A DNA stretch of 64,000 nt, from NCBI GenBank assembly GCA_964570655.1, contig CAZMYU010000004.1, forward strand, positions 49 to 64,048. Reading direction: 5' to 3'. The position numbers and the translations under genes were made by a program. This document shows, piece after piece, positions 1-64,000 of this stretch; positions within the stretch are counted from its first letter, which is position 1, and the number at the start of each line of letters is the position of its first letter. This DNA comes from an uncultured Gammaproteobacteria bacterium (GTDB lineage: Bacteria; Patescibacteriota; Patescibacteriia; Patescibacteriales; UBA12465). Below the pieces are notes generated by a model, which was given only the letters and a program-made list of their open reading frames with translations, was not told the origin of the DNA and searched no databases.

Positions 1-23
1 TGGTTCGAATCCATGTCCCCGAG
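1..23 (+). tRNA. 3' end of a tRNA gene cut by the window edge (T-arm, acceptor 3' strand, discriminator); identity unknown
   Basis: GGTTCGAATCC T-loop with CCATG stem half, 7-nt acceptor strand TCCCCGA, discriminator G, no encoded CCA. Confidence 0.6.
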
Positions 24-24
24 C

Positions 25-68
25 ACTAAACAAAAAACATTCCGGTAACGGAATGTTTTTTGTTTAGT
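25..68 (+). terminator. Long hairpin immediately after the tRNA (about 20-bp stem, GTAA loop)
   Basis: ACTAAACAAAAAACATTCCG-gtaa-CGGAATGTTTTTTGTTTAGT; same architecture follows tRNA-Arg at 61517-61562. Confidence 0.6.
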
Positions 69-82
69 ACGCCCCGTAGGGG

Positions 83-229
83 CGATGGATTCGAACCCTC
101 CTTCGCTCCTCGACAAACTCGGAGCTACGGGCGGGCAAAGCAGGACAGCTGACCGCGACAACGAAGCCAATCCGGAATTCCGCCGGATTGGCTGAGGCGG
201 AAAGCCATGTCCCCGATGGATTCGAACCC
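83..229. repeat. 16-nt direct repeats CGATGGATTCGAACCC (83-98 and 214-229) bracketing a GC-rich hairpin-rich segment
   Basis: Repeat is the reverse complement of the tRNA T-loop at 2-14; interior holds GC-rich element 96-135 and a perfect 11-bp hairpin at 165-193. Confidence 0.6.
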
Positions 230-265
230 ATTTGACATTATCTTAAGCTATGGTAATATATAATC

Positions 266-381
266 ATCCGATCAGTGTAGGTTAAAATAACCGAATAACG
301 AGGCGTGAATGGACGCCTACAAGAATCTAAATGATTCAGAGACTGATTGCCACACCAGCTTAAATAAAAGCTGGTTTTTTT
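266..381 (+). ncRNA. Candidate small RNA (promoter to intrinsic terminator, about 115 nt)
   Basis: TTGACA (232-237), 16 nt, TGgTAATAT (251-259); terminator CCAGCTT-aaataa-AAGCTGG plus T7 at 355-381; internal hairpin AGGCGT-gaatgg-ACGCCT. Confidence 0.3.
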
Positions 382-385
382 ATTT

Positions 386-415
386 ATGCTCGGGTTAAAC
401 GACATGGATTCGAAC
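386..415 (-). repeat. Inverted copy of the tRNA 3' end
   Basis: Reverse complement reads GTTCGAATCCATGTC-gtttaa-CCCGAGCAT versus GTTCGAATCCATGTCCCCGAGCAC at 3-26. Confidence 0.65.
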
Positions 416-513
416 AGGTTAAATTTTGGCCCGGCCCTCTAAAATTCAAAAAATTTTGAGTATATTGATAAAATTAGCTGTTTATGTTAAGTTGAATTTA
501 AAGATTAAAATAT

Positions 514-1098
514 ATGCTAATAGCGATTACTGGTATCGATGGAAGTGGCAAAACTACCCAAATTGAGCTCCTAAAAAGATACCTAGAACAAGCTGGAAAA
601 AAAGTGATGGTCTCTAAGGCCTATGGCGAATTAGAAAAGAAATGCCTGGCGCCACTTTTTAAATATTGGGATAGTTTAGCTATAACTTTTGTGTTTCAAG
701 GTCTCCATCGGCAACAATTTGTTGATGCTCAAAAATTTTTGAAAACCAAAACGATTGTTTTAGCAGATCGTTGGGATGAAACTTTTTTGTCTTTTCATAG
801 CAAATTTGGATTTTTGGCAAAAAATCACAAACTCAGGTCACAGTGGAATAAATTAGCCTTTGCCGGCCTGATTCCAGACCTGACTTTTTTTATTGATACT
901 CCGCCAAGAATAACTCATCAAAGATTGCCTGGCAGGGGAACTGATTTTTTTGACCGAGGTAGTCTAAAATATCATGAGCAGATTAGAAAGGCGACACTTC
1001 AGGCTCTCAAGGGTCGACCTTTAGTAATTATTGATGGAACCAAAACTATTGATGAGATTCATGATATTATTATCAGTCAGGTCGCCGCTAAATTATAA
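514..1098 (+). CDS. Thymidylate-kinase-like P-loop NMP kinase
   Basis: GIDGSGKTT P-loop at N-terminus; ADRWDETF and IPDLTFFIDTPP blocks collinear with the dTMP kinase family; first gene of a tight operon. Confidence 0.6.
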   Translation: MLIAITGIDGSGKTTQIELLKRYLEQAGKKVMVSKAYGELEKKCLAPLFKYWDSLAITFVFQGLHRQQFVDAQKFLKTKTIVLADRWDETFLSFHSKFGFLAKNHKLRSQWNKLAFAGLIPDLTFFIDTPPRITHQRLPGRGTDFFDRGSLKYHEQIRKATLQALKGRPLVIIDGTKTIDEIHDIIISQVAAKL

Positions 1099-1118
1099 AC
1101 AGGTTAAAGATTTAAAAT

Positions 1119-1454
1119 ATGCATCTTATCGATGAAATAATCAGAGATTTTAAGGAAAAGGGCTATATCCAAGAATTGGCGGTTTTATCTTCTCTGGATG
1201 AAAAGTATAAGAACATTGAAAAATTTACTGCTCAGGTCAATGTTTTAAAGGCCGAATTATCAGATTTAAGTCGTGATGAGCAATTATATTTAGACTGTAA
1301 ATTACAGGCTGCCGGTGTTGATCTTGGGTTGTGTCCAGATTTATATATTTTTTTCTCAAATAAAAATAATTGCTTTCATCACTGTTGCCAAAGAAATAAC
1401 AAAAAGCGGACTTTTTGCCGGGGCCAAATTAATAAATGTTCGTTGAGCGTTTAG
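1119..1454 (+). CDS. Cys-rich small protein, paralog 1 (candidate precursor or scaffold peptide)
   Basis: 111 aa; C-terminal about 45 aa with 6 Cys (CP, CFHHCC, FCRG, KCS); aligns along its length with 4655-5017. Confidence 0.55.
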   Translation: MHLIDEIIRDFKEKGYIQELAVLSSLDEKYKNIEKFTAQVNVLKAELSDLSRDEQLYLDCKLQAAGVDLGLCPDLYIFFSNKNNCFHHCCQRNNKKRTFCRGQINKCSLSV

Positions 1455-1473
1455 CGAAATCAATTTTTTATTT

Positions 1474-2439
1474 ATGTCAAAAATCGATAGTGTCGTTTTC
1501 CAGGTAACTAAGAAATGCGATTTGTGTTGCGCTCATTGTTTTTTTGATTCCAATTCTGTAAAAACTCAAAGTCTTAGTTTGAAGACCGCTAAGGCGGCCT
1601 TGTCTGATCTCCCTCTGTTTGGTTTTACTACGGTTAATACATTTATAATCACGGGTGGTGAGCCGACTATTTGGCCGTCATTGATAAACTTTATTAAAAA
1701 CATTCGCCTTCTTTATCCAAAGTCTAAAATTAGAGTTGATACTAATGGTTTGAATTTTTTTGAGCATCCAGAATATTTTTCAGAAATTAAGGCGGATATT
1801 TATGACATTAGCATTGATGAATTTCATGATAAGTCAGCTAATAGTCTGCTCGGTCAACCAAAGCATATTTACGTCGATCGAACTGGCAAATCGCGATTAT
1901 TGGAATTATTTATTAAAAATCAAAAAAAATTTCATTATCAAACAGTGGTTCGTTGGACTTCGAATCGTTTGGATGACAAGATATTTAAAAAATTTTGGGA
2001 GAAATATAGGCGTCGAGTTATGATTGTTCAGAAAAAAGTGACCGCTACTGGTCGGGGTCGAAATTTACCAACTAATTTTATTGGTACCGGTTACACTATT
2101 TCAGAGAGGCCGGAAAATTTTACCTGTCTTATGGGGCAAGCAATTTTACTGGCGCTTGATGGTTGTTGGTATGGCTGTTATCATCCGGTATCCTTAACTC
2201 GTTTGGGGCGAGCTGGCCAGAAAGAAACGATTAAAAAATATGGGATTTTAATAAAAGATAAAATTTATAAAAAATTGCCGAGACAAGGCCTGATCAATTT
2301 TATTGGATATATCCAAAAACATAATTTGTCCAATTCGAGGCTTATTGAGAAAATTTTAGTCAAGAAATATTGGTACCGCTGCCAACCTTGTGAAGAATTA
2401 TGTCAAGAAAAAATTTTTAAAATTAATAAATATGCTTAA
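1474..2439 (+). CDS. Radical SAM enzyme with SPASM/twitch-like C-terminal cysteine domain
   Basis: CDLCCAHC contains CX3CX2C; ITGGEPT SAM-binding motif; C-terminal CX12CX3C and CX2CX3C clusters. Confidence 0.75.
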   Translation: MSKIDSVVFQVTKKCDLCCAHCFFDSNSVKTQSLSLKTAKAALSDLPLFGFTTVNTFIITGGEPTIWPSLINFIKNIRLLYPKSKIRVDTNGLNFFEHPEYFSEIKADIYDISIDEFHDKSANSLLGQPKHIYVDRTGKSRLLELFIKNQKKFHYQTVVRWTSNRLDDKIFKKFWEKYRRRVMIVQKKVTATGRGRNLPTNFIGTGYTISERPENFTCLMGQAILLALDGCWYGCYHPVSLTRLGRAGQKETIKKYGILIKDKIYKKLPRQGLINFIGYIQKHNLSNSRLIEKILVKKYWYRCQPCEELCQEKIFKINKYA

Positions 2440-3484
2440 AACTAAAAGCAAATTAAAACCGATCGGAAAATATGTGAGCCATAATGAGCAGGACGGCATT
2501 CGTTATGCTTGGCAGCTTGATGATGTGGATGACAATTTTGTCGAAAGCGGTGCTTTTTGTAAACGGACTTATTTGGGGCTTAATCCGGTTGATGATTTTG
2601 TTGTTGCTTATACAACGTCCGTATCTCTTGGTTGTATTTTGAATAAAATGGATCGATCTTGTAAATTTTGCGTTACCGGAAATAGAATTCCGTTTCATCG
2701 TTTACTGACAGCTGAAGAAATAGCGTTGCAAAATGTTTTTATGGTCTTGGATGATAAAACGGCTAACGATTTTAGTCGAGCCCGAGAATTTGCGTATATG
2801 GGGCAGGGCGAACCAGGATTTTCCTATCAACAAGTTAGCGCCGCTATTCGTTTGACCGATCGAATTATGAATTTTTTGGGTTATCCGGTCTATCGACATA
2901 TTTTTGCTACTTCAGGGATTCCTGGAGCGATTGATCAGTTGACGGCTGAATATAGCCAGGGTTTGTTTGGAAAAACCAAAATATTATTGCACTTATCTGT
3001 GCATTCCGGCTTGGATCGTGGACGATTGATGCCGATTGATGAATTACATTCACTTCAAAAGGTGATTGCGTCATCTGTGAAATATTCAAAGGCTTCCGGT
3101 TTAAAGACTGTAGTAAATTTCATGCTTTTCAAAGATGCTTTTTTGATGGATGAAGGGCCATTTGATACTATTGATACTAAGAATGTTTCCGCTTTAATGA
3201 AATTATTAGACCCCCGATACCATCGGCTTATATTCTGTGAATACAACGCTAATCCCAATGTTGGAAATAATGGAAAGATAGAGCCAGAGGAAGTAGCTGC
3301 CTTGGTTGATCTAGCCAGTAGTTTGGGTTTTGAGACTAAAAAATTTATTGCCTTTGGAAAAGAAGATAATTTAGCCTGTGGCTTGCTTGGCGGCCAAGCT
3401 AAGCCAAACATTAATAAGCAGGAGATCGAGGCAATCTGGAATCGTTCTTTGGAGCTGATTGAAAAATTTAAGAATGAAATATAA
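2432..3484 (+). CDS. RlmN/Cfr-family-like radical SAM enzyme (divergent)
   Basis: Collinear blocks GC..SCKFCVTG, YMGQGEP, ATSGI, LHLSVHS and C-terminal ACGLLGG; ATG 2432 overlaps the upstream stop by 8 nt. Confidence 0.65.
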   Translation: MLKTKSKLKPIGKYVSHNEQDGIRYAWQLDDVDDNFVESGAFCKRTYLGLNPVDDFVVAYTTSVSLGCILNKMDRSCKFCVTGNRIPFHRLLTAEEIALQNVFMVLDDKTANDFSRAREFAYMGQGEPGFSYQQVSAAIRLTDRIMNFLGYPVYRHIFATSGIPGAIDQLTAEYSQGLFGKTKILLHLSVHSGLDRGRLMPIDELHSLQKVIASSVKYSKASGLKTVVNFMLFKDAFLMDEGPFDTIDTKNVSALMKLLDPRYHRLIFCEYNANPNVGNNGKIEPEEVAALVDLASSLGFETKKFIAFGKEDNLACGLLGGQAKPNINKQEIEAIWNRSLELIEKFKNEI

Positions 3485-3485
3485 T

Positions 3486-4565
3486 ATGGCTAAAAGAGTT
3501 ATAATTAGTGCTCCAGGACGCTTGCATTTTAATAGTTTAAAAATGAATTCATTTGGTGGGCGTGGCTGTGGTGGTATTGGTTTGTCCTTGACTCGACCCA
3601 GGATGACTCTAATCTTTGATCGCGCCCCCGAAATTATAATTGTTGGTGCCAATAAACAATTACGTAAAAAAATTGAGAATTTTGCCCGAGAGGTTCTTAA
3701 ATGTATTAAATCGGAGCTGGGAGTCCGCATTGAAGTCGTTGAATTTTTTCCTGGTCAAATTGGATTGGGCAGCGGCACACAGTTGGGTTTGAGTGTTGGT
3801 CAAGGAATTGGTTTGTTATATGGCAAGAAATTTAAGATTGACGATATTGCTAAATTGACGAAAAGGAGTGGGGTTTCTGGGATCGGCTATTACGCTTTTT
3901 CTAAAGGCGGATTAATTGTTGATGGTGGTTATCGAATGGGAGAACATGAAGCTAAGAAGAGCTTTGCTGACCATAGTCCGACGCCGCCACCTCTTGTCGG
4001 GCGTTATCGTTTTCCGGATAATTGGAAGATTTTACTTATCTCGCCGCAAGGAACCCCAAAAAAGAATTCTGATATTGATGAAGGGGAATTATTTTTGAAA
4101 AATACTCCGATTCCGCTCGATGAAGTCGGGTCTATTTGTTCGTATGTGCTTATGGGTATGATTCCAGCTCTCCAGGAGAGGGATTATTTTGCTTTTATGG
4201 CTGGTTTGTCGCGTATTGGTCATATTGGCACAAAAAAAATCGAACTCGAATTGAATAAAAAAAATTTGGAAGATATTAATACTCGTCTAGATGGTTTATT
4301 GGTCAATAAATTAATAAGAAATGGTGAAAATGAATTTTACTGGCATGACCTGTCTGGTTTTGATATCAAAGAAAATTTTTCACCAGATAAGATACCCTGT
4401 TTGTTGCTTAGTTCTTTGGGACCTTCACTTTTTTCTATTTTGTTGAGTGAATATCATAATTTTGAAAAAATATTATCTGAATTAGCCAGTAAATTGCCAA
4501 AAGGTTGGAAAGCAGATATTGTTTCTGCTAATAATAACCCAGTAAAAATCGAAATAATTGATTGA
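3486..4565 (+). CDS. GHMP-kinase-fold enzyme, beta-RFAP synthase / archaeal-type sugar kinase-like
   Basis: GQIGLGSGTQLGLSVG (GHMP motif II in the GLGSGTQL form); ATG at 3486 follows the upstream stop by 1 nt. Confidence 0.6.
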   Translation: MAKRVIISAPGRLHFNSLKMNSFGGRGCGGIGLSLTRPRMTLIFDRAPEIIIVGANKQLRKKIENFAREVLKCIKSELGVRIEVVEFFPGQIGLGSGTQLGLSVGQGIGLLYGKKFKIDDIAKLTKRSGVSGIGYYAFSKGGLIVDGGYRMGEHEAKKSFADHSPTPPPLVGRYRFPDNWKILLISPQGTPKKNSDIDEGELFLKNTPIPLDEVGSICSYVLMGMIPALQERDYFAFMAGLSRIGHIGTKKIELELNKKNLEDINTRLDGLLVNKLIRNGENEFYWHDLSGFDIKENFSPDKIPCLLLSSLGPSLFSILLSEYHNFEKILSELASKLPKGWKADIVSANNNPVKIEIID

Positions 4566-4654
4566 TGGGCATTATTGGTCAATTTTTTGCTATTGACATA
4601 TTTATATTTATATTATATAATTTATTATTGGTTAAACTTTAAAAGTTCTTAATA

Positions 4655-5017
4655 ATGAAAACAAGATTAGACCTGATTTATCAGGATTTAAAAAAGAAGT
4701 TTGAGCTTAAAGTTATAGTATTCAGTGATGATCCGGTGGAAAATTTTAGAATTGTTGATAAAGAGCTGAATACGGTTAATTTGGCGAAATGCTCGCTGCG
4801 CGATTTAGAAATTGAATACCCAGCTGCTGGGGCTTACATAGGTTATATGTTCCAAACAGAAAAAGGCGTTAATTTTGGCGTTTGTCCAAAATTAAAGTTA
4901 TGGAATAATCATCAGGGGTGGCAAAATCGCTGTCTTCACAATGATAAGACTTATGTGACTCAATGCTTTGGGCAATACAGGAGCTGCCAGTATCCTAAGC
5001 ATCGGCCTGAAAATTAG
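4655..5017 (+). CDS. Cys-rich small protein, paralog 2 (candidate precursor or scaffold peptide)
   Basis: 120 aa; GVNFGVCPKL matches GVDLGLCPDL of paralog 1; Cys/Trp/Asn/Gln-rich tail; last gene before a strong terminator. Confidence 0.55.
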   Translation: MKTRLDLIYQDLKKKFELKVIVFSDDPVENFRIVDKELNTVNLAKCSLRDLEIEYPAAGAYIGYMFQTEKGVNFGVCPKLKLWNNHQGWQNRCLHNDKTYVTQCFGQYRSCQYPKHRPEN

Positions 5018-5031
5018 ATCCGCAATTCGAT

Positions 5032-5061
5032 AACCCTAGCTTAAGACAAGCTAGGGTTTTT
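5032..5061 (+). terminator. Intrinsic terminator closing the 514-5017 operon
   Basis: AACCCTAGCTT-aagac-AAGCTAGGGTT followed by a T run. Confidence 0.75.
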
Positions 5062-5166
5062 AATAAATTATCGATTTTGGACCACAAGATATAACACGCT
5101 TTTAATTTGAAGGCATTTTTTGGTATAATTAAATTGATAAAGAAATAATCATTAAATTTGAAAATT

Positions 5167-5538
5167 ATGGAAATTACAATTTTTTTAGCAAAATTTTGGG
5201 GAAGTCTTTTTATGATTCTGGGCGCCATGTCTATTGGTGCCAAGTTTTTAGGTAAGGTTATAGAATATACTGAAGATAAAACTATTACGATTTCTACGGG
5301 CTATATTACCTTTTTGTTAGGCTTGGCTACGGTTGTGGCCCATAATATTTGGGCGGCCGATTGGCGCATTGCTATTACCATTTTGGGTTGGGTTACTTTG
5401 TTTAAAGGAATTGAAAAAATTGGATTTCCTGGCCGTGTCAATAAAAAAGCTCAAATGTTTAAAGGCGCTCAGGTGCTTTGGGGTAGTGTTATTTTTTTGA
5501 TCGGTGCTTTCTTTTTCTGGATAGGTTTTAATTATTAA
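5167..5538 (+). CDS. Small integral membrane protein (about 4 TM), hypothetical
   Basis: Hydrophobic segments throughout; TGgTATAAT extended -10 at 5121-5129; ATG 5167 preferred to TTG 5158. Confidence 0.55.
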   Translation: MEITIFLAKFWGSLFMILGAMSIGAKFLGKVIEYTEDKTITISTGYITFLLGLATVVAHNIWAADWRIAITILGWVTLFKGIEKIGFPGRVNKKAQMFKGAQVLWGSVIFLIGAFFFWIGFNY

Positions 5539-5805
5539 CACCTTGGTACCAGGCATCAGCTCCGTCTTGACATCCCCAAAATTTTGAAGTAGTATAATTT
5601 TATTATGAATAATTTGAATTTCAACAGCTTATTTGCCAAGAACTATTGGTTCCGTAAAAAAACGGGGCAGTTTTTGCAAGTGGCTGAATAATTATTCCTA
5701 ATTTTCAGCGATATCCACAGCAGAGACTCCCCGAGCGGGAGTTTTTTTGTTGCTTCGCCAATTAGTAATTCAAAACAGTTTTTTAACAATTAAATATCCA
5801 TTATT

Positions 5806-6738
5806 ATGATTAGAACTTTGCAAAACGTCAGGACTATCCAGACTCCGGGAGCCCTCTATTCGGTTATCCCCGAAGAGTCTGGTAATTTTCTTTTGGGACT
5901 TGGGCTGTGGGATCGTGAAAATGCTCCCCATAGCCAAGAAGTCAAAAACCAAACTCCCGGCCAAGTAGTTCGGGTTAATCAGGCTGGTGAAATCATCGCT
6001 AGCTCGCCCCTACTGGACAATATCATTTACCAATTACAACCAATTGAAACCGGAATAATTTTGGTCGGTTGTCGTAATTCCAATTTTTATTTTTTGAACG
6101 AGGATTTGAGCATTAATCGGAAATTGGATTTGCCAGGCAATGGTTTGTATTTTTGGAATTGGCACAAACCAATTCTAACCGCTACGATGAGAGCCGGGGC
6201 CTTAATGTTTTTGGATTTGCGCGACAACTCTTTTGAGATCTTGCAGATTGTGGATCCAGAGGTCCGCATGTGGGCTCTGGCTTCTGACCCTCAGCAGATT
6301 GTCTGTGGTTCTTACAATGGTGATTTGGCCCTGGTACGTAATCGCCAATTGGTCAAAAAAATAGCTGTTTCGCCCACCAGACGTAATGCTGTTTGGGCCA
6401 TTGAACACTGGCAGGATGGTTATTTTGTCGGCACAGCTAGCGGTGAAATTTTTTATTTCAACCGAGAATTAGAAGAGCAATCCTTGCTACACCAGAATCA
6501 GGCCGGGGGTCGCAATTCGGGCATTACTTCGGTGATGAAACTTGGCGATCAACTCCTGTTTGGTGACCTGCATGGCAATCTCCATCTTTTTAATCCCGAC
6601 GGCTCAGTGATTGATTTCGATTTGGCTTTGCCGGACAAAACTACCAATACCATTTGGTGGCTGGCTCCAGATGTTAGCGCGGGTCAAGTACTGGCCGCCC
6701 ATTGCAATGGCTCCCTAGACACCTATCAGCTCAAATAA
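5806..6738 (+). CDS. Beta-propeller-like repeat protein, hypothetical
   Basis: 310-aa ORF with repeated strand-turn blocks (GDL..V, GEIFYFN, GNLHLFNPDG); terminator at 6753-6782. Confidence 0.5.
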   Translation: MIRTLQNVRTIQTPGALYSVIPEESGNFLLGLGLWDRENAPHSQEVKNQTPGQVVRVNQAGEIIASSPLLDNIIYQLQPIETGIILVGCRNSNFYFLNEDLSINRKLDLPGNGLYFWNWHKPILTATMRAGALMFLDLRDNSFEILQIVDPEVRMWALASDPQQIVCGSYNGDLALVRNRQLVKKIAVSPTRRNAVWAIEHWQDGYFVGTASGEIFYFNRELEEQSLLHQNQAGGRNSGITSVMKLGDQLLFGDLHGNLHLFNPDGSVIDFDLALPDKTTNTIWWLAPDVSAGQVLAAHCNGSLDTYQLK

Positions 6739-6844
6739 GCTGGTAGCAAATTAAGAGATAATTTCAACATTATCTCTTTTTTATTGCCATTGTTTTTAAA
6801 ATACTGGTTTTAGGATATAATAAAGAATGAAGTAATCTAAGCCT

Positions 6845-7342
6845 ATGAAACGATCCAAAAAGATAATTTTGGCAGTCCATTGTCTGCTTAATCAAAATGC
6901 TCGGGCCAAAACCGTGGCCAAATGTCCGGGGGCAGTCCGGGAGTTTTTGGAGTTTTGTCTAAAAAATAATTATGGCATCGTGCCCATCGATTGTCCCCAG
7001 CTCATGTTTGAGCCTCTAAATAGAAAGGCTCAGACCAAGGAATTTTATGACAATTCTAAGGCTCGCAAGATATCGCAGACTGTGGTCAAAAAAGTGATTG
7101 AATTAATTAAGCTTTATCAGAAAAATAATTATCAGGTCGCCGGAATTTACGGCGTTGAAGGTTCGCCAACTTGCGGAGCGGTCAGAACTCATGTTCGAAA
7201 TAATCAAGGAAAGTCCGTCTCAGTCGAGGCGCCTGGAATATTTTTTGAAGAATTGACCAAAGCTTTAAATAGACAGCATTTAATCGTCAAGATTTACGAT
7301 TGGGACATTCAAGCCAAAAAAATACTATCCAAAAATATTTAA
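6845..7342 (+). CDS. Hypothetical Cys-containing protein
   Basis: 165-aa ORF with HCLLNQNARA, IDCPQ and GSPTCG motifs; family not recognised. Confidence 0.45.
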   Translation: MKRSKKIILAVHCLLNQNARAKTVAKCPGAVREFLEFCLKNNYGIVPIDCPQLMFEPLNRKAQTKEFYDNSKARKISQTVVKKVIELIKLYQKNNYQVAGIYGVEGSPTCGAVRTHVRNNQGKSVSVEAPGIFFEELTKALNRQHLIVKIYDWDIQAKKILSKNI

Positions 7343-7353
7343 TATAGAAATAT

Positions 7354-8295
7354 ATGAAAAATATTATTAATGAACCAGTTGATCCAATTTTTGCCAAAGG
7401 AGACGATGGATCTTTGCCGAAAATTGAAATTGTTTTGGCTGATATTGAGGATTATGAAAACAAGTTCAAAAATTTATTAACCAAAACTTTTGAAAACGAG
7501 GCTTGGCTTAATGCTTTTTTAAATGATAATCATCATGGTTTTTTGCACGGCAATCAAGTTCGCCTGTCAGCCCTGAAGTTAATTGATAATCTAAACCCGG
7601 TAGAAAAAGCCAGGTTGTTGCAAGAAGGGCAGGAAATCAGCGAAGCCAATCCAGAACAATATGCTAAATTGGCTGTGGAGATTTCAGCTATTTTTCATGA
7701 TTCTGGTAGGTTTAATAAAGATGGGGCGGTGCTAGCTAGCGAACAGGCTGATCATCAAATCTTGAGTGCTCAGCGAGCCGAAATGTTTTGTGTTGATAAT
7801 AAATTGGCCGATATTAATACTTCTATTTCTGAAGCGATACTTTGTCATGATTTTCAAAGCAAGGAATTGACGCCCGACTTGCAAGCACCTCAGACAATAA
7901 TTGGCCAGATTGTTCAATCTGCTGATCAAATGGGTTGGTTCCATCCCGATTCTATCAATAGAACCCTTAGTTATAACGAGGCCTTGGGAGTGCCATTTTA
8001 TAATCCTAAAATTAATTTAGCAGATCGTTTAAAATGGAAACCGGGAACTTCTTCCGGTGACGCTCTAACTGTAATGCTTAGTCAATTATTTGGTCCCACG
8101 GGCGAGGATAGATTTGGCATAGAATATGCCCAGCAAAAGGTAGAAAAATACAAAATTGGTTTGAAAAAAAATATTTTAAAAATTGCCGATAAATATAATG
8201 TTCAAAATGAAGTTCAGGTATTAATTGATGATTTTGAAAATAATATTAATTATTTTTTATTGTCAAAATTTTGGAGTAATAAAAAAAGAGCGTGA
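7354..8295 (+). CDS. HD-domain phosphohydrolase-like protein
   Basis: HHGFLHG ... IFHDSGR (H...HD metal-binding pattern); terminator overlaps the stop. Confidence 0.55.
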   Translation: MKNIINEPVDPIFAKGDDGSLPKIEIVLADIEDYENKFKNLLTKTFENEAWLNAFLNDNHHGFLHGNQVRLSALKLIDNLNPVEKARLLQEGQEISEANPEQYAKLAVEISAIFHDSGRFNKDGAVLASEQADHQILSAQRAEMFCVDNKLADINTSISEAILCHDFQSKELTPDLQAPQTIIGQIVQSADQMGWFHPDSINRTLSYNEALGVPFYNPKINLADRLKWKPGTSSGDALTVMLSQLFGPTGEDRFGIEYAQQKVEKYKIGLKKNILKIADKYNVQNEVQVLIDDFENNINYFLLSKFWSNKKRA

Positions 8296-8337
8296 ATAGC
8301 GCTCTTTTTCGTTTTAAAATTAAGACTTTGGCTCATC

Positions 8338-8378
8338 CACTCTGGCACTCTGGTGCCTGGCACCAGAGTGCCAGAGTG
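8338..8378. repeat. 41-nt perfect palindrome centred on CCTGG
   Basis: CACTCTGGCACTCTGGTGCC-t-GGCACCAGAGTGCCAGAGTG; core GGTGCCWGGCACC shared with 28131-28167. Confidence 0.85.
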
Positions 8379-8441
8379 CTTGATTTTTTGCCTCAAAACT
8401 GATTAAATAGTTGATACTTTAACAGTACTTAAATTATCAAA

Positions 8442-9062
8442 ATGCCAGTTTCAAATTTTTATGCTGTCGGCAATCGCTGTGCGGTTGACCTGAGTTCTTT
8501 TAATTTGCCAATTTCTAATGATGAAGCTTTAACGATTTTGCAGACCAAGGGTTTTAGAGTGATCGATATTGATATTATTAGCGAGGCCAGAAAACTTATT
8601 GGTCAAGCCAAATACAAATTTGCGGCTCGATCATTTGAGGCCCCGGACTATGTGGACTGTTCAACTTTTGTAAAATATCTTTATGGACTCCTAGGCATTT
8701 GGTTGCCTCGTCGGTCGATTCAGCAGTTTTGTTTTGGTGATAAAATCACTGATTCTTCTTGGTTATTGTCGGGCGATCTGATTTTTACCGAAGGCTTGGT
8801 TGTTAATTATTATCTTAATGAACCATCCGAGGCTATTGGTCATGTTGCTATTTTTACTGGTCAGGATAGTATTATTCAAATTACTCTACCGAGCAAGGGT
8901 CTGGGCGAAATTTCATTTCAATCGTTTATGGAAACCAGAAAGATTAGAGGCTTTGGAAGAATATTGCCAACCGATCGGAAAATTATCACTTTACTTTGCC
9001 CCGGCGAAAGAGAAGTGGAACAAAGCGACGACATCAAATGGATACTGCTTCAATCATTGTGA
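8442..9062 (+). CDS. NlpC/P60 (C40) cell-wall peptidase family protein
   Basis: DCSTFVKYLY (catalytic Cys context), GDLIFT and IGHVAIFTG blocks in canonical order. Confidence 0.7.
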   Translation: MPVSNFYAVGNRCAVDLSSFNLPISNDEALTILQTKGFRVIDIDIISEARKLIGQAKYKFAARSFEAPDYVDCSTFVKYLYGLLGIWLPRRSIQQFCFGDKITDSSWLLSGDLIFTEGLVVNYYLNEPSEAIGHVAIFTGQDSIIQITLPSKGLGEISFQSFMETRKIRGFGRILPTDRKIITLLCPGEREVEQSDDIKWILLQSL

Positions 9063-9136
9063 ATTTTAGGCTCTAACTACCCAGTTAGAGCCTTTTGATT
9101 TGAAAAAAATATCAATTTGTGCTAGGATGTCTTTAT

Positions 9137-9901
9137 ATGTTAGAAAAATTTCTTAGAGACATTGGTTTAAACGACAAAGAGCTGGCGATTTATCTAGAGC
9201 TTTTAAAGCTAGAAAATTGCTCGGTTTTGGATTTGTCCAAAAAGACCAAGATTCTCAGGACTACTATTTACCCAATTTTAAACGACCTAGAACAGAAGGG
9301 GCTTATCTCTCGGGTGCAGGTTGGCAAAAAAATAAACTTTCAAGCCGAAGCTCCGGAAAAATTAAACACCTTTATTGAAACTCAGAAACTAAAGTTGGCT
9401 GAACAATCTAAATTGGCTAGCGAATATATTCCTCAGCTCAAGAGTTTATCTAGGCAAACTGGCGAGAAGCCGGTTATCAAGGTCTATGATGGCCGAGAGG
9501 GAATTATTAAGGCCAATGAAGAATCTTTTGGTTATGACAAGGAGAACCCCAATGATATCTCCTATTTTATTTATCCATTTGATTTGTTAGAAAAGTTTTT
9601 TTCTGGTTCGGAGATTCAAAAAGCTCGGGGCGTTCGGCTGACCAAACATATCAAGTCAAAATCTCTTTATACTTATTCCAAGGGAGAGCGGGGATCAGAT
9701 GAATATTCTCGGAGAATACGGATTGATGGCGCGAAATATCCGGTTAAATGCGATATTAGTATTTATCGAGATAGAGTCAGAATTCATACTTTGGGAAAAT
9801 CTTTGTCTTCAGTCCTAATTAAGAGCCAAGACATTGCTGATACTTTGAAGTCACTATTTGAATTGATATTTGACCATTTGGATAAGAAGTCGAAAAAATA
9901 A
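9137..9901 (+). CDS. TrmB-family HTH transcriptional regulator
   Basis: N-terminal LGLNDKELAIYLELLK...SVLDLSKKTKILRTTIYPILNDLEQKGLI winged-helix; terminator at 9930-9956. Confidence 0.6.
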   Translation: MLEKFLRDIGLNDKELAIYLELLKLENCSVLDLSKKTKILRTTIYPILNDLEQKGLISRVQVGKKINFQAEAPEKLNTFIETQKLKLAEQSKLASEYIPQLKSLSRQTGEKPVIKVYDGREGIIKANEESFGYDKENPNDISYFIYPFDLLEKFFSGSEIQKARGVRLTKHIKSKSLYTYSKGERGSDEYSRRIRIDGAKYPVKCDISIYRDRVRIHTLGKSLSSVLIKSQDIADTLKSLFELIFDHLDKKSKK

Positions 9902-10696
9902 CATTTTAATTTTTTTTTTAAAATAGTAAAGCCGCTGTCTGGGACAGCGGCTTTTTCTTAACAAGATTCTTCTGAATTAATTTTTTTTAAAATTTTAATT
10001 TTTTCAGAACTTTTTTCTAGCTGAGCTTGGACCCATTGTTAGTCAAGTTGCAATTGCAATAAATTACATCTGACTTTTTTAGATCTCTTTTGGTCTAGCT
10101 TTGGCCTTTTTAAATTCTCTTGAAATTAATCTCCCACTTTCAACACCTCCTTTTCGTGTTTTTTAAATTGTTTGTATTATCACGACGCATGACGAGGGCC
10201 TATTTAGGGGGCGGTACCTGGTACCGCCTTCCCCGAGATAAAGCTTTAGTCCTGCATATTCGTCGTTTTTAAAGGTTATTAGGATTATAGCAGGTATTAA
10301 TTCAGCTGTCAAGGCTTATGGCCAAAACTGTCCAAAATTAAAAACAGCAATTTATGGGGTTATTTAAGCAAATAAAAGTAATTAATAAAGTTTGTCAAAA
10401 AATATTAACACTATAAAAAAAGTGTTTAAAATTTATTACACTTTTTGCTATAAAATACCCTATTTTTCTAGCTTTTTTGAGTTATCCACAGAATTCTGAC
10501 AAAGCCTATTGACATATTTATTTTCGTATGCTAGGGTATGACCATAGTGATGTTTGACATTCGACCCAAATTTAATTGCTTGATTTATGTTTGTAAGGTT
10601 TTAGCCTTAGAGCTAAAATTCCAAACAATAATTTTTCCAAAATATACTTGTCTTTATGCCTTTATAGGCATAAACCAACCAATTAAATTTGAAATT

Positions 10697-10858
10697 ATGA
10701 GCAATAATCAGAATAAACAGGATTTAATTAAAAAAGCTAATCGTTTACTGCGAAAAGCTGGATATTCTTGGATTGGTACGGAACTCGCCAGTAAACTGCG
10801 TGGTCAGGCAGTTTTTGAAAAGCGCATCATTATGACTCCGATGGGGAACAAACGATGA
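10697..10858 (+). CDS. Possible 53-aa basic protein (MSNNQNKQDLIKKANRLLRK...)
   Basis: Only the distal ATG of ORF 10538-10858 gives a non-junk N-terminus; sits directly upstream of the structured ORF-free segment. Confidence 0.3.
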   Translation: MSNNQNKQDLIKKANRLLRKAGYSWIGTELASKLRGQAVFEKRIIMTPMGNKR

Positions 10859-10879
10859 TAACTCGTTTGCTCCCTGCCT

Positions 10880-11310
10880 ACTGAAAGAACTTTGAAATTT
10901 AAATAAAATTTAAATAAAGATGTTGAGGGTTGGTCTGGCCTCATGTAGGCTGCTCCGGCTGAAATTAGACTAGGTTGTCGACATCGTTTCGCTCGCTATG
11001 TCCTTGACGGGATATCCTTTGGCAGGGGGCGAGTGTTAACGGTAAAGTGATTGGAATTAGGAGGAAACAATTCTACTCACGAATTGTTTACTAGGCCTTT
11101 TTCAGCCATCACGGCCTTCCATAGAACTCTCATCTTCGCTATTGCGGGATTGGGAGGGCTGCTCAGGTTGGACGCCTGATTAGCCTCTGGAAAAGTTTGT
11201 CTTTAGCAATATCAGCCAAGATAGCGCTAAGGGCAGGCAGAGTCGACTAAAACAGGGTGGCTGGTTCCAAAGAGGATCAGCTACCCTTCATTTTGCTTCG
11301 CAAAATAATT
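10880..11310 (+). ncRNA. Candidate structured RNA of unknown class (boundaries and strand approximate)
   Basis: About 430 nt with no ORF of 60 aa or more in any frame; visibly GC-richer than flanks; stems AAACAATTC/GAATTGTTT (11066-11090), AGGCC/GGCCT, GGGTGGCTGGTTCC/AGGATCAGCTACCC (11256-11287). Confidence 0.35.
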
Positions 11311-11877
11311 AACAATTAAAAATTAATAATAAAAAATTAACTATCAGACTCGGCAATTGGTCCCAGGCTTTTGAGGGTAAGAAAAAGTGGTTCTAATTTG
11401 GTCGCACCTTTCTTCGGCCAGGTTGTAAGAATCTGCTATTTTTTTGGAGTAAGAATGAATTTCTATAGTCAATTTATTCATATTCAAAAAGATAGCGCCG
11501 ATCTGATGAAGCAGCGCCTAGATCAAACTCTGGCTTGGGGGATTGAAAAAGTATCCAACTTGTTGAGCTCTTGATCGACTATATAGGACTAGGGGGAAAT
11601 TTGTCGATTTCAGCCCTCTAGTTTCGCTAATTAATTTACTTGGAAAGAAAGGAAAATCAAGTCCAAGATTAATTAAGCGAACGTTAAAAAAAAGAAATCG
11701 AATTGGAGGACTAGGGGTTGCCAAACCCCCGGTTCTCTGAAAAATTTTTGGAAACCATTGTTTCCACCCCCAAAGCGATGATAGAAAAAACTACTCATCG
11801 CTTTTTTTAATTTTTTTGAGTCATTGACAGAAGGTTAGAAAAACAATATAACAGTAGTATAAAGATAAACAAATAAC

Positions 11878-12297
11878 ATGTCTCATTTTACTATTTCGGC
11901 TATTTTTCCTTTTAGTCCCCAAGACGAGGAGAAAATGAAGGATCTAATAGCTAATCACAAGGAAAATTTAATGGATCAATTAGCCAAGAAAATTACCAAG
12001 CCCTTGGGTCTTTATGATATCAATCGGGGCGGTGAAGATGATTCCAGTCGCGAGGGGATTTTTGATTCTTGGGGAGCCAGTGATGTCCTGTTGATTGAGG
12101 ATTTACTGCAAGATAAGGATTTTGTCAGCCACGCTATTTTTAGTCCAGAGTGTCGGCTAATTGAAAGCCCACAGGCCTTTTATTGGTTTGATAAAACGCA
12201 AGAAAAAGAATTTATTAGTTGGCAGCAAAAATATCGGGAGATTTTAAAAGAATACTCACCTCATAGCTTCGTCCTCTTAATCGATTGTCATATTTGA
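11878..12297 (+). CDS. Hypothetical protein
   Basis: 139-aa ORF, acidic, no recognised motif. Confidence 0.5.
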   Translation: MSHFTISAIFPFSPQDEEKMKDLIANHKENLMDQLAKKITKPLGLYDINRGGEDDSSREGIFDSWGASDVLLIEDLLQDKDFVSHAIFSPECRLIESPQAFYWFDKTQEKEFISWQQKYREILKEYSPHSFVLLIDCHI

Positions 12298-12368
12298 GTT
12301 GACAAATATTACCGTTTGGATTATATTGGATTTCTAAGTAGTTGATTAACATAAAATTTGTATATATC

Positions 12369-12665
12369 ATGAGCAAAAAGAAGACAATAACGCGACTGAC
12401 CATCGCGGAGATCAAAAAAAGGTTGTTACTTAGAAAATTTGGTTATCTTATGGGCATCCCTAGTGATGATGAACCGGCTCGTAAGAAAGCCGAAAAGAAA
12501 TTTTTAAAAGAAGAAGGCCGGATTAAGGATCTGATTGCCAAAGAATTAGATACCCCAATGGATTATCGAAAATTTGGAAACCCCGATCCCACAATAGATA
12601 ATTGGGTGGTCAAAAATCCCGATATCTTAAATTGGTATCAAAATCCTCCGAAAATTGATACCTAA
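12369..12665 (+). CDS. Hypothetical small basic protein
   Basis: ATG 12369 (MSKKKTITRL...); terminator at 12683-12710. Confidence 0.45.
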   Translation: MSKKKTITRLTIAEIKKRLLLRKFGYLMGIPSDDEPARKKAEKKFLKEEGRIKDLIAKELDTPMDYRKFGNPDPTIDNWVVKNPDILNWYQNPPKIDT

Positions 12666-12774
12666 TATTGATTATTAAAACAGCACGAGATATTGTATCC
12701 CGTGCTTTTAAATTTGGGGCAGTAGCCATTTTTGGCTTTTTTTGCTAAACTATCAGGGTAATATTAATACTCAT

Positions 12775-13401
12775 ATGATTAAAGCTATTGTTTTTGATTA
12801 TGACGGAGTGATTGCGGATTCTTTTTCTAATGTCTTTGAGGTTTACAAAAAGATTTGCGATCATTTCCAAGTACCTAGTCCAAAAGATATCGATGAATTT
12901 CGAGGTCTGTATGGTTATAGCTATACTGATTGTTTGCACAATCTGGGGATAGCCGAGAAAGATTTTCCAGAGGTCAAAAATATTTATAAGCGGGAAATTG
13001 TTCAAATGGATAGTCAGATTTTTCCTGGGACTTTCGAGCTCATCGCTAAACTCAACGAAAAATATAAGATTTATTTGGTCTCAGCTTCTCATCCCGAAGA
13101 AGTTTTGATCAAGATAGAGGCCTTTGGTTTGGGTCGCTTATTTTCCAAAATTTATTGTGGCGGAGGACAAGAGATTCGCAAGAGTGCTTTGATGTTGGAT
13201 TTATTAAATGAGAATAATTTTAAACCCGAAGAAGTTGTCGCGATCGGCGATCGGGCCATTGATTATGAATCTTTTAAAAAAGCGGGGCTTAGTGACGAAA
13301 ATATAATTATGGTTACTTATGGTTGGGGGCTAGACAAGAGCCAGATTGGCCAAGCCAAAGTAGCTAAGAGCCCCAAAGAAATTTTAAATTTTATTGGCTA
13401 G
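12775..13401 (+). CDS. HAD-superfamily phosphatase (phosphoglycolate phosphatase-like)
   Basis: FDYDGVIADS motif I directly after ATG 12775; VSAS motif II; GDRAIDYE motif IV region. Confidence 0.7.
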   Translation: MIKAIVFDYDGVIADSFSNVFEVYKKICDHFQVPSPKDIDEFRGLYGYSYTDCLHNLGIAEKDFPEVKNIYKREIVQMDSQIFPGTFELIAKLNEKYKIYLVSASHPEEVLIKIEAFGLGRLFSKIYCGGGQEIRKSALMLDLLNENNFKPEEVVAIGDRAIDYESFKKAGLSDENIIMVTYGWGLDKSQIGQAKVAKSPKEILNFIG

Positions 13402-13402
13402 C

Positions 13403-14326
13403 ATGTCCAAAATACTTATCACTGCCAAAATTAATCCGGATTTAGATGGCCTGGCCTGTGCTTATGCTTATGCTCAGTTTTTAAATAAGACTGATACGGC
13501 CAATGAATATATAGCGGGCGTTTATGGCGAACCTCAAATTGAGGCTCGTTTTGTTTTGGAGAAATTAGGTATTATCGATGGTCTGATTTTTAATCCCGTA
13601 GATGATTTTGCTAAATTTATTATTGTTGATGCTAGCGATGTTTTGGGAATGCCGGAAATTATTCGGCCCCTAGATGTTGTTGAGGTTATCGATCATCGCG
13701 CTGTCCATCGGGCCAGCGAACTTTTTCCCCAGGCCAAAATAGAAATAGAGCCGGTGGGGGCAGCCGCTACTTTGATTTTGGAAAAATTAAGATCAGCCAA
13801 TTTTTCTTTGAGTGCTAATCAAGTTGCTTTGCTGCTAGGAGCCATCTTTTCTAATACTTTGAATTTGCAAGCTGATATTACTAGCCTGAGAGATAGACAA
13901 GCTATTGAATTTTTGCAATCAAATTACTTAGATTATATTCCCGAGAATTTTATTGCCGAGATGTTTGCTTATAAAACCAATTATTTATTGACACATTTAG
14001 CCGAGGTATTAATTAGTGATTTCAAAGTTTTCCCCGGTGCTTTGGGGATTGCCCAGCTAGAGGGAGTCGATTTGGAGCTCATTATTAATAATCAAATTCA
14101 AGAGATCAAAAGAGTTTTGGAGGAATTAAAAAATAAACATAATTTAGAATATATTTTTTTGACTTGTGCTGATATTTCGAAAGGATATAATTTTTTGGTG
14201 GCTACTGACGAGGCTACAAAATTGTTGTTATCTAAATCGATGAATTTATTATTTAATTCAGCGGGAATAGCTAAAACCAATAAATTATTTCTCAGAAAAC
14301 AAATCTTACCATTATTATTTCGTTAG
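13403..14326 (+). CDS. DHH/DHHA2 phosphoesterase resembling family II inorganic pyrophosphatase, with altered motifs
   Basis: INPDLDG, IVDASD, VIDHR (DHH changed to DHR), SNTLNL (DT changed to NT); length and order as in PpaC. Confidence 0.55.
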   Translation: MSKILITAKINPDLDGLACAYAYAQFLNKTDTANEYIAGVYGEPQIEARFVLEKLGIIDGLIFNPVDDFAKFIIVDASDVLGMPEIIRPLDVVEVIDHRAVHRASELFPQAKIEIEPVGAAATLILEKLRSANFSLSANQVALLLGAIFSNTLNLQADITSLRDRQAIEFLQSNYLDYIPENFIAEMFAYKTNYLLTHLAEVLISDFKVFPGALGIAQLEGVDLELIINNQIQEIKRVLEELKNKHNLEYIFLTCADISKGYNFLVATDEATKLLLSKSMNLLFNSAGIAKTNKLFLRKQILPLLFR

Positions 14327-14429
14327 TCTTTTAGTTCGGACGAAAATTTGTTATTATAAGCTTAGTCCCTTAGAAAAGCCAAATAAAAAAGCCCAGGTTC
14401 TGGGCTTTGATGATTTCGCTTTTACATTT

Positions 14430-14720
14430 TTAAACCTCGATCAAATCTTCAACCGGCATCAGTATTTGGCCAATCGTTTTCCAGTCATTGGGGTGAATGT
14501 TTTCCGGGATGTCTTCTTTGGGTGTAGCTAAATATATTAGCGACAGGAGGCTTACTCCTAGGTGGAGGCAAAGGACTTTAAGTAGATAGAGCGTTGGTTC
14601 TTTTTCGTTTTTTTCGATAGCCCTGAGCGATTTTCCGGATATTCCGAGAAGCTCGGCTAAATCTTTTTGTGACATTCCGTTTTTTTGACGGAGGCACTTT
14701 ATAACGTCTCCAATTTTCAT
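14430..14720 (-). CDS. XRE-family HTH transcriptional regulator
   Basis: IKCLRQKNGMSQKDLAELLGISGKSLRAIEKNEKEP helix-turn-helix. Confidence 0.7.
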   Translation of the reverse strand: MKIGDVIKCLRQKNGMSQKDLAELLGISGKSLRAIEKNEKEPTLYLLKVLCLHLGVSLLSLIYLATPKEDIPENIHPNDWKTIGQILMPVEDLIEV

Positions 14721-14828
14721 ACCGTACTGTATTTATAGGTTGTTATCAAATTGATTTATTAGTATAGCCGGATATTTAGAATATGTCAATTATTAGTAAA
14801 AATTTATTATTAATCTAACATAAAATAT

Positions 14829-15212
14829 ATGGACAAACGTTTTGGCTTTTTGATGGTTTTAATTTTTGGTTTATTTTTGGCGGGCTGTACTAGTAAAAAC
14901 TCTAATCCAACACCAGCCCCTTTGACTTTGCCAGAGATCCCGTCGGGAGCTTTTGCGACTTCGAGTAATCCGAGTGCTAGTTTTTATAAGATGACTGAAG
15001 TCAGCCAGCATAACCAAGCCAATAATTGCTGGATGGTGATCAGTGGGCGGGTCTATAATTTTACTGCTTATGTCGGTGTTCATCCAGGTGGGATGACTAT
15101 GGCGGCAAATTGCGGAACCGACGGTACAGCGGCTTTTAATCAGGTGAGTAAGCATGCCGGCAAAACTCAAAATATTTTGCCAAATTATTGGATCGGTCAA
15201 TTAGCCAATTAA
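14829..15212 (+). CDS. Lipoprotein with cytochrome b5-like heme-binding domain
   Basis: Signal peptide with lipobox LAGC; NNCWMVISGRVYNFTAYVGVHPGG matches the cytochrome b5 family core. Confidence 0.6.
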   Translation: MDKRFGFLMVLIFGLFLAGCTSKNSNPTPAPLTLPEIPSGAFATSSNPSASFYKMTEVSQHNQANNCWMVISGRVYNFTAYVGVHPGGMTMAANCGTDGTAAFNQVSKHAGKTQNILPNYWIGQLAN

Positions 15213-15265
15213 TTATTTTTAGAAAATATAAAAAGCCATTTCCTTTTAGGGCGATGGCTTTTAGT

Positions 15266-15760
15266 TTAGTTGGCCTGGTGTCTAGTTGGATAAAATTTTG
15301 AATAGTCTACTGCTCCAAATAATTGATTGGGCAAAAATTCTTTAATGGCGCCAATTATTAAATTCAGTAGCTCTATCATTTTTTGGCTTAGGTTTTTCAC
15401 GGATTCAAAAATTTCATCACTGGGGTCGGGGCCAATTGTATAGATTTGTGCTTTGATTGCATTTTGAAAATGTTCAGTTATTAGCTCCTCACAAACGCTA
15501 GCGACATCCTCAATATTTTCGATGGCCGATTCAAGTTTTTCCGATTGAATTAGCGATAGGGATTTTGTCTTTTTGTTTAGTCTTCTGATTAGAAGATCTA
15601 GGTAGCTTTCTATAAATTGCCCGTAATTTTCTGCCAGCCCAGGGATATTTTCATAGGCGGCTTGAAATTTTTTTTGATTTAAAATTCCTAACCAGGCTTT
15701 GGCTTCTTTTTGGAGTTCTATAGCCTCCAAAAAAATCGTGATGGTTGGAATCTTTTTCAT
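15266..15760 (-). CDS. Hypothetical helical protein
   Basis: 164-aa ORF downstream of the minus-strand radical SAM gene. Confidence 0.5.
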   Translation of the reverse strand: MKKIPTITIFLEAIELQKEAKAWLGILNQKKFQAAYENIPGLAENYGQFIESYLDLLIRRLNKKTKSLSLIQSEKLESAIENIEDVASVCEELITEHFQNAIKAQIYTIGPDPSDEIFESVKNLSQKMIELLNLIIGAIKEFLPNQLFGAVDYSKFYPTRHQAN

Positions 15761-15811
15761 GGTACTTTTATTGATTAATAGCAGTATAATATTATTCTAA
15801 TCGTTTGTCAA

Positions 15812-15858
15812 TCCTACTTCGTCCCACTCCGCCTGCGGCTTCCTGGGACTACGCGGGA
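15812..15858. repeat. GC-rich nested-hairpin element (ACTTCG/CTACGC family), copy A
   Basis: TCCT-ACTTCG-TCCC-actcc-GCC-tgc-GGC-ttcct-GGGA-CTACGC-GGGA. Confidence 0.7.
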
Positions 15859-15927
15859 CAAGCCGCTTAACATCACCATCTGATTAATAAAAAAGGCTGA
15901 AGATTAATTCAGCCTTTAAGGTACTTT

Positions 15928-17040
15928 TTAAATTGGGCCAAAGATTTGGCAACCAATAGTTGGTAAGCCCTGACAGCCTAAGATTTTTTCAGCGCTTAGA
16001 TTTTTGGTGCTTCGACTCAGGCAGGAGAAACAGGTGTGCCCGAAATTTTTACAAGTTCGACAAACTCCTTGAACGTCATGTCTTCTAATTATTTGTGATA
16101 GTTTTGAATTCCACAAATTTTTCAGAGTATTTTCTCGGAGATTGCCATAGACGATTTGGGTCGAGCTGATACAAGGAGACACTTGACCATTACCTTGGAT
16201 ATACAAATGATAAGAAAAACGGGTACAGGGTGGGGAGCCGATATAGCTGATACTCGGTTGCCAGAAACGATTATATTTTTTATCAATTTCTTGCAAGCGT
16301 TGGGTGGCCTGGCTGATTTTTTGTTTATCAATTATCATTTGCCCGGATTTTTCGCCTCGACCGCGAGTAATAATCATGTCCATATCAAAGGTCAGATTAT
16401 TTTCTCGAGCAAAGAGCAAAATATTTTCTGCCTCATCCAGATTACTGGGCATTAGGCTAGTGACAATTCCCAAACGGCCGTCATTGAAACCCTCGGCAAT
16501 TAATTTTTGGAGCATTTGGTCACGAGCCTGGGTGTAGCCGGATCTTTTGACTAGGCGATCTTGAATTTTGGCCTGAAAAGAATTGAGCTTGACTATAATT
16601 CGAATATTTTTTTTCGGTTTCAAAAACTCAATATCTTGGTCATTTATCAAATCACCAGTTGTAAAGATTGATAAGAGCAAATCATTATCCTCGCAAAATT
16701 CAATAATTGGGTAAAGATAAGCTCTCATCTTGGGGGTAAAGAAAGGTTCGCCACTGGCTGGGATGGCAACTTGTTTTTTCAGTCCAGCTTTTTTTTCTGA
16801 GACCGTCAAAGGAAAATCGCTGACAAATTGTCTGAGGATATTTAATTCCTCTTCAATGGTTAGCAGGTCGGCTCTTTGGTCGATTCTAGCTTTTTTTAGA
16901 AAATGAAAGTTCTTTTTATCTTCAAAAGCTAGACAATAATCACAATTCAGGTGACAATCGCCCGGGATTTCTAACCAGATTTCCCTAAGATCGTTTAAGG
17001 TTTGGCCTAAGAGGCCATGAGCATATTTTAATTCGTTCAT
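15928..17040 (-). CDS. Radical SAM / SPASM-domain protein
   Basis: CHLNCDYC = CX3CX2C; ASGEPF glycine motif; C-terminal PPCTR...SPC...GVCRTCKNFGHTCFSC cysteine cluster. Confidence 0.75.
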   Translation of the reverse strand: MNELKYAHGLLGQTLNDLREIWLEIPGDCHLNCDYCLAFEDKKNFHFLKKARIDQRADLLTIEEELNILRQFVSDFPLTVSEKKAGLKKQVAIPASGEPFFTPKMRAYLYPIIEFCEDNDLLLSIFTTGDLINDQDIEFLKPKKNIRIIVKLNSFQAKIQDRLVKRSGYTQARDQMLQKLIAEGFNDGRLGIVTSLMPSNLDEAENILLFARENNLTFDMDMIITRGRGEKSGQMIIDKQKISQATQRLQEIDKKYNRFWQPSISYIGSPPCTRFSYHLYIQGNGQVSPCISSTQIVYGNLRENTLKNLWNSKLSQIIRRHDVQGVCRTCKNFGHTCFSCLSRSTKNLSAEKILGCQGLPTIGCQIFGPI

Positions 17041-17116
17041 TTTATAATTTTTTAGTTGGTGGAGTAAAACTTGAATAACTGATTTTTCAGTAGTTCAAAT
17101 TATAAGTGGCCGCCAA

Positions 17117-17917
17117 CTAAAAATTAGGGATATGCTCAATCTTTTTTGGAATTTTTTGGGGTGGCTGGGTGCTTAGAATAATTACCGGTTCAATCAAATA
17201 GTCTGGTTGAATTTTTAGGTAATTATTAACTGCTGGTAGCCAATCCAAATGAAAATCAAAACTGGTTGGACCAGGAGGGATTTTTTTCTGGATTACTAGC
17301 TCTTTGATAATAGTTGTCTTTGCTATTGAGGATACTCCTGGTTGTTTTAAAACCGTGATTATAGTTATTCCTAGTAGTAGCAAGATTGTGATTATCAAAG
17401 TGAGTTTCAACACTATGGCTATTGGCAGTAGGCTAATGATTAAAATCAGGATTAATTGTCCTAGATAATAAAAAATCATATTCCAGAAATTGGCGCACAG
17501 ATAATTATAATGCCCGGGGATGTTTTGGCGAAAATACTCCTTTTCTTCTTCTGGACTGGGATAAAAAATTTGGTCGCCAGTTTGATAGTCGGCCCAGACT
17601 GTGCCAAAATCACCATTGGCGTCCCAAATAGTTTTGGACTGACCTTTTTTGATCTTGATAATAATTTGGTTTTTTTTGACCAAATCAACCAATCTTTCGG
17701 TTATTAAATTTTTGGTTAAGTAAGAGACCCCCGTAGAAAAATTGGCCCGAATAATATCGTTGGCCTCACCGGTAGCGATAATATAATTTTCGCCTCGTAG
17801 AGATTCGATCTCGGACAAGGCTTGGTGACTCTGAATAATTTCTTGTTTGGCCACTAGGGTTAATAAACAAGAAAAGATCAGGGCCGAGATTACCCACAAT
17901 AATTTTTTCTTGTTCAT
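17117..17917 (-). CDS. Membrane protein, hypothetical
   Basis: N-terminal signal/TM segment, long central hydrophobic stretch (ILILIISLLPIAIVLKLTLIITILLLLGITII). Confidence 0.55.
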   Translation of the reverse strand: MNKKKLLWVISALIFSCLLTLVAKQEIIQSHQALSEIESLRGENYIIATGEANDIIRANFSTGVSYLTKNLITERLVDLVKKNQIIIKIKKGQSKTIWDANGDFGTVWADYQTGDQIFYPSPEEEKEYFRQNIPGHYNYLCANFWNMIFYYLGQLILILIISLLPIAIVLKLTLIITILLLLGITIITVLKQPGVSSIAKTTIIKELVIQKKIPPGPTSFDFHLDWLPAVNNYLKIQPDYLIEPVIILSTQPPQKIPKKIEHIPNF

Positions 17918-18075
17918 TTTTTTGGTTTTTATTGATTGTTAAATTACTTTCAGAATTTAGGATTATACAAAGATATTTAGGTTTTGTCAACAGGCAGTTA
18001 TTGACGCTTGGTGATGAATAATATAAACTATTAAATCAAATTTATTTTTATAGTTTCTTAAAAAAAGGAGGCAAA

Positions 18076-19033
18076 ATGATTCTCAGGAACATCGAGTTCG
18101 GCAATTGTTTTTTGGCCTCTGGGTCAATGAATTTTTTTGGCGAAGGATATTGGTATGATAATTTTTATAAATTGTTAATGCCTGGTTTTAAAATTATTGA
18201 TCAGGTGACTTTTGTGGCTAAGACTACGACTTTTGGTCCGCGTTTGGGCAATATGCCACTGAAAGAAAATTTTCAGCCCAAGGAACTTTTCCCCAAATGC
18301 ATAAAAGTTTATCCAAGTCGAGGAGTAGTTTTAAATTCAGTGGGCTTAAGTGGTCCGGGAGCTCAAGTCTTGTTTGACACCAGGAAATGGCAGGCTATCA
18401 CTAAACCATTTTTTTTTGTCTTTTATGGCCGTGGCTAATTCCAAAGAGGAGAGATTAAAAGAGGCGAAGAGTTTTGCCAAATTGCTAGTTCAGGAATTGC
18501 CAAATTTTCAAACCAAGATTGGTTTGCAAATAAATATTTCTTGTCCCAGCACTCTTCACAAACCCAATGATCTTAGTCGGGAAGGTCTGGAGCTTTTGCA
18601 AATTTTTTCAGCCTTAGAAATTCCCTTGGATCTGAAAGCCAATGTGTTTATAGATCTGGAAACTGTCCGGGAGCTAGAGGCCAGTGGGCTATGTGATGTT
18701 TTGACTATTTCCAATACTATTCCGGCTGGTTCTTTGGGAGCTGGCATTGATTGGCGAGCTTTGTTTGACGATCAGCTTTCACCTTTGGCTCATCTAGGTG
18801 GCGGAGGACTTTCTGGAGATTTGATTTTTCCAATCGTTTTTGCCAAAATTCATAGGCTGCGCAAAGCCGGGATTCTTATGCCTATTAAAGCCAGTGGTGG
18901 AATTATAAATGTGAGTCGAGTGGAAGCTATGAAAATAGTGGGCGCTCAAGCCATTGAAATCGCTACGGTTCTCATGCTCCGTCCTTGGCGAGTCAAAGCA
19001 ATTATTGAAAGAGCTCAAAAGATCTTTGTGTAA
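18076..19033 (+). pseudogene. Dihydroorotate dehydrogenase (class 1)-like TIM-barrel gene interrupted by a +1 frameshift in a T9 run
   Basis: FGPRLGNMP, NSVGLSGPG (frame 1) then INISCPS, ISNT, GGLSG, ASGGI (frame 2); frames join at T run 18409-18417, and one T fewer gives AITKPFFLSFMAVAN; AAGGAGG SD at 18065-18071. Confidence 0.65.
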
Positions 19034-19177
19034 ATTAAACTACTAAAAAGCACCATAACAGGTGCTTTTTAAATTCTCCTTGACTCTTGTAGTTTTTTCA
19101 TGTTAGAGTGTAAAATCAATATTTTTTGATTATTGTTGTTTAAAAATTTTATATCACTTATTAAAAAAAATGAAAAA

Positions 19178-19888
19178 ATGAACAAAATTGGTGATTTATT
19201 CCCGCATTTTTTTCCGGGAGCACATTTGTCAGAAGAGGCAATCTTCAGAATATTTAACCATTGTGACGCTTCTTGGGTACATGATGGCGATGCTAAAAAA
19301 CAGCACGCCTTACTTCATTCCGGCAAACATTCCAACGGTTTTTTTAACTGTTTGGAAGTGTTAAACAGGATTGATTTTTGCGAAGTACTGGCCGCTCAAT
19401 TGGCTAGCCGGATTCGCAAAGTTATCGGTGTTACCAAAATTGACTGGGTAGTGGGTTCGCCGATGGCGGGCATTACCTTTGCTTATGCTGTGGGCAAGGC
19501 TTTGGGAGCCGAACGTTTTTGCTTTGTGGAAAAAGATCTCAAAGACGACAAAAAGAAAATTTGTCGTCAGCATATTCCAGAGGGTGAAACGGTCTTGCAA
19601 ATTGAGGAGCTGGTGACAACTGCAGATACTATGCGCGAAGTCAAAGAGGCCGTGGAGCTAACCAGTGGTCAGGTCAATTGGTTACCGGTGGTGGGGATAT
19701 TAATTCATCGTCCGCCCAAATTACCAATTGCTGAATATGATGGTCGTCGGCCTATCTCTCTCATTGAAAAAGAGATCTGGGCAATAGACCCGGATAAATG
19801 TCCGCTTTGTGCGGCCGGCAGTGAAGCCATCAAACCCAAAACTCCACCGGAGAATTGGGGAATTCTGACCGGGAAAACGAAAAAGTAA
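19178..19888 (+). CDS. Orotate phosphoribosyltransferase-like (type I PRTase) protein
   Basis: LHSGKHSNGFF and PRPP-binding-like VLQIEELVTTADT; C-terminal CPLCAAG; ATG 19178 preferred to TTG 19133. Confidence 0.55.
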   Translation: MNKIGDLFPHFFPGAHLSEEAIFRIFNHCDASWVHDGDAKKQHALLHSGKHSNGFFNCLEVLNRIDFCEVLAAQLASRIRKVIGVTKIDWVVGSPMAGITFAYAVGKALGAERFCFVEKDLKDDKKKICRQHIPEGETVLQIEELVTTADTMREVKEAVELTSGQVNWLPVVGILIHRPPKLPIAEYDGRRPISLIEKEIWAIDPDKCPLCAAGSEAIKPKTPPENWGILTGKTKK

Positions 19889-19919
19889 AGTATTTTTTAA
19901 CCTTTAAATTGTAATCTCA

Positions 19920-20717
19920 ATGAAAAAGAGAGTTGTTATTCTGCCAATGGATGGCTTCCCAAGTAGTGTGGCCATCGAAACTAAATTAGCCAAGCTGATG
20001 GCCGAAGAAGATTTGGCCTGCTTGATTTCTCACGTCAAACTCAACGACGGGCTTCATCAGCCTGATCGTTCTGGCCCCCAAACTATGGTGGCCATTCAGG
20101 AGTTATTGAAAACCCTTGGCCTTGAGGATGTCGAAATATTCCTTGATCTGAAAATCACCGATGTGAAAACGACCATGGTCAATGTTTTACAACATTACAA
20201 AGAGGCCGGTTTCACCAAGGGGATCTTAACGGTTTCTTCCAGTGTCAGTGCGGAAGGACTTTTAGCTCTCCGGCAATTATTACCAGACGTAAAACTGGCT
20301 ATGGTCAGCGTTCTGACGGATATGACCGAGCAGGAATGCTACCAGCGGTTTGACGAATATCCGCCTAATAAAATTGCTGGCGACTTAGTTGGTTTACAGG
20401 AATGGTATGCTCGGTTTAAAACCGCTGCCGATCCGGCTGAACCCTTTGATCTGGTGGTCTGCTCAGCCAAGGAATTGGAATGGTTGTCTACAAGTTTTCC
20501 GGGATATGGTTTTGTGGTTCCTGGTATCCGCGATGCCTGGATGGAAAAAGACCATCAGAAAAGAACCTCCGGTGTTAAATGGGCCTTGGAGAACAGGGCA
20601 ACTTTCGTAGTTATGTCCACCCAGCTTTTAAAAGGGAGCCCGGAAAACAACATTAGTCCGGAAGAAAGCCGACGTTTGACCAAAATCGAAATCGAATCCG
20701 CTGAAATTCCACAGTAA
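19920..20717 (+). CDS. Orotidine-5'-phosphate decarboxylase-like protein
   Basis: ILPMDG ... HVKLNDG ... FLDLKITDVKTT, the D-x-K-x-x-D signature region of the OMP decarboxylase family. Confidence 0.55.
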   Translation: MKKRVVILPMDGFPSSVAIETKLAKLMAEEDLACLISHVKLNDGLHQPDRSGPQTMVAIQELLKTLGLEDVEIFLDLKITDVKTTMVNVLQHYKEAGFTKGILTVSSSVSAEGLLALRQLLPDVKLAMVSVLTDMTEQECYQRFDEYPPNKIAGDLVGLQEWYARFKTAADPAEPFDLVVCSAKELEWLSTSFPGYGFVVPGIRDAWMEKDHQKRTSGVKWALENRATFVVMSTQLLKGSPENNISPEESRRLTKIEIESAEIPQ

Positions 20718-20809
20718 ATTCAGGGATAATTCAAATTAATAGAGAATAGGCATTAACCGATAGCGTTAATGCCTTTTTTAATGCCATCATGAAATCGCTT
20801 TCTTGTCTA

Positions 20810-20838
20810 TTGACATAAGTTTCGGGATGTGATATAAT
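20810..20838 (+). promoter_or_regulatory. Sigma-70-type promoter
   Basis: TTGACA (20810-20815), 17 nt, TATAAT (20833-20838). Confidence 0.6.
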
Positions 20839-20902
20839 GAGCCATTAAAGTTCTACCAGTGATATGGTAGGCTTTTTTGTTTGCTTAAACTAATTAATCA
20901 TT

Positions 20903-21400
20903 ATGGACTATTATTTAGGACGCTTAAAACGAGGATTTCGCAAAAACTATCAAAAAGCCATTGTTTTATTATTAATTGTTTCTATCTTCCAGGTAATTCC
21001 AATGCCCTGGCCAGAGATTAATAGCTCTGGTAACTGGGATTTGAAGGTCAAGGAAGTAGAGGGCGCTAGTGCTGATGAAGAGTATCAGCCCAAGGTAATT
21101 TCGACCGGCACTTACAAAATGACGGCCTATACCTCGGAAGTCGCTCAAACTGACAGTACGCCGTGTATTACGGCCAATGGTTATAATGTTTGTAAATCAG
21201 GTGTAGAAGACACTATTGCTGCCAATTTTTTGGAGTTTGGAACCAAGGTTCGGATTCCAGAATTATATGGTGACCGGGTGTTTATCGTTCGCGATCGCAT
21301 GAATCGTCGCTACACTAATCGCGTGGACATTTGGATGAAGGATAAGCATGACGCTATCCATTTTGGAGTCCAAGTCGCCAAAATTGAAGTATTAGAGTAA
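20903..21400 (+). CDS. 3D-domain (MltA/RlpA-like double-psi barrel) cell-wall protein
   Basis: MTAYTSE..QTDSTPCITANG ... TIAANFLEFGTKVRI ... IVRDRMN..RVDIWM matches 3D-domain order. Confidence 0.65.
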   Translation: MDYYLGRLKRGFRKNYQKAIVLLLIVSIFQVIPMPWPEINSSGNWDLKVKEVEGASADEEYQPKVISTGTYKMTAYTSEVAQTDSTPCITANGYNVCKSGVEDTIAANFLEFGTKVRIPELYGDRVFIVRDRMNRRYTNRVDIWMKDKHDAIHFGVQVAKIEVLE

Positions 21401-21490
21401 ATAAAATAAACAAAGATCGCTCGCGCCCTAGTGGCCGGGCGATTTTTGTTTGGGCTATTATTTTTTGGCTTTTTCTATTATGATATAATC

Positions 21491-23572
21491 ATGAAAAACC
21501 ATTCTAGCGATTTCTTAAAAAGGCCAAATTCCGGGGATCCTTTTGTCATCCGTGAAGGCAAATATGCCTCTCTGGAAGATTCGGTCTATCAATTCAATTG
21601 GGCGGAAGAATCTTTTTTGTCGGGTAAAGATGAGAAAGAGATGCTCCGCCGAACTTTTGATTTGGGCAAGGTCAGGTATATTGTGGCTTTTTTGGCAGTG
21701 GCTATTTTGATTTTGTTAGTGCGGGTTTTTTATTTACAAATTATCAAAGGTGATTATTATTATTCGCTAGCCGAAGGCAATCGTTTGCGGGCGGAAATTA
21801 TTGAACCCAAGCGGGGAATTATATATGATATAAACAAACAACCGCTGGTGCAAAATGAGGCCAATTTTTTGTTGTATCTAATCCCTAATGATTTGCCCAA
21901 AGATTCTCAGGCGCGTGATAATATTTTGCATCAGATTGCTAACGTCGTTAGCCGGAATACTCCAGCCGAAAAGATGGTATCTTCATCCGCGTCGAGTTCC
22001 GAGTCTTTAAAATTGAGTCCGGAAAATTTATTCTTTTATGAGCTTCAGGATAAATTGGCCAAGATCAAAAGGAATTCTTTGGAATCTTATCAGCCCCTCT
22101 TTATTATTGATAATTTAGAATATCAAGAAGCTTTGGAATTATACTTCATTGCCGAAAACAGTCCTGGAGTTTTTATTTCCAACAAAATTCGTCGGCATTA
22201 TTTGTATGGGACCTCTAGCAGCGCGATTAATTTTTCGAGCCTAGCTTCGGTGTTGGGTTATACGGGCAAGATTAACGATAATGAATATCAAAAAGCCAAA
22301 GGCGCTTATTCGCTGATTGATTATATTGGTAAGACTGGCCTGGAATATTCTTATGAAGACGCGCTCAAGGGAGTGAAGGGTGAAAAAAATATTGAAGTCG
22401 ATGCTCTGGGACGTCCCAAGAGAATCGATAGTCAATCAGCTCCAGTTGATGGCTCGGCACTCATCTTGGGTATTGATTTGAATTTGCAAAAAAAATCCGA
22501 AGAAGTTTTACGCAAATATTTGGCGACCTTTGGTAAGAAGCGGGCGAGCGTAGTAATTATTGATCCTCGGAATGGGGAGATTAGAACGCTCATTAGTTGG
22601 CCGGCTTATGATAATAATTTGTTTGCCACTGGGCTTAGTAGTGTTGATTATCAAAAATTTTTGGAAGATCCAGATCGGCCTTTATTTAATCGAGCTATTT
22701 CTGGAGAGTTTCCAGCTGGGTCCACTATCAAGCCAGTAATGTCGGCAGCTGCTTTGGCCGAAGGCGTGATTACCGAAAATACGACCGTGCTCAGTAATGG
22801 CGGGATTAGAATTGGTGAATGGGTTTTTCCAGATTGGAAGGCGGGCGGTCATGGGGTAACCGATGTCAAAAAAGCCATTGCCGAATCGGTTAATACCTTC
22901 TTTTATTATATTGGTGGTGGTTTTGGTAATTTTCCAGGATTGGGAATTGATCGCATGATCAAATATTTTAAACTATTTGGTTTGGGGGAAGTGACTGGCA
23001 TTGATTTACCCAGTGAAGCCAAAGGGTTTTTGCCGACTACCAAATGGAAAGAAGAAGTCAAAAATGAAGCTTGGTATATTGGTGATACTTATCATGTGGC
23101 CATTGGTCAAGGTGATTTGACTGTTACTCCACTGCAGGTTTGCAATTATACAGCGGCGATTGCTAATGGTGGGCGACTTTATAAACCACATTTGGTTTCT
23201 AAGATTGTAAATATTCAAACTGGTCAGGAAAAAACCTTTAATTCCGAGGTTTTGCGAGACAACTTTATTAAACCAGAAATTTTAGATATAGTGAGAGCAG
23301 GGATGCGTCAGACAGTGACCGCTGGGAGTGCTCGTAGTCTGGGATCTTTGCCGGTGGAAGCCGCGGGTAAAACTGGTACGGCGCAATGGTCGACTACTGC
23401 GCCAACCCATGCTTGGTTTACGGGCTTTGCTCCTTATAATAATCCTGAGTTGGCTATTACGGTTTTGGTAGAGGCTGGTGGGGAAGGTTCGAGTATTGCC
23501 ACACCTATCGCCCGAGAAATTTTGCAATATTATTTTGGCGAAGAAAGAAATGCTACTAGTACTCAACCTTAA
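21491..23572 (+). CDS. Class B penicillin-binding protein (PBP2-type transpeptidase)
   Basis: N-terminal TM, dimerisation domain, SxxK (GSTIKP), SxN (ESVN), KTGTA; GTG 21431 lies inside the upstream terminator, so ATG 21491 is preferred. Confidence 0.85.
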   Translation: MKNHSSDFLKRPNSGDPFVIREGKYASLEDSVYQFNWAEESFLSGKDEKEMLRRTFDLGKVRYIVAFLAVAILILLVRVFYLQIIKGDYYYSLAEGNRLRAEIIEPKRGIIYDINKQPLVQNEANFLLYLIPNDLPKDSQARDNILHQIANVVSRNTPAEKMVSSSASSSESLKLSPENLFFYELQDKLAKIKRNSLESYQPLFIIDNLEYQEALELYFIAENSPGVFISNKIRRHYLYGTSSSAINFSSLASVLGYTGKINDNEYQKAKGAYSLIDYIGKTGLEYSYEDALKGVKGEKNIEVDALGRPKRIDSQSAPVDGSALILGIDLNLQKKSEEVLRKYLATFGKKRASVVIIDPRNGEIRTLISWPAYDNNLFATGLSSVDYQKFLEDPDRPLFNRAISGEFPAGSTIKPVMSAAALAEGVITENTTVLSNGGIRIGEWVFPDWKAGGHGVTDVKKAIAESVNTFFYYIGGGFGNFPGLGIDRMIKYFKLFGLGEVTGIDLPSEAKGFLPTTKWKEEVKNEAWYIGDTYHVAIGQGDLTVTPLQVCNYTAAIANGGRLYKPHLVSKIVNIQTGQEKTFNSEVLRDNFIKPEILDIVRAGMRQTVTAGSARSLGSLPVEAAGKTGTAQWSTTAPTHAWFTGFAPYNNPELAITVLVEAGGEGSSIATPIAREILQYYFGEERNATSTQP

Positions 23573-23603
23573 CTGTCATCCTGGCGAAGGCCAGGATCCA
23601 GGT
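23573..23603. repeat. CTGTCATCC-hairpin-GGATCCAGG element, copy R1
   Basis: CTGTCATCCTGGCgaagGCCAGGATCCAGGT; identical to 54060-54090. Confidence 0.85.
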
Positions 23604-23617
23604 TTGTAATAAATTTT

Positions 23618-24820
23618 ATGACTTTCAAACTGATCATCAAAAGAATATTCCAAGTGTTGGTGTACGTTTTCGCGTTTGTCGGGTTTGTTTTGACTGTCGG
23701 ATTTTGGGGGGTCCGTTTGAATCTAACTAATGTCTTGGCAGTGATTGATAAAAATACCGATGCTTATCAGAAGACCGCGACTGATTTTGGCGCTTTTGAG
23801 GCTCTAAATTCTAGCTCAACCAATTTGAGCTCTACCGATTTTAGTCAGATTTCTCTAATTGATCTAGAGAAAAAAGCCGGTGAGCTTAGTGTTTATTCGC
23901 AAAAAATAGCTGATTATCGTCAACAAAAATTACGACATTTATGCGCGATTAATGTTTTGGCTACCTACGCTCCAGAAAATGCTCGGCTAATTTTTGAGAG
24001 TTATCAAAAGAGATATTCGCCCTGGCTCATTGAGCAAATGGTTTTGGCGGTGGACTTGAGACTCAAGGATAACCAAAATTTTAGTCAGGAGTTGGCAGTT
24101 TGTCAGACAGCTGATAATTTGCTTTTGAGTGAAACAGTGGTGGCTGACAAAATTAATAAATCCAAAAATGTTGATAATATTTTTCCCTGGGCTCAAAGCG
24201 ATTCTTATGATGTCGTCGAAAAAGCGATTTTAAAAGATCAGGAGATTATCAAGAAAACCGCAGCCTTATCCGGAGTTAATTCGCGAATGATTGTTTCGAT
24301 TTTGATAGTTGAACAATTGCGTTTGTATAATACTCAAAGGGAACTGTTTGAAAAGTTTTTTAAGCCCCTAGAGATTTTGGCTAGTGCCAACAAAATGGCC
24401 TGGGGAATTATGGCTATCAAAGAAAAAGCGGCCATTGATATTGAAAACAATTTGAAAAATTCTAATTCTAATTTTTATCCCGGTGATCAGTATAGAGATT
24501 TATTAAATTTCAGTACTAATAATCCAGCCAAAGAGCGTTATGATCGCCTGGCCAATGAAAAGGATCATTATTATTCTTATTTGTATGGCGGACTGCTTAT
24601 CAAAGAACTCATGGCTCAGTGGCAAAAGAGCGGTTATGATGTTTCCAGTCGGCCGGAAGTGGTGGCCACCTTATTTAATATTGGTTTTACCAAATCCAAA
24701 CCCAAGGCTAATCCGCAGGTCGGTGGTTCGATGATTAATATCAAGGGCACTGAATATACCTTTGGTTCTTTGGCCCATGAATTTTATTATTCAGGCCTCC
24801 TGCCGGAGTTTGGCTATTAA
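23618..24820 (+). CDS. Membrane-anchored hypothetical protein
   Basis: 400-aa ORF with N-terminal TM; terminator AGCCAAT..ATTGGCT at 24838-24868. Confidence 0.55.
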   Translation: MTFKLIIKRIFQVLVYVFAFVGFVLTVGFWGVRLNLTNVLAVIDKNTDAYQKTATDFGAFEALNSSSTNLSSTDFSQISLIDLEKKAGELSVYSQKIADYRQQKLRHLCAINVLATYAPENARLIFESYQKRYSPWLIEQMVLAVDLRLKDNQNFSQELAVCQTADNLLLSETVVADKINKSKNVDNIFPWAQSDSYDVVEKAILKDQEIIKKTAALSGVNSRMIVSILIVEQLRLYNTQRELFEKFFKPLEILASANKMAWGIMAIKEKAAIDIENNLKNSNSNFYPGDQYRDLLNFSTNNPAKERYDRLANEKDHYYSYLYGGLLIKELMAQWQKSGYDVSSRPEVVATLFNIGFTKSKPKANPQVGGSMINIKGTEYTFGSLAHEFYYSGLLPEFGY

Positions 24821-24913
24821 TAATTCATATTTTTTTAAAGCCAATTGCTTCACAGCGATTGGCTTTTTGATTTGGTGTTTGGGTTTTAGTAATTTGTAGT
24901 TTGTATTTGGGGG

Positions 24914-24957
24914 GACTGCCAACCCCACTTCGCCAAGGCTACGCGGGGTTAGCAGTC
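24914..24957. repeat. GC-rich nested-hairpin element, copy B
   Basis: GACTGC-c-AACCCC-ACTTCG-CC-aa-GG-CTACGC-GGGGTT-a-GCAGTC. Confidence 0.7.
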
Positions 24958-24975
24958 TATTGACATGAGTGCTAA
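24949..24975 (+). promoter_or_regulatory. CIRCE operator (HrcA binding site) overlapping the hrcA promoter
   Basis: TTAGCAGTC-N9-GAGTGCTAA versus consensus TTAGCACTC-N9-GAGTGCTAA; TTGACA 24960-24965, 17 nt, TAGAAT 24983-24988. Confidence 0.85.
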
Positions 24976-25009
24976 GTTTTTGTAGAATGGTGTCAGGTAC
25001 TTAAAATAT

Positions 25010-25690
25010 ATGATTTCCGAAAGACAACAAAACATTTTGAATTTAATTATCAAGGAATACATCAAAACCGCGGAACCCGTTTCGTCGGGTGTTTTGGCGT
25101 CCAAATACAAGCTCAAAGCTTCATCGGCGACTATTCGTAATGACATGATGGAATTAGAGGAAGCCGGCTATGTTTATCAACCTCATACTTCTTCTGGCCG
25201 AGTTCCCACCAAAGAAGCTTATGAGCTGTATATCAAAAATTTGCCCGAAATGGCTATCAATCCTAAAGACAAAAAAGTCTTGGATCGGGCCTTTAAGAAA
25301 GACGACTCCGATTTAAAAGCTGTGGCCAAGAGTCTCACGGATTTGGCTGGTGGCTATATTTTTTGGGGTAGCCACGATGATGTTCATTATTCGGGGCTAG
25401 CCAATTTATTTTCGCAACCAGAATTTCGGGCCGAAGAGTTGGTCGGTGATTGTTCGGCGGTGATTGATAATTTGGAAGAAATTGTCACCACTCTTTTTTC
25501 CGAATTAGATTTAGGCAGTCAGGTGTTTATTGGCGATGAAAATCCTTTTGGTGATTTCCTAAGTGCCGTAGTTTTGAAATATAAAATTAATGGCCGTCAG
25601 GGAGTTTGCGGAATACTGGGACCAGTGCGAATGGATTATCAAAAAAATCTGAGCTTAATAAATTATTTACAAAAAAAATTGTTGAATTAA
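25010..25690 (+). CDS. hrcA: Heat-inducible transcription repressor HrcA (short, 226 aa)
   Basis: SERQQNILNLIIKEYIKTAEPVSSGVLA...SSATIRNDMMELEEAGY N-terminal winged helix; gene order hrcA-grpE-dnaK. Confidence 0.85.
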   Translation: MISERQQNILNLIIKEYIKTAEPVSSGVLASKYKLKASSATIRNDMMELEEAGYVYQPHTSSGRVPTKEAYELYIKNLPEMAINPKDKKVLDRAFKKDDSDLKAVAKSLTDLAGGYIFWGSHDDVHYSGLANLFSQPEFRAEELVGDCSAVIDNLEEIVTTLFSELDLGSQVFIGDENPFGDFLSAVVLKYKINGRQGVCGILGPVRMDYQKNLSLINYLQKKLLN

Positions 25691-25708
25691 TTTGTTTGTT
25701 TAAAATAT

Positions 25709-26164
25709 ATGTCTGATAAAAAATCTAAAAAAATTGAACCGGAAATAGCTGTGGCCCAGGCTCCGCCTGAGGACTGGCAAGCCAAGTATTTGCGAGCGCT
25801 AGCTGATTATCATAATTTGGTCAAGCAAACAGCTAGTGAAAAAACAGAATTTTATGACATGGCCTTTCGGCATTTCATTGAAGAATTACTACCGATTTAT
25901 GATAATTTAAAAATGTCGGTCAGTAGTTTAAAAGAAGAGGATCACCAAAGTCCCTGGGTCGAGGGAGTCAAATATGTGATCAAACAATTTAGCGATTTTC
26001 TAGCTAGTCATGGAGTAGTTGAGATTAAAACTATCGGCGAAAAATTTGATCATGATACCATGGAAGCCTTGGAAGGACAGGGCGAGACAGTGGTCAAGGA
26101 AATAAAGGCTGGTTATAAATTAAACGACAAGGTGATTAGAGCGGCCAAAGTAATTGTGAATTAA
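25709..26164 (+). CDS. grpE: Nucleotide exchange factor GrpE (short)
   Basis: YLRALADYHNLVKQ coiled-coil, C-terminal GYKLNDKVIRAAKVIV; synteny. Confidence 0.85.
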   Translation: MSDKKSKKIEPEIAVAQAPPEDWQAKYLRALADYHNLVKQTASEKTEFYDMAFRHFIEELLPIYDNLKMSVSSLKEEDHQSPWVEGVKYVIKQFSDFLASHGVVEIKTIGEKFDHDTMEALEGQGETVVKEIKAGYKLNDKVIRAAKVIVN

Positions 26165-26182
26165 TTAAATAATTATTAAATA

Positions 26183-26214
26183 GCTGGATCCCCAATCAAG
26201 TTGGGGATGACAGA
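26183..26214. repeat. CTGTCATCC-hairpin-GGATCCAG element, copy R4 (inverted orientation)
   Basis: Reverse complement reads TCTGTCATCCCCAActtgaTTGGGGATCCAGC. Confidence 0.8.
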
Positions 26215-26224
26215 TAAAAATTAT

Positions 26225-28126
26225 ATGAGTAAAATTTTAGGAATTGATTTGGGAACGACTAATTCGGCGATGGCTATTATGGAGGGTGGTGTCCCCAAAA
26301 TTATTGAAAACATTGAAGGCAATCGGACTACTCCATCGGTAGTGGCGATGTCCAAAAATAATGAAAGGATTGTTGGCCAAACTGCTAAACGTCAGGCGGT
26401 TATTAATCCAGAAAATACTATTTATGCGCTGAAGCGTTTAATCGGTCGCCGTTTTGAAGATGAAGAAGTTGGTCGGGATCTCAAAACCATGCCTTACAAG
26501 ATCGTTAAATCTGGTGAGGGTGTTAAAGTGATCATGAACGACAAAGAATATTCTCCCCAAGAAGTATCGGCCATGATTTTAAGCAAGCTCAAAGCTGATG
26601 CCGAAGCCAAGTTGGGTGAAAAAATTACCGAAGCCATTATTACTGTGCCGGCTTATTTTGACGATTCGCAACGTCAGGCCACCAAGGACGCTGGGCTCAT
26701 TGCTGGTTTAGAAGTTAAAAGAATTATCAATGAACCAACGGCGGCCGCCCTGGCTTATGGTTTTGATAAAAAACAAGGACAGAAGATCGTGGTCTATGAT
26801 TTAGGCGGCGGTACTTTTGATGTCTCGGTTTTAGATATTTCCGCTGATACTGTTGAGGTCAAAGCTACCACTGGCGACACTCATTTGGGTGGCGAAGATT
26901 TTGATAAACGAATTATTGATTATATTATTGAAGAGTTCAAAAAAGATCAGGGCATTGATTTGTCCAAAGATACTTTGGCTCTCCAGAGAATCAAAGAGTC
27001 CGCTGAGAAAGCCAAGATTGAATTGTCCACCACCATGGAGACCGAAATTAATCAGCCTTTTATTACCACCGATCAAAACGGACCCAAGCATTTGGTGATG
27101 AAAATTAATCGGGCCAAACTGGAATCACTAGTGGCTGATTTAGTCGACAAGACGATTGCGCCTTGCAAAAAAGCTTTGGCTGATAGTGGTTTTAGTTTGA
27201 GTGATATTAATGAAGTGATTATGGTGGGTGGTATGACTCGAATGCCGCTAGTTCTCGCCAAGGTCAAAGAATTTTTTGGTAAAGAGCCAAATCTAACGGT
27301 TAATCCGGACGAAGTAGTGGCGATGGGAGCAGCGGTGCAAGCGGGCATTTTGCAGGGTGATGTCAAAGACGTTTTGCTCTTAGATGTCACTCCGTTAACT
27401 TTGGGTATTGAAACTTTAGGTGGCGTCGCTACCCCACTCATTGAAAGAAACACCACTATTCCGACCTCCAAGGCTCAGGTTTTTTCGACCGCCGCTGATA
27501 ATCAGCCGAGCGTGGAGATTCATATTTTGCAAGGTGAACGACCCATGGCTAGCGACAACAAAACTTTGGGACGATTCATTTTGGATGGTTTACCAGCGGC
27601 TCCACGAGGCGTCCCTCAAGTGGAGGTCAAATTTGATTTGGATGCTAATGGTATTTTGAATGTTTCGGCCACCGATAAAGCTACTGGCAAAATGCAGCAT
27701 ATTACTATTACCGCTTCTTCCGGACTCTCCAAAGAAGAGGTGGAAAAAATGAAAAAAGAAGCTGAACTCCATGCGGCTGAAGATCAAAAGAAAAAAGAGC
27801 AAGCCGAAATCAAAAATCAGGCTGAAGCCGTAGTCTTTACGACTGATAAATTATTAAAAGAATCTGGTGACAAAATGAAAGAAGAAGACAAAAAAGAATT
27901 GTCTGACAAGGTGGAGGAACTTCGTAAAATTAAAGACAGCGAGGCTTGGGATGATATCAAAAAGAAAATGGAAGAATTAAACGCTATTGCTCAACGCATT
28001 GGTACGGCCATGTATCAACAAAATCAAAGTGCTCCAGGTCCAGAAGCTACTCCAGGTGAAAATCCGACCGAAGAGAAAAAGGAGGGCGAGACTGTCGTGG
28101 AAGGTGAAGTGGAACCAAATAAATAA
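26225..28126 (+). CDS. dnaK: Molecular chaperone DnaK (Hsp70)
   Basis: [37 protein letters not shown]; ATG 26225 gives the canonical [10 protein letters not shown] start. Confidence 0.95.
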
Positions 28127-28130
28127 AATC

Positions 28131-28167
28131 TGGTGCCAGGCACCATCAATAAAGGTGCCTGGCACCA
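28131..28167. repeat. Paired 13-14-nt palindromes centred on CCAGG / CCTGG
   Basis: TGGTGCCAGGCACCA-tcaataaa-GGTGCCTGGCACCA directly after the dnaK stop. Confidence 0.85.
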
Positions 28168-28175
28168 AAAAACTT

Positions 28176-29150
28176 ATGAATTATTTTGCTCCGCCAAAAC
28201 TTTTGGTCGGGGATCAGGCGGGAATTATTTCACCTTCTGGCCCAGTTTTGAGGTTTCAAAAAGAATTATTAATAGCTAGAGATAATTTGGCCAAAGAATT
28301 AGGGCTCACTATTAATTTCTCTCCCAATGCTTTTGCCGAATTTTATTATTCCGGTGGTACGATCCAACAGCGTTTGGCTGATTTTCATGCCATGATCTTA
28401 GACCCGAAAATAAAAATAATTATATTTTCTCGAGGTGGAGGCACGGGCATTGATCTTCTGCCTGGTTTAGATTATGAGCTCATTGCTAAAAATCCCAAAA
28501 TCATTACCGGTATTTCTGATGCTACTATTATTTTGAATGCCATTAGTGCCAAGACTGGTCTTTTTACTTTTCTTGGGCCAGAACTCAAGGCTTTTGCTGA
28601 GTTTGATATGAGTTATGAAATTGAGTCGATGAGAAAGACCTGGTTTACTGATGAGGTGGGAGAAATTAAGGCCAATCCAAATTGGACTGAATTTGAAAAA
28701 ACTTTTACTACTTATCAGGGCTGGCGAACAATTAGGAAGGGTCAGGCAGTCGGTCGTTTAATTGGTGGCAACAGTAATAGTTTTAATAGAACCTTATTTA
28801 CACCTTATCAAATGGAGTTGGCTGGAAATATCTTGGTCTTGGAGTTTTACAGAGAACAAAAAAAAGGAATCCATCAATATTTTCAATCCTTAAAACTTCA
28901 AGGTGTTCTCGATAAAATATCCGGGCTGATTATTGGTTATTGTTTGGAAAGTGATCAACCCGATAAAATCGGTAATGATCGAGACATTGCTGATTTATTG
29001 CTAGAAGTAACGAGTGGCTATGATTTTCCCATTATGCAAATTGGTGAAATCGGCCATAATGTTGCTAATTTGATTTTGCCGATCGGAGCCCTGGCGGAAC
29101 TAGACGCCACTAATGCTAAGTTTATAATTAAAGAAGCTACGGTTATCTAA
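28176..29150 (+). CDS. LD-carboxypeptidase (peptidase S66, LdcA/MccF-like)
   Basis: ISPSGPV, IIIFSRGGGTG, GISDAT nucleophile motif; ATG 28176 avoids overlap with dnaK. Confidence 0.7.
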   Translation: MNYFAPPKLLVGDQAGIISPSGPVLRFQKELLIARDNLAKELGLTINFSPNAFAEFYYSGGTIQQRLADFHAMILDPKIKIIIFSRGGGTGIDLLPGLDYELIAKNPKIITGISDATIILNAISAKTGLFTFLGPELKAFAEFDMSYEIESMRKTWFTDEVGEIKANPNWTEFEKTFTTYQGWRTIRKGQAVGRLIGGNSNSFNRTLFTPYQMELAGNILVLEFYREQKKGIHQYFQSLKLQGVLDKISGLIIGYCLESDQPDKIGNDRDIADLLLEVTSGYDFPIMQIGEIGHNVANLILPIGALAELDATNAKFIIKEATVI

Positions 29151-29151
29151 T

Positions 29152-30237
29152 ATGGCCAATAAAGATTATTACGAAATTTTAGGCGTTTCCAAGTCAGCGA
29201 CTGCCGAGGAAATCAAAACTGCTTTTCGCAAAAAAGCTCATGAACATCACCCGGACAAAGGTGGTGATCAAGAAAAATTTAAAGAGCTCAACGAAGCTTA
29301 CCAGGTTTTGGGTAGCGCTGATAAACGAAAACAATACGATCAATTCGGTTCGACTTTTCAAAATGGAGCCGGTGGTTTTAATTGGCAAGATTTTGCTGGA
29401 GCTCAAGGAGGATTTTCTGGCGGGAATGTTAACTTTGAAGATTTAGGTGATCTCTTTGGTGGTTTTGGCGATATTTTTGGTTTTGGTGGCGGAAATTCTC
29501 GACGAGCTAGCCGCTCCACTCGTGGTCGAGATTTGCAAATGAATTTGACTATTGAATTTAACGAAGCTATTTTTGGAGCTGAAAAAGATATTAGTTTTGA
29601 ACGGATTAATAATTGCGAAGTTTGCAGCGGGACTGGTGGCGCCAAAAATTCTAAATTGGAAACTTGCCCAACTTGTAATGGTCGGGGAAAAGTTTACAAA
29701 GTTCAAAGAACTATTTTGGGCAATATGCAAAGCGAGGCTTTGTGCCAAAATTGTGAAGGCGTCGGCCAAATTTACAAAGAAAAATGTAGTGCTTGTCATG
29801 GAGCTGGACGTCTCCGGCAAAAGGTGAACTTCAAAGTCAAAATTCCAGCTGGTATAAATAGTGGCGAATCGATTCGTTTGGCTGGACAAGGTGAGGCCGG
29901 TACCAAGGGCGGGGGCAGTGGCGATTTGTTTTTGGAGGTTTTAATTAAGGCTCACAAAAAATTTATTCGCCAAAATTATGATATCAAAACTACCGAGAAA
30001 ATTAGTGTGAAACAAGCCATCTTGGGAGATAAGATTTCGGTCGATACCGTCTATGGTCCAGTGACTTTAAAAATTCCGGAGGGCACTCAAAGCCATACAG
30101 TTTTTCGACTTCGTGAACATGGTGTGCAAAAACTTCATAGTCGAGGCAAGGGTGATCAATTGGTGGAGGTAATTGTTAGTATTCCGAAAAGTATTAGCAA
30201 ATCTGATCGTAAATTAATTGAAGCTTTGAATTTTTAA
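29152..30237 (+). CDS. dnaJ: Co-chaperone DnaJ
   Basis: J domain with HPD, G/F-rich linker, four CxxCxGxG zinc-finger repeats. Confidence 0.95.
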   Translation: MANKDYYEILGVSKSATAEEIKTAFRKKAHEHHPDKGGDQEKFKELNEAYQVLGSADKRKQYDQFGSTFQNGAGGFNWQDFAGAQGGFSGGNVNFEDLGDLFGGFGDIFGFGGGNSRRASRSTRGRDLQMNLTIEFNEAIFGAEKDISFERINNCEVCSGTGGAKNSKLETCPTCNGRGKVYKVQRTILGNMQSEALCQNCEGVGQIYKEKCSACHGAGRLRQKVNFKVKIPAGINSGESIRLAGQGEAGTKGGGSGDLFLEVLIKAHKKFIRQNYDIKTTEKISVKQAILGDKISVDTVYGPVTLKIPEGTQSHTVFRLREHGVQKLHSRGKGDQLVEVIVSIPKSISKSDRKLIEALNF

Positions 30238-30241
30238 TATT

Positions 30242-31090
30242 ATGCTTTTTGATACTCATGCTCATCTCAATTTTCATGACTATAAAAATGATGCCGATGA
30301 AGTAATCGAGCGGTCTTTGGCTGGGGGTACCTGGCTACTAATGCCATCTTCGGAAATCAAAACTTCTCGGCGAGCCGTGGACTCTGCTAATAAATATGCC
30401 GAAGGGGTTTACGCGGCCATTGGCCTCCACCCGATTCATTTGCAAAATCTACTGGCCGAAAATCATGACGACAATGGCGATTATAAATTTGAGACTAAGG
30501 CTCAAGATTTTAGTTATCAGGAATATTATGATTTGGCCAAATCTTCAGATAAGGTTCGAGCGATTGGTGAAATCGGTTTGGATTATTATCACTTGGATAA
30601 AGATGGTGATATTTTGGCACTCAAAAACAAACAGCAAGAAGTTTTGCGCCAGCAATTAAAACTCTCGGCTGATTTAAAGTTGCCAGCCATTATTCATTGT
30701 CGTGAAGCTCATGACGATATTTATCCCATTTTACAAGAGACCAGAGAAAAATATTATTTGTCCACTGATCGGCCTTGGGCGGTTATGCATTGTTTTTCCG
30801 GCGATTTAGCTCAAGCCCAAAAATATTTTGATTTAGGACTACTTATCTCTTTTACCGGGCTCATTACTTTTAATCACTCTTGGGATGATTTGATTAGAGC
30901 CGTCCCTTTGGATAAAATAATGATTGAAACCGATTCTCCTTATATGTCCCCAATACCTTATCGGGGGCAGCGCAACGAACCATTATATGTGGAAGAAGTT
31001 GCCAAAAAAATCGCGGATTTAAAAAATTTACCATTAGAAGTTGTGAAGCAAACTATTTTTGCTACCTCTCGAAAATTTTTTAATATTTAA
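30242..31090 (+). CDS. tatD: TatD-family metal-dependent hydrolase
   Basis: FDTHAHLNF, GEIGLDY, IIHCREA, MHCFSG, ETDSPY. Confidence 0.85.
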   Translation: MLFDTHAHLNFHDYKNDADEVIERSLAGGTWLLMPSSEIKTSRRAVDSANKYAEGVYAAIGLHPIHLQNLLAENHDDNGDYKFETKAQDFSYQEYYDLAKSSDKVRAIGEIGLDYYHLDKDGDILALKNKQQEVLRQQLKLSADLKLPAIIHCREAHDDIYPILQETREKYYLSTDRPWAVMHCFSGDLAQAQKYFDLGLLISFTGLITFNHSWDDLIRAVPLDKIMIETDSPYMSPIPYRGQRNEPLYVEEVAKKIADLKNLPLEVVKQTIFATSRKFFNI

Positions 31091-31234
31091 TTTAATAATT
31101 TTTACCTCCTCACTCCCATACTCCTAATATTGGGAGTATGGGAGCGAGTTTTAAAAGAGCGCTTTTTTTGGGGGGGGGCGCTTTTTTTGGGCTTTTGTCA
31201 ATTAAAATTGTTTTAAAAATTGTTGAAAAATCTA

Positions 31235-31264
31235 TTGACGCCTGAGGGGTTTGTGAGTTATAAT
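31235..31264 (+). promoter_or_regulatory. Sigma-70-type promoter of the atp operon
   Basis: TTGACG (31235-31240), 18 nt, TATAAT (31259-31264). Confidence 0.55.
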
Positions 31265-31341
31265 GTAGGCGTCATTTATTAAAAAATGTCTAAACAAACC
31301 AGCAGGGCAAATCTTGCCCTAGTTTTGTTTGATAAGAAAAG

Positions 31342-31584
31342 ATGAGTGATCCTAAACCAAATCCCAACAATCCAAATTGGTGGGTTGAACCTTTTCAGGT
31401 TTTTATTCGCATGTCAGTGTGGATTGTTTTTCCGGTTTTGTTAGCTTCCTGGTTGGGAAAATATTTAGATCGCCAATATAATAGCCAACCCAAGTGGTTG
31501 CTGATCTGCGTTGGTTTATCGTTTATTATTTCCATCACTGGTTTAATCAAAGAAACCTTGAAGGAGTATAAAAAGATAAAATAG
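31342..31584 (+). CDS. AtpZ/AtpI-like small membrane protein of the ATP synthase operon
   Basis: Two TM segments with WLGKYLDRQYNSQP linker, position ahead of atpB. Confidence 0.55.
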   Translation: MSDPKPNPNNPNWWVEPFQVFIRMSVWIVFPVLLASWLGKYLDRQYNSQPKWLLICVGLSFIISITGLIKETLKEYKKIK

Positions 31585-31631
31585 ATTCGTTACCCAGGCC
31601 ACTAACTACCAATTACTAATTACTCAAAAAC

Positions 31632-32441
31632 ATGCCCGAGTTAATTCATGAAAATACTTTATACGCCGAACCAATTGCTCATATTGGCAATTTTGCGGTC
31701 ACCAATTCCTTGTTGAGTTCGGGGCTAGCTTTAATTATTGTTTTGATAATTGCTTTAGCTCTGAGAAAAAAAGTAAACCTGGTACCCAAGGGCGTTCAAA
31801 ATGCCATGGAGATGATGATGGAGGCATTCCTAGGAATATTTGATAGTGTTACGGGCAATCGAAAAAAATCAATGCAATTTGCTCCTTTCGTGCTTAGTTT
31901 TTTCTTTTTTGTTTTGATTAATAATTGGTTAGGGCTCATTCCTGGAGTTGGTTCCATTGGCCAAGTGGCCAAGATTGGCGAAGAGCATGTTTTTATTCCT
32001 TATTTGCGGGGAGCTACTGCCGATTTAAATACTACTTTGGCCCTAGCGATTATTTCGGTAGTGATTAGTCATATTGTGGGAGTGATTTTTGTGGGCTGGT
32101 GGAAATATTTGAACAAGTTTATAAATTTTAAAGTTTTAGCTGAGATTCCTCGGAAAATACTTAAAGAGCCGACCATCTTACTCGTTAACCCGATTAAATT
32201 TTTTGTCGGATTAATCGAGATTGTCGGGGAATTGGCCAAGATTGCCAGTTTGTCCTTTCGGTTGTTTGGCAATATTTTTGCTGGCGAGGTTTTGCTCGCA
32301 TCGATGTCGGCGATTTTAGCTTTTGGTCTGCCTATTCCTTTTATGTTTTTGGAGGTAATTGTGGGGCTCATCCAGGCTTTGATTTTTTCAATTCTGACTT
32401 TGATTTATTTATCAATTGCCACCACGGCTGAAGAACATTAG
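31632..32441 (+). CDS. atpB: F0 ATP synthase subunit a
   Basis: LSFRLFGNIFAGE with the conserved Arg; multi-TM; operon position. Confidence 0.9.
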   Translation: MPELIHENTLYAEPIAHIGNFAVTNSLLSSGLALIIVLIIALALRKKVNLVPKGVQNAMEMMMEAFLGIFDSVTGNRKKSMQFAPFVLSFFFFVLINNWLGLIPGVGSIGQVAKIGEEHVFIPYLRGATADLNTTLALAIISVVISHIVGVIFVGWWKYLNKFINFKVLAEIPRKILKEPTILLVNPIKFFVGLIEIVGELAKIASLSFRLFGNIFAGEVLLASMSAILAFGLPIPFMFLEVIVGLIQALIFSILTLIYLSIATTAEEH

Positions 32442-32462
32442 AAATTAATTAATTTATAATAA

Positions 32463-32684
<222 letters not shown>

Positions 32685-32750
32685 TGATTTGATTTTGCCC
32701 GACATTGTTTTAGATGTTGGGTAAGCCTTAAATTATTATTAATAAAAAAT

Positions 32751-33242
32751 ATGGAGTCACTTATTTCTACTTTTCATATCGACTGGAAATTACTCATTGC
32801 CCAAATTATTAATTTTGGTATTATTTTTTGGGTATTGTATCGTTTTGCTTTCAAACCTTTGACCAAAGTAATGGGCGAACGAACAGCCAAAATTGAAAAA
32901 AGCTTGGAAGAAGCCAAAAAAATTGAAGTCAAGTTGGCCAAAACTGAAGATGAGCGACAAGAAATTTTGAAAGCCACCAAAAAAGAAGCCAATGATTTGC
33001 TGGCCAAAGCTATTAAAGATGCCGAAGACAATCAGGCCAAAATAATTAGTGAGGCCAAGGCTGAGGCCCTCATAATGATGAACAAAGAAAAGGAGCGTTT
33101 GGATCTAGAACGCGCCAAGTCTTTTCAGGAATTGAAATCTCAGGTGGTTGATTTGGTAATTGAAACCAGCACCAAGGTTTTGCAGGAAAAAATGAAAGGG
33201 GCCAAGGATCGTGATTATATTATTTCCAAATTAAAAGATTAA
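32751..33242 (+). CDS. atpF: F0 ATP synthase subunit b
   Basis: N-terminal TM then long charged helix; operon position. Confidence 0.85.
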   Translation: MESLISTFHIDWKLLIAQIINFGIIFWVLYRFAFKPLTKVMGERTAKIEKSLEEAKKIEVKLAKTEDERQEILKATKKEANDLLAKAIKDAEDNQAKIISEAKAEALIMMNKEKERLDLERAKSFQELKSQVVDLVIETSTKVLQEKMKGAKDRDYIISKLKD

Positions 33243-33249
33243 TTTTTGT

Positions 33250-33651
33250 ATGTCTATTTCCGTCCGACAATATGCCAGGGCTCTCTATGAGCTAGCCCAA
33301 GATAAAAGCCCTAAAGACTTAGAGGTTTTGGTGGACAATTTTTTTGCCGGGCTAGTGGCTGATAATCAACAGTTTTTGGTACCCAAAATTATCAAAGAAT
33401 TTTCTGACTTGTGGGATAGGGAAGAAGGAAAGGTAGTGGCCACCATTCAAACAGTTAGCCCGGTCTCTCTAGAAGTCAAAGAAGCTGTGGCCAAATATTT
33501 GCAAACCAAAATTAAAACTACTAGCCTAGATTTGCAGGAAGAATTGGTGCCTGAACTTTTGGGTGGTTTTATTTTGAGATATCAAGACAAAATTTTAGAT
33601 GCCAGTTGGCAAAATACTTTAAAAAATTTAAAAAATTATTTAAATAAATAA
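33250..33651 (+). CDS. atpH: F1 ATP synthase subunit delta (short, 133 aa)
   Basis: YARALYELA start, C-terminal [17 protein letters not shown]; operon position. Confidence 0.8.
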
Positions 33652-33652
33652 T

Positions 33653-35161
33653 ATGTCCAAGTCCAAAGATTTGATTATCGAACAACTCAAAAATCGTTTA
33701 ATTGGCTTTGAGGCCAAAGCCGAACTCAAAAATGTCGGGCAGGTGCTCAAAATTGCCGACGGTATTGCTCTGATTTCCGGACTCTCCGGCGCCATGATGA
33801 GTGAAATTCTTATTTTTAAAACCAAGGCCCATGAAGTTTCGGGAGTGGTTTTGAATTTGGAGGAAAACCAGGTCGGGGCGATTATTTTAGGAGATTATCA
33901 ACAGATTAAAGAAGGTGATGAGGTCCTCTCTACTGGCCGTATTTTAGAAGTGCCAGTAGGTGAAGCGGTGGTTGGTCGGGTTCTCAATCCTTTGGGTTTG
34001 CCTCTTGATGGTCAAGGTGAAGTGAACACTGATAAATTTTATCCGATTGAAAAAATTGCTCCCGGGGTAATTACTCGAGCCTCAGTTAAGGAACCAGTGC
34101 AAACCGGTATTAAATCAGTTGATGCCATGATTCCAATTGGTCGAGGTCAAAGAGAGCTCATTATTGGTGACCGGCAGATTGGTAAAACGGCTTTGGCTAT
34201 TGATACGATTATCAACCAAAAAGGCCAAAACATGAAATGTATTTATGTTGGTATTGGTCAAAAAGAATCGAAGATTGCCACCATTGTAGCCAAATTACAA
34301 GAAGCCGGGGCTATGGAATATACCACGGTAGTTTTGGCCGGAGCTTCAACTCCAGCGCCACTTTTGTATATTGCTCCTTATGCGGGTTGTGCAATGGCGG
34401 AATATTTTTTGGATAAAGGTGAGGACGTTTTGATTATTTATGACGACTTGTCTAAACACGCCGTAGCTTATCGAGAAATTTCCTTGCTCTTACGTCGTCC
34501 ACCGGGCCGAGAAGCTTATCCGGGCGATGTATTTTATTTGCATTCTAGGTTGTTAGAGCGGGCTTGCAAACTCAATAAAGATTTTGGTGGTGGTTCGATC
34601 ACTGCACTCCCGATTATTGAGACTCAGGCTGGCGATGTTTCGGCTTATATTCCGACCAACGTTATTTCAATTACAGATGGACAAATTTATTTGGAGCCTG
34701 ACTTGTTTTATCAAGGTCAAAGACCAGCAGTTAATGCTGGGTTATCTGTGTCGCGGGTCGGATCTTCAGCCCAAATTAAGGCTATGAAAAAGGTGGCTGG
34801 CAAAATGCGTCTTGAGGCTGCTCAATATCGAGAACTGCAAGCTTTTGCCCAATTTGGATCAGATTTGGATGAAGATACCAAGCAGAAATTAGAGAGAGGC
34901 AAGCGCTTGTATGAAATTTTTAAACAAGATCAGTATGCGGTCATGGCGGTGGCCAAGCAAGTGCTGATTTATTTTGCCTTACTCAATGGTTTCTTGGATG
35001 ATATTGCTGTTGATGAGATCAGAAATTTTGAAGCTGGACTTATGAAATATGTAGATTTGCATAATGAAGTTTTGAATTTGATAAATGAGCAAAAAGAATT
35101 GACTGAAGAAATTGAAAAGAAATTAAAAGAGGTGATTAGTGATTATAAAAAAAGTAGATAG
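33653..35161 (+). CDS. atpA: F1 ATP synthase subunit alpha
   Basis: GDRQIGKT Walker [25 protein letters not shown]. Confidence 0.95.
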
Positions 35162-35162
35162 T

Positions 35163-37504
<2,342 letters not shown>

Positions 37505-37604
37505 AAATGTGTGAGTGTGAGTAATTTGTAGTTAGGGTTAGGAATTTTTATATAAAAAATTTCCATGCGCTAATTACAAACTACAAACTACTAATTACTC
37601 ATTT

Positions 37605-38039
37605 ATGTCTGATAAAAATATCAAATTTGAAATAGTTACCCCCGAGCGAATTGTTTTGAAAGAAATGATCCGCCAATTAACTGTGCCGACTCAAAATGGG
37701 GAAATAACTATTTTGCCCGATCATATTCCCTTGGTCTCGGTTCTCAGACCCGGTGTTTTGGAAATTGTTAAAGATAGTGGTGAGCCGGAAGTAATTTCTG
37801 TTTCCGGTGGGCTACTGGAGGTTATGAAAAACAAGATTGTTATTTTGGCGGACACCGCTGAAATAGCTGCTGAATTAGACGAGGCTAGAATTGAAGAAGC
37901 CCGGGCTCGAGCGGAAGATATGAAAAAATGGAAAGACGTGGATGCCCTGCAGTTTGCTGAGGCCAACGCTCTAATTGAAAAGCAATTAGCTCGGTCGCGA
38001 GCCGTCAAAAGATGGCGTCATTTACAAAATATTAAATAA
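37605..38039 (+). CDS. atpC: F1 ATP synthase subunit epsilon
   Basis: Beta-sandwich N-domain (ILPDHIPL, SGGLLEV) plus C-terminal helices; operon position. Confidence 0.85.
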   Translation: MSDKNIKFEIVTPERIVLKEMIRQLTVPTQNGEITILPDHIPLVSVLRPGVLEIVKDSGEPEVISVSGGLLEVMKNKIVILADTAEIAAELDEARIEEARARAEDMKKWKDVDALQFAEANALIEKQLARSRAVKRWRHLQNIK

Positions 38040-38085
38040 TTTAATATATTAACCAGTCGTTCATTTTTATTAACCATTAAAAACT

Positions 38086-38934
38086 ATGGAGGTTTTAAAC
38101 GATATGTTTAGTCAACCAAAAAAACCAGAAATTCCCGCTGTTAACGTCATCGAACGTTTACAGAGTGGCGAAAAATTTTCCGATATCATGGCTTCTGTGC
38201 CTAAAGAAGCTTTTTATCAAAAAGCCAATTGTTTGTGTTGCTCCGATGGCCGCTTTATGCCAGAAAACGAAGGGCAGAACAAGCTGGGTTCAGCTGGACA
38301 AGAAATTTTGTTGCTTTTCAATTTAGATGAGTATCATAATTTTGTGCATAAAATGTTTAGCAGCTCTAATCGTCCGGAAGCCATCGCTAGCCATACTGGT
38401 TGCGGAGCCGCTGGCTTGGCCTATAAAAAGATTCAGGAAATGATCGCTCAGGGAGAAGACCAAGCGGTTGCTGATATTTTTAATTTTTTGGAAATTAAAA
38501 ATTTGCCAGAGACATCTGACAAATTGGGCGAAATTTTTACGGAAAAATTAGCCAAGGAAGTGAATGCTAAATATTATCACATGTTTAGTGGCGAATCTTC
38601 CGATCATGCTGAGTCTGGTATTATAATTAGCTCTATCAACTTTGATGAGCGGTATATCAAAGCTCCGGGTCAGCAATTTTTTAATTCTTCCACAGCTATT
38701 TTTGAGGCCAAAGATGGTTATTTGAAAGCGGAAATTTCTGCTCTAACTAATATTGCTTTTCATCATGGCAAAATGAGCCCTAAGTCCTCAGCTTATAATC
38801 CTAATGATAAGTTTTATTATTTGATTATCGCTGATCAGGCCAATGCTCCGCGTTTGCAGGCGCTAGCTCACGATTTGGTGAGTAATTCTGAATTTAAAAA
38901 CCGTCTGCAGATTGAGGTTTTTGTCAAAGAATAA
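38086..38934 (+). CDS. Beta-carbonic-anhydrase-like protein (divergent)
   Basis: CCSDGR (Cys52-x-Asp-x-Arg) and SHTGCGA (His103-x-x-Cys106) with beta-CA-like spacing. Confidence 0.4.
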   Translation: MEVLNDMFSQPKKPEIPAVNVIERLQSGEKFSDIMASVPKEAFYQKANCLCCSDGRFMPENEGQNKLGSAGQEILLLFNLDEYHNFVHKMFSSSNRPEAIASHTGCGAAGLAYKKIQEMIAQGEDQAVADIFNFLEIKNLPETSDKLGEIFTEKLAKEVNAKYYHMFSGESSDHAESGIIISSINFDERYIKAPGQQFFNSSTAIFEAKDGYLKAEISALTNIAFHHGKMSPKSSAYNPNDKFYYLIIADQANAPRLQALAHDLVSNSEFKNRLQIEVFVKE

Positions 38935-39026
38935 TCATCCCAATTAACCCCTATCAACCCGTCAATTTGGCGGGTTTTTGATTGATTTGGCAATCTTGAC
39001 AGCTCTGGCCAAAGTGCTAAAATGGA

Positions 39027-39053
39027 TTAGCAAACAACTCTTTAGAGTGCTAA
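39027..39053 (+). promoter_or_regulatory. CIRCE operator in the groES leader
   Basis: TTAGCAAAC-N9-GAGTGCTAA; upstream TTGACA 38996-39001, 16 nt, TAAAAT 39018-39023. Confidence 0.8.
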
Positions 39054-39070
39054 TTATTAATTTAAAACAT

Positions 39071-39361
39071 ATGAACTTAAAACCCTTAAATGATCATTTG
39101 ATCGTTAAACCCCTTAGTCGCGAAGCGGTTACTAAGTCCGGTATTTTTTTGCCTGAAACAGCCGACAAAGAACGACCTGAGCAAGGTGAAGTTATTGCGA
39201 TTGGCACTGGTCGTTTACTAGAAAATGGTAATCTAGTTCCGATGTCGGTGAAAGTTGGTGACAAAATTGTTTTCAAAAAATATTCTCCCGATGAAATCAA
39301 AATTGATAATCAAGATTTTTTGGTTTTGAGGGATGGGGATGTGATTGCGATTATAGAATAA
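39071..39361 (+). CDS. groES: Co-chaperonin GroES
   Basis: MNLKPLNDHLIVKP...GEVIAIGTG; ATG 39071 lies downstream of promoter and CIRCE, so the 38978 start is rejected. Confidence 0.9.
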   Translation: MNLKPLNDHLIVKPLSREAVTKSGIFLPETADKERPEQGEVIAIGTGRLLENGNLVPMSVKVGDKIVFKKYSPDEIKIDNQDFLVLRDGDVIAIIE

Positions 39362-39479
39362 ATAAATTTAAGTAATTTGTAATTAGTAATTTGTATTTAG
39401 CGCTTAGAGCCTAATTATTAAAATTATAAATTTCAACCCCCAAACTACTAACTACTAACTACTAATTACTAACTACTAA

Positions 39480-41150
<1,671 letters not shown>

Positions 41151-41378
41151 GTACCGATTGAAGATTGAAAGATTGAAAATTGAAAGATTGTTATATAAAA
41201 GCCCTTAGCTTAAATGTCTAGGGGTTTTTTGTTGCTTGTTTTTTGATTTTATAGTAAAATATAGGTAAGGATTTAGAAATAAATAATAAATAATTAGCAA
41301 TTATGTTTTCAGATTGTCTAGCTATATTTTCCGTGGTTATCAGCCCTAGATAATTGTGATTTTTTATTTTAATAAACT

Positions 41379-42074
41379 ATGGGAATCGACGATCGCTTGC
41401 TAGCCCAACCAGATTCTTCTGACCCAGATCAGTCGTCGATGTCCGAAGAGGAGAAAGAGGAAGCTGATGATGAATTGGATGATTTAGAAGAAGATGAAAT
41501 TGAAGAAGGACAAAGGGCTGGGCAATTAGCAGCTTTACAAAATTTGGCTAGAAGACAAAGCCTACTAAATGCTGAGTCTGGTGATGAGCCTGAAGCTGAT
41601 TCTGACAAAAAAACCAGCTTGGCTAGTTCGGCCAAGGAGTTTGCCGCTTTGGCTAGCAATCCAGAAAAGGCGGCCGTCAAAGAAGCTCTGAGTTCTATCA
41701 AAAAGGGTTCTTGTTCGACGGTAACTGGCAAGCTTTTAAAAATTTCTTGGACCAATTTGCTTGATTCTTTCGGTACCTCGTTGATTTATATCGATTTGCA
41801 TTTGTGGGCTAATAAGTTTTTTGGTGATCGTATTTTTTCCAATCCGGGTGAAGAGATGATTCCTGAGCCCATGGCCAAATCTATGTCCAAAAAAGACTTG
41901 GCCAAGAAAGCTAAAATTTTTGGAACAGTTGAGACCCTGGGTTGTGTTTGTCTAAACTTGGGCTGTCTAGTCCTAGTTTTAATAACCACAACCATGATTT
42001 ATTTCCTCGTTAATCCTTTGGATCTAGCTTGGGCCACGCTTAAAGATTTGATTACCAAATTTTCACCATTTTAA
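41379..42074 (+). CDS. Hypothetical protein with acidic N-terminus and hydrophobic C-terminus; first gene of the T4SS-like cluster
   Basis: 231-aa ORF; poly-acidic SEEEKEEADDELDDLEEDEIEE; C-terminal TM LGCLVLVLITTTMIYFLV. Confidence 0.5.
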   Translation: MGIDDRLLAQPDSSDPDQSSMSEEEKEEADDELDDLEEDEIEEGQRAGQLAALQNLARRQSLLNAESGDEPEADSDKKTSLASSAKEFAALASNPEKAAVKEALSSIKKGSCSTVTGKLLKISWTNLLDSFGTSLIYIDLHLWANKFFGDRIFSNPGEEMIPEPMAKSMSKKDLAKKAKIFGTVETLGCVCLNLGCLVLVLITTTMIYFLVNPLDLAWATLKDLITKFSPF

Positions 42075-42084
42075 AAAATATTAA

Positions 42085-44847
42085 GTGCGCTTGATTAATA
42101 AAATGATCAACAAAATTAATAAAAAACAGAGAATTAGTTTGGCACTCACTTTGGTAGTGCTAGCTATCTTTTTGTTTTTGCCGGGGCGAGCTGAAGCTGG
42201 TGTTGGTTCGGCGGTGGCTGGAGTACTAAGCTGGATAGTCACCGGTATTATTTATATTTTGGGCAAATTATTAATAGTGCTCATTTGGTTGCTGATCATG
42301 GTGGCTCAGTATAATGACTTTATTACCGCTGGACCAGTAGTGACCGGTTGGGTGATTGTTCGAGATTTGTGCAACATGTTTTTTATTTTAATACTTCTCA
42401 TTATCGCTTTTGCGACTGTTCTTCAAGTGGAGCAATATAGTTTCAAAAAAATGCTCCCCAAACTTATTTTGATGGCGGTATTAATTAATTTTTCCAAATT
42501 AATTTGCGGTTTGTTTATAGATTTTGCCCAGGTAATCATGCTCACTTTTGTTAATGGTTTTAAGGATATGGGCGGTGGCAATTTTACCCAAATGCTTGGC
42601 ATTGAAAATTTTGCCTCACTTACCACAGCTGATTCGGCCGGTACAGTCGATAGTTGGAGTATTTTTGGAGCCTTACTTTTGGCTATGATTTATACCATAG
42701 TGGCTTTGGTAGTCATCTTTTCTATGCTCATAGCTCTAGTTTGGCGAATTGTGATGATGTGGGTATATGTGGTCTTGTCGCCAATTGCTTATTTCTTGCA
42801 AGCCGTTCCAGGTGGTCAGAGCTATGCCAATCAATGGTGGAGCGAATTTTCCAAAAATTTGATTGTCGGGCCAGTTTTGGCTTTTTTCATTTGGTTGTCG
42901 ATTGCCTCTTTGGGGCAAAGTGATAATGATACAATGAAAGCTATTAATAAAGCTCAAGAAGCTGATCGGACTCAGAGCGGTTTGACGACTGACGTTAATA
43001 GCGCGGTCACGACCGGTATAAAACCCGATGCCGCGGTTACTAAGGCTGGTGATCCGGACAACATGATGAAGTTTATTATTTCTATCGCCATGCTCATGGG
43101 CGGACTTATGATTTCTCAGCAAATTGGCGGACAAGCTGGAGCTGCGGCTGGTAAGGGTATGGGTCGACTGAGCAAGATGGGTACCGCTGCTTTGGGTGGC
43201 GCCGCTGCTATAACTGGCGTGAGCTACATGAAAGGTTCTTGGCAAAAATATCAAGGTATGCGCAAGGCCAAAAAAGAAGCTCGTTATGACTTGGGAGCCG
43301 CCAAGATTGCTGGTGGAATTGGCAAGATTAAACAAAGCGTCGCTTTGCCTTTTAACAAGGCTGGCGAAGGATTGCAAAAGCTTAATGCTCAATATGGTCT
43401 GAAAAGATGGGGCGGTCAGGCTAGCAGATTGGATAAAGAACGGGATGATTTGAAGGAGAAAATGGCTAGTGAATCTCAGATGATTAAAGAGAGTATTAAT
43501 AATAAAGCGGATTTTTCTCATGAAGGAACTACTTATAGGTATGATGCGGCTACTAATAAATATCAGAAATTGAATCCGGTTGATAATAGTGTAAGCGATG
43601 TTCAGGAGGGTCATGATTTCTTGGCTCAGATAGAGAGTGAATATGAATCTCAAATTGAAAATAAGCAAAAAACTTCTGACACTCTTAAGGCTAAACAGCG
43701 CAAAGTTGATCGGGTTTCAAATATTGCCCTGGGAGCTGGGGGAGCCACATTGGCGCTCTTTACTGGCGGCGTTGGATTAGCTGCTTTGGGCATGGCTGGA
43801 GCTACGGCTGGATTTGGTGGTAAAAAACTTAGAAACAGAGTGGCTAATGCTGGCAAAGAAGACTTGCGGATTGCCTCTAATTACCCAATCAAAGAGATCG
43901 GTCGTTTAAAAGAAGAAATGAAAAATGATAGTGCGGCCACCTTGAATTCCAAAATGGATGATCAGTCGCTAAGTGTTTTTGAAAGAGCGGCGGCTTCGAT
44001 GGAGGCCATGAGCCGAGGATTACTGACCTCGCAAGAGGCTCGTTTGAAGCGAGATCAGATTTTGAAAGATGTACCTTTTACTGGTGGAGCGCGAGAAAAA
44101 GCCAGTAATTTGATAGACATGAATTTGGAGAAATTTTATCCAGAATTGTCTAAACCAATTAGGGATCTAAATAGTACTGATACCAAAGAAAGAAGTGGAG
44201 CCGAAAGGACCATCAAACAGCGTTATGAATCTGGAGTTTATAATCTGGAGGGACTAAGCACTAAGTCTTTAGAGGCTACTATGCCATTTTTGGCTTCTTC
44301 TATGAATACCAATGCTTTTGCCGCTCAAATGGATAACCTCAAAGATGAAAATAAGAAGATGGCTATTATCAGGTCTTTGAGGGCTATTGGAACTAATGAA
44401 GCTAAAGAAAAGATTAGTCGGGTTAGAGATTTGGATTATGCTTTTGGTGATAATAATGCCGATCCTACGATTTTAAGTGGTAAGCAGGGGGTTACTAAGA
44501 AAATGAATTTTAATGCTATTTCCGAAGCTTTTAGTAAAGGAACCAAAGAACAGCAAACTGCCTTGAAAAATTTAGTGGCTCATTTACAGTCTACTGGTTT
44601 AAGCGACACTCAAATTATTAATGATTATTTTGGTCGAGCAGCTACTGAGCTCAATAATAAATCACAGAAAACCAGAGCGCTTTTGAATAATTTAGGATTA
44701 ACTACGGCGGCAACCCCTGTTCAGACTAATCAAAATACTACTGGTAATATAACCGGAGGGGCTGGTGGCACTGGTGGCGGAGGTGGCACTGGTGGTGGAG
44801 GAGGAGGGCCAACAATTCAGACAGTTGGACCATTACATCGAATTTAA
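42085..44847 (+). CDS. Large polytopic membrane protein, VirB6/TrbL-like N-terminal domain with long soluble tail
   Basis: Signal peptide, at least 6 TM in the first about 300 aa, Gly-rich internal TM pairs, C-terminal poly-Gly; cluster context. Confidence 0.5.
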   Translation: MRLINKMINKINKKQRISLALTLVVLAIFLFLPGRAEAGVGSAVAGVLSWIVTGIIYILGKLLIVLIWLLIMVAQYNDFITAGPVVTGWVIVRDLCNMFFILILLIIAFATVLQVEQYSFKKMLPKLILMAVLINFSKLICGLFIDFAQVIMLTFVNGFKDMGGGNFTQMLGIENFASLTTADSAGTVDSWSIFGALLLAMIYTIVALVVIFSMLIALVWRIVMMWVYVVLSPIAYFLQAVPGGQSYANQWWSEFSKNLIVGPVLAFFIWLSIASLGQSDNDTMKAINKAQEADRTQSGLTTDVNSAVTTGIKPDAAVTKAGDPDNMMKFIISIAMLMGGLMISQQIGGQAGAAAGKGMGRLSKMGTAALGGAAAITGVSYMKGSWQKYQGMRKAKKEARYDLGAAKIAGGIGKIKQSVALPFNKAGEGLQKLNAQYGLKRWGGQASRLDKERDDLKEKMASESQMIKESINNKADFSHEGTTYRYDAATNKYQKLNPVDNSVSDVQEGHDFLAQIESEYESQIENKQKTSDTLKAKQRKVDRVSNIALGAGGATLALFTGGVGLAALGMAGATAGFGGKKLRNRVANAGKEDLRIASNYPIKEIGRLKEEMKNDSAATLNSKMDDQSLSVFERAAASMEAMSRGLLTSQEARLKRDQILKDVPFTGGAREKASNLIDMNLEKFYPELSKPIRDLNSTDTKERSGAERTIKQRYESGVYNLEGLSTKSLEATMPFLASSMNTNAFAAQMDNLKDENKKMAIIRSLRAIGTNEAKEKISRVRDLDYAFGDNNADPTILSGKQGVTKKMNFNAISEAFSKGTKEQQTALKNLVAHLQSTGLSDTQIINDYFGRAATELNNKSQKTRALLNNLGLTTAATPVQTNQNTTGNITGGAGGTGGGGGTGGGGGGPTIQTVGPLHRI

Positions 44848-44872
44848 GTCTGTATATTAATTTTTAATATTT

Positions 44873-45976
44873 ATGCCTACTGTTAAAACTCAGCCAAATT
44901 ATCAAAAACTTTTCAACCTGTCACCAGAGGCGCAATTTTATTTGGGCTCGGATTTAAATGGTGTTTCTAATCAGGAACTAGCCAAAGATTTTGATTTGCC
45001 TTTGGATACTATTCATAATCTGATGTTTGATCTAATTGATAATGATTTTAATTTTGATTTTTTTCAAAAGCAGATCAAAAATTTACCTCTAGGACTTACC
45101 TTTCAAAAGAATTTTCAGGCTGATTTTGTTGGTAAATTACTATTGCCTCTGCAGGGGCAGGTGGCTAGCGATTTCAAGGTTTGGTGCCAGAAACTCGGCA
45201 TTGATCCTCTCAAATATCAAAAATATGTTGATGATTTTGAAGATCTAATTGATGAAGAAAATATTGATATTTTGGATGAAGCCGCTACCAAGGCCGAGAG
45301 TTTTGTGAATTTGCAAGAGGAAAAAGATATTTTAATAGATTTGTTAACGAATGGCCTGGTCGGTATTTTGAAAAATAATCATCATGATTCGGTTATTGAT
45401 CTTAATTCCGGGCTTATTTATTGTCTCAAAAGTGACGGGGCCTTTCAGGATAAATTGCAAAAGATTCTACTTTCTAGCCCAGAAATAATTAGTCAAAAAA
45501 ATCTGGTGTTAGAAGACAAAGAAGAGCCAGGATCGGTAGCTAATTGGCTCAAGGATTTTATTAAAAACAATGGTTCGGAGATTCCGAGTTCGGTAGTTTT
45601 GTCTCGATATATTTCTGAAGGAGCCAATACCAAGGCACTTAGTGATGAAGAGAAAAAAACTTTGCGCAAATTATTGCATCTTTATAAAAATTTGGTTTTC
45701 TTTCCGGATAGCTTAGCCAATCTGCCTATGGCTGATTGGGAGATAATTCCTTTTGATAAAGATGCGGGGAGTGAAGCCCCCTCCAAAATATTAAAACCAA
45801 TTAAGGCTCCTGTCCAAACTCAAGCTCTAGAAATAGAGCCTGAAAAAGAGCCGGTTGTTAAGGGGGCCCTGCGAGGCGATGAACCACTAGACAGTTTAGA
45901 AAAGATGTTAGCCAAGTATCCTCCGCATACCTTGGAACACAAAGTAATCAAGGAACAGTTAAAAAAGGAAGATTAA
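44873..45976 (+). CDS. Hypothetical protein (cluster member)
   Basis: 367-aa ORF, acidic, no recognised motif. Confidence 0.5.
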   Translation: MPTVKTQPNYQKLFNLSPEAQFYLGSDLNGVSNQELAKDFDLPLDTIHNLMFDLIDNDFNFDFFQKQIKNLPLGLTFQKNFQADFVGKLLLPLQGQVASDFKVWCQKLGIDPLKYQKYVDDFEDLIDEENIDILDEAATKAESFVNLQEEKDILIDLLTNGLVGILKNNHHDSVIDLNSGLIYCLKSDGAFQDKLQKILLSSPEIISQKNLVLEDKEEPGSVANWLKDFIKNNGSEIPSSVVLSRYISEGANTKALSDEEKKTLRKLLHLYKNLVFFPDSLANLPMADWEIIPFDKDAGSEAPSKILKPIKAPVQTQALEIEPEKEPVVKGALRGDEPLDSLEKMLAKYPPHTLEHKVIKEQLKKED

Positions 45977-45980
45977 CAAC

Positions 45981-47237
45981 ATGATCAATTATTTAGAAGA
46001 GTTTAATAAATTACCACAAAATCTCAAAGAGCAGGTCTCCAGTCCGGCAGCTTTATGTATTTTGGGTAGCTTAGAAGATAAATATCATGTCGAGTTGGCT
46101 ACTTTAGCTATTAAAATCATGATCAAAGAAGTGGCTATCAAGAATTTGCCTCAGTATTTGATAAGTGAATTAAAGTTAGAGCCACTCCATGCTGAAAATT
46201 TGACCAAGGAATTGATTGATAAAATTTTTATTCGTTCGGCTGAATACTTGGAACTCGGAGAGGTTAACGAATACAATCGCAAAGTGGCCAATGTGGTCGC
46301 TGAGATTTTTAAAAGAGCTAATGGTCATATTGAATCTGACGCCACGGCTCGTTGGCGAGCGGATCTAGCTGGTAGGCTTTATCAGGTGCTCAAGATGTAT
46401 TTGCGAGGAGTTCGCTCCAAGATTGATACCAAAAATACTTTGCTTAAATCGGTAGATACTGGTGGCTTGGATTTAGATGCTAACTCGACTGAAGAAATTT
46501 TGAAAATTACTGAGGAACTTAAGACCGCCATGGAAATCGGCAATGATAATCCAAATATTACGGCCGATCTGCAGTCGGTTTTGGGAAAAAATGGATTGAA
46601 AGCAGATTTTGATTTTAGTCACCAGTTGCCTTCGCCGAGCGTTAAAAAGGTTATTACTCTTGATGATTTGGATTTGTCTGATAAAAAACCAGTTGCTCCG
46701 ATTGTCGCGACCCCCAGTCCTGAACCAGCTCCGGTGCCAGTGGCCAAAGAAGTTGAGCCCACCACTAAAATTATGCCAGCTTTTACTCCGATTGTCGGGG
46801 CTGAACGTAAAAAAGATTATGTAGTTAAAGATATCGGATTTATTGCTCCGGGTCGAGAATTTAGAAACGATGGTAAAACTAGAGTCGAAGATGTCAAAGA
46901 GATGTATTCTAAAAATTCGGTTGATGATTTCAAGTATATGGACCTGGCCTCTTTTCGTCGTTTGGGAGTAAGTCCCCAGGAGGCGGTCGACAAAATAAAA
47001 TATCGTTTTGAAGAATTGGCCAAGGAAGATTATGAAAAAAATCTGGCCGCTATTTCGGCTTGGCGTCAGAGCCCGGTCAATAAATGGTATTTGAAAATTG
47101 TTAATTTGAGTATTGTCGACGGGCAAGATATTGCCAAAACTATTGAGGCTCTCCGGGGTAAAGGAGTTGATTGTTTGACCTTTGAAGAGTTTGAAGCCAT
47201 TTTGGAAATGAACAAAGAGCTACGGCGCAGTCATTAA
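45981..47237 (+). CDS. Hypothetical protein (cluster member)
   Basis: 418-aa ORF starting 4 nt after the upstream stop; Pro/Val-rich linker. Confidence 0.5.
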   Translation: MINYLEEFNKLPQNLKEQVSSPAALCILGSLEDKYHVELATLAIKIMIKEVAIKNLPQYLISELKLEPLHAENLTKELIDKIFIRSAEYLELGEVNEYNRKVANVVAEIFKRANGHIESDATARWRADLAGRLYQVLKMYLRGVRSKIDTKNTLLKSVDTGGLDLDANSTEEILKITEELKTAMEIGNDNPNITADLQSVLGKNGLKADFDFSHQLPSPSVKKVITLDDLDLSDKKPVAPIVATPSPEPAPVPVAKEVEPTTKIMPAFTPIVGAERKKDYVVKDIGFIAPGREFRNDGKTRVEDVKEMYSKNSVDDFKYMDLASFRRLGVSPQEAVDKIKYRFEELAKEDYEKNLAAISAWRQSPVNKWYLKIVNLSIVDGQDIAKTIEALRGKGVDCLTFEEFEAILEMNKELRRSH

Positions 47238-47246
47238 TTTTATATT

Positions 47247-47675
47247 ATGCAACAATTTACTGTCCCCCAATTTATTGATGTGGAACCAAAGATTATTGGG
47301 CCGATTACGACTCGGCAATTTTTGATACTCCTGGGAGCGGCGATTATCATCTTTGGGGCTTATAAAATTTTTGATTTTGCTTTGTTTTTGACGATTGGAA
47401 TTTTTGTATTTTTATTAGCTGCGGTTTTTGCTTTTGTTAAAGTTAACGGTCGGCCCTTTCATTTGTTTGTATTGAATTTGGTGCAAACTTTTAGGAAACC
47501 AGCTCTGAGAGTTTGGGACCATCATGATGATAGCGTGGCTGAAAAAGATACTCGTGAGGTCAAGTTTGAAGAAGTAGTAGTCAATAAAGAATTGAATCGT
47601 AAACAAGTCGAAGAATTATCTTTGGTTATTGATACCAAGGGGCGTTATAAAGGTGAGCCGAAATCAGAGAAATAA
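47247..47675 (+). CDS. PrgI-family (VirB3-like) small membrane protein
   Basis: MQQFTVPQFIDVEPKIIGPITTRQFLILLGAAIII, the typical PrgI N-terminus, plus 2 TM. Confidence 0.65.
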   Translation: MQQFTVPQFIDVEPKIIGPITTRQFLILLGAAIIIFGAYKIFDFALFLTIGIFVFLLAAVFAFVKVNGRPFHLFVLNLVQTFRKPALRVWDHHDDSVAEKDTREVKFEEVVVNKELNRKQVEELSLVIDTKGRYKGEPKSEK

Positions 47676-47700
47676 ATTTTTAAACCATTAATTATTTTTT

Positions 47701-48381
47701 ATGTCTGAAACCAAGCCAGGGGCTAATAAAACGATCATCTCCACTCAGAAATATTTGGATATTGCTGAGGTCAAAGAGAGTACGATTATCATGAAAGACG
47801 GGACTCTCCGGGCAGTTTTGGGCGTGTCTAGTATTAACTTTGCTCTCAAAAGTGAAGATGAGCAAAATGCGGTTATCTCGGCTTATGTGAGTTTTCTAAA
47901 CAATATTAGTTCACCTATTGAAATCGTCATTCAGTCTCGGGAATTGAATATTAATCATTATTTAGAATCTCTGAGCCAAAAAGCCAAGGAGCAAACCAAT
48001 AAATTACTCAAAATGCAAACTATTGAATATATCAATTATATCAAGGAGCTAGTGAGCATTGGTAAGATTATGAGTAAAAGGTTTTATGTAGTGATCTCTT
48101 ATAATCCAAGTTCTGATGGTCATAAAACATTTTTTTCTTCACTGTTAGAGGTTTTCCGACCAGCCACTTCACTGAAACTGCGAGAATCAAAATTTGTGCG
48201 CTATAAAGGAGAGCTAGATCGGCGAGTGGAGAGTGTGGTAGGAGGACTCTCCTCACTGGGTATTGAGATCAATCGTCTGAGTACGCAAGAGTTGATTGAA
48301 TTGTTTTATCATATTTATAATCCCGAAACCTCCCAGCACGAACCGCTGGTTGATCTTAATAAATTAAAAATCGAAGCCTAA
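47701..48381 (+). CDS. VirB4-type ATPase, N-terminal domain encoded as a separate ORF
   Basis: TQKYLDIAEVKESTIIMKDGTLRAVLGVSSINFALKSEDEQ resembles the N-terminus of Gram-positive VirB4/TraE proteins. Confidence 0.55.
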   Translation: MSETKPGANKTIISTQKYLDIAEVKESTIIMKDGTLRAVLGVSSINFALKSEDEQNAVISAYVSFLNNISSPIEIVIQSRELNINHYLESLSQKAKEQTNKLLKMQTIEYINYIKELVSIGKIMSKRFYVVISYNPSSDGHKTFFSSLLEVFRPATSLKLRESKFVRYKGELDRRVESVVGGLSSLGIEINRLSTQELIELFYHIYNPETSQHEPLVDLNKLKIEA

Positions 48382-48382
48382 T

Positions 48383-50320
48383 ATGGGAATCAAAGATGTT
48401 ATCAAATCTGAAGAACTTAAACCCGAGGCTCCTAAAAGTGCTTTAGGCAGTTTGTTTTCTGTGTCAGCTCCGAAAAAAACTGGTGCCATTGAAGAAAATG
48501 TTGAGCTCACCAAGGAAATTATTGAAGAAGAACTGGCCTATCGGCGAGGTATTATTTCGGTCCGAGATTTGATTGCCCCAGCCTCACTAAAGATTCAGCC
48601 AACTTATCTAACTTTGGGCAAAAAGTTTGTTCGCACTGTTTTTGTCATTAGTTATCCGCGCTATATTAGTGTTGGTTGGTTTGCCCCGGTCATTAATTTG
48701 AACCATACTTTTGATGTGGCTATGTTTTTTTATCCAGTCAAATCATCAATTATTTTAAAACAACTCAAAAACCGCGTGGGTAATTTGGAAGCTCAGATTA
48801 TGTCGGATTCCGAAAAAGGAGCTCCGCGTGATCCGCTTCGAGAAACGGCTTTACGCGATATTGAATATTTGCGCGATGCTCTAACTCAAGGGACGGAAAA
48901 GTTTTTTCAATTTGCTTTGTATGTTACTTTTTATACCGATAGCTTAGAAGAGTTAGATAGATTGTCTGACCAGGTGGAAGACATTTTTGGCTCCCGACTG
49001 GTTTATTCGAAGCGAGCTTTTTATCAGGCTGAACAAGGCTTTAATTCTACTTTGCCGTTGGGCAACGATGAGCTGTATATTACTTTTAATATGAATTCGT
49101 CGCCAGTGGCCTCATCTTTTCCGTTTATTTCTTCAGAGCTCACTAGCGATTCGGGCATTTTATATGGCATTAATCGACACAATAATAGTTTGATTCTCTT
49201 TGATCGTTTTAGTTTGCCCAATGGTAATGCTGTGGTTTTTGCGACCGCTGGAGCTGGTAAAAGTTATGCCGTCAAACTAGAAGTTATCAGGTCGCTCATG
49301 TTGGGAGCCGATGTGATTATTATTGATCCAGAATACGAATACAAACATCTCTCGGAAGCTGTGGGTGGAACCTATATTAATATTTCTTTGGCTAGTGAAA
49401 ACAAACTCAATCCTTTTGATTTGCCTAGGTCAGTGGGCGGGGAAGCCAAGGCCAAAGATATTATTCGCAGTGCGGTTATTACCCTCAAAGGATTGATTCG
49501 GCTAATGATTGGTAATTTGAATAATGAAGAAGATTCACTAATGGATAGGGCCTTACTAGAAACTTATGCCAAAAAAGATATTACTGAAGATTCGGATTTG
49601 TCCACTATTTCTCCGCCAATTATGAGTGATTTAGAGCAAATTTTGAGTGGTATGCAGGGAGGCAACGACTTGTCGCAAAGACTCAAGAAATATACCGAAG
49701 GAACTTTTTCGGGCTTGCTTAATAATCCGACTAATGTGGAAATGAATAATCAATTAGTGTGTTTTTCGGTGCGCGACTTAGAGGATGAGCTTCGACCTAT
49801 GGCTATTTATACTATTATCAATTATATCTGGAATGTGGTGCGCAGTGAGACCAAAAAAAGAATTTTAGTTATTGATGAAGCTTGGTGGATGATGCAAAAC
49901 GAAGATAGCGCCAAATTTGTTTATGCCCTGGTCAAGCGTTGTCGTAAATATTATTTGGGGGTGACGACTATTACTCAAGATGTTAATGACTTTTTGACTT
50001 CGCCCTATGGTCAAGCTATTTTAAACAACTCATCCCTCCAATTATTGTTGAAACAATCGCAATCAGCCATTGATTTGGTACAAAAAACTTTTATGTTGAC
50101 TGAGGGAGAAAAATATTTGCTTTTGGAGTGCGGAGTCGGAGAAGGAATTTTCTTTGCTGGTAACAAGCATGTGGCTATCAAAGTAGTGGCCTCTTATACC
50201 GAAGATCAGCTAATGACTTCTGATCCCCGACAACTTTTGGAAATCGAAGAGGCTCGCAAAGAATTTGCCAAAAACCAAGGCGAGGCTGGGGCAAATGGAG
50301 TAACGGAATTACCAATATAA
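48383..50320 (+). CDS. virB4: VirB4/TraE-type type IV secretion ATPase (middle and ATPase domains)
   Basis: Walker A FATAGAGKS, Walker B ILVIDEAWWMM, GVTTITQD; YPRYISVGW block typical of the VirB4 middle domain. Confidence 0.8.
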   Translation: MGIKDVIKSEELKPEAPKSALGSLFSVSAPKKTGAIEENVELTKEIIEEELAYRRGIISVRDLIAPASLKIQPTYLTLGKKFVRTVFVISYPRYISVGWFAPVINLNHTFDVAMFFYPVKSSIILKQLKNRVGNLEAQIMSDSEKGAPRDPLRETALRDIEYLRDALTQGTEKFFQFALYVTFYTDSLEELDRLSDQVEDIFGSRLVYSKRAFYQAEQGFNSTLPLGNDELYITFNMNSSPVASSFPFISSELTSDSGILYGINRHNNSLILFDRFSLPNGNAVVFATAGAGKSYAVKLEVIRSLMLGADVIIIDPEYEYKHLSEAVGGTYINISLASENKLNPFDLPRSVGGEAKAKDIIRSAVITLKGLIRLMIGNLNNEEDSLMDRALLETYAKKDITEDSDLSTISPPIMSDLEQILSGMQGGNDLSQRLKKYTEGTFSGLLNNPTNVEMNNQLVCFSVRDLEDELRPMAIYTIINYIWNVVRSETKKRILVIDEAWWMMQNEDSAKFVYALVKRCRKYYLGVTTITQDVNDFLTSPYGQAILNNSSLQLLLKQSQSAIDLVQKTFMLTEGEKYLLLECGVGEGIFFAGNKHVAIKVVASYTEDQLMTSDPRQLLEIEEARKEFAKNQGEAGANGVTELPI

Positions 50321-50339
50321 ATTAACTAATTTAAATTAT

Positions 50340-50948
50340 ATGCTAGACGATCGTAAAAAAATGGGCATCTTTATTGTGGGGGCAGCTCTGATTATTTTGA
50401 TTGCCATTGCTGTTTTTGTTTATATCTTTAATAAAAAAAATCAGGCCGCGACAGTTCCAGAGCAAAATGCTTCGGCGCTCACCTCTGATAAATTATTTGC
50501 TGAAGCTCAAGCCAACAAACCCAAGGTTAATTATACTTTTGATCCAGCTATGGAGGCCGGTCGAGTGTGGGGTCGTGAAGATGTGCGGAAAATGGCTATG
50601 ACTTTTGCTTCGCGCTTTGGCTCCTATTCTAACCAAGGAAATTACACAAATTTTCAGGATTTAGAAATTTTTATGACTGACCAGATGAAATCATCAGCTC
50701 AAAGCTATGTGGCTAGCTTGCGAGCCAAAAATAATGGCGATACTAATTATCATGGATTTAATACGACGGCAGTTTCAGCTGATATTGTTAGTTTCGATGA
50801 CAGTGCCGGCAGTTCTGAGATTTTGGTGACTACTCAAAGAGTGGAAACAATTGGTACTGGAAGCCCAAGAAATTTTAATCAAAATATCAAAATTAATTTG
50901 AAAAAAATAGATGGTCAGTGGTTGGTAGATGCTGCCTTGTGGCAGTAA
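50340..50948 (+). CDS. Bitopic membrane protein, possible VirB8-like (NTF2-like) component
   Basis: N-terminal TM then an about 160-aa soluble domain ending in beta-rich ILVTTQRVE...KINLKKIDGQWLVD; assignment by context only. Confidence 0.3.
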   Translation: MLDDRKKMGIFIVGAALIILIAIAVFVYIFNKKNQAATVPEQNASALTSDKLFAEAQANKPKVNYTFDPAMEAGRVWGREDVRKMAMTFASRFGSYSNQGNYTNFQDLEIFMTDQMKSSAQSYVASLRAKNNGDTNYHGFNTTAVSADIVSFDDSAGSSEILVTTQRVETIGTGSPRNFNQNIKINLKKIDGQWLVDAALWQ

Positions 50949-50950
50949 TT

Positions 50951-51034
50951 AAGATTAAAAGATTGAAAGATTAAAAGATTGAATGATTATTTAATTAAAA
51001 ATTTTTCAATCTTTCAATTTTCAATTTTTCAATT
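50951..51034. repeat. AT-rich inverted repeat built from GATTGAAA / GATTAAAA words
   Basis: AAGATTAAAAGATTGAAAGATTAAAAGATTGAA ... TTTTCAATCTTTCAATTTTCAATTTTTCAATT. Confidence 0.75.
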
Positions 51035-51042
51035 ATACACTT

Positions 51043-51339
51043 ATGCCTAAAAAAACTTTATCAACGGTTAGTTTGAACCATAAAAAATCTAATAATTCTG
51101 ACCAGCATCATTACAGTGAATATTTTTGGCAGATAACTATTTTGGCTGGAATAGTTTTGGGTTTTAGTTTGGTAATTTGGTCTGTCAATTTAGAGGATTT
51201 CAATAGACAACAGGCTTCAGCGGGTGATCAAACTCCGGCTATCTTTGAAAAGCATGCTGGTGATGTTCCGGCCGTCCAGGCTTGCGGTAATGATCCACTG
51301 ATTACTTCCGGTGATTGCGCAGTTGGCGATTCCAAATAA
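51043..51339 (+). CDS. Small membrane-anchored hypothetical protein
   Basis: 98-aa ORF with one TM (ITILAGIVLGFSLVIWSV). Confidence 0.45.
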   Translation: MPKKTLSTVSLNHKKSNNSDQHHYSEYFWQITILAGIVLGFSLVIWSVNLEDFNRQQASAGDQTPAIFEKHAGDVPAVQACGNDPLITSGDCAVGDSK

Positions 51340-51353
51340 TTATTAAATAAAAA

Positions 51354-52479
51354 ATGTTTTCTAATAAGAAACAATTTTTTGCTTTTACGCTAATAGAGCT
51401 ACTCGTTGTCATTGCTATTATTGGTATTTTGGCGACTGTTAGCGTGATTGCTTTAAATAATGCTCGGGCCAAATCACGAGACACCAAAAGAGTCGCTGAC
51501 ATCAAGCAATTAACCACGGCTTTAGCCCTCTATTATAATGACAAAAAAGAATATCCCATAAACTTTAACAGCTGGGCAACCACTTTATTCTACTAGTTTG
51601 GATGGCTCTGGGGCGGTGGTGACCTCTACCTATCTTTCTTCTATTCCGAGTGCTCCCAGCACTGTGGACGGAGCTAATTGTACTAGTGGCACCAATGCTT
51701 ATAGTTATGGAACCTCTTCTGATTTGCAATCTTATACCTTGTCAACTTGCGTCAATAATTCTCCGCAAACTAGCCAGAATGTTTCTTATATTGCTGATCC
51801 CAACCAGGTTCAGCCTTGTGGTGCTTATGTAATTAATTACGAGGGCAAAACTTATCGGACCGTGCAGATTGGTACTCAATGTTGGATGAAAGATAATTTG
51901 AATGTCGGAATTAGAGTTGATAATTCTAACCCCAATGCTTGTACTCAAGATGATGCTAATAATGGAATTATTCAAAAATATTGTAAATCAAATCTAGAAT
52001 CCAATTGTGATACTTATGGAGCCTTGTATTGCTGGCATACTGTTATGGCCTTTGCTTCCACTAGCGACCAGGTAGCTACTCCTACCGGGGTCAATACTCC
52101 TCATCGGGGCATTTGTCCGCCTGGCTGGCATGTTCCTACTGATGCTGAATTGGGAACTTTAGAAACTTATGCTACTAATCCTGGTCAGGCTTGTGACCAA
52201 AGCAGAAATAGCGCCCCGCCAGCAGCTAGCTGTTTGGGGGCGGGGACCAGATTGCTTTCCGGTGGTTCATTGGGTTTTGATATGCAATTGGCCGGTACTA
52301 TTGGTTATGATGCTGCCGCTCAAGGGACTTATGGCGAATTGCAATCGGTTACCACTTCGGCTTATCCCTCATCTTATTTCCGGCAATTTACTAATGCTTC
52401 CTCGACTATTGGTCGCCAAACTTGGTGGGGTCATTCTTGGCGCTACAATGGCAAATCATTGCGGTGTATTAAAAATTGA
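51354..52479 (+). pseudogene. Type IV pilin-like protein with C-terminal FISUMP domain, split by a +1 frameshift near 51559-51597
   Basis: FTLIELLVVIAIIGILA prepilin N-terminus (51354-51596); frame +1 continues YLSSIPSAP... then YRTVQIGTQCWMKDNL, YGALYCW, CPPGWHVPT, SLRCIKN (51598-52479). Confidence 0.65.
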
Positions 52480-52511
52480 TTTTTAGTCTAGATCTGTTAA
52501 GATAAGTTATT

Positions 52512-53894
52512 ATGGCCTCTAATGTAATTTATACTTGCTCGAAGTGCGGCGCCCAATTTCCAAAATGGAGTGGGCGTTGTTTGGAATGTGGAGCTTGGGG
52601 AACCATTGGCGAAGAGACAGTCGAAAAAGAAGGAGAAGTGCGGGGGCTCAAATCTTTGGATTTGAAAAAAATAAAAGGAGCTAATTTGGTTGATCTCAGC
52701 CAGGTCTCGGCTTTGAGTAGTGAACGCTTGCAAACGGGTTGGCCGGAAATAGATCGAGTTTTAGGTGGCGGTTTAGTAAAAGGCTCGCTTATTTTGCTGG
52801 CTGGTGAGCCAGGAATTGGTAAGTCTACTTTAGCCAATCAAATCACCGATTTACTTGGGGTCAGACCCCAAGGGGAGGGGTCTGACCCCAGCTCTATAAT
52901 CTATGTTTCTGGTGAAGAATCAGCTAGTCAGGTCAAGACTCGCTTAGAAAGATTAGGCTGTGATTTGCATAAGACCAAGTTTATTGGTGAAACTCACTTG
53001 GAAAAAATCATGAGCTCTCTTTTGGAATTGAAACCAGCGCTGGTGATTATTGATTCTATTCAAACTATTTATTCGTCGGAGTTGCCTTCGGAGGCTGGCA
53101 GCTTGAATCAAATTCGAGCAGTGGCGGTCAAGTTTTTAGAACTAGCCAAGACCCATGATATTACTATTTTTCTCATCGGGCATATTACCAAAGACGGGCA
53201 AATCGCTGGGCCCAAATCGCTCGAGCATATTGTGGATACCGTGCTGTATTTAGAAAATGATCAGACCCATTTTTCGATTTTACGAGCAGTCAAAAATCGT
53301 TTTGGTTCGCTCAATGAAATTGGTGTACTAGAAATGACTAGCAGTGGGTTTAAGGAAATAAAAAACCCTTCAGCGATTTTTATTGAAGGGATGAACGAAG
53401 AAATTGCCGGCTCAGCGATGGGGGTGATTTTGGAAGGAACTCGGCCTTTTATTGTTAATATCCAGGCCCTAGTGACCAAAACTATTTTTGGTTATCCCCA
53501 AAGAAAATGTGCGGGTTTTGATGTGAATCGACTTCAGATTTTGTCAGCGGTGCTGAGTCGTAAAAATAAAATCAATTTAAGTACTCAGGATATCGTCCTC
53601 AATTTAGTGGGTGGGCTCAAGACTAATGATCCGGCTTTAGATTTGGCCGCGGTGATGGCCATGGTCTCGTCGTATTTGAATCAACCGCTTCCGCGGGATT
53701 TAATTATTATTGGTGAGATTGGACTAGGCGGAGAAGTTCGGCCGGTCAAAAATTTAGAAACGAGAGTTAAGGAAGCTGTTAAATTAGGTTTTAAAACTAT
53801 TATGGTCCCGGATTCTCTAAATAGTATTAGCGGAGTTAAATTATTGAAAGTGAAAAATATTAGCGAAGCCTTGAAATTATTATCAAATAAGTAG
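52512..53894 (+). CDS. radA: DNA repair protein RadA/Sms
   Basis: CSKCGAQFPKWSGRCLECGAWGT zinc finger, GEPGIGKST, KNRFG, Lon-like C-terminal domain. Confidence 0.95.
   Translation: MASNVIYTCSKCGAQFPKWSGRCLECGAWGTIGEETVEKEGEVRGLKSLDLKKIKGANLVDLSQVSALSSERLQTGWPEIDRVLGGGLVKGSLILLAGEPGIGKSTLANQITDLLGVRPQGEGSDPSSIIYVSGEESASQVKTRLERLGCDLHKTKFIGETHLEKIMSSLLELKPALVIIDSIQTIYSSELPSEAGSLNQIRAVAVKFLELAKTHDITIFLIGHITKDGQIAGPKSLEHIVDTVLYLENDQTHFSILRAVKNRFGSLNEIGVLEMTSSGFKEIKNPSAIFIEGMNEEIAGSAMGVILEGTRPFIVNIQALVTKTIFGYPQRKCAGFDVNRLQILSAVLSRKNKINLSTQDIVLNLVGGLKTNDPALDLAAVMAMVSSYLNQPLPRDLIIIGEIGLGGEVRPVKNLETRVKEAVKLGFKTIMVPDSLNSISGVKLLKVKNISEALKLLSNK
52857..52889. repeat. 33-nt paired-palindrome element lying in frame inside radA
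   Basis: GGGGTCAGACCCC-aagggga-GGGGTCTGACCCC = codons GVRPQGEGSDP between Walker A and YVSGEES. Confidence 0.8.
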
Positions 53895-53906
53895 TAGTTA
53901 TAAAAC

Positions 53907-54053
53907 AACGCCTTAGGAATATTGCCCCAAAAACACGGGGTTGCTCCGCTCCTGCGGCTCCGCACCCCTCACAGCTCCTTCGCTCGCCCCCTAACGGGGG
54001 TCCGTGCCTCGCTCAGTCCGCTATGGTTTTTGGTCCAACATTCCTAAGGCGTT
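53907..54053. repeat. 147-nt composite GC-rich element closed by a long imperfect inverted repeat
   Basis: AACGCCTTAGGAATATTG..CCAAAAAC ... GGTTTTTGG..CAACATTCCTAAGGCGTT; inner hairpins GGGGT/ACCCC, CCGC/GCGG, GCCCCC-taac-GGGGGT. Confidence 0.75.
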
Positions 54054-54059
54054 ATCTAT

Positions 54060-54090
54060 CTGTCATCCTGGCGAAGGCCAGGATCCAGGT
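54060..54090. repeat. CTGTCATCC-hairpin-GGATCCAGG element, copy R2
   Basis: 31/31 identical to 23573-23603. Confidence 0.85.
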
Positions 54091-54109
54091 CCGTTTAAGT
54101 AATTTTTAA

Positions 54110-56215
54110 TTATTCTAGATGTATATTTCTCTCAAATTCACCTAGCTTTTCTTTTAGAAGCGGGTGATTTTTTAGTTCGGGGTCACTATTTATTAAATTA
54201 ATTGCTTCGTTTTGGGCTTGTTGGATGAGCGGTAGGTCGAAAAGAGAGGCAATTTTTAGTTCCGGGAAACCGCTTTGAATCGTGCCATAAATTTCACCCG
54301 AACCGCGCAGTTTCAAATCTTCTTTGGCCAGTTCAAAGCCATCCTGGAATTTGACCAAGGCATTTAAACGACTCAGACTTTTGGCTGAAGGCAAGCTAGA
54401 GCTGGCAAATAGAAAACAATAGGACTTTTCGCTACCCCGACCAACTCGACCGCGGAATTGATGGAGTTGGGCTAGACCAAAACGTTCGGCCCCTTCAATC
54501 ATCATAATTGTAGCGTTAGGAATATCGACGCCCACTTCTATCACTGAAGTCGAAATTAAAATGTTAATCTTGTTGGCCAGGAACTCGGACATAATTTTTT
54601 CTTTTTCTGGCGATTTTAATTTTCCATGGAGCAGGCCGATTTTCAAGTCTGGAAAAACATGTTTGTCCAAATATTCAAATTCACTAGTGACCGATTTGAT
54701 TCCACTGGTATCGGATGGGTCAATTAGCGGACAAACCACAAAAGCTTGGCGACCATTTCTGATTTCTTTTTTGATAAAATCATAAGCCATTCGACGATTA
54801 TTTTCCGGGATTATTTTGGTGAGAATTATTTGTCTATCTTTTGGTTTTTCTTTGATTAGCGAAATATTCAAATCGCCATAAATAGCTAGAGCGAGAGAGC
54901 GGGGAATGGGCGTGGCCGTCATTGATAAAAAATGGGGAGTATTTTGGTTGCCAGAAGATTTTTTGAACTGTAATAATTTTTGTCGTTGTCTAACGCCAAA
55001 ACGATGTTGTTCATCGACGATAATGAGCCCCGGATTTTTAAAGTTTATTTTATCTTGAATGAGCGCTTGAGTACCAATTATAATATCGGCTTCTAGGGCG
55101 ATATCGGGTCCGGATAACTTTAATTTTTTGTCACTTGGCGGATAAATCTTTTTTTGACTGCGGGTGATTAGACCAATTTTGATGGGCTCGTCTTTTAGGA
55201 ATTTACTAAGAGTTTGGAAATGTTGACTCGCCAGAATTTCGGTGGGGGCCATTAGAATGCCTTGGAATTTATTTAGAGCCGTGTTTAGCAGGGCCAAGGT
55301 CGCTACTAGGGTTTTGCCACTGCCAACGTCGCCTTCCAAGATTCTAGACATGGGCTTGGTATTTTCTAAGTCTTGGATTATTTCCCAGGCTGATTTTTTT
55401 TGATCATTGGTTAAGGTGAATGGTAGGGAAGTCACAAAATTTTTGATAGCTGATTCTTTAAATTTGATAATTGGTGCCGTGGCCTGGGAATTATCTTTTT
55501 TGATTATTTGACTGATTAGTTGTCGCAAAAATAATTCTTCAAAGCTGAGCCGTTGTTTGGCGCTCAGTAGCTCGGCTTCGTTTTCGGGAAAATGAATTCT
55601 TTTAAGAGCCTCTGGCAGGCTTAACAATTTTAATCTTTTTTTGATATCAATTGGCAACCAATCGGCAATGTTTTTGGCGAGTGGCAGAGCTTGGCTAATA
55701 AAAAAACGCAATTGTTTGGGAGTGAGACTGCTAGTTGTTGAGTAAACCGGAACAATGCCTTGAGTGTGGATTAAATCTCGCTGGCTTGTTAATTTTTCAT
55801 AGACCGGTGAGATCATGGCTACTTGTCCGCGATTGTCGCTTAGTTTTCCGGCCAGTGATATAGTGTCGCCCACTTTTAAAGTTTTGCTAATATAGGGTTG
55901 GTTGAACCAAATAATTTTTAGATAGCCGGTTTCGTCTTTGACCACAGCCTCAGTTAGCGACATTTTGCGAAAATGACTGCGTTTGTTTTGGAGCAATTCT
56001 ATTTCGGCGATAATGTTGACTGGTTCGTTAATTGGTAATTGATTAATAGCCTGGGTGGCGCCGTATTTGTCATAGCGAAAAGGGTAATAAAAAAGTAGCT
56101 CAGAAATATTTTCTAAGCCGAGTTTTTTGAGACGGCTGGCTATAGCCGGGCCAACGCCACTAATTTCTGATATTTGGCTGTTTAAAGTGAGCATTTGAGG
56201 ATTGATTATACTCAT
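54110..56215 (-). CDS. recG: ATP-dependent DNA helicase RecG
   Basis: Wedge domain, GDVGSGKT Walker A, VDEQHRFG, QLHQFRGRVGRG. Confidence 0.95.
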   Translation of the reverse strand: MSIINPQMLTLNSQISEISGVGPAIASRLKKLGLENISELLFYYPFRYDKYGATQAINQLPINEPVNIIAEIELLQNKRSHFRKMSLTEAVVKDETGYLKIIWFNQPYISKTLKVGDTISLAGKLSDNRGQVAMISPVYEKLTSQRDLIHTQGIVPVYSTTSSLTPKQLRFFISQALPLAKNIADWLPIDIKKRLKLLSLPEALKRIHFPENEAELLSAKQRLSFEELFLRQLISQIIKKDNSQATAPIIKFKESAIKNFVTSLPFTLTNDQKKSAWEIIQDLENTKPMSRILEGDVGSGKTLVATLALLNTALNKFQGILMAPTEILASQHFQTLSKFLKDEPIKIGLITRSQKKIYPPSDKKLKLSGPDIALEADIIIGTQALIQDKINFKNPGLIIVDEQHRFGVRQRQKLLQFKKSSGNQNTPHFLSMTATPIPRSLALAIYGDLNISLIKEKPKDRQIILTKIIPENNRRMAYDFIKKEIRNGRQAFVVCPLIDPSDTSGIKSVTSEFEYLDKHVFPDLKIGLLHGKLKSPEKEKIMSEFLANKINILISTSVIEVGVDIPNATIMMIEGAERFGLAQLHQFRGRVGRGSEKSYCFLFASSSLPSAKSLSRLNALVKFQDGFELAKEDLKLRGSGEIYGTIQSGFPELKIASLFDLPLIQQAQNEAINLINSDPELKNHPLLKEKLGEFERNIHLE

Positions 56216-56281
56216 AGATTAGCCTAAATTTAGCTAAAAATCAAACCTGATTTTGGTTATATTATTGGTGACCAGGGACTG

Positions 56282-57427
56282 GTGGTAGATTTGTTTGACC
56301 ATTTGGATCTCCATCGGCTTTTTCAGATTCGGCAACTGGCTTGTCTAACTGATCCGGTTAATCGTCGGGACAGACCGCATAATATGTCGCTCGGTTTTAG
56401 CCATAGTCGAGGATTGCATTGTATTAATGCCGCGGCGATTATGGGCGTAATTATTTTAAACAATCCCGAGCTTCGGCCTATGACCAATCTACTAATAGCG
56501 GGGGCCGCTATTCACGATGCCTTGACTCCAGCTTTGGGTGATACCACCAAATTGGTTGATCTAAAGAAGTTTGATGAAGATGAAAACTTTAAAAAAATTT
56601 TTTCTCGGCCAGGCTGGTCGATGATCAAAAAAAAGTATGGCCTTGATGAAGTCGCCTTAGACTCCATGATTAAAGGCCAGGGTTTGCCTGGAGCACTTTT
56701 GGACATTGCCGACAAATTGTCTTATACCTCTATTGATGTTGAGGCCTTTATCGACGCTGGTTTTGAGTATTCAGAACTCTTTAAAAAAGCAGGACTGATC
56801 ATCTTTAATCATCCTGATTTTATTCAGGCCGTTATTCGGTCCATTCGAATTCGGGACGGTGAAGTAATTATGGGAGCTCAAGCGCTAAATCGATTTCTGC
56901 TGGTGCGGGCGATTATGTTTAGGGAATTGTATTATGCTTCGGAGGCCAGATTTTTGGAATATGCTTTTGCCAAAAAAATGGTGCAGTATTTATACAGTTC
57001 TGGCGCAGTTAGCTTCGCCGAACTTTTGAGCAAAACCGATTCTTGGCTGGAGGACATCATCAAACAATTTTTTTACTGTGATCATTTGCCAATGTTTTTT
57101 GAGAAATCTCGGATTGTCGATTTTGCTAGTTTGGCTGATTTAGAAAAATTTGTCCGTCGCGCTAGACGTCAAAATTTGCTGGATGACTTTATAGTTATTC
57201 CGGATGATTTTCCGTCGCGCACTAGCTCAGGAGTCGATAAATTCAAAGTGCTGAGCCAGGGAAGGGTCCAGAAGTTTTCTGAAGCCTATCCAGATCAGGC
57301 TGGGGTTATTAGTGATATTTTGCAGATACCAGAAAAATTCAGTCTGTCGCTAATTTCTTTGTCTGACCTCCATGTTCCAGCTCACAAATACGCCGAGGTT
57401 CAAGTCAAATTAAAAAAAGTCCGCTAA
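56282..57427 (+). CDS. HD-domain protein (dNTP-triphosphohydrolase-like N-terminus), function unknown
   Basis: FSHSRGLHCINAA ... AAIHDALTP (H...HD); GTG start uncertain. Confidence 0.5.
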   Translation: MVDLFDHLDLHRLFQIRQLACLTDPVNRRDRPHNMSLGFSHSRGLHCINAAAIMGVIILNNPELRPMTNLLIAGAAIHDALTPALGDTTKLVDLKKFDEDENFKKIFSRPGWSMIKKKYGLDEVALDSMIKGQGLPGALLDIADKLSYTSIDVEAFIDAGFEYSELFKKAGLIIFNHPDFIQAVIRSIRIRDGEVIMGAQALNRFLLVRAIMFRELYYASEARFLEYAFAKKMVQYLYSSGAVSFAELLSKTDSWLEDIIKQFFYCDHLPMFFEKSRIVDFASLADLEKFVRRARRQNLLDDFIVIPDDFPSRTSSGVDKFKVLSQGRVQKFSEAYPDQAGVISDILQIPEKFSLSLISLSDLHVPAHKYAEVQVKLKKVR

Positions 57428-57483
57428 TCAATACGATTACCGGACTTTTAAATTTATGAAAATGATAAGTATTTCTGCAATGA

Positions 57484-57915
57484 TTAGTGATTGAAATAAT
57501 AAATTATAAAGATTCCCAAGAAGACAATGATTCCGCCGATAATAGTCGGAGTGCTGATGCTACTCTTAAACAAAAAGTAGCTAAATAGAGCAATAAATAT
57601 TGGATATGATATTTCAATAAGTCCGGCTAGAGTGGCGTTTTTAGATATAATTGAAAAACCGATAAAGAGTTCGGCTATAAGCAATGTTATAATTCCTCCA
57701 ACGATATACCACATAAGTCTTTTAGAGGAGGTAATCTCGATTATATCAGGTTTAAGATTGCCGGTTAAATAAGCAATAATAAGTGTTAGGATAAAGACAA
57801 ATAGCGAGGTAATGCTTAATAGTGTAAAAACTGATATTTTTTTGTAGATTTCTTCGCTTAAAACATATGACAACCCCCAAAAGATTGATGCGCCTACGGC
57901 GAGTAATAGCCACAT
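57484..57915 (-). CDS. EamA-like (DMT superfamily) single-domain membrane transporter
   Basis: 143 aa, about 5 TM, WGLSYVL N-terminal motif. Confidence 0.5.
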   Translation of the reverse strand: MWLLLAVGASIFWGLSYVLSEEIYKKISVFTLLSITSLFVFILTLIIAYLTGNLKPDIIEITSSKRLMWYIVGGIITLLIAELFIGFSIISKNATLAGLIEISYPIFIALFSYFLFKSSISTPTIIGGIIVFLGIFIIYYFNH

Positions 57916-57939
57916 ATAATGCTTGTTTATTTTTGTTTG

Positions 57940-58028
57940 CGGAGAGGATGAGATTCGAACTCATGATAGGAGAAGACTCCTATAACAGGTTAGCAACCTG
58001 CCGCTTTCAGCCACTCAGCCACCTCTCC
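57940..58028 (-). tRNA. tRNA-Ser (anticodon GCT), class II with long variable arm
   Basis: GGAGAGG acceptor, anticodon stem GCAGG/CCTGT with loop TTGCTAA, variable stem ATAGGAG/CTCCTAT, T-arm ATGAG-TTCGAAT-CTCAT. Confidence 0.9.
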
Positions 58029-58095
58029 TTTTGCTGTCGCAAATTAAAAATTAAAGATTAAAAATTAAAAATTTTTTTATTCACTTCCTACTTAT

Positions 58096-58127
58096 CTGTC
58101 ATCCCCAGCTTGACTGGGGATCCAGGA
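58096..58127. repeat. CTGTCATCC-hairpin-GGATCCAGG element, copy R3
   Basis: CTGTCATCCCCAGcttgaCTGGGGATCCAGGA nested inside the AT-rich inverted repeat 58041-58153. Confidence 0.8.
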
Positions 58128-58247
58128 TTTTTAATTTTTCAATCTTTTAATGATCATTTGACCGATATTAATAAAATATCGCCTTAAGCGATAATTTATG
58201 GTATAATATAGTTATATAAAATTTAAGCACAATTGTCAATCAAACAT

Positions 58248-58763
58248 ATGTCCAAAAAACGTCGAAAAATGGCTGACAAATCAGCCGAATTAAACGCCGA
58301 GGTCGTTAGCTGGGAAGTACCGGAATATGAAAAATCTGGCCATGACCGGAGATGGTATATTTTTGCTGTCATTATTGGTATTTTGCTAATCGCTTATGCT
58401 ATTTGGACCAAAAATTATTTGTTTGTTTTCATTATTGTCCTCTCGGCTTTTATCATTTTTCTCTATGAAACCAATCAGGCCATGATGATTATTGTCGAGG
58501 TTAACAAGAAGGGCATTAGTGTTGGGCGCAAATTTTATGAATACGCCCGGCTCAAACATTTTGCTATTGTCTACAAGCCAGAATTAGAGATCAAAAATTT
58601 ATATCTAGAGTTTAGAGATACGGCTCGTCCGCGAATGACCATCCACCTCAAAGACGTCAATCCAATTGCCCTTAGAAATTTGCTCAGCAAATATTTACAA
58701 GAAGACCTGGATAGAACCGACATCCCTTTGTCTGAGGGCCTATCTCGTTTACTAAAATTATAA
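58248..58763 (+). CDS. Membrane protein, hypothetical
   Basis: ATG 58248; two adjacent TM segments then a soluble domain; terminator at 58786-58817. Confidence 0.5.
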   Translation: MSKKRRKMADKSAELNAEVVSWEVPEYEKSGHDRRWYIFAVIIGILLIAYAIWTKNYLFVFIIVLSAFIIFLYETNQAMMIIVEVNKKGISVGRKFYEYARLKHFAIVYKPELEIKNLYLEFRDTARPRMTIHLKDVNPIALRNLLSKYLQEDLDRTDIPLSEGLSRLLKL

Positions 58764-59175
58764 TTATTTTTATTTTACGAAAAAACCCTCCAGTTCACTA
58801 TTGGAACATATTGGAGGGTCTTTTTTTGTTAAATCTTGTATTGTATTTGTTGGACTTTGGCAGTTTATAATCTTTTGAATTTATATCACTCAAAGGAAAC
58901 CGGTTGGGTATTCCGGTATTGGATCGACATAGCTGGTTATTGGTTTAACAACCAAGCTAATATAGATATTTTTTATGGGATTCAAAATTTTTTCCACTGC
59001 TATTAAAGAACAAATCAAAATACAAGTCGCTATATATATAAGCATTTGTATTGTTTTTGATCTATTAATATTAGCATATTAATATAAAAATGTCAATGGC
59101 TTAGGGTTTTTAGCTAATCAAGTTGTTTTTTACTAAATTTAGTGGTATTTTAGGAGTGTATATAAAATAAAAATT

Positions 59176-59760
59176 ATGAAAATTATATTTATTAGACATG
59201 GCCAGACTACTGGTGACGTTGAGGATCGTTATGGCGGAGCTTACGATGATAGTTTGTCAGACGAGGGCAAGGGGCAGGCTCAGGCATTGTTAGCCGAATT
59301 TCAAGACCATGAAATTGAAGCGGTAATCTCTAGCCCTTTAAAGCGAGCCAGAGAAACGGCTGGGATTTTAGCTGGTGATCTGGATTGCCCAACAATAATT
59401 GAAAATGATTTTAGGGAAAGAAATCAGTATGGTGTTTTGTCTGGCTTGATTAAGAGCGAGGTCAAAAAAGAATTTCCAGATTTAGTTGAAAAATTAAAGG
59501 ATCGACTTAATACTATTGAAGGGGCTGAGTCTTACGAAGATTTCAGCCAACGAATTCAAGATGCTTTTAATGATTTAGTGGTCAATAAAAAATATTCATG
59601 CTTGGCGGTAGTGTGGCACGGTGGTCCGATGCGGGTTTTGTTTAGAGAGATTCTTAAAAAAGGGGAATTGAAAGAAATTAATGATTGTTGTTGGGTGGAA
59701 TTAGAAATCAAAGATGACGAGCCGATAATTATTAATTCTCAGGGTATTACTCTGGCTTAA
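59176..59760 (+). CDS. Histidine phosphatase (phosphoglycerate mutase-like) family protein
   Basis: IFIRHGQT catalytic RHG motif, SSPLKRARET, WHGG. Confidence 0.7.
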   Translation: MKIIFIRHGQTTGDVEDRYGGAYDDSLSDEGKGQAQALLAEFQDHEIEAVISSPLKRARETAGILAGDLDCPTIIENDFRERNQYGVLSGLIKSEVKKEFPDLVEKLKDRLNTIEGAESYEDFSQRIQDAFNDLVVNKKYSCLAVVWHGGPMRVLFREILKKGELKEINDCCWVELEIKDDEPIIINSQGITLA

Positions 59761-59773
59761 ATAAAATAATTTT

Positions 59774-60223
59774 ATGTTTAATCCTATAAACAACAATTTA
59801 ATTATCGAGCTCCATGTGCCTGATTTAGAGATGGTTAAAAATTTTTATGCTCAGCTGGGTTTTGTGGTTGCCTTGGATGATAAACCAAACCAGGAAAATA
59901 CTGGTTATTTGACGATGATTAGAAGTGATGAAGCGGGGAACACAATGCTTAATTTTTATGGTGGTGATGAACGGGTTTACAATCAATCTTTTTTTAAACA
60001 ATTTCCCAAGGATACCATCAGGGGCTATGCTACTGAAGTAACTATAACTACCAAGGATATTGAGGGGGTTTATAAATTGGCTTCTGAAAATTTAAAAGCT
60101 AATATTGTGCGCGAACTCAAAGAACTGGAAGACCATGGTCATAAATGGCGGGATTTTCGGATGGTCGATCCTTTTGGCTTTTATCTGCGCTTTACTGAGC
60201 TGATTGATTGGGGGCAGAATTAA
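59774..60223 (+). CDS. Glyoxalase/bleomycin-resistance (VOC)-like protein
   Basis: LIIELHVPDLEMVKNFYAQLGF N-terminal beta-alpha-beta unit; C-terminal DPFGFYLRF. Confidence 0.45.
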   Translation: MFNPINNNLIIELHVPDLEMVKNFYAQLGFVVALDDKPNQENTGYLTMIRSDEAGNTMLNFYGGDERVYNQSFFKQFPKDTIRGYATEVTITTKDIEGVYKLASENLKANIVRELKELEDHGHKWRDFRMVDPFGFYLRFTELIDWGQN

Positions 60224-60368
60224 TTTATTTTATTGGTCAAAATAGATTCCGCTATTCTTCTTTAAATCCAGCCTAATTGGGCTGGATTTTCGTTGTTTTG
60301 ATTTTAGATAGAATTTATCTCTAATTTGCTATGATGCAGTAGTGGATTAAAAAGATAATAAAATTAAT

Positions 60369-60884
60369 ATGAGGAAAAATACAAATTCTTTAATACCAAT
60401 TGAACGAATAGTCGGTGGGATATTTTTAATCAGAGATAAAAAAGTAATGATTGATCGTGATTTGGCCGAGCTTTATGGTGTGCCAACTCGCGTGCTTAAT
60501 CAAGCAGTTAAGAGAAATAACGATCGTTTTCCTTCAGATTTTATGTTTCGACTCAAGAAGTCAGAGATGGCCATTTGGAAATCACAGATTGTGATTTCCA
60601 CCGCCGACAAAAAAGGGCTCAGAAAGAACCCCTTGGTTTTCACCGAGCAAGGGGTGGCCATGCTTTCTAGCGTTTTGAACAGTAGCAGGGCCATACAAGT
60701 AAATATTCAAATTATTAGGACGTTTAGTAAATTGAGAGAGATATTGGCGACTAATAAAAAATTATGGAAAAAAATAGAAACCATGGAGAGAAAATACGAT
60801 CAAGAATTAAAAGAAGTTTTTATGGTTCTTAGAAACCTTTTAGTAGAAAAAAATAGTCCAAAAGAACCGATTGGTTTTAAATGA
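60369..60884 (+). CDS. ORF6N-domain (KilA-N-like) DNA-binding protein
   Basis: IRDKKVMIDRDLAELYGVPTRVLNQAVKRNNDRFPSDFMFRL ... FTEQGVAMLSSVL. Confidence 0.75.
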   Translation: MRKNTNSLIPIERIVGGIFLIRDKKVMIDRDLAELYGVPTRVLNQAVKRNNDRFPSDFMFRLKKSEMAIWKSQIVISTADKKGLRKNPLVFTEQGVAMLSSVLNSSRAIQVNIQIIRTFSKLREILATNKKLWKKIETMERKYDQELKEVFMVLRNLLVEKNSPKEPIGFK

Positions 60885-60974
60885 GTATTAGGTGTGTTTT
60901 CCGATTGTTTGACATAAATTAATAAATATGCTATACTGTTTTTATTGAATCGTTCATCTTTAAATCCAAGTATA

Positions 60975-61265
60975 ATGAAAAAAATGTTGAAAAAGGTTGC
61001 TATTTTTCTTGCTAAAATCGGCAAGATTCTTTCATTTGTAATATTGGGCATCGGACTTCTGGGATTCGTAGTTGCCTCGGGCTTCTGCGTCTATGAAATA
61101 GCCATCAATACTCATCAGGGATTCTTGGCAATGTCTGATAGCAGTCGGAGCTTCCATATGTGGTCGTTAAATATTACAGCCTTTATAATATTAATTGGCG
61201 CTGTAATGTATGAGCGGGCCTTCACTTTTCTGGAGAAATCCAGACCGATCTTAGCGAGGGCATAG
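60975..61265 (+). CDS. Small membrane protein, hypothetical
   Basis: ATG 60975; two TM segments. Confidence 0.4.
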   Translation: MKKMLKKVAIFLAKIGKILSFVILGIGLLGFVVASGFCVYEIAINTHQGFLAMSDSSRSFHMWSLNITAFIILIGAVMYERAFTFLEKSRPILARA

Positions 61266-61444
61266 GGCAGACACTAACATTAAATCTATTGGAAGGCTTA
61301 ATAACAGCCTTCCTTTTTATTTGACAAAATCTCTAATAAAATTTATAGTTAGCCCTAGATGTTTAATTCGATAATTTCCTGCATATTTTTAATTTTTAAT
61401 TATTAATTTTACATTCCCCCGAACCCTACTTGGTTCGGGGGTAA

Positions 61445-61516
61445 GTCCTCATAGTTCAACGGATAGAACGCAAGATTGCGGATCTTGAGATCTAGGTTCG
61501 ATTCCTAGTGAGGGCA
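61445..61516 (+). tRNA. tRNA-Arg with anticodon GCG
   Basis: Acceptor GTCCTCA/TGAGGGC, D stem GTTC/GAAC, anticodon stem CAAGA/TCTTG with loop TTGCGGA, T-arm CTAGG-TTCGATT-CCTAG, discriminator A. Confidence 0.85.
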
Positions 61517-61562
61517 CTAAAACAAAAACTCGTCGTTTAAAAACGATGAGTTTTTGTTTTAG
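61517..61562 (+). terminator. Long hairpin directly after tRNA-Arg
   Basis: CTAAAACAAAAACTCGTCGTTT-aa-AAACGATGAGTTTTTGTTTTAG. Confidence 0.6.
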
Positions 61563-61571
61563 TGCCTCTCC

Positions 61572-61614
61572 AAATGGAGCCAGGCTCCAAGTAATAAAGG
61601 AGCCTGGCTCCATT
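61572..61614. repeat. Paired palindromes centred on CCAGG / CCTGG
   Basis: AAATGGAGCCAGGCTCC-aagtaataa-AGGAGCCTGGCTCCATTT; same layout and AATAAAGG linker as 28131-28167. Confidence 0.85.
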
Positions 61615-61684
61615 TGACTTTCGCCTCTCAAGTGTTATAATAATCTATTCTTGATAGTTTTTTGAAACCCGATAAATTATAGAC

Positions 61685-62400
61685 ATGAAAAAAGACAAAA
61701 AGATAATCTTTGGTTGGTCGAAAAAAATAGACGGCAATATGCGTTTATTTATTGATGAAAATAATACGATCGCCCTAAAAAATCGCCAAAAATTTTTGGC
61801 CAAACAAGGAATTGAATCGAACAAAACAATTGCTATTGATTTAGTGCATGGCAAGGATATTGGTCGAATTTATCATCAGCAACCCGGTATTGTTCCTGGT
61901 TTGGACGGGATTGTCACTGGCGTGCCAGGGATATTCCTGACTATTACAGCGGCTGATTGTCTCCCAATCTTTATTTATGATCCAGTCAAAAGAGTGGTTG
62001 GTTTGGCTCATATGGGCTGGAGGGGAGCTATTGCCGGAGTTGTTCCGGAAATCTTTCGAGTGCTAACCGGTGATTATGGTTGTAATCCAGCTGATATTAA
62101 AATTAGTATGGGGCCACATATTTGCGTCCAGTGTTATGAATTTTCCGACGAAGATGCTGGCCCTTTCCATTATATTGATGATCAGCGGCATGGTTCTTGT
62201 TGTGTTGTCAGACATGGTAAGTTTTGGTTGGATCTGCAAAATTTGCTAATAGTCAATTGGTGTATCGTGGTATTTTGCCCGAGAATATTACCCTCAGTGA
62301 TGAGTGTACCAGTTGTCAGCCAGATGACTATTTCTCATTTCGTCGGGATAAACCCAGGAAAGTCCAGGCCATTCTGGCCTACATCGGCATCAAAGAATAA
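61685..62400 (+). pseudogene. pgeF: Peptidoglycan editing factor PgeF (YfiH/DUF152 family) with a -1 frameshift in an A4 run
   Basis: AADCLPIFIYD...GLAHMGWRG; the canonical C-terminus QLVYRGILPENITLSDECTSCQPDDYFSFRRD is in another frame and ends at 62400 just before terminator 62408-62431; frames join at 62238-62241. Confidence 0.75.
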
Positions 62401-62517
62401 AGCTCTAAAAGCGGTCAAAAACCGCTTTTTTAATACCATTGACACAATTATAATAAAATGTTATAATTTTTGATTATAATTTATAGTAGATTTTTAACAA
62501 CTTAATAAATATAACAC

Positions 62518-62958
62518 ATGAAAAATCGAATTTTTTTGTTTTTTTTAGTTTTGGGAGTGATAGGCATGATCCTGATCGTATCCTCGCCAAAAAAATCTAT
62601 GCCGGCTGAAAGCTATATTACTGACGTAATTCCAGGTAGCGGTCGGACAGTAACCGTCTATATCGATTTTGCCAGAGTCCAAGCCCAGATGGCCGAGCTC
62701 AATAATGGCAATACAGATGTTTATTTGCTAACCGATGGGTTTGGCAAAGATTCTCGGTATCAAAAATTGGACGTTGGCATTTTCACAGTTTTTTTGGGTG
62801 AGCGCTTTTGTCTTTCCAGTGGCCCAAAAACCAAAAAACGTCTAATGCTCAATGAGCGAGGGTCAGAGACGGAAACTTTTAATCTCAACGGCTATTTAAT
62901 AGAAGTTGAGCCACAGACTATGTCAATTGTGTCGAACAACAAAAAAAATAAGAAATGA
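62518..62958 (+). CDS. Small secreted or membrane-anchored protein, tandem paralog 1
   Basis: N-terminal TM; YITDVIPGSGRTVTVYIDF...AELNNGNTDVYLLT...GERFCLSSG. Confidence 0.5.
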   Translation: MKNRIFLFFLVLGVIGMILIVSSPKKSMPAESYITDVIPGSGRTVTVYIDFARVQAQMAELNNGNTDVYLLTDGFGKDSRYQKLDVGIFTVFLGERFCLSSGPKTKKRLMLNERGSETETFNLNGYLIEVEPQTMSIVSNNKKNKK

Positions 62959-63383
62959 AAAAAAGTTATGTAATTATTCTGATCCTGCTTATCGTTATCG
63001 GCATCGTAGCTCATAAGACCTACGAAAAGTATATAGTGCCAGGCAAAGGTTATATTACCAGTGTGATGAAATTACCTCCTGATGGGAAAACCCTGGTGGT
63101 TTTTCTGGATTTAAAAAAGTTGAAATCAGCAGCTGCCGAGATTAACAACGGTGACAGTACTGTTTTTCTGATGACCAGCAAAAGAGCTACTTCCCCGGAA
63201 TGCATAGAATCCGGTCAGATCTACATTGAGACCGGTGAAGAATTTTGTTTCATTACCAGGGGTATACCAGAGAAAGGCATAAGGCTTTCCTCTAAGGACT
63301 ATCGTTACCTGGCTGGTGACAATTTATTGGTCAAATTCCGAGGCAATTCGGTTGGCCAAATATTGCCAAACAGCGTCAGATAG
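62955..63383 (+). CDS. Small secreted or membrane-anchored protein, tandem paralog 2
   Basis: ATGA overlap with paralog 1; YITSVMKLPPDGKTLVVFLDL...AEINNGDSTVFLMT...GEEFCFITRG. Confidence 0.5.
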   Translation: MKKSYVIILILLIVIGIVAHKTYEKYIVPGKGYITSVMKLPPDGKTLVVFLDLKKLKSAAAEINNGDSTVFLMTSKRATSPECIESGQIYIETGEEFCFITRGIPEKGIRLSSKDYRYLAGDNLLVKFRGNSVGQILPNSVR

Positions 63384-63515
63384 AGTCTTATAAACTCCTT
63401 TTTTATCCTCAGGCTCAAAAGTAGCCGGATATTAAAAGGAGTTTTTTTATTTTTAGTCACGTTGACAGCCGGTGCTTAATCTTATAACATTTAGATGATA
63501 ATATTTAATTTCACA

Positions 63516-63592
63516 GCGGAGGGGTGCCCCCACTTCGTCCTACTTCGCCCTTGCGGGCTTCGCAGGACTACGAGGGGCAGGCAGAGCGGTTT
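63516..63592 (+). other. tRNA 5'-half-like fragment (copy 1) interrupted by a 54-nt GC-rich element
   Basis: GCGGAGGGGTGCC + insert + AGAGCGGTTT; the uninterrupted version is at 63634-63656. Confidence 0.6.
63529..63582. mobile_element. GC-rich nested-hairpin element, copy C, at a filled site
   Basis: CCCC-ACTTCG-TCCT-acttc-GCCC-ttgc-GGGC-ttcgc-AGGA-CTACGA-GGGG; boundaries ambiguous by 1-2 nt. Confidence 0.6.
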
Positions 63593-63633
63593 TTAAATAA
63601 TAAACTATAAATATAAAATAATTTAATTTCAAA

Positions 63634-63672
63634 GCGGAGGGGTGCCAGAGCGGTTTAATAGGATAGTCTTGC
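63634..63672 (+). other. tRNA 5'-half-like fragment (copy 2, class II tRNA-like acceptor and D-arm)
   Basis: GCGGAGGGGTGCCAGAGCGGTTTAATAGGATAGTCTTG resembles the 5' part of Ser/Leu/Tyr-type tRNAs; no anticodon stem partner or T-arm follows. Confidence 0.45.
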
Positions 63673-63740
63673 CACCGCCTTCGGCGGGGTCCCGCCTTCA
63701 CATAATGTAATATCGGTGGCGGGAAAAACTGTCAGTGTGT

Positions 63741-63986
63741 ATGTGGTATACTTATATATTAAAAAGTAAAAACTTTAATAAATATTATATAGGTCATTGT
63801 GAGGATTTTGACAAAAGATTAAGCCAGCATAATAATGGAAAAACAAAATCTATTAAGGCCTATATTCCTTATGAGTTAATATATTATGAAAATTTTGATT
63901 TTAAGAAGGATGCCTATAGAAGAGAAATGCAAATAAAAAAATATAAAGGAGGTGAGGCATTTAAAAAATTACTAAAATTAATTTAA
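63741..63986 (+). CDS. Small stand-alone GIY-YIG nuclease-domain protein
   Basis: WYTYILKS...KYYIGHCEDFDKRLSQHNNG...PYELIYYENF...AYRREMQIKKY = GIY, YIG, Arg, Glu and Asn positions of the GIY-YIG fold. Confidence 0.8.
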   Translation: MWYTYILKSKNFNKYYIGHCEDFDKRLSQHNNGKTKSIKAYIPYELIYYENFDFKKDAYRREMQIKKYKGGEAFKKLLKLI

Positions 63987-64000
63987 TAATACAGCGGAGG

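Follow-up and report, generated by a model that had tools for sequence, protein, structure and literature searches.

A GC-rich double palindrome lies in frame within the radA gene of a CPR-like genome

Results

The stretch of DNA analysed here, a 64-kb window, carries the radA/sms gene as an open reading frame of 460 aa on the forward strand (52512..53894, +). Within this gene, at 52857-52889, lies a double palindrome of exactly 33 nt, GGGGTCAGACCCC-aagggga-GGGGTCTGACCCC. Its first base is also the first base of codon 116, and the element is codon-aligned and contains no stop codon. The codons GGG GTC AGA CCC CAA GGG GAG GGG TCT GAC CCC are read as GVRPQGEGSDP, residues 116-126 of the protein, which are preceded by GKSTLANQITDLL and followed by SSIIYVSGEES. 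The preliminary description of this locus, in which a 33-nt in-frame element encodes GVRPQGEGSDP between the Walker A helix and the YVSGEES strand, is borne out by the window sequence and the open reading frame. Arm 1, a 13-bp core palindrome GGGGTC-A-GACCCC (52857..52869, +), supplies GGG GTC AGA CCC and a further C (G V R P), and arm 2, GGGGTC-T-GACCCC (52877..52889, +), supplies a leading G followed by GGG TCT GAC CCC (G S D P). Between them lies the spacer AAGGGGA (52870..52876, +), which is also the hairpin loop and which, with one base from each arm, gives the codons CAA GGG GAG (Q G E). The arms are perfect reverse complements of one another, and each is itself a 6+1+6 palindrome whose centre base changes from A in arm 1 to T in arm 2. 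With the flanking T and A the inverted arms reach 14 bp (52856-52890). One frame of arm 2 contains a TGA, which is bypassed by the reading frame used in radA. The direct flanks of the element are CTT and AGC, and there is no target-site duplication. As read from their printed translations, the ORFs adjoining radA are an uncharacterised ORF of 293 aa and a helicase-like ORF with recG-like motifs.

The composition of the element is foreign to its 39% G+C surroundings. Its own G+C content is 72.7%, a value equalled by 0.13% of 33-nt segments in the window, and it makes use of rare codons, with all three glycines encoded by GGG (14% usage), both prolines by CCC (15%) and the aspartate by GAC (17%). 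The whole predicted hairpin (52855..52891, +) has a 7-nt loop and a 15-bp stem, terminal U-G pair included, and folds at -31.6 to -32.2 kcal/mol with a z-score of -4.0 to -4.5. An intrinsic (Rho-independent) terminator was considered and rejected, as a terminator scan made no call and the hairpin is followed by the tail AGCTCTATAATC and not by a T-run. A known RNA family was likewise rejected, the Rfam 15 search of the whole window having matched two tRNAs only.

Comparison with other RadA proteins identifies the 33 nt as extra sequence. The linker between Walker A and YVSGEES is 24 aa long in this RadA. Among 120 homologues it measures 16 aa in 103 and 18 aa in a further 12. The element is absent from 119 of the 120, and the only other long linker among them (27 aa) is that of P0095. 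Alignment with the solved RadA of S. pneumoniae (5lkm_A) leaves an 8-residue gap facing GVRPQGEG, so that the earlier estimate of a GKST-to-YVSGEES spacing about 8 residues longer is confirmed by both comparisons. An insertion of 11 residues had been anticipated; the extra sequence is there, but the net gain in RadA is 8 aa (+24 nt), some host codons having been replaced. A net gain of 8 aa from an 11-aa palindrome means that a clean 33-nt insertion is excluded, or else that a deletion came after it. Relatives show QGE at the same position in the linker, and the spacer encoding QGE may thus have been kept from the host. The nearest RadA in the databases searched is only 64% identical, which leaves no empty radA allele for comparison and an event that can be neither dated nor delimited. 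A protein search with a 64-aa RadA segment returned matches, all of them gene fragments, in which the insert was not seen. In the AlphaFold model a helix at residues 104-115 (P-loop/Walker A) is followed by coil at 116-128 and a strand at 129-132, with pLDDT of 65-67 across the insert blocks as against 77 and 86 in the adjacent blocks. The model supports the view that the element forms an added surface loop on RadA, located where it had been suggested to lie, after the P-loop helix and before the strand that follows.

Related palindromes are found elsewhere in the window. A paired palindrome in intergenic DNA at 28131..28167, (T)GGTGCCAGGCACC atcaataaa GGTGCCTGGCACC(A), has a predicted fold of -30.5 kcal/mol and begins 5 nt past the stop codon of the ORF at 26201..28126; its T-rich tails are present on the non-coding strand only. 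A second intergenic pair at 61571..61616, CAAAT GGAGCCAGGCTCC aagtaataaa GGAGCCTGGCTCC ATTTG (-37.1 kcal/mol), sits downstream of a tRNA. The loops of these two copies are similar and their stems differ by compensated changes. There is also a denser variant, a long intergenic hairpin at 8333..8383 (-45 kcal/mol) with the central core GGTGCCTGGCACC (8352-8364), and a single 19-nt perfect palindrome in intergenic DNA at 10210..10228, GGCGGTACC-T-GGTACCGCC, which is centred on CCWGG and may be a related singleton. A script detected four paired-palindrome loci in the window, compared with none in 29 of 30 Markov shuffles and one in the other, and the pattern GGNGNCWGNCNCC was matched 8 times against 0.11 expected. 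The paired palindromes in the window are not due to chance. One of the four has a GGGGTC core, and that one is intragenic; besides the radA copy, no second core of the GGGGTC type was found in the 64-kb window. The radA element had been described as sharing the architecture of 28131-28167 and 61572-61614. The loci and the architecture stand, but the arms of the radA element match the intergenic copies of the window at only 9 of 13 bases, and the link between them is based on common architecture together with evidence from other genomes. GTCWGAC heptamers also exceed expectation in the window (9 against 1.9), most of them as TTGTCWGAC inside genes; as candidates for decayed elements they were set aside and read as probable Leu-Ser-Asp codons, with their frames unchecked.

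In-frame cores of both types occur in other real genes with Pfam support. They were found in HisF (hisF, L191), ArgRS (argS, L093), HrpA (hrpA, L092), a GH36 alpha-galactosidase (L053) and an AMP-binding enzyme (L028), as well as in recG. The recG gene of a member of the Staskawiczbacteria (CPR; L103) contains GGGGTCAGACCCC ACGAAAA GGGGTCTGACCCC, a 33-nt twin of the radA element encoding GVRPHEKGSDP. In the closest relative, which is 87% identical, the empty site reads KQGET, and the filled allele has 36 nt in place of 15 nt without a target-site duplication. Three recG lineages that agree at only 59% of third codon positions carry these 33 nt with 100% identity, and three recG clades have an identical 36-nt patch. 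Filled lineages interleave with empty alleles in a patchy distribution on a simple NJ tree, which recombination could blur. In L269 the changes G1 to A and C33 to T fall on mutually pairing stem bases and make up one compensatory change. At a second recG site two cores flank ancestral KK codons, and a derivative of this site with a 15-nt deletion suggests that the recG element decays by deletion. The recG loop of other lineages contains unrelated perfect hairpins (L138, with 21-nt arms; L140, with 22-nt arms; L263; and L264, a 35-nt palindrome), which indicates that such loops readily gain palindromes of varied sequence. Elements at the recG site are in frame in independent assemblies from NCBI, ENA and JGI. 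The radA insert is a real in-frame palindromic repeat, and the original claim to this effect is upheld by the extra sequence, the outlier composition, the other in-frame genes and the empty recG allele.

Pairs of the exact 13-bp radA core were found at a minimum of 120 loci in GTDB species-representative genomes, and the phyla among the matches listed, which do not include the contig of the window itself, are Bacillota, Pseudomonadota, Actinomycetota, Acidobacteriota, Planctomycetota, CPR (WWE3) and others. Pairs of the intergenic-type core GGTGCCWGGCACC (GGTGCC pairs) were found at no fewer than 120 loci in metagenomes. Elements of the same type are also present in isolates with complete genomes, NZ_CP197474.1 and AP025573.1 among them. 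Viral contigs yielded 12 stretches with GGGGTC pairs as against none for the control seeds GGGGCT and GGGTGC, and the proposition that any GC-rich palindrome pair is common was rejected on these counts. The two core types occur side by side in arrays (L032) and have a spacer architecture in common (ATTTCCTAGCAAAT in L034 and GTTTCCTAGCAAAG in L202, with a null expectation of 0.04). In many bacterial phyla the cores are present singly, as inverted doublets and in arrays; across the family the spacer within a pair measures 3 to 20 nt, and the orientation is direct, not inverted, in about 40% of pairs. A profile of the flanks of 354 cores contained no conserved tag, and there were no other copies of the exact radA 33-mer in JGI metagenomes. 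The flanks and spacers are lineage-specific, whereas the core is common to many phyla. The 13-bp core phenomenon is not specific to the CPR, and of the initial proposal of an in-frame event in a CPR-like genome it is the event that survives and not the restriction to that group. Literature searches produced nothing relevant on the core strings and nothing specific on palindromic insertions in CPR. A link to the Tn3 terminal repeat, which starts GGGGTCTGAC, was dropped as an unsupported coincidence.

Discussion

It is suggested here, with a probability of roughly 0.7, that the 33 nt in radA represent one copy of a miniature, GC-rich repeat of nested palindromes, and that the repeat was fixed in a surface loop of RadA that is permissive. 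The repeat would consist of two inverted copies of the 13-bp core GGGGTCWGACCCC around a 7-nt spacer, and this core would belong to a 13-bp class, GGNGYCWGRCNCC, that also takes in the intergenic GGTGCC and GGAGCC copies of the window. Survival within a gene could have been favoured by a net length change that is a multiple of three (+24 nt), by the G4...C4 pattern of the core, which gives Gly-x-x-Pro in every frame (GVRP, GSDP, GQTP, GLTP), by a frame that avoids the single TGA, and by a location in the coil that follows the P-loop helix at its C-terminal end. The peptide may be only a passenger, with the DNA or RNA hairpin as the maintained unit, and two recG observations point in that direction: the stem has one compensatory change, and the DNA is the same in lineages that have diverged. 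The radA copy presumably arose by the same process as the recG copy, and is probably neutral or selfish. Our best guess for its insertion is that another copy of the repeat served as the source, through template switching or short-patch repair at a break; a hairpin-specific enzyme is the other option. Classical cut-and-paste with target duplication does not fit, since host codons were replaced, a duplication is absent and the spacer may be host sequence.

A more far-reaching possibility, which we regard as doubtful at present, is that a pan-bacterial class of 13-bp cores (GGGGTCWGACCCC, GGTGCCWGGCACC, GGTGTCWGACACC and others) spreads by an undescribed, sequence-specific mechanism. The cores would move alone or as inverted doublets into intergenic DNA and permissive protein loops, entering without target duplication and sometimes with a few host bases clamped between the two arms. 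Perfect hairpins would then be kept by concerted, compensatory change, and the elements could arise anew at one and the same site in separate lineages, in a manner resembling homing, and decay by deletion.

It is unlikely, although conceivable, that the palindrome arose locally and de novo, with a quasi-palindrome in the ancestral linker being perfected by replication template switching (fold-back synthesis) and no donor involved. Such an origin would agree with the net gain of 8 and not 11 aa, with host codons that seem to have been replaced and not displaced, with the lack of a target-site duplication between filled and empty recG, with a spacer that may be of host origin and with the several unrelated perfect hairpins in the same recG loop (L138, L140, L263, L264). 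However, the arms are an exact 13-mer that recurs at 120 or more loci across phyla and in the recG twin, which makes independent local invention very unlikely, and neither the identical patch in the three recG clades nor a composition foreign to a 39% G+C genome is readily accommodated.

Slightly less probable again is that the palindrome is secondary to a selected function, either an adaptive loop in RadA or a regulatory mRNA or DNA hairpin acting in pausing, processing or attenuation. The strength of the hairpin (-32 kcal/mol) is in keeping with this, as are the compensatory change in the recG stem, the DNA identity across diverged lineages and the fact that radA and recG are both branch-migration and repair genes. 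The same cores are nevertheless present in intergenic DNA and in unrelated genes (hisF, argS, hrpA and those of the glycosidase and the AMP ligase), and almost all RadA homologues, 119 in 120, do without the element. Its use of rare codons, the lack of a terminator-like T-run after the hairpin and the lack of an Rfam match also argue against a selected role.

Two further explanations have very little in their favour. The 13-7-13 layout common to radA and its recG twin is reminiscent of the core sites of tyrosine recombinases. The loxP site is 13-8-13, and sites of the lox, FRT and dif kind consist of fixed inverted arms around a crossover spacer of 6-8 bp. By analogy the element might be a site for site-specific recombination, but this is most improbable given family spacers of 3 to 20 nt, the many direct pairs, arms that are each palindromic in themselves, the translations of the two ORFs flanking radA, neither of which looks like a recombinase, and a boundary of the element that is not seen in radA. 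An assembly or sequencing artefact is just as improbable, for although the source is a MAG contig and chimeric reads can create palindromes, the length and frame of the element fit the ORF exactly, independent NCBI, ENA and JGI assemblies agree in having in-frame elements of this type at one recG site, and the type is present in complete isolate genomes.

As a repeat copy, the radA element is like the Rickettsia palindromic elements (RPEs) in behaviour and like REPINs in architecture, and is a member of neither family, the RPEs being set apart by their description. RPEs are elements of ~150 bp in about ten Rickettsia-specific families with a conserved peptide of tens of residues, and they lie in frame inside unrelated housekeeping genes, where the peptide is compatible with the fold, and also in intergenic DNA (PMC10969869). 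The radA element is similar in being a palindromic repeat in frame in a protein gene, codon-aligned and lengthening the linker by 8 aa, but it amounts to 33 nt, or 11 codons, built from a 13-bp core, compared with ~100-150 bp in RPEs, and that core is common to many phyla whereas RPE families are confined to Rickettsia. REPINs are REP doublets that form hairpins and are mobilised by RAYT transposases, and insertion of REPs and REPINs takes place without target duplication by a mechanism of the IS200/IS605 type. They share with the radA element two short GC-rich palindromic units, inverted around a short spacer so as to give one long hairpin (a 15-bp stem in radA). REP and REPIN copies are mostly intergenic and are multi-copy within genomes. 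According to one account, REPs are lineage-specific and usually imperfect palindromes of 20-40 nt with a GTAG or CGTC tag (PMC3733652). By contrast the radA unit is a perfect 13-mer with a cross-phylum core and copies inside genes, and none of GTAG, CTAC, CGTC or GACG is present next to its arms within 52840-52905. MITEs are small, non-autonomous elements with terminal inverted repeats, and on occasion they are fused in frame to host ORFs (PMC10969869). The 13-14-bp perfect terminal inverted arms of the radA element recall them, but it is far shorter than typical MITEs, its 'interior' may be host sequence, and target-site duplication is lacking both in radA and between the filled and empty recG sites, with host codons replaced. 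GC-rich palindromic modules are also known from AT-rich mitochondrial genomes, as the GC clusters and double-hairpin elements of fungi and the hairpin repeats of sponges and placozoans; these multiply inside a genome, and coding regions tolerate them in frame. They are organellar and of other sequence, and the resemblance would be one of analogy.

The radA element extends in-frame palindromic insertion beyond the RPEs of Rickettsia and the GC clusters of organelles to the CPR/Patescibacteria and to many other phyla. Elements of this type are an order of magnitude smaller, and their 13-bp core yields Gly-x-x-Pro whichever frame is read. For sequence analysis, the cores produce small, spurious ORFs whose peptides include GSDP, GVRP, VPGT and CQAP, cause variation of loop length in core genes that are used for phylogeny, and flag permissive insertion sites in RadA, RecG, HisF and ArgRS. 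If the recurrence across phyla and the patchy pattern at the same recG site reflect real mobility, some mechanism as yet undescribed would be writing a specific short palindrome into genomes as well as proteins. Should the pan-bacterial reading be true, these cores would rank as mobile DNA of a new, minimal kind, one that would repeatedly supply conserved proteins with Gly-x-x-Pro loops.

The radA element and its place in the protein

The radA element is most plausibly a further in-frame member of a class of palindromes that share a 13-bp core. At 52857-52889 the core forms both arms, GGGGTCAGACCCC aagggga GGGGTCTGACCCC, the second arm being the exact reverse complement of the first and the inverted repeat reaching 14 bp once the flanking T and A are counted. 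Each arm is itself a 6+1+6 palindrome, so that inverted and direct arrangements are told apart only by the centre base (A, then T). The element is in frame with a 460-aa ORF (52512..53894, + strand), opening on base 1 of codon 116, and encodes GVRPQGEGSDP; coordinates and translation bear out the codon-aligned 33 nt of the preliminary description. By sequence similarity the ORF is RadA/Sms, as it matches the solved RadA 5lkm_A at E = 5e-115. The label 'CPR-like' is reasonable because its best database relatives are RadA proteins of Falkowbacteria and Patescibacteria (59-64% identity); a search of 5.8 billion proteins found none closer than 64%.

The linker from GK[ST]T to [YV]xSGEES was measured in the best 120 RadA homologues, with the motif unmatched in one. 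It is 16 aa long in 103 of the 120, 18 aa in 12, 14 aa and 17 aa in one each, and 24 aa in the window RadA only. The sole other long linker at this place among the 120, of 27 aa, belongs to the homologue P0095 (ENA ERZ1426827; ...KIGAIHLRQDSEGQGKNKVIY). In the HMMER alignment Streptococcus pneumoniae RadA (5lkm_A) is gapped by 8 residues opposite GVRPQGEG, and therefore the net gain is 8 residues. The spacing had been put at about 8 residues longer, which agrees with both results, while of the proposed 11-residue insertion the extra sequence stands and its length does not. Were all 11 residues taken out, 13 aa of linker would remain, fewer than in any of these homologues. The top-scoring relatives with 16-aa linkers read ...KLSEQGEVLY or ...KLSAQGEVLY, and the radA spacer also encodes QGE; it may be host sequence that was kept, flanked by an added arm at either end. 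An AlphaFold2 model of moderate quality (43 sequences, mean pLDDT 71) predicts a helix at 104-115, a coil at 116-128 and a strand at 129-132, with confidence lower in the insert blocks than in neighbouring blocks. The predicted coil contains the insert, in agreement with the loop location suggested earlier.

The element is 72.7% G+C, compared with 42% for the gene and 39% for the window, a level that just 0.13% of all 33-nt windows reach. All three of its Gly codons are GGG, both Pro codons CCC and its Asp codon GAC, each of which supplies 14-17% of the codons for its amino acid across the window's large genes. The predicted RNA fold has a 15-bp stem and a 7-nt loop (-32.2 kcal/mol, z-score -4.0), and one of 200 shuffles folds as well. 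There is no T-run 3' of the hairpin, where a terminator scan makes no call, and an Rfam search of the whole window returned two tRNAs only.

Related palindromes in the window

A script for odd palindromes followed by their own reverse complement within 40 nt found exactly four loci in the window: the radA element at 52857, intergenic doublets at 28132-28166 (GGTGCCAGGCACC atcaataaa GGTGCCTGGCACC) and 61576-61611 (GGAGCCAGGCTCC aagtaataaa GGAGCCTGGCTCC), and a denser variant at 8344-8372 centred on GGTGCCTGGCACC, the same core as in the first doublet. Of 30 Markov shuffles, 29 gave no such locus and one gave a single locus. The loops of the two doublets are alike, and the change that separates their stems is matched by compensation at each of the four symmetric positions; predicted folds of the intergenic elements of the window lie between -30 and -45 kcal/mol. 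Between the radA arms and GGTGCCAGGCACC, 9 of 13 bases agree, and the 64-kb window has no second GGGGTC-type core, so that within it the radA element is tied to the intergenic copies by architecture only. The likeness to the intergenic doublets that had been proposed holds to that extent, and not for the arm sequences.

Other repeats were also seen. AT-rich perfect hairpins at 61513-61566 and 25-68, with 26-nt and 20-nt arms, both start with ACTAAA(A)CAAAAA(A)C and may form a second repeat family; the former overlaps the 3' end of a tRNA (61445-61516) and has the GGAGCC doublet directly downstream. Direct and inverted AAGATTGAAAGATT-type repeats cluster at 50951-51021 upstream of small ORFs that include one (51354..51596) with a type IV pilin-like N-terminus, FTLIELLVVIAIIGILA. 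A single intergenic 19-nt perfect palindrome at 10210-10228, GGCGGTACC-T-GGTACCGCC, has G- and C-runs on its flanks and a CCTGG centre between two KpnI sites. Window-wide, CCWGG (117 observed, 77 expected), GCCWGGC (14 and 4.7) and GTCWGAC (9 and 1.9, the surplus mostly TTGTCWGAC within genes) are over-represented, and GGWCC and GCWGC under-represented.

Filled and empty alleles of recG

A twin of the radA element occurs in recG of Candidatus Staskawiczbacteria, a CPR lineage. At 6264-6296 of locus L103, GGGGTCAGACCCC ACGAAAA GGGGTCTGACCCC encodes GVRPHEKGSDP in RecG, with layout (13-7-13) and frame identical to those in radA. An 87%-identical relative has the empty site, ...ATA TTT / AAA CAA GGC GAA ACA / ACA GAA..., where the filled allele reads ...ATA TTT / GGG GTC AGA CCC CAC GAA AAG GGG TCT GAC CCC GTG / ACA GAA...; 15 nt are swapped for 36 nt (net +21 nt), and comparison of the two alleles reveals no target-site duplication. 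On a simple neighbour-joining distance tree of 40 RecG sequences, the twin peptide is found in four, at three places, each of which adjoins sequences with an ancestral-type K-x-G/N-E-T loop. L103, L135 (4832-4864) and L265 (11071-11104) agree in all 33 nt; their recG genes are 77% identical overall and only 59% at third codon positions, and the flanking codons diverge within 4-6 nt of the element. As conserved motifs in recG also show identical runs of equal length, this identity is a suggestive, not a decisive, sign of conservation. The L269 element (4072-4107) differs from that of its sister L265 exactly twice, G1->A and C33->T, a compensatory change in a base pair of the long hairpin.

At a second recG site, between the DEQH and SMTATP motifs, two cores flank the ancestral Lys-Lys codons in L269 (about 4279-4317; 12 nt to 39 nt), L265 (11288-11300) has the L269-type element less an in-frame 15 nt, and L135 (5028-5048) has one core and a remnant. 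Other relatives carry core pairs at this or a third site. Overall, core palindromes in Staskawiczbacteria recG occur at at least three loop sites, patchily on the tree and with partial deletions. In other lineages the first loop contains different perfect palindromes, with 21-nt (L138) and 22-nt arms (L140), a doublet of GATGTC-S-GACATC (L263) and a 35-nt palindrome centred on GTCTGAC (L264). Local de novo template switching could account for this variety and for the replacement pattern, and might likewise have made the radA palindrome, but it leaves the recurrence of one exact 13-mer unexplained.

In-frame copies in other genes

In-frame cases were sought as elements deep within long ORFs among the fetched loci, and Pfam checks covered the cases listed here. 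In hisF of the metagenome contig Ga0247841_10000018 (L191, 2052-2083), two GGTGCCAGGCACC (GGTGCC) cores with an AAAAAA spacer are inserted in frame (RCQAPKKVPGTF) within one continuous His_biosynth match. Further cases are ArgRS (SGSDPRTGTGVRPQ, between the N-terminal and catalytic domains; L093), an HrpA-like helicase (three cores between Helicase_C and HA2; L092), a GH36 alpha-galactosidase (three cores within the GH36N domain; L053), an AMP-binding enzyme (RGQTPFLTKGSDPF; L028), the N-terminal region of a BlaR1-type protein (L096) and the linker of an FAD-oxidase fusion (L091). Translated from its sequence, the core gives G-x-x-P in all six frames, with a stop only in GGG GTC TGA. An adaptive loop or regulatory hairpin in radA would not explain this scatter over unrelated genes, and a recombinase site would fit the 13-7-13 geometry and nothing further.

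Spread of the core across bacteria

When GTDB genomes, one per species, were scanned for two GGGGTCWGACCCC cores separated by 3-20 nt, at least 151 pairs were found, at 120 or more loci. The matches listed come from Lachnospiraceae, Oxalobacteraceae, Alcaligenaceae, Halomonas, Actinomycetes, Solirubrobacteraceae, Acidobacteriota, Planctomycetota, Omnitrophota, a WWE3 CPR genome and others. Complete isolate genomes are among them, and with elements also in independent assemblies an artefact is excluded in practice. The event had been placed in a CPR-like genome, which the recG twin supports, although the core is listed across many non-CPR phyla as well.

Among the listed pairs the centre bases are A/T in 61, T/A in 29, A/A in 36 and T/T in 25, and no spacer length between 3 and 20 nt is missing. 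The listed cores show no conservation outside the 13 bases, apart from weak A-richness 5', weak T-richness 3' and avoidance of G just 5' and of C just 3' of the core. Flanks and spacers are family-specific within lineages, which points to dispersed repeat families sharing one core. Duganella and Rugamonas pairs have GTAC or GCAT loops and outer CCCCGCAC...GTGCGGGG, the same 38-nt perfect palindrome sits at different loci in two Vicinamibacterales genomes, and in Solirubrobacteraceae and Halomonas the cores form tandem arrays. Text searches of the literature for the core strings returned nothing relevant.

In viral contigs, pairs were found in 12 stretches (7 contigs) for GGGGTC, three for GGTGTC, two for GGGGAC and none for GGGGCT, GGGTGC, GGTGCC or GGAGCC, counts that reject the idea that every GC-rich palindrome pairs like this. 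The IMG/VR contig GVMAG-S-404869-41_000001 (50.9 kb, labelled a giant-virus MAG) carries short-looped GGGGTCWGACCCC doublets at six separate places (L124-L126, L129, L131, L132); it represents either a virus very rich in repeats or bacterial DNA that was mis-binned.

In contrast to the viral contigs, JGI metagenomes have pairs of the GGTGCC core GGTGCCWGGCACC at 120 or more loci. In an actinobacterial MAG of the Solirubrobacteraceae (DASZEJ010000050.1, 74% G+C; L032, 5545-5767) four GGGGTCAGACCCC lie in tandem with period 33, and within 32 nt they are followed by a second array, in which G(G)TGCCTGGCACC occurs four times with period 22-23. A composite, core - (A/G)TTTCCTAGCAAA(T/G) - core, is found with either core type (L034, L202), the two spacers differing at 2 of 14 positions where 0.04 such pairs are expected under the null. 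These arrays and the composite tie radA-type to intergenic-type cores.

Relation to known elements and possible origin

Rickettsia palindromic elements (RPEs) are palindromic repeats in frame in housekeeping genes (PMC10969869). The radA element resembles them in this behaviour and lacks their size, so that the RPE-type event proposed earlier holds for the former only. Its architecture, an inverted doublet of a palindromic unit, is that of a REPIN; it is without the GTAG/CGTC tag given for REPs in PMC3733652, and is intragenic whereas REPs are mostly extragenic. MITEs differ in their target-site duplication. With these defining features lacking, the element is a member of none of the three families.

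If the radA element is an in-frame copy of the core-palindrome class, it could have been copied during repair or replication with another copy as the template, or have entered through a hypothetical hairpin-specific enzyme. Three features would fit either route and argue against classical transposition with staggered cuts: no duplication is seen, a few host codons are replaced, and the spacer may derive from the host. The identity of the 13-mer across phyla may reflect either a shared recognition mechanism or convergence.

Follow-up and report, generated by a model that had tools for sequence, protein, structure and literature searches.

The closest described counterpart of the locus reported here is the Ssn nuclease family, described in 2025 with SsnA of Neisseria meningitidis (Chenal et al., Nat Commun; PMC11893778). 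The Ssn clade, monophyletic with this SsnA, is equated with CDD cd10448. Ssn enzymes consist of a single GIY-YIG domain, bind a hairpin only when it is present as ssDNA, cut a few nt upstream of it and are inactive on dsDNA and RNA (PMC11893778). The published layout is NTS-ssnA-NTS; tRNA goes unmentioned in the main text of that paper (0 occurrences), and an analogy with REP/RAYT systems is drawn by the authors themselves (PMC11893778). In phage T4, SegB is a GIY-YIG homing endonuclease located in a tRNA cluster (PMC2330249), for which a role in segmental amplification has been described (PMC13096335). For UPF0213 proteins, no association with hairpins or tRNA is given in PMC1564403, where the sole tRNA-related remark concerns a fusion to a TrmH-like methyltransferase.

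The locus described here lies at the 3′ edge of the window (the whole 64,000 nt stretch of DNA that was analysed). Judging from sequence, it is probably a cassette of an Ssn-like nuclease gene and its hairpins, placed inside a duplicated 5′ segment of a tRNA-Ser(UGA) gene. As the cassette is nested within the duplicated 5′ segment, the intact, presumably essential tRNA is kept immediately downstream.

Anatomy of the locus

The window ends within the tRNA gene, and additional contigs were used to read past its edge. Contig L002 comes from another metagenome sample; it agrees with 63159-64000 except for one SNP, located in the upstream gene, and reaches 101 nt past the window. ARAGORN predicts an intact 90 nt tRNA-Ser(UGA) at 838-927 of this contig, which corresponds to 63996-64085 in window coordinates (offset 63158). 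A first-pass annotation of the window had placed the start of an intact class II tRNA at the edge, and the extended sequence does form one. Because L002 comes from an independent sample and matches 63159-64000, the repeat arrangement is not an assembly artefact. Contig L002 was obtained by searching with the GIY-YIG product and was sufficient to reach the tRNA; extension through the neighbouring 142 aa gene yielded only a 970 nt contig (L001), which matches 62664-63633 exactly and ends in copy 2. In practice, the repeats thus break assemblies at tRNA loci, as at the end of L001. The features of the locus are as follows.

63462..63490, + strand: promoter-like site TTGACA-17-TAACAT (consensus scan, 10/12 matches; pattern match only)
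63497..63517, + strand: AT-rich leader of copy 1, GATAATATTTAATTTCACAGC (direct-repeat family D2)
63518..63528, + strand: copy 1, tRNA-Ser(UGA) nt 1-11, GGAGGGGTGCC (100 % match to the intact tRNA)
63529..63581, + strand: D-loop insert of copy 1, a 53 nt GC-rich imperfect palindrome with a CTTCG...CTACG signature
63582..63592, + strand: copy 1, tRNA nt 11-21, CAGAGCGGTTT (100 % match; the fragment ends in the D-loop)
63615..63635, + strand: AT-rich leader of copy 2 (repeat family D2)
63636..63671, + strand: copy 2, tRNA nt 1-36 (33/36 identity to the intact tRNA)
63672..63724, + strand: two-hairpin insert of copy 2, 53 nt, in the anticodon loop (SRM regex, DNA fold, perfect-stem scan and covariation)
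63725..63733, + strand: copy 2, tRNA nt 37-45, AAAACTGTC, the 3′ strand of the anticodon stem (match to the intact tRNA)
63741..63986, + strand: single-domain GIY-YIG gene, 81 aa (Pfam PF01541, E 9e-15)
63975..63995, + strand: leader of copy 3 (repeat family D2), overlapping the final codons of the ORF and its stop
63996..64000, + strand: first 5 nt of the intact tRNA-Ser(UGA), which continues to 64085 on contig L002

Three copies of an AT-rich leader followed by a GGAGG... repeat are present, as the first-pass annotation had reported. The leaders start at 63497, 63615 and 63975, a start-to-start spacing of 118 and 360 nt, and form a 26 nt family (D2) with 81 % identity. Copy 1 is interrupted as described before, the 53 nt palindrome splitting tRNA nt 1-11 from nt 11-21, and the third copy does follow the GIY-YIG stop codon. 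Copy 2 had been taken for an uninterrupted acceptor and D-arm; it instead comprises nt 1-45 with the 53 nt insert, and its boundary at nt 45 falls in the anticodon/variable region and not in the D-arm. Nucleotides 1-36 cover the 5′ strand of the acceptor, the D-arm, the 5′ strand of the anticodon stem and the loop up to the anticodon; nt 1-24 are exact (63636-63659) and nt 25-36 occupy 63660-63671. With nt 25-36 and nt 37-45 on either side of the insert, the earlier statement that no paired anticodon stem is present does not hold for copy 2, whereas the reported lack of a T-arm does hold for both internal copies. Only 7 nt separate the end of the copy 2 fragment from the GIY-YIG ATG. The promoter-like site lies 5′ of all three tRNA copies and is likely the native tRNA-Ser promoter. 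Copy 1 is probably an older, ORF-less unit of the same kind as the nuclease cassette; the oldest fragment of another locus (L016, in one MAG) carries a corresponding D-loop insert, placed identically within the tRNA.

The Pfam GIY-YIG domain spans residues 1-68 of the 81 aa protein, and a separate DNA-binding domain is absent. An identical 81 aa product is called on L002 (a JGI contig), and no GTG-start version of 83 aa is on record. Homologues (n=27) are 78-115 aa long, and Y5, Y16, R26, H30 and E62 are invariant in their alignment (A1). The spacings from Y5 to Y16 to E62 are 11 and 46 residues, compared with 11 and 47 in SsnA, of which Y6, Y17 and E64 are required for cleavage (PMC11893778). 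A profile search gave UPF0213 proteins as the nearest solved structures (1zg2, E 4.8e-14; 1ywl, E 2.9e-10), which establishes sequence similarity to the UPF0213/YhbQ members BH0048 and EF2693; because UPF0213 has no defined function, this similarity indicates relatedness only. No relatives of the protein were found in IMG/VR, and GenBank phages and plasmids returned two and four weak matches, respectively; the gene is essentially absent from phages. The view of the first-pass annotation that stand-alone GIY-YIG genes are functionally unexplained is outdated, the hairpin-flanked family having been described in 2025 as site-specific ssDNA nucleases (PMC11893778).

The two GC hairpins that had been noted ahead of the ORF are both present. 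In the two-hairpin insert of copy 2, H1 is CCGCC-ttc-GGCGG (63675-63687) and H2 is TCCCGCC-21 nt-GGCGGGA (63690-63724), and 63665-63726 folds as single-stranded DNA with a z of -2.4. The published SRM pattern, HGTCWYN(0-2)YYVSBRHN(0-5)WNVSBRGN(0-2)RNCYNB, has a strict match at 63665-63694, 47 nt upstream of the GIY-YIG ATG, whose 5′ flank AGTCTT is tRNA-derived; the strict regex gave 3 matches in the window against 0.05 expected. The strict SRM adjoins the ORF in only 2 of 83 loci, and elsewhere the hairpin core alone is shared. Hairpins of the form YCCCG...CGGGR number 57 within 200 nt of the ORFs, where shuffles give 0.5, and are 10-fold denser there than in the far flanks; a hairpin of this relaxed form occurs ≤200 nt from the ORF in 34/79 loci. 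The two-hairpin module is 87 % paired with compensatory changes in 6 of 12 pairs, a score reached by 0/500 shuffles, and H1 of L016, TCCCGCgcaGCGGGA, nearly equals the Neisseria NTS core (PMC11893778). The GC hairpins thus match the Ssn motif, show compensatory conservation and occupy the fragment's anticodon loop; they belong to the cassette and are not incidental to it. An RNA motif was also considered for the hairpins and was dropped in favour of a DNA motif after comparison with the Ssn recognition motif (PMC11893778).

Canonical SRM/NTS-like repeats, located by motif scan, are dispersed in the window.

23575..23601, + strand: repeat GTCAT-CCTGGC-gaa-GGCCAGG-ATCCAG
26184..26211, - strand: repeat with stem CCCCAA/TTGGGG
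54062..54088, + strand: repeat identical to the copy at 23575
58098..58125, + strand: repeat with stem CCCCAG/CTGGGG

These four GTCAT...ATCCAG hairpins in 64 kb compare with 0.37 expected, and their stems vary with compensation. The hairpins adjacent to the ORF are without the GTCAT/ATCCAG flanks seen in the canonical copies of the same window. The copy at 58098..58125 lies ~70 nt from the 5′ end of a tRNA-Ser(GCT) on the opposite strand.

Recurrence and change of the cassette

The displaced 5′ fragments and the cassette duplicating part of a tRNA, as proposed in the first-pass annotation, recur at several tRNA identities. In relatives, the layout of the window is found beside Ser, Tyr, Glu, Ala, Cys, Asp and Trp tRNAs. 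A 5′ fragment reaching nt 35/36 comes first, then GC hairpins, next a few nt from the 3′ anticodon side, and finally the ORF and, 1-10 nt past its stop codon, the intact tRNA. Such loci include L003 and L004 (Ser-UGA), L007 and L211 (Tyr), L016 (Ser-GGA), L030, L031 (Ala), L033 and L049 (Glu), L058 (Asp) and L085 (Cys). The fragments match the tRNA of their own locus, often at 36/36 nt, and are therefore locally derived. A mirror layout also exists, consisting of an intact tRNA, the ORF and a 3′ fragment that begins at nt ~38 and carries a TCCCGA...TCGGGA hairpin (L022, L024, L025, L028, L051, L037, L048, L053, L074 and L088). Carriers that can be cultivated include Salegentibacter echinorum DSM 24579 (L058) and Rosettibacter primus (L074). 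In both layouts the fragment breakpoints cluster in the anticodon loop; in other lineages, hairpins are found where the anticodon arm or a part of the T-arm would be.

A same-strand tRNA lies ≤100 nt away in 43 of the 79 genome loci and an opposite-strand tRNA in 0/79, and 47 of the 95 tRNAs of the loci fall in the nearest 7.5 % of the flank. Cassette-adjacent tRNAs cover >15 identities, and ORFs that are ~60 % identical occur at different tRNAs and in different phyla. A metagenome scan with the junction 15-mer AGTCTTGCCACCGCC, a pattern too short for the database, gave chance matches only, with GIY-YIG nearby in 0/80 loci checked. The layout accounts for a common annotation oddity, in which small GIY-YIG ORFs are annotated together with pieces of broken tRNAs next to tRNA genes in Patescibacteria, Bacteroidota and Ignavibacteria.

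Relatives lacking the cassette, a comparison proposed in the first-pass annotation, are available for the tRNA-Tyr cassette, whose sites are empty in the syntenic loci L212, L213 and L214 and filled in L007 and L211. These relatives are fairly distant (neighbour protein 54-62 % identical between empty and filled), therefore loss instead of gain is possible. Between the two filled sites, the fragment of L211 has a 23 nt hairpin-bearing insert (TCCCGCtattaaaGCGGGA plus 4 nt) that L007 is without, despite a neighbouring protein that is 92 % identical; one extra hairpin has recently been gained in this close relative. L016 contains two tandem 345 nt cassettes that are 100 % identical. Empty sites, tandem units and the extra hairpin suggest that the cassette changes over time. 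Regarding the serial insertion that had been proposed for the window, the duplication stands, yet a series of insertions is indistinguishable from unequal crossing-over between tRNA-derived direct repeats; the two identical L016 units fit either. No empty site turned up at the locus of the window itself, a metagenome scan with the 142 aa neighbour having returned no relatives; a protein search with this neighbour returned the query alone, and it is therefore an orphan gene.

Possible mechanism and competing explanations

From this layout we infer a hairpin-nuclease mobility mechanism. Leader, ORF and tRNA would be transcribed together from the tRNA promoter, and RNase P would free the tRNA. 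Whenever transcription, replication or DNA uptake renders the + strand single-stranded, the hairpins could fold, and the nuclease would bind them and nick a few nt upstream, inside the tRNA-derived segment. The break would then lie within sequence that is repeated in the intact tRNA, such that repair by homologous recombination could copy, amplify or delete the cassette. As conserved tRNA sequence would serve as homology arms, the cassette could also be transferred into any genome with a similar tRNA gene. Several points stand against this reading: the nearest solved structures are UPF0213 proteins, strict SRM matches beside the ORF are rare, the hairpins there are without the canonical flanks, the window's own locus yielded no empty site, the empty and filled Tyr sites are in fairly distant relatives, a hydrolytic nuclease alone cannot insert DNA, and the intact tRNA is unprotected from any nuclease that might target tRNA sequence. 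The nick inside tRNA-derived homology provides a testable model for the mobility of gene and repeats.

A bolder and tentative extension is that Ssn-type cassettes might be a new kind of autonomous selfish element that homes into tRNA genes without transposase or integrase. The hairpins would stand in for tRNA arms (D-loop, anticodon arm, T-arm), and the nick would fall on the hairpin-bearing strand that heavy transcription of the tRNA leaves single-stranded. Universally conserved tRNA sequence would supply the homology arms with which gene conversion proceeds, both inside one genome and from one genome to another, and the intact tRNA would always be rebuilt. If true, this would also account for the multiplication of SRM/NTS repeats.

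A passive origin is rather unlikely. Here, hairpins would enter or arise in spare tRNA fragments generated by slippage or unequal crossing-over, the nuclease would have no role in the process, and the GIY-YIG gene would be a domesticated host gene, for instance one controlling the uptake of transforming ssDNA as in Neisseria. ORF-less, hairpin-bearing tRNA fragments do exist (copy 1 of the window, L213 2693-2770 and L212 2283-2350), the tandem units of L016 are the expected product of unequal crossing-over between direct repeats, and Neisseria SsnA modulates transformation, not its own mobility. However, a passive origin leaves unexplained why the ORF abuts tRNA sequence on both sides, a few nt away and always on the same strand, in 40+ lineages, and why ORFs that are ~60 % identical are found at different tRNAs in different phyla.

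It is less probable still that the gene encodes a classical free-standing homing endonuclease of the SegB type, which would cleave the tRNA gene as dsDNA in genomes without the cassette, so that double-strand-break repair copies the cassette in, the hairpins being incidental or protecting the pseudo-copy. The GIY-YIG domain, the position in a tRNA locus as for SegB (PMC2330249), the clustering of breakpoints in the anticodon loop in both layouts and the empty and filled Tyr sites would all fit. Yet enzymes of this type join an N-terminal GIY-YIG domain to a C-terminal DNA-binding domain (~200+ aa), whereas this protein has 81 aa and no DNA-binding domain, and it scores 16.8 bits with the intron-endonuclease model TIGR01453 against a cut-off of 56.05. 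Additionally, the intact tRNA target persists beside the gene, which leaves no self-immunity; >15 tRNA identities are among the targets; the gene is essentially absent from phages; and the sole characterised single-domain relatives do not cut dsDNA (PMC11893778).

A role at the RNA level is very unlikely as the explanation of the locus. The tRNA-like leader would act as a 5′ UTR providing a strong promoter, transcript stability and processing sites, RNase P or RNase Z would generate the mRNA ends, and the fragments would be kept by selection for expression. The ORF is indeed always co-oriented with the tRNA, with a tRNA or tRNA-like segment before it or a tRNA 1-10 nt past its stop codon; no Shine-Dalgarno sequence is visible upstream of the GIY-YIG ATG; the sole good upstream promoter-like site precedes copy 1; and in L012 and L053 the ATG is 0-2 nt past the tRNA 3′ end. 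Against this, RNase P and RNase Z need a T-arm and a 3′ acceptor strand, which the fragments are without, several Ignavibacteria loci have a hairpin resembling an intrinsic terminator between tRNA and ATG, and the hairpins match a DNA recognition motif while SsnA does not bind RNA. Such a role could be compatible with the nested nuclease/hairpin cassette favoured here.

Bacterial tRNA introns and one integrase class classically use the anticodon loop, where the insert sits; but a remnant of a group I intron with a homing-endonuclease ORF, or an att scar of an integrase island, is effectively refuted, as an Rfam search of 63300-64000 (E up to 10) found no family, tRNA halves and group I introns included, past the ORF the sequence begins anew with tRNA nt 1 and no 3′ exon follows, the unit is just 360 nt with a single 81 aa ORF and no integrase, and the 5′ and not the 3′ part of the tRNA is duplicated. 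A split tRNA or archaeal-type intron was ruled out by the bacterial tRNA features, the fragments without a 3′ half and the intact gene.

Relation to described systems

REP/RAYT systems and the TnpA of IS200/IS605 likewise combine a small nuclease gene with palindromic repeats recognised as single-stranded hairpins, and ORF-less copies are dispersed in the genome. They differ in fold, HUH Y1 transposase versus GIY-YIG hydrolase, and strand-transfer chemistry is not expected here; nesting in tRNA genes is not known for REP/RAYT systems. Elements that integrate into tRNA genes also carry a partial tRNA copy that saves the intact gene and leaves a displaced fragment, with breakpoints in the anticodon loop or T-loop. 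In contrast, the unit described here is 360 nt long, has no integrase and has a hairpin-interrupted fragment, and the duplicated part is 5′ (window) or 3′ (mirror layout), whereas islands use the 3′ segment as att.

Among GIY-YIG proteins, Slx1-like/UPF0213 (YhbQ) members share the minimal domain without auxiliary domains (Dunin-Horkawicz et al. 2006, PMC1564403). SegB resembles the present gene in its location among tRNA genes, and it promotes inheritance or amplification of the tRNA region via DNA breaks and recombination. However, SegB is a multi-domain phage dsDNA endonuclease, while the gene described here encodes a bare 81 aa domain on a bacterial chromosome, is accompanied by hairpin motifs and partial tRNA duplications, and has no phage homologues apart from the two weak GenBank matches.

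The likeness to Ssn is the closest. Both have a single GIY-YIG domain of about 80-95 aa with the catalytic Tyr/Tyr/Glu conserved; short GC hairpins with a YCCCG...CGGGR core flank the gene, although in the window this is seen on the upstream side, the 3′ side being tRNA and window edge; and the dispersed canonical copies share their GTCAT...ATCCAG flanks with the Neisseria NTS. The locus differs from Ssn in that its hairpins lie inside tRNA-gene fragments, in the anticodon loop or D-loop, and in that a tRNA fragment and the intact tRNA enclose the gene. The nuclease and hairpins of the Ssn type were already known, and the nesting of GIY-YIG genes in tRNA is not described in the literature searched (open-access papers and bioRxiv). 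The window and about 40 related loci represent a second, highly ordered genomic habitat for Ssn-like genes, and a source of many natural nuclease/hairpin pairs for ssDNA tools.

Anatomy of the tRNA-Ser(UGA) repeats and the GIY-YIG gene

The AT-rich leader plus AGCGGAGG at the right end of the window was returned by the repeat finder as a three-member family, along with a split repeat, GGGCAGGCAGAGCGGTTT / GGGGTGCCAGAGCGGTTT; the first-pass annotation's sequence description at 63460–64000 was confirmed on re-reading. Features of the region and the other tRNAs of the window are as follows.

57939–58028, − strand: tRNA Ser-GCT (ARAGORN and Rfam)
61445–61517, + strand: tRNA Arg-GCG (ARAGORN and Rfam)
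63462–63490: promoter-like TTGACA-17-TAACAT, 5′ of copy 1 (pattern match only)
63497–63522, 63615–63640, 63975–64000: leader + AGCGGAGG family (repeat finder; 81% identity, spacings 118 and 360 nt)
63518–63528: copy 1, tRNA-Ser(UGA) nt 1–11 (alignment to intact tRNA)
63529–63581: copy 1, 53-nt GC palindrome between the two tRNA pieces
63582–63592: copy 1, tRNA-Ser(UGA) nt 11–21 (alignment to intact tRNA)
63636–63671: copy 2, tRNA nt 1–36 (nt 1–24 exact, nt 25–36 with three mismatches)
63672–63724: copy 2, 53-nt insert in the anticodon loop, directly 3′ of the second anticodon base
63725–63733: copy 2, AAAACTGTC, tRNA nt 37–45
63741–63986: GIY-YIG ORF, 81 aa (Pfam GIY-YIG, E 9e-15)

ARAGORN and Rfam returned no window tRNAs beyond Ser-GCT and Arg-GCG, with no match by either in 63300–64000 even at E up to 10, and no second GIY-YIG gene was found in the 64-kb window. 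The ORF starts with an ATG 7 nt downstream of the end of copy 2. Since copy 2 holds nt 37–45 as well as nt 1–36, a paired anticodon stem is retained in the fragment; the earlier statement that the internal copies lack one is wrong for copy 2. Folded as DNA, the copy 2 insert forms two hairpins within this stem, H1 (CCGCC-ttc-GGCGG) and H2 (TCCCGCC-21 nt-GGCGGGA), and a perfect stem was also returned there by a separate stem scan. The region's best promoter-like match (TTGACA-17-AATAAT, 63808–63836, 11/12) lies inside the GIY-YIG ORF, ~150 nt 5′ of the intact tRNA. By pattern alone it is a candidate for a promoter that might serve the tRNA separately from the upstream one.

Two other contigs match parts of the locus. 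L002, a 943-nt JGI contig from another sample retrieved by the exact 81-aa product, differs from window 63159–64000 by one SNP, in the upstream gene, and reaches 101 nt beyond the window end. On it ARAGORN places a 90-nt tRNA-Ser(UGA) at 838–927 (window 63996–64085), bearing out the prediction that an intact tRNA begins at the window edge; the refuting condition set in the first-pass annotation, no tRNA formed past 64000, thus does not hold. L001 equals window 62664–63633 exactly and ends inside copy 2, an end point to be expected from assembly breakage at the repeat.

The 81-aa protein has 27 close homologues, chiefly from Patescibacteria (e.g. Magasanikbacteria, Nomurabacteria), across which Y5, Y16, R26, H30 and E62 are invariant; the closest solved structures are UPF0213 proteins. 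Upstream lie two neighbouring ORFs, one of 146 aa (62518–62958) and one of 142 aa (62955–63383), with a 4-nt overlap. Their products have hydrophobic N-terminal segments, resemble each other in internal motifs (...ELNNGNTDVYLLT... / ...EINNGDSTVFLMT...) and look like tandem paralogues. The 142-aa product found no homologue but itself among 5.8 billion proteins. Further upstream, the Pfam PF02578 match of a YfiH/laccase-domain ORF (61685–62473) is limited to residues 19–187 of 262, and the expected C-terminal part is in another frame (ORF 62224–62400, ...CTSCQPDDYFSFRRD...), perhaps through a frameshift, or an error in the sequence, near 62220.

Recurrence and change beside tRNA genes in relatives

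The cassette design is repeated in every relative context examined. Ser-UGA cassettes (L003, L004, L005) and Tyr-GUA cassettes (L006 to L011) run in the same order: a local tRNA 5′ fragment to nt 35/36, GC hairpins, 4–15 nt of the 3′ anticodon side and the ORF, with an intact tRNA 1–10 nt past the stop codon (in L003 tRNA and ORF overlap). In a scan of relatives using one genome per species (280 confirmed, 79 loci retained), a same-strand tRNA lay within 100 nt in 43/79 loci and an opposite-strand tRNA that close in 0/79. Co-orientation with the ORF held for 91 of the 95 tRNAs in these loci, and the nearest 7.5% of flank holds 47 of them. With more than 15 tRNA identities taking part, the association extends beyond class II tRNAs.

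Two layouts recur. The ‘down’ layout (fragment 1–35, hairpins, ORF, intact tRNA) is found chiefly in Patescibacteria. Its mirror, the ‘up’ layout (intact tRNA, 0–40 nt, ORF, fragment from nt ~38 to 76), is found chiefly in Ignavibacteria and Bacteroidota, frequently at tRNA-Asp, with a hairpin TCCCGA-gtac-TCGGGA in place of part of the T-arm or the entire anticodon arm. Fragments agree with the tRNA of their own locus, often at 36/36 nt, and were therefore made locally, not imported from elsewhere. In the cultured Rosettibacter primus (L074, 1414–2000), tRNA-Glu is arrayed in several copies, some partial and some complete, on both sides of the GIY-YIG ORF; every copy has a 22-nt T-loop insert (TCCCAAAGGGACTCCTTTGGAG).

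Expansion is evident at L016, where two 345-nt tandem units, 100% identical, each comprise tRNA-Ser(GGA) nt 1–36, two hairpins and the ORF. An older fragment 5′ of them (nt 1–11, GC palindrome, nt 12–19) has the same design as copy 1 of the window. With the TPR gene adjoining the tRNA-Tyr cassette as anchor, the cassette is present in L211 (neighbour protein 92% identical) and absent from L212 (62%), where tRNA-Tyr directly follows the TPR stop codon, and from L213 and L214 (54%), which carry tRNA-Thr, 16 nt and an intact tRNA-Tyr; these three are empty sites in more distant syntenic relatives. With its 142-aa upstream neighbour as anchor, the window's own locus yielded no empty site. L211 and L007 share the anticodon-loop insert, and the L211 fragment has an extra 23-nt D-loop insert carrying hairpin TCCCGCtattaaaGCGGGA, a recent hairpin gain. 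ORF-less tRNA-Thr 5′ fragments occur in two Magasanikbacteria relatives lacking the GIY-YIG cassette at the site:

L213 2693–2770: ORF-less tRNA-Thr 5′ fragment
L212 2283–2350: ORF-less tRNA-Thr 5′ fragment

Both have their GC hairpins, one or two per fragment, at a shared D-loop position following GGTA, and adjoin intact tRNA-Thr genes; copy 1 of the window is therefore of a recurrent type. Relatives ~60% identical to the window protein come from MAGs assigned to Ignavibacteria and Bacteroidota, consistent with horizontal spread, subject to the accuracy of MAG binning.

Hairpins and the Ssn recognition motif

In Neisseria meningitidis, the 94-aa single-domain GIY-YIG protein SsnA (CDD cd10448) binds the hairpin repeat NTS (CGTCATTCCCGCGMAVGCGGGAATCYRG) as single-stranded DNA only, cuts a few nt upstream of it and is inactive on dsDNA and RNA (Chenal et al. 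2025, PMC11893778). Homologues occur across bacteria with related flanking motifs (SRM), for which a degenerate pattern is published, and the authors likened the NTS-ssnA-NTS layout to an insertion sequence and compared it with REP/RAYT (PMC11893778).

The published SRM pattern matches the window three times (0.05 expected). Two matches, at 23574 and 54061, are identical intergenic copies of TGTCATCCTGGCGAAGGCCAGGATCCAG; the third, at 63665–63694, is H1 of copy 2, with tRNA-derived AGTCTT as the conserved 5′ flank. Relaxing the search to the GTCAT...ATCCAG flanks that the Neisseria NTS also has gave four copies (0.37 expected), whose stems vary with compensation:

23575–23601, + strand: stem CCTGGC/GCCAGG
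26184–26211, − strand: stem CCCCAA/TTGGGG
54062–54088, + strand: stem CCTGGC/GCCAGG
58098–58125, + strand: stem CCCCAG/CTGGGG, ~70 nt from the tRNA-Ser(GCT) 5′ end

All are intergenic wherever checked. Given these four copies with compensated stems, the genome contains a bona fide SRM family. Immediately 5′ of the copy at 54062 is a 100-nt GC-rich island (53924–54026) in an AT-rich intergenic region, bounded by the inverted repeat CGCCTTAGGAATATTG / CAACATTCCTAAGGCG. All 2-kb bins of window 1–64000 have positive GC skew and cumulative skew rises monotonically; thus the window in its entirety belongs to a single replichore whose leading strand is +. This strand carries the cassette, its hairpins and 3/4 SRM copies.

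Across the window and the relatives' loci, the strict SRM pattern adjoins the ORF in the window and L003 only. A YCCCG...CGGGR core occurs 57 times within 200 nt of ORFs, in 34/79 loci (shuffles, 0.5), at ten-fold the density of the far flanks, and H1 of L016 (TCCCGCgcaGCGGGA) is almost the NTS core. In nine aligned loci the two-hairpin module is 87% paired, with compensatory changes at 6/12 pairs and a covariation score reached by 0/500 shuffles. Motif matches, enrichment near ORFs and covariation thus mark the hairpins as a conserved component of the cassette; their existence between the tRNA part of copy 2 and the ORF had been recorded correctly, yet as a side observation.

A perfect 10-bp GC hairpin of the YCCCG...CGGGR type (CCCCCGAACC-ctactt-GGTTCGGGGG, 61414–61441) ends 3 nt 5′ of tRNA-Arg(GCG), with neither a tRNA-Arg fragment nor an ORF. 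A second family comprises GC-rich imperfect palindromes with a CTTCG...CTACG signature. Its members interrupt old tRNA fragments at the D-loop and, in relatives, lie directly 3′ of intact tRNAs. In the window, 6 overlapping matches to the pattern fall at 4 separate sites, all on the + strand (0.78 matches expected):

101–129, 15812–15868, 24908–24949, 63529–63581, + strand: window members
L016 1000–1042; L004 3337–3365; L007 3331–3360 and 3465–3520: members in relatives

Interpretation and comparison with known systems

The locus is probably an Ssn-like, evolutionarily mobile cassette that lies within a duplicated part of the tRNA. The first-pass interpretation, serial insertion of a GIY-YIG cassette at the 5′ part of a tRNA gene, was broadly right but missed the hairpins as the key known element and the reach of the fragment to the anticodon stem. 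Beyond the observed anatomy, recurrence, motif match and dynamics, nick-driven recombination is a tentative choice of specific model. The unit would be transcribed from the tRNA promoter, with the tRNA freed by normal processing. Once the + strand is single-stranded, the hairpins may fold and the nuclease may nick just upstream, within the tRNA-derived segment. Because the nicked segment recurs in the intact tRNA gene, homologous-recombination repair could add further units (L016 and the serial copies in the window being examples), remove the unit or convert a tRNA gene that lacks it, with tRNA sequence conserved across species serving as homology arms. The need to preserve an intact tRNA, presumably present in single copy, would explain why a full copy is always adjacent.

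One rival to this cassette model is that the duplication was passive and the gene a domesticated resident; another, which could co-exist with the model, is that the leader acts at the RNA level in expression. Protein size, target diversity and absence of self-immunity all argue against a classical dsDNA homing endonuclease. A scar left by an intron or an integrase is effectively excluded, as an intact tRNA-Ser(UGA) follows the ORF and Rfam gave no match in 63300–64000 even at E up to 10.

Full-text search of the open-access literature found no description of tRNA nesting of such cassettes, and the word tRNA is absent from the main text of PMC11893778. Thus, although Ssn and the SRM are already known, their widespread and orderly association with tRNA genes is apparently new to the literature. 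The motif match has a limit: the canonical NTS-like copies in the window carry the Neisseria-type GTCAT/ATCCAG flanks, and the ORF-adjacent hairpins are without them.
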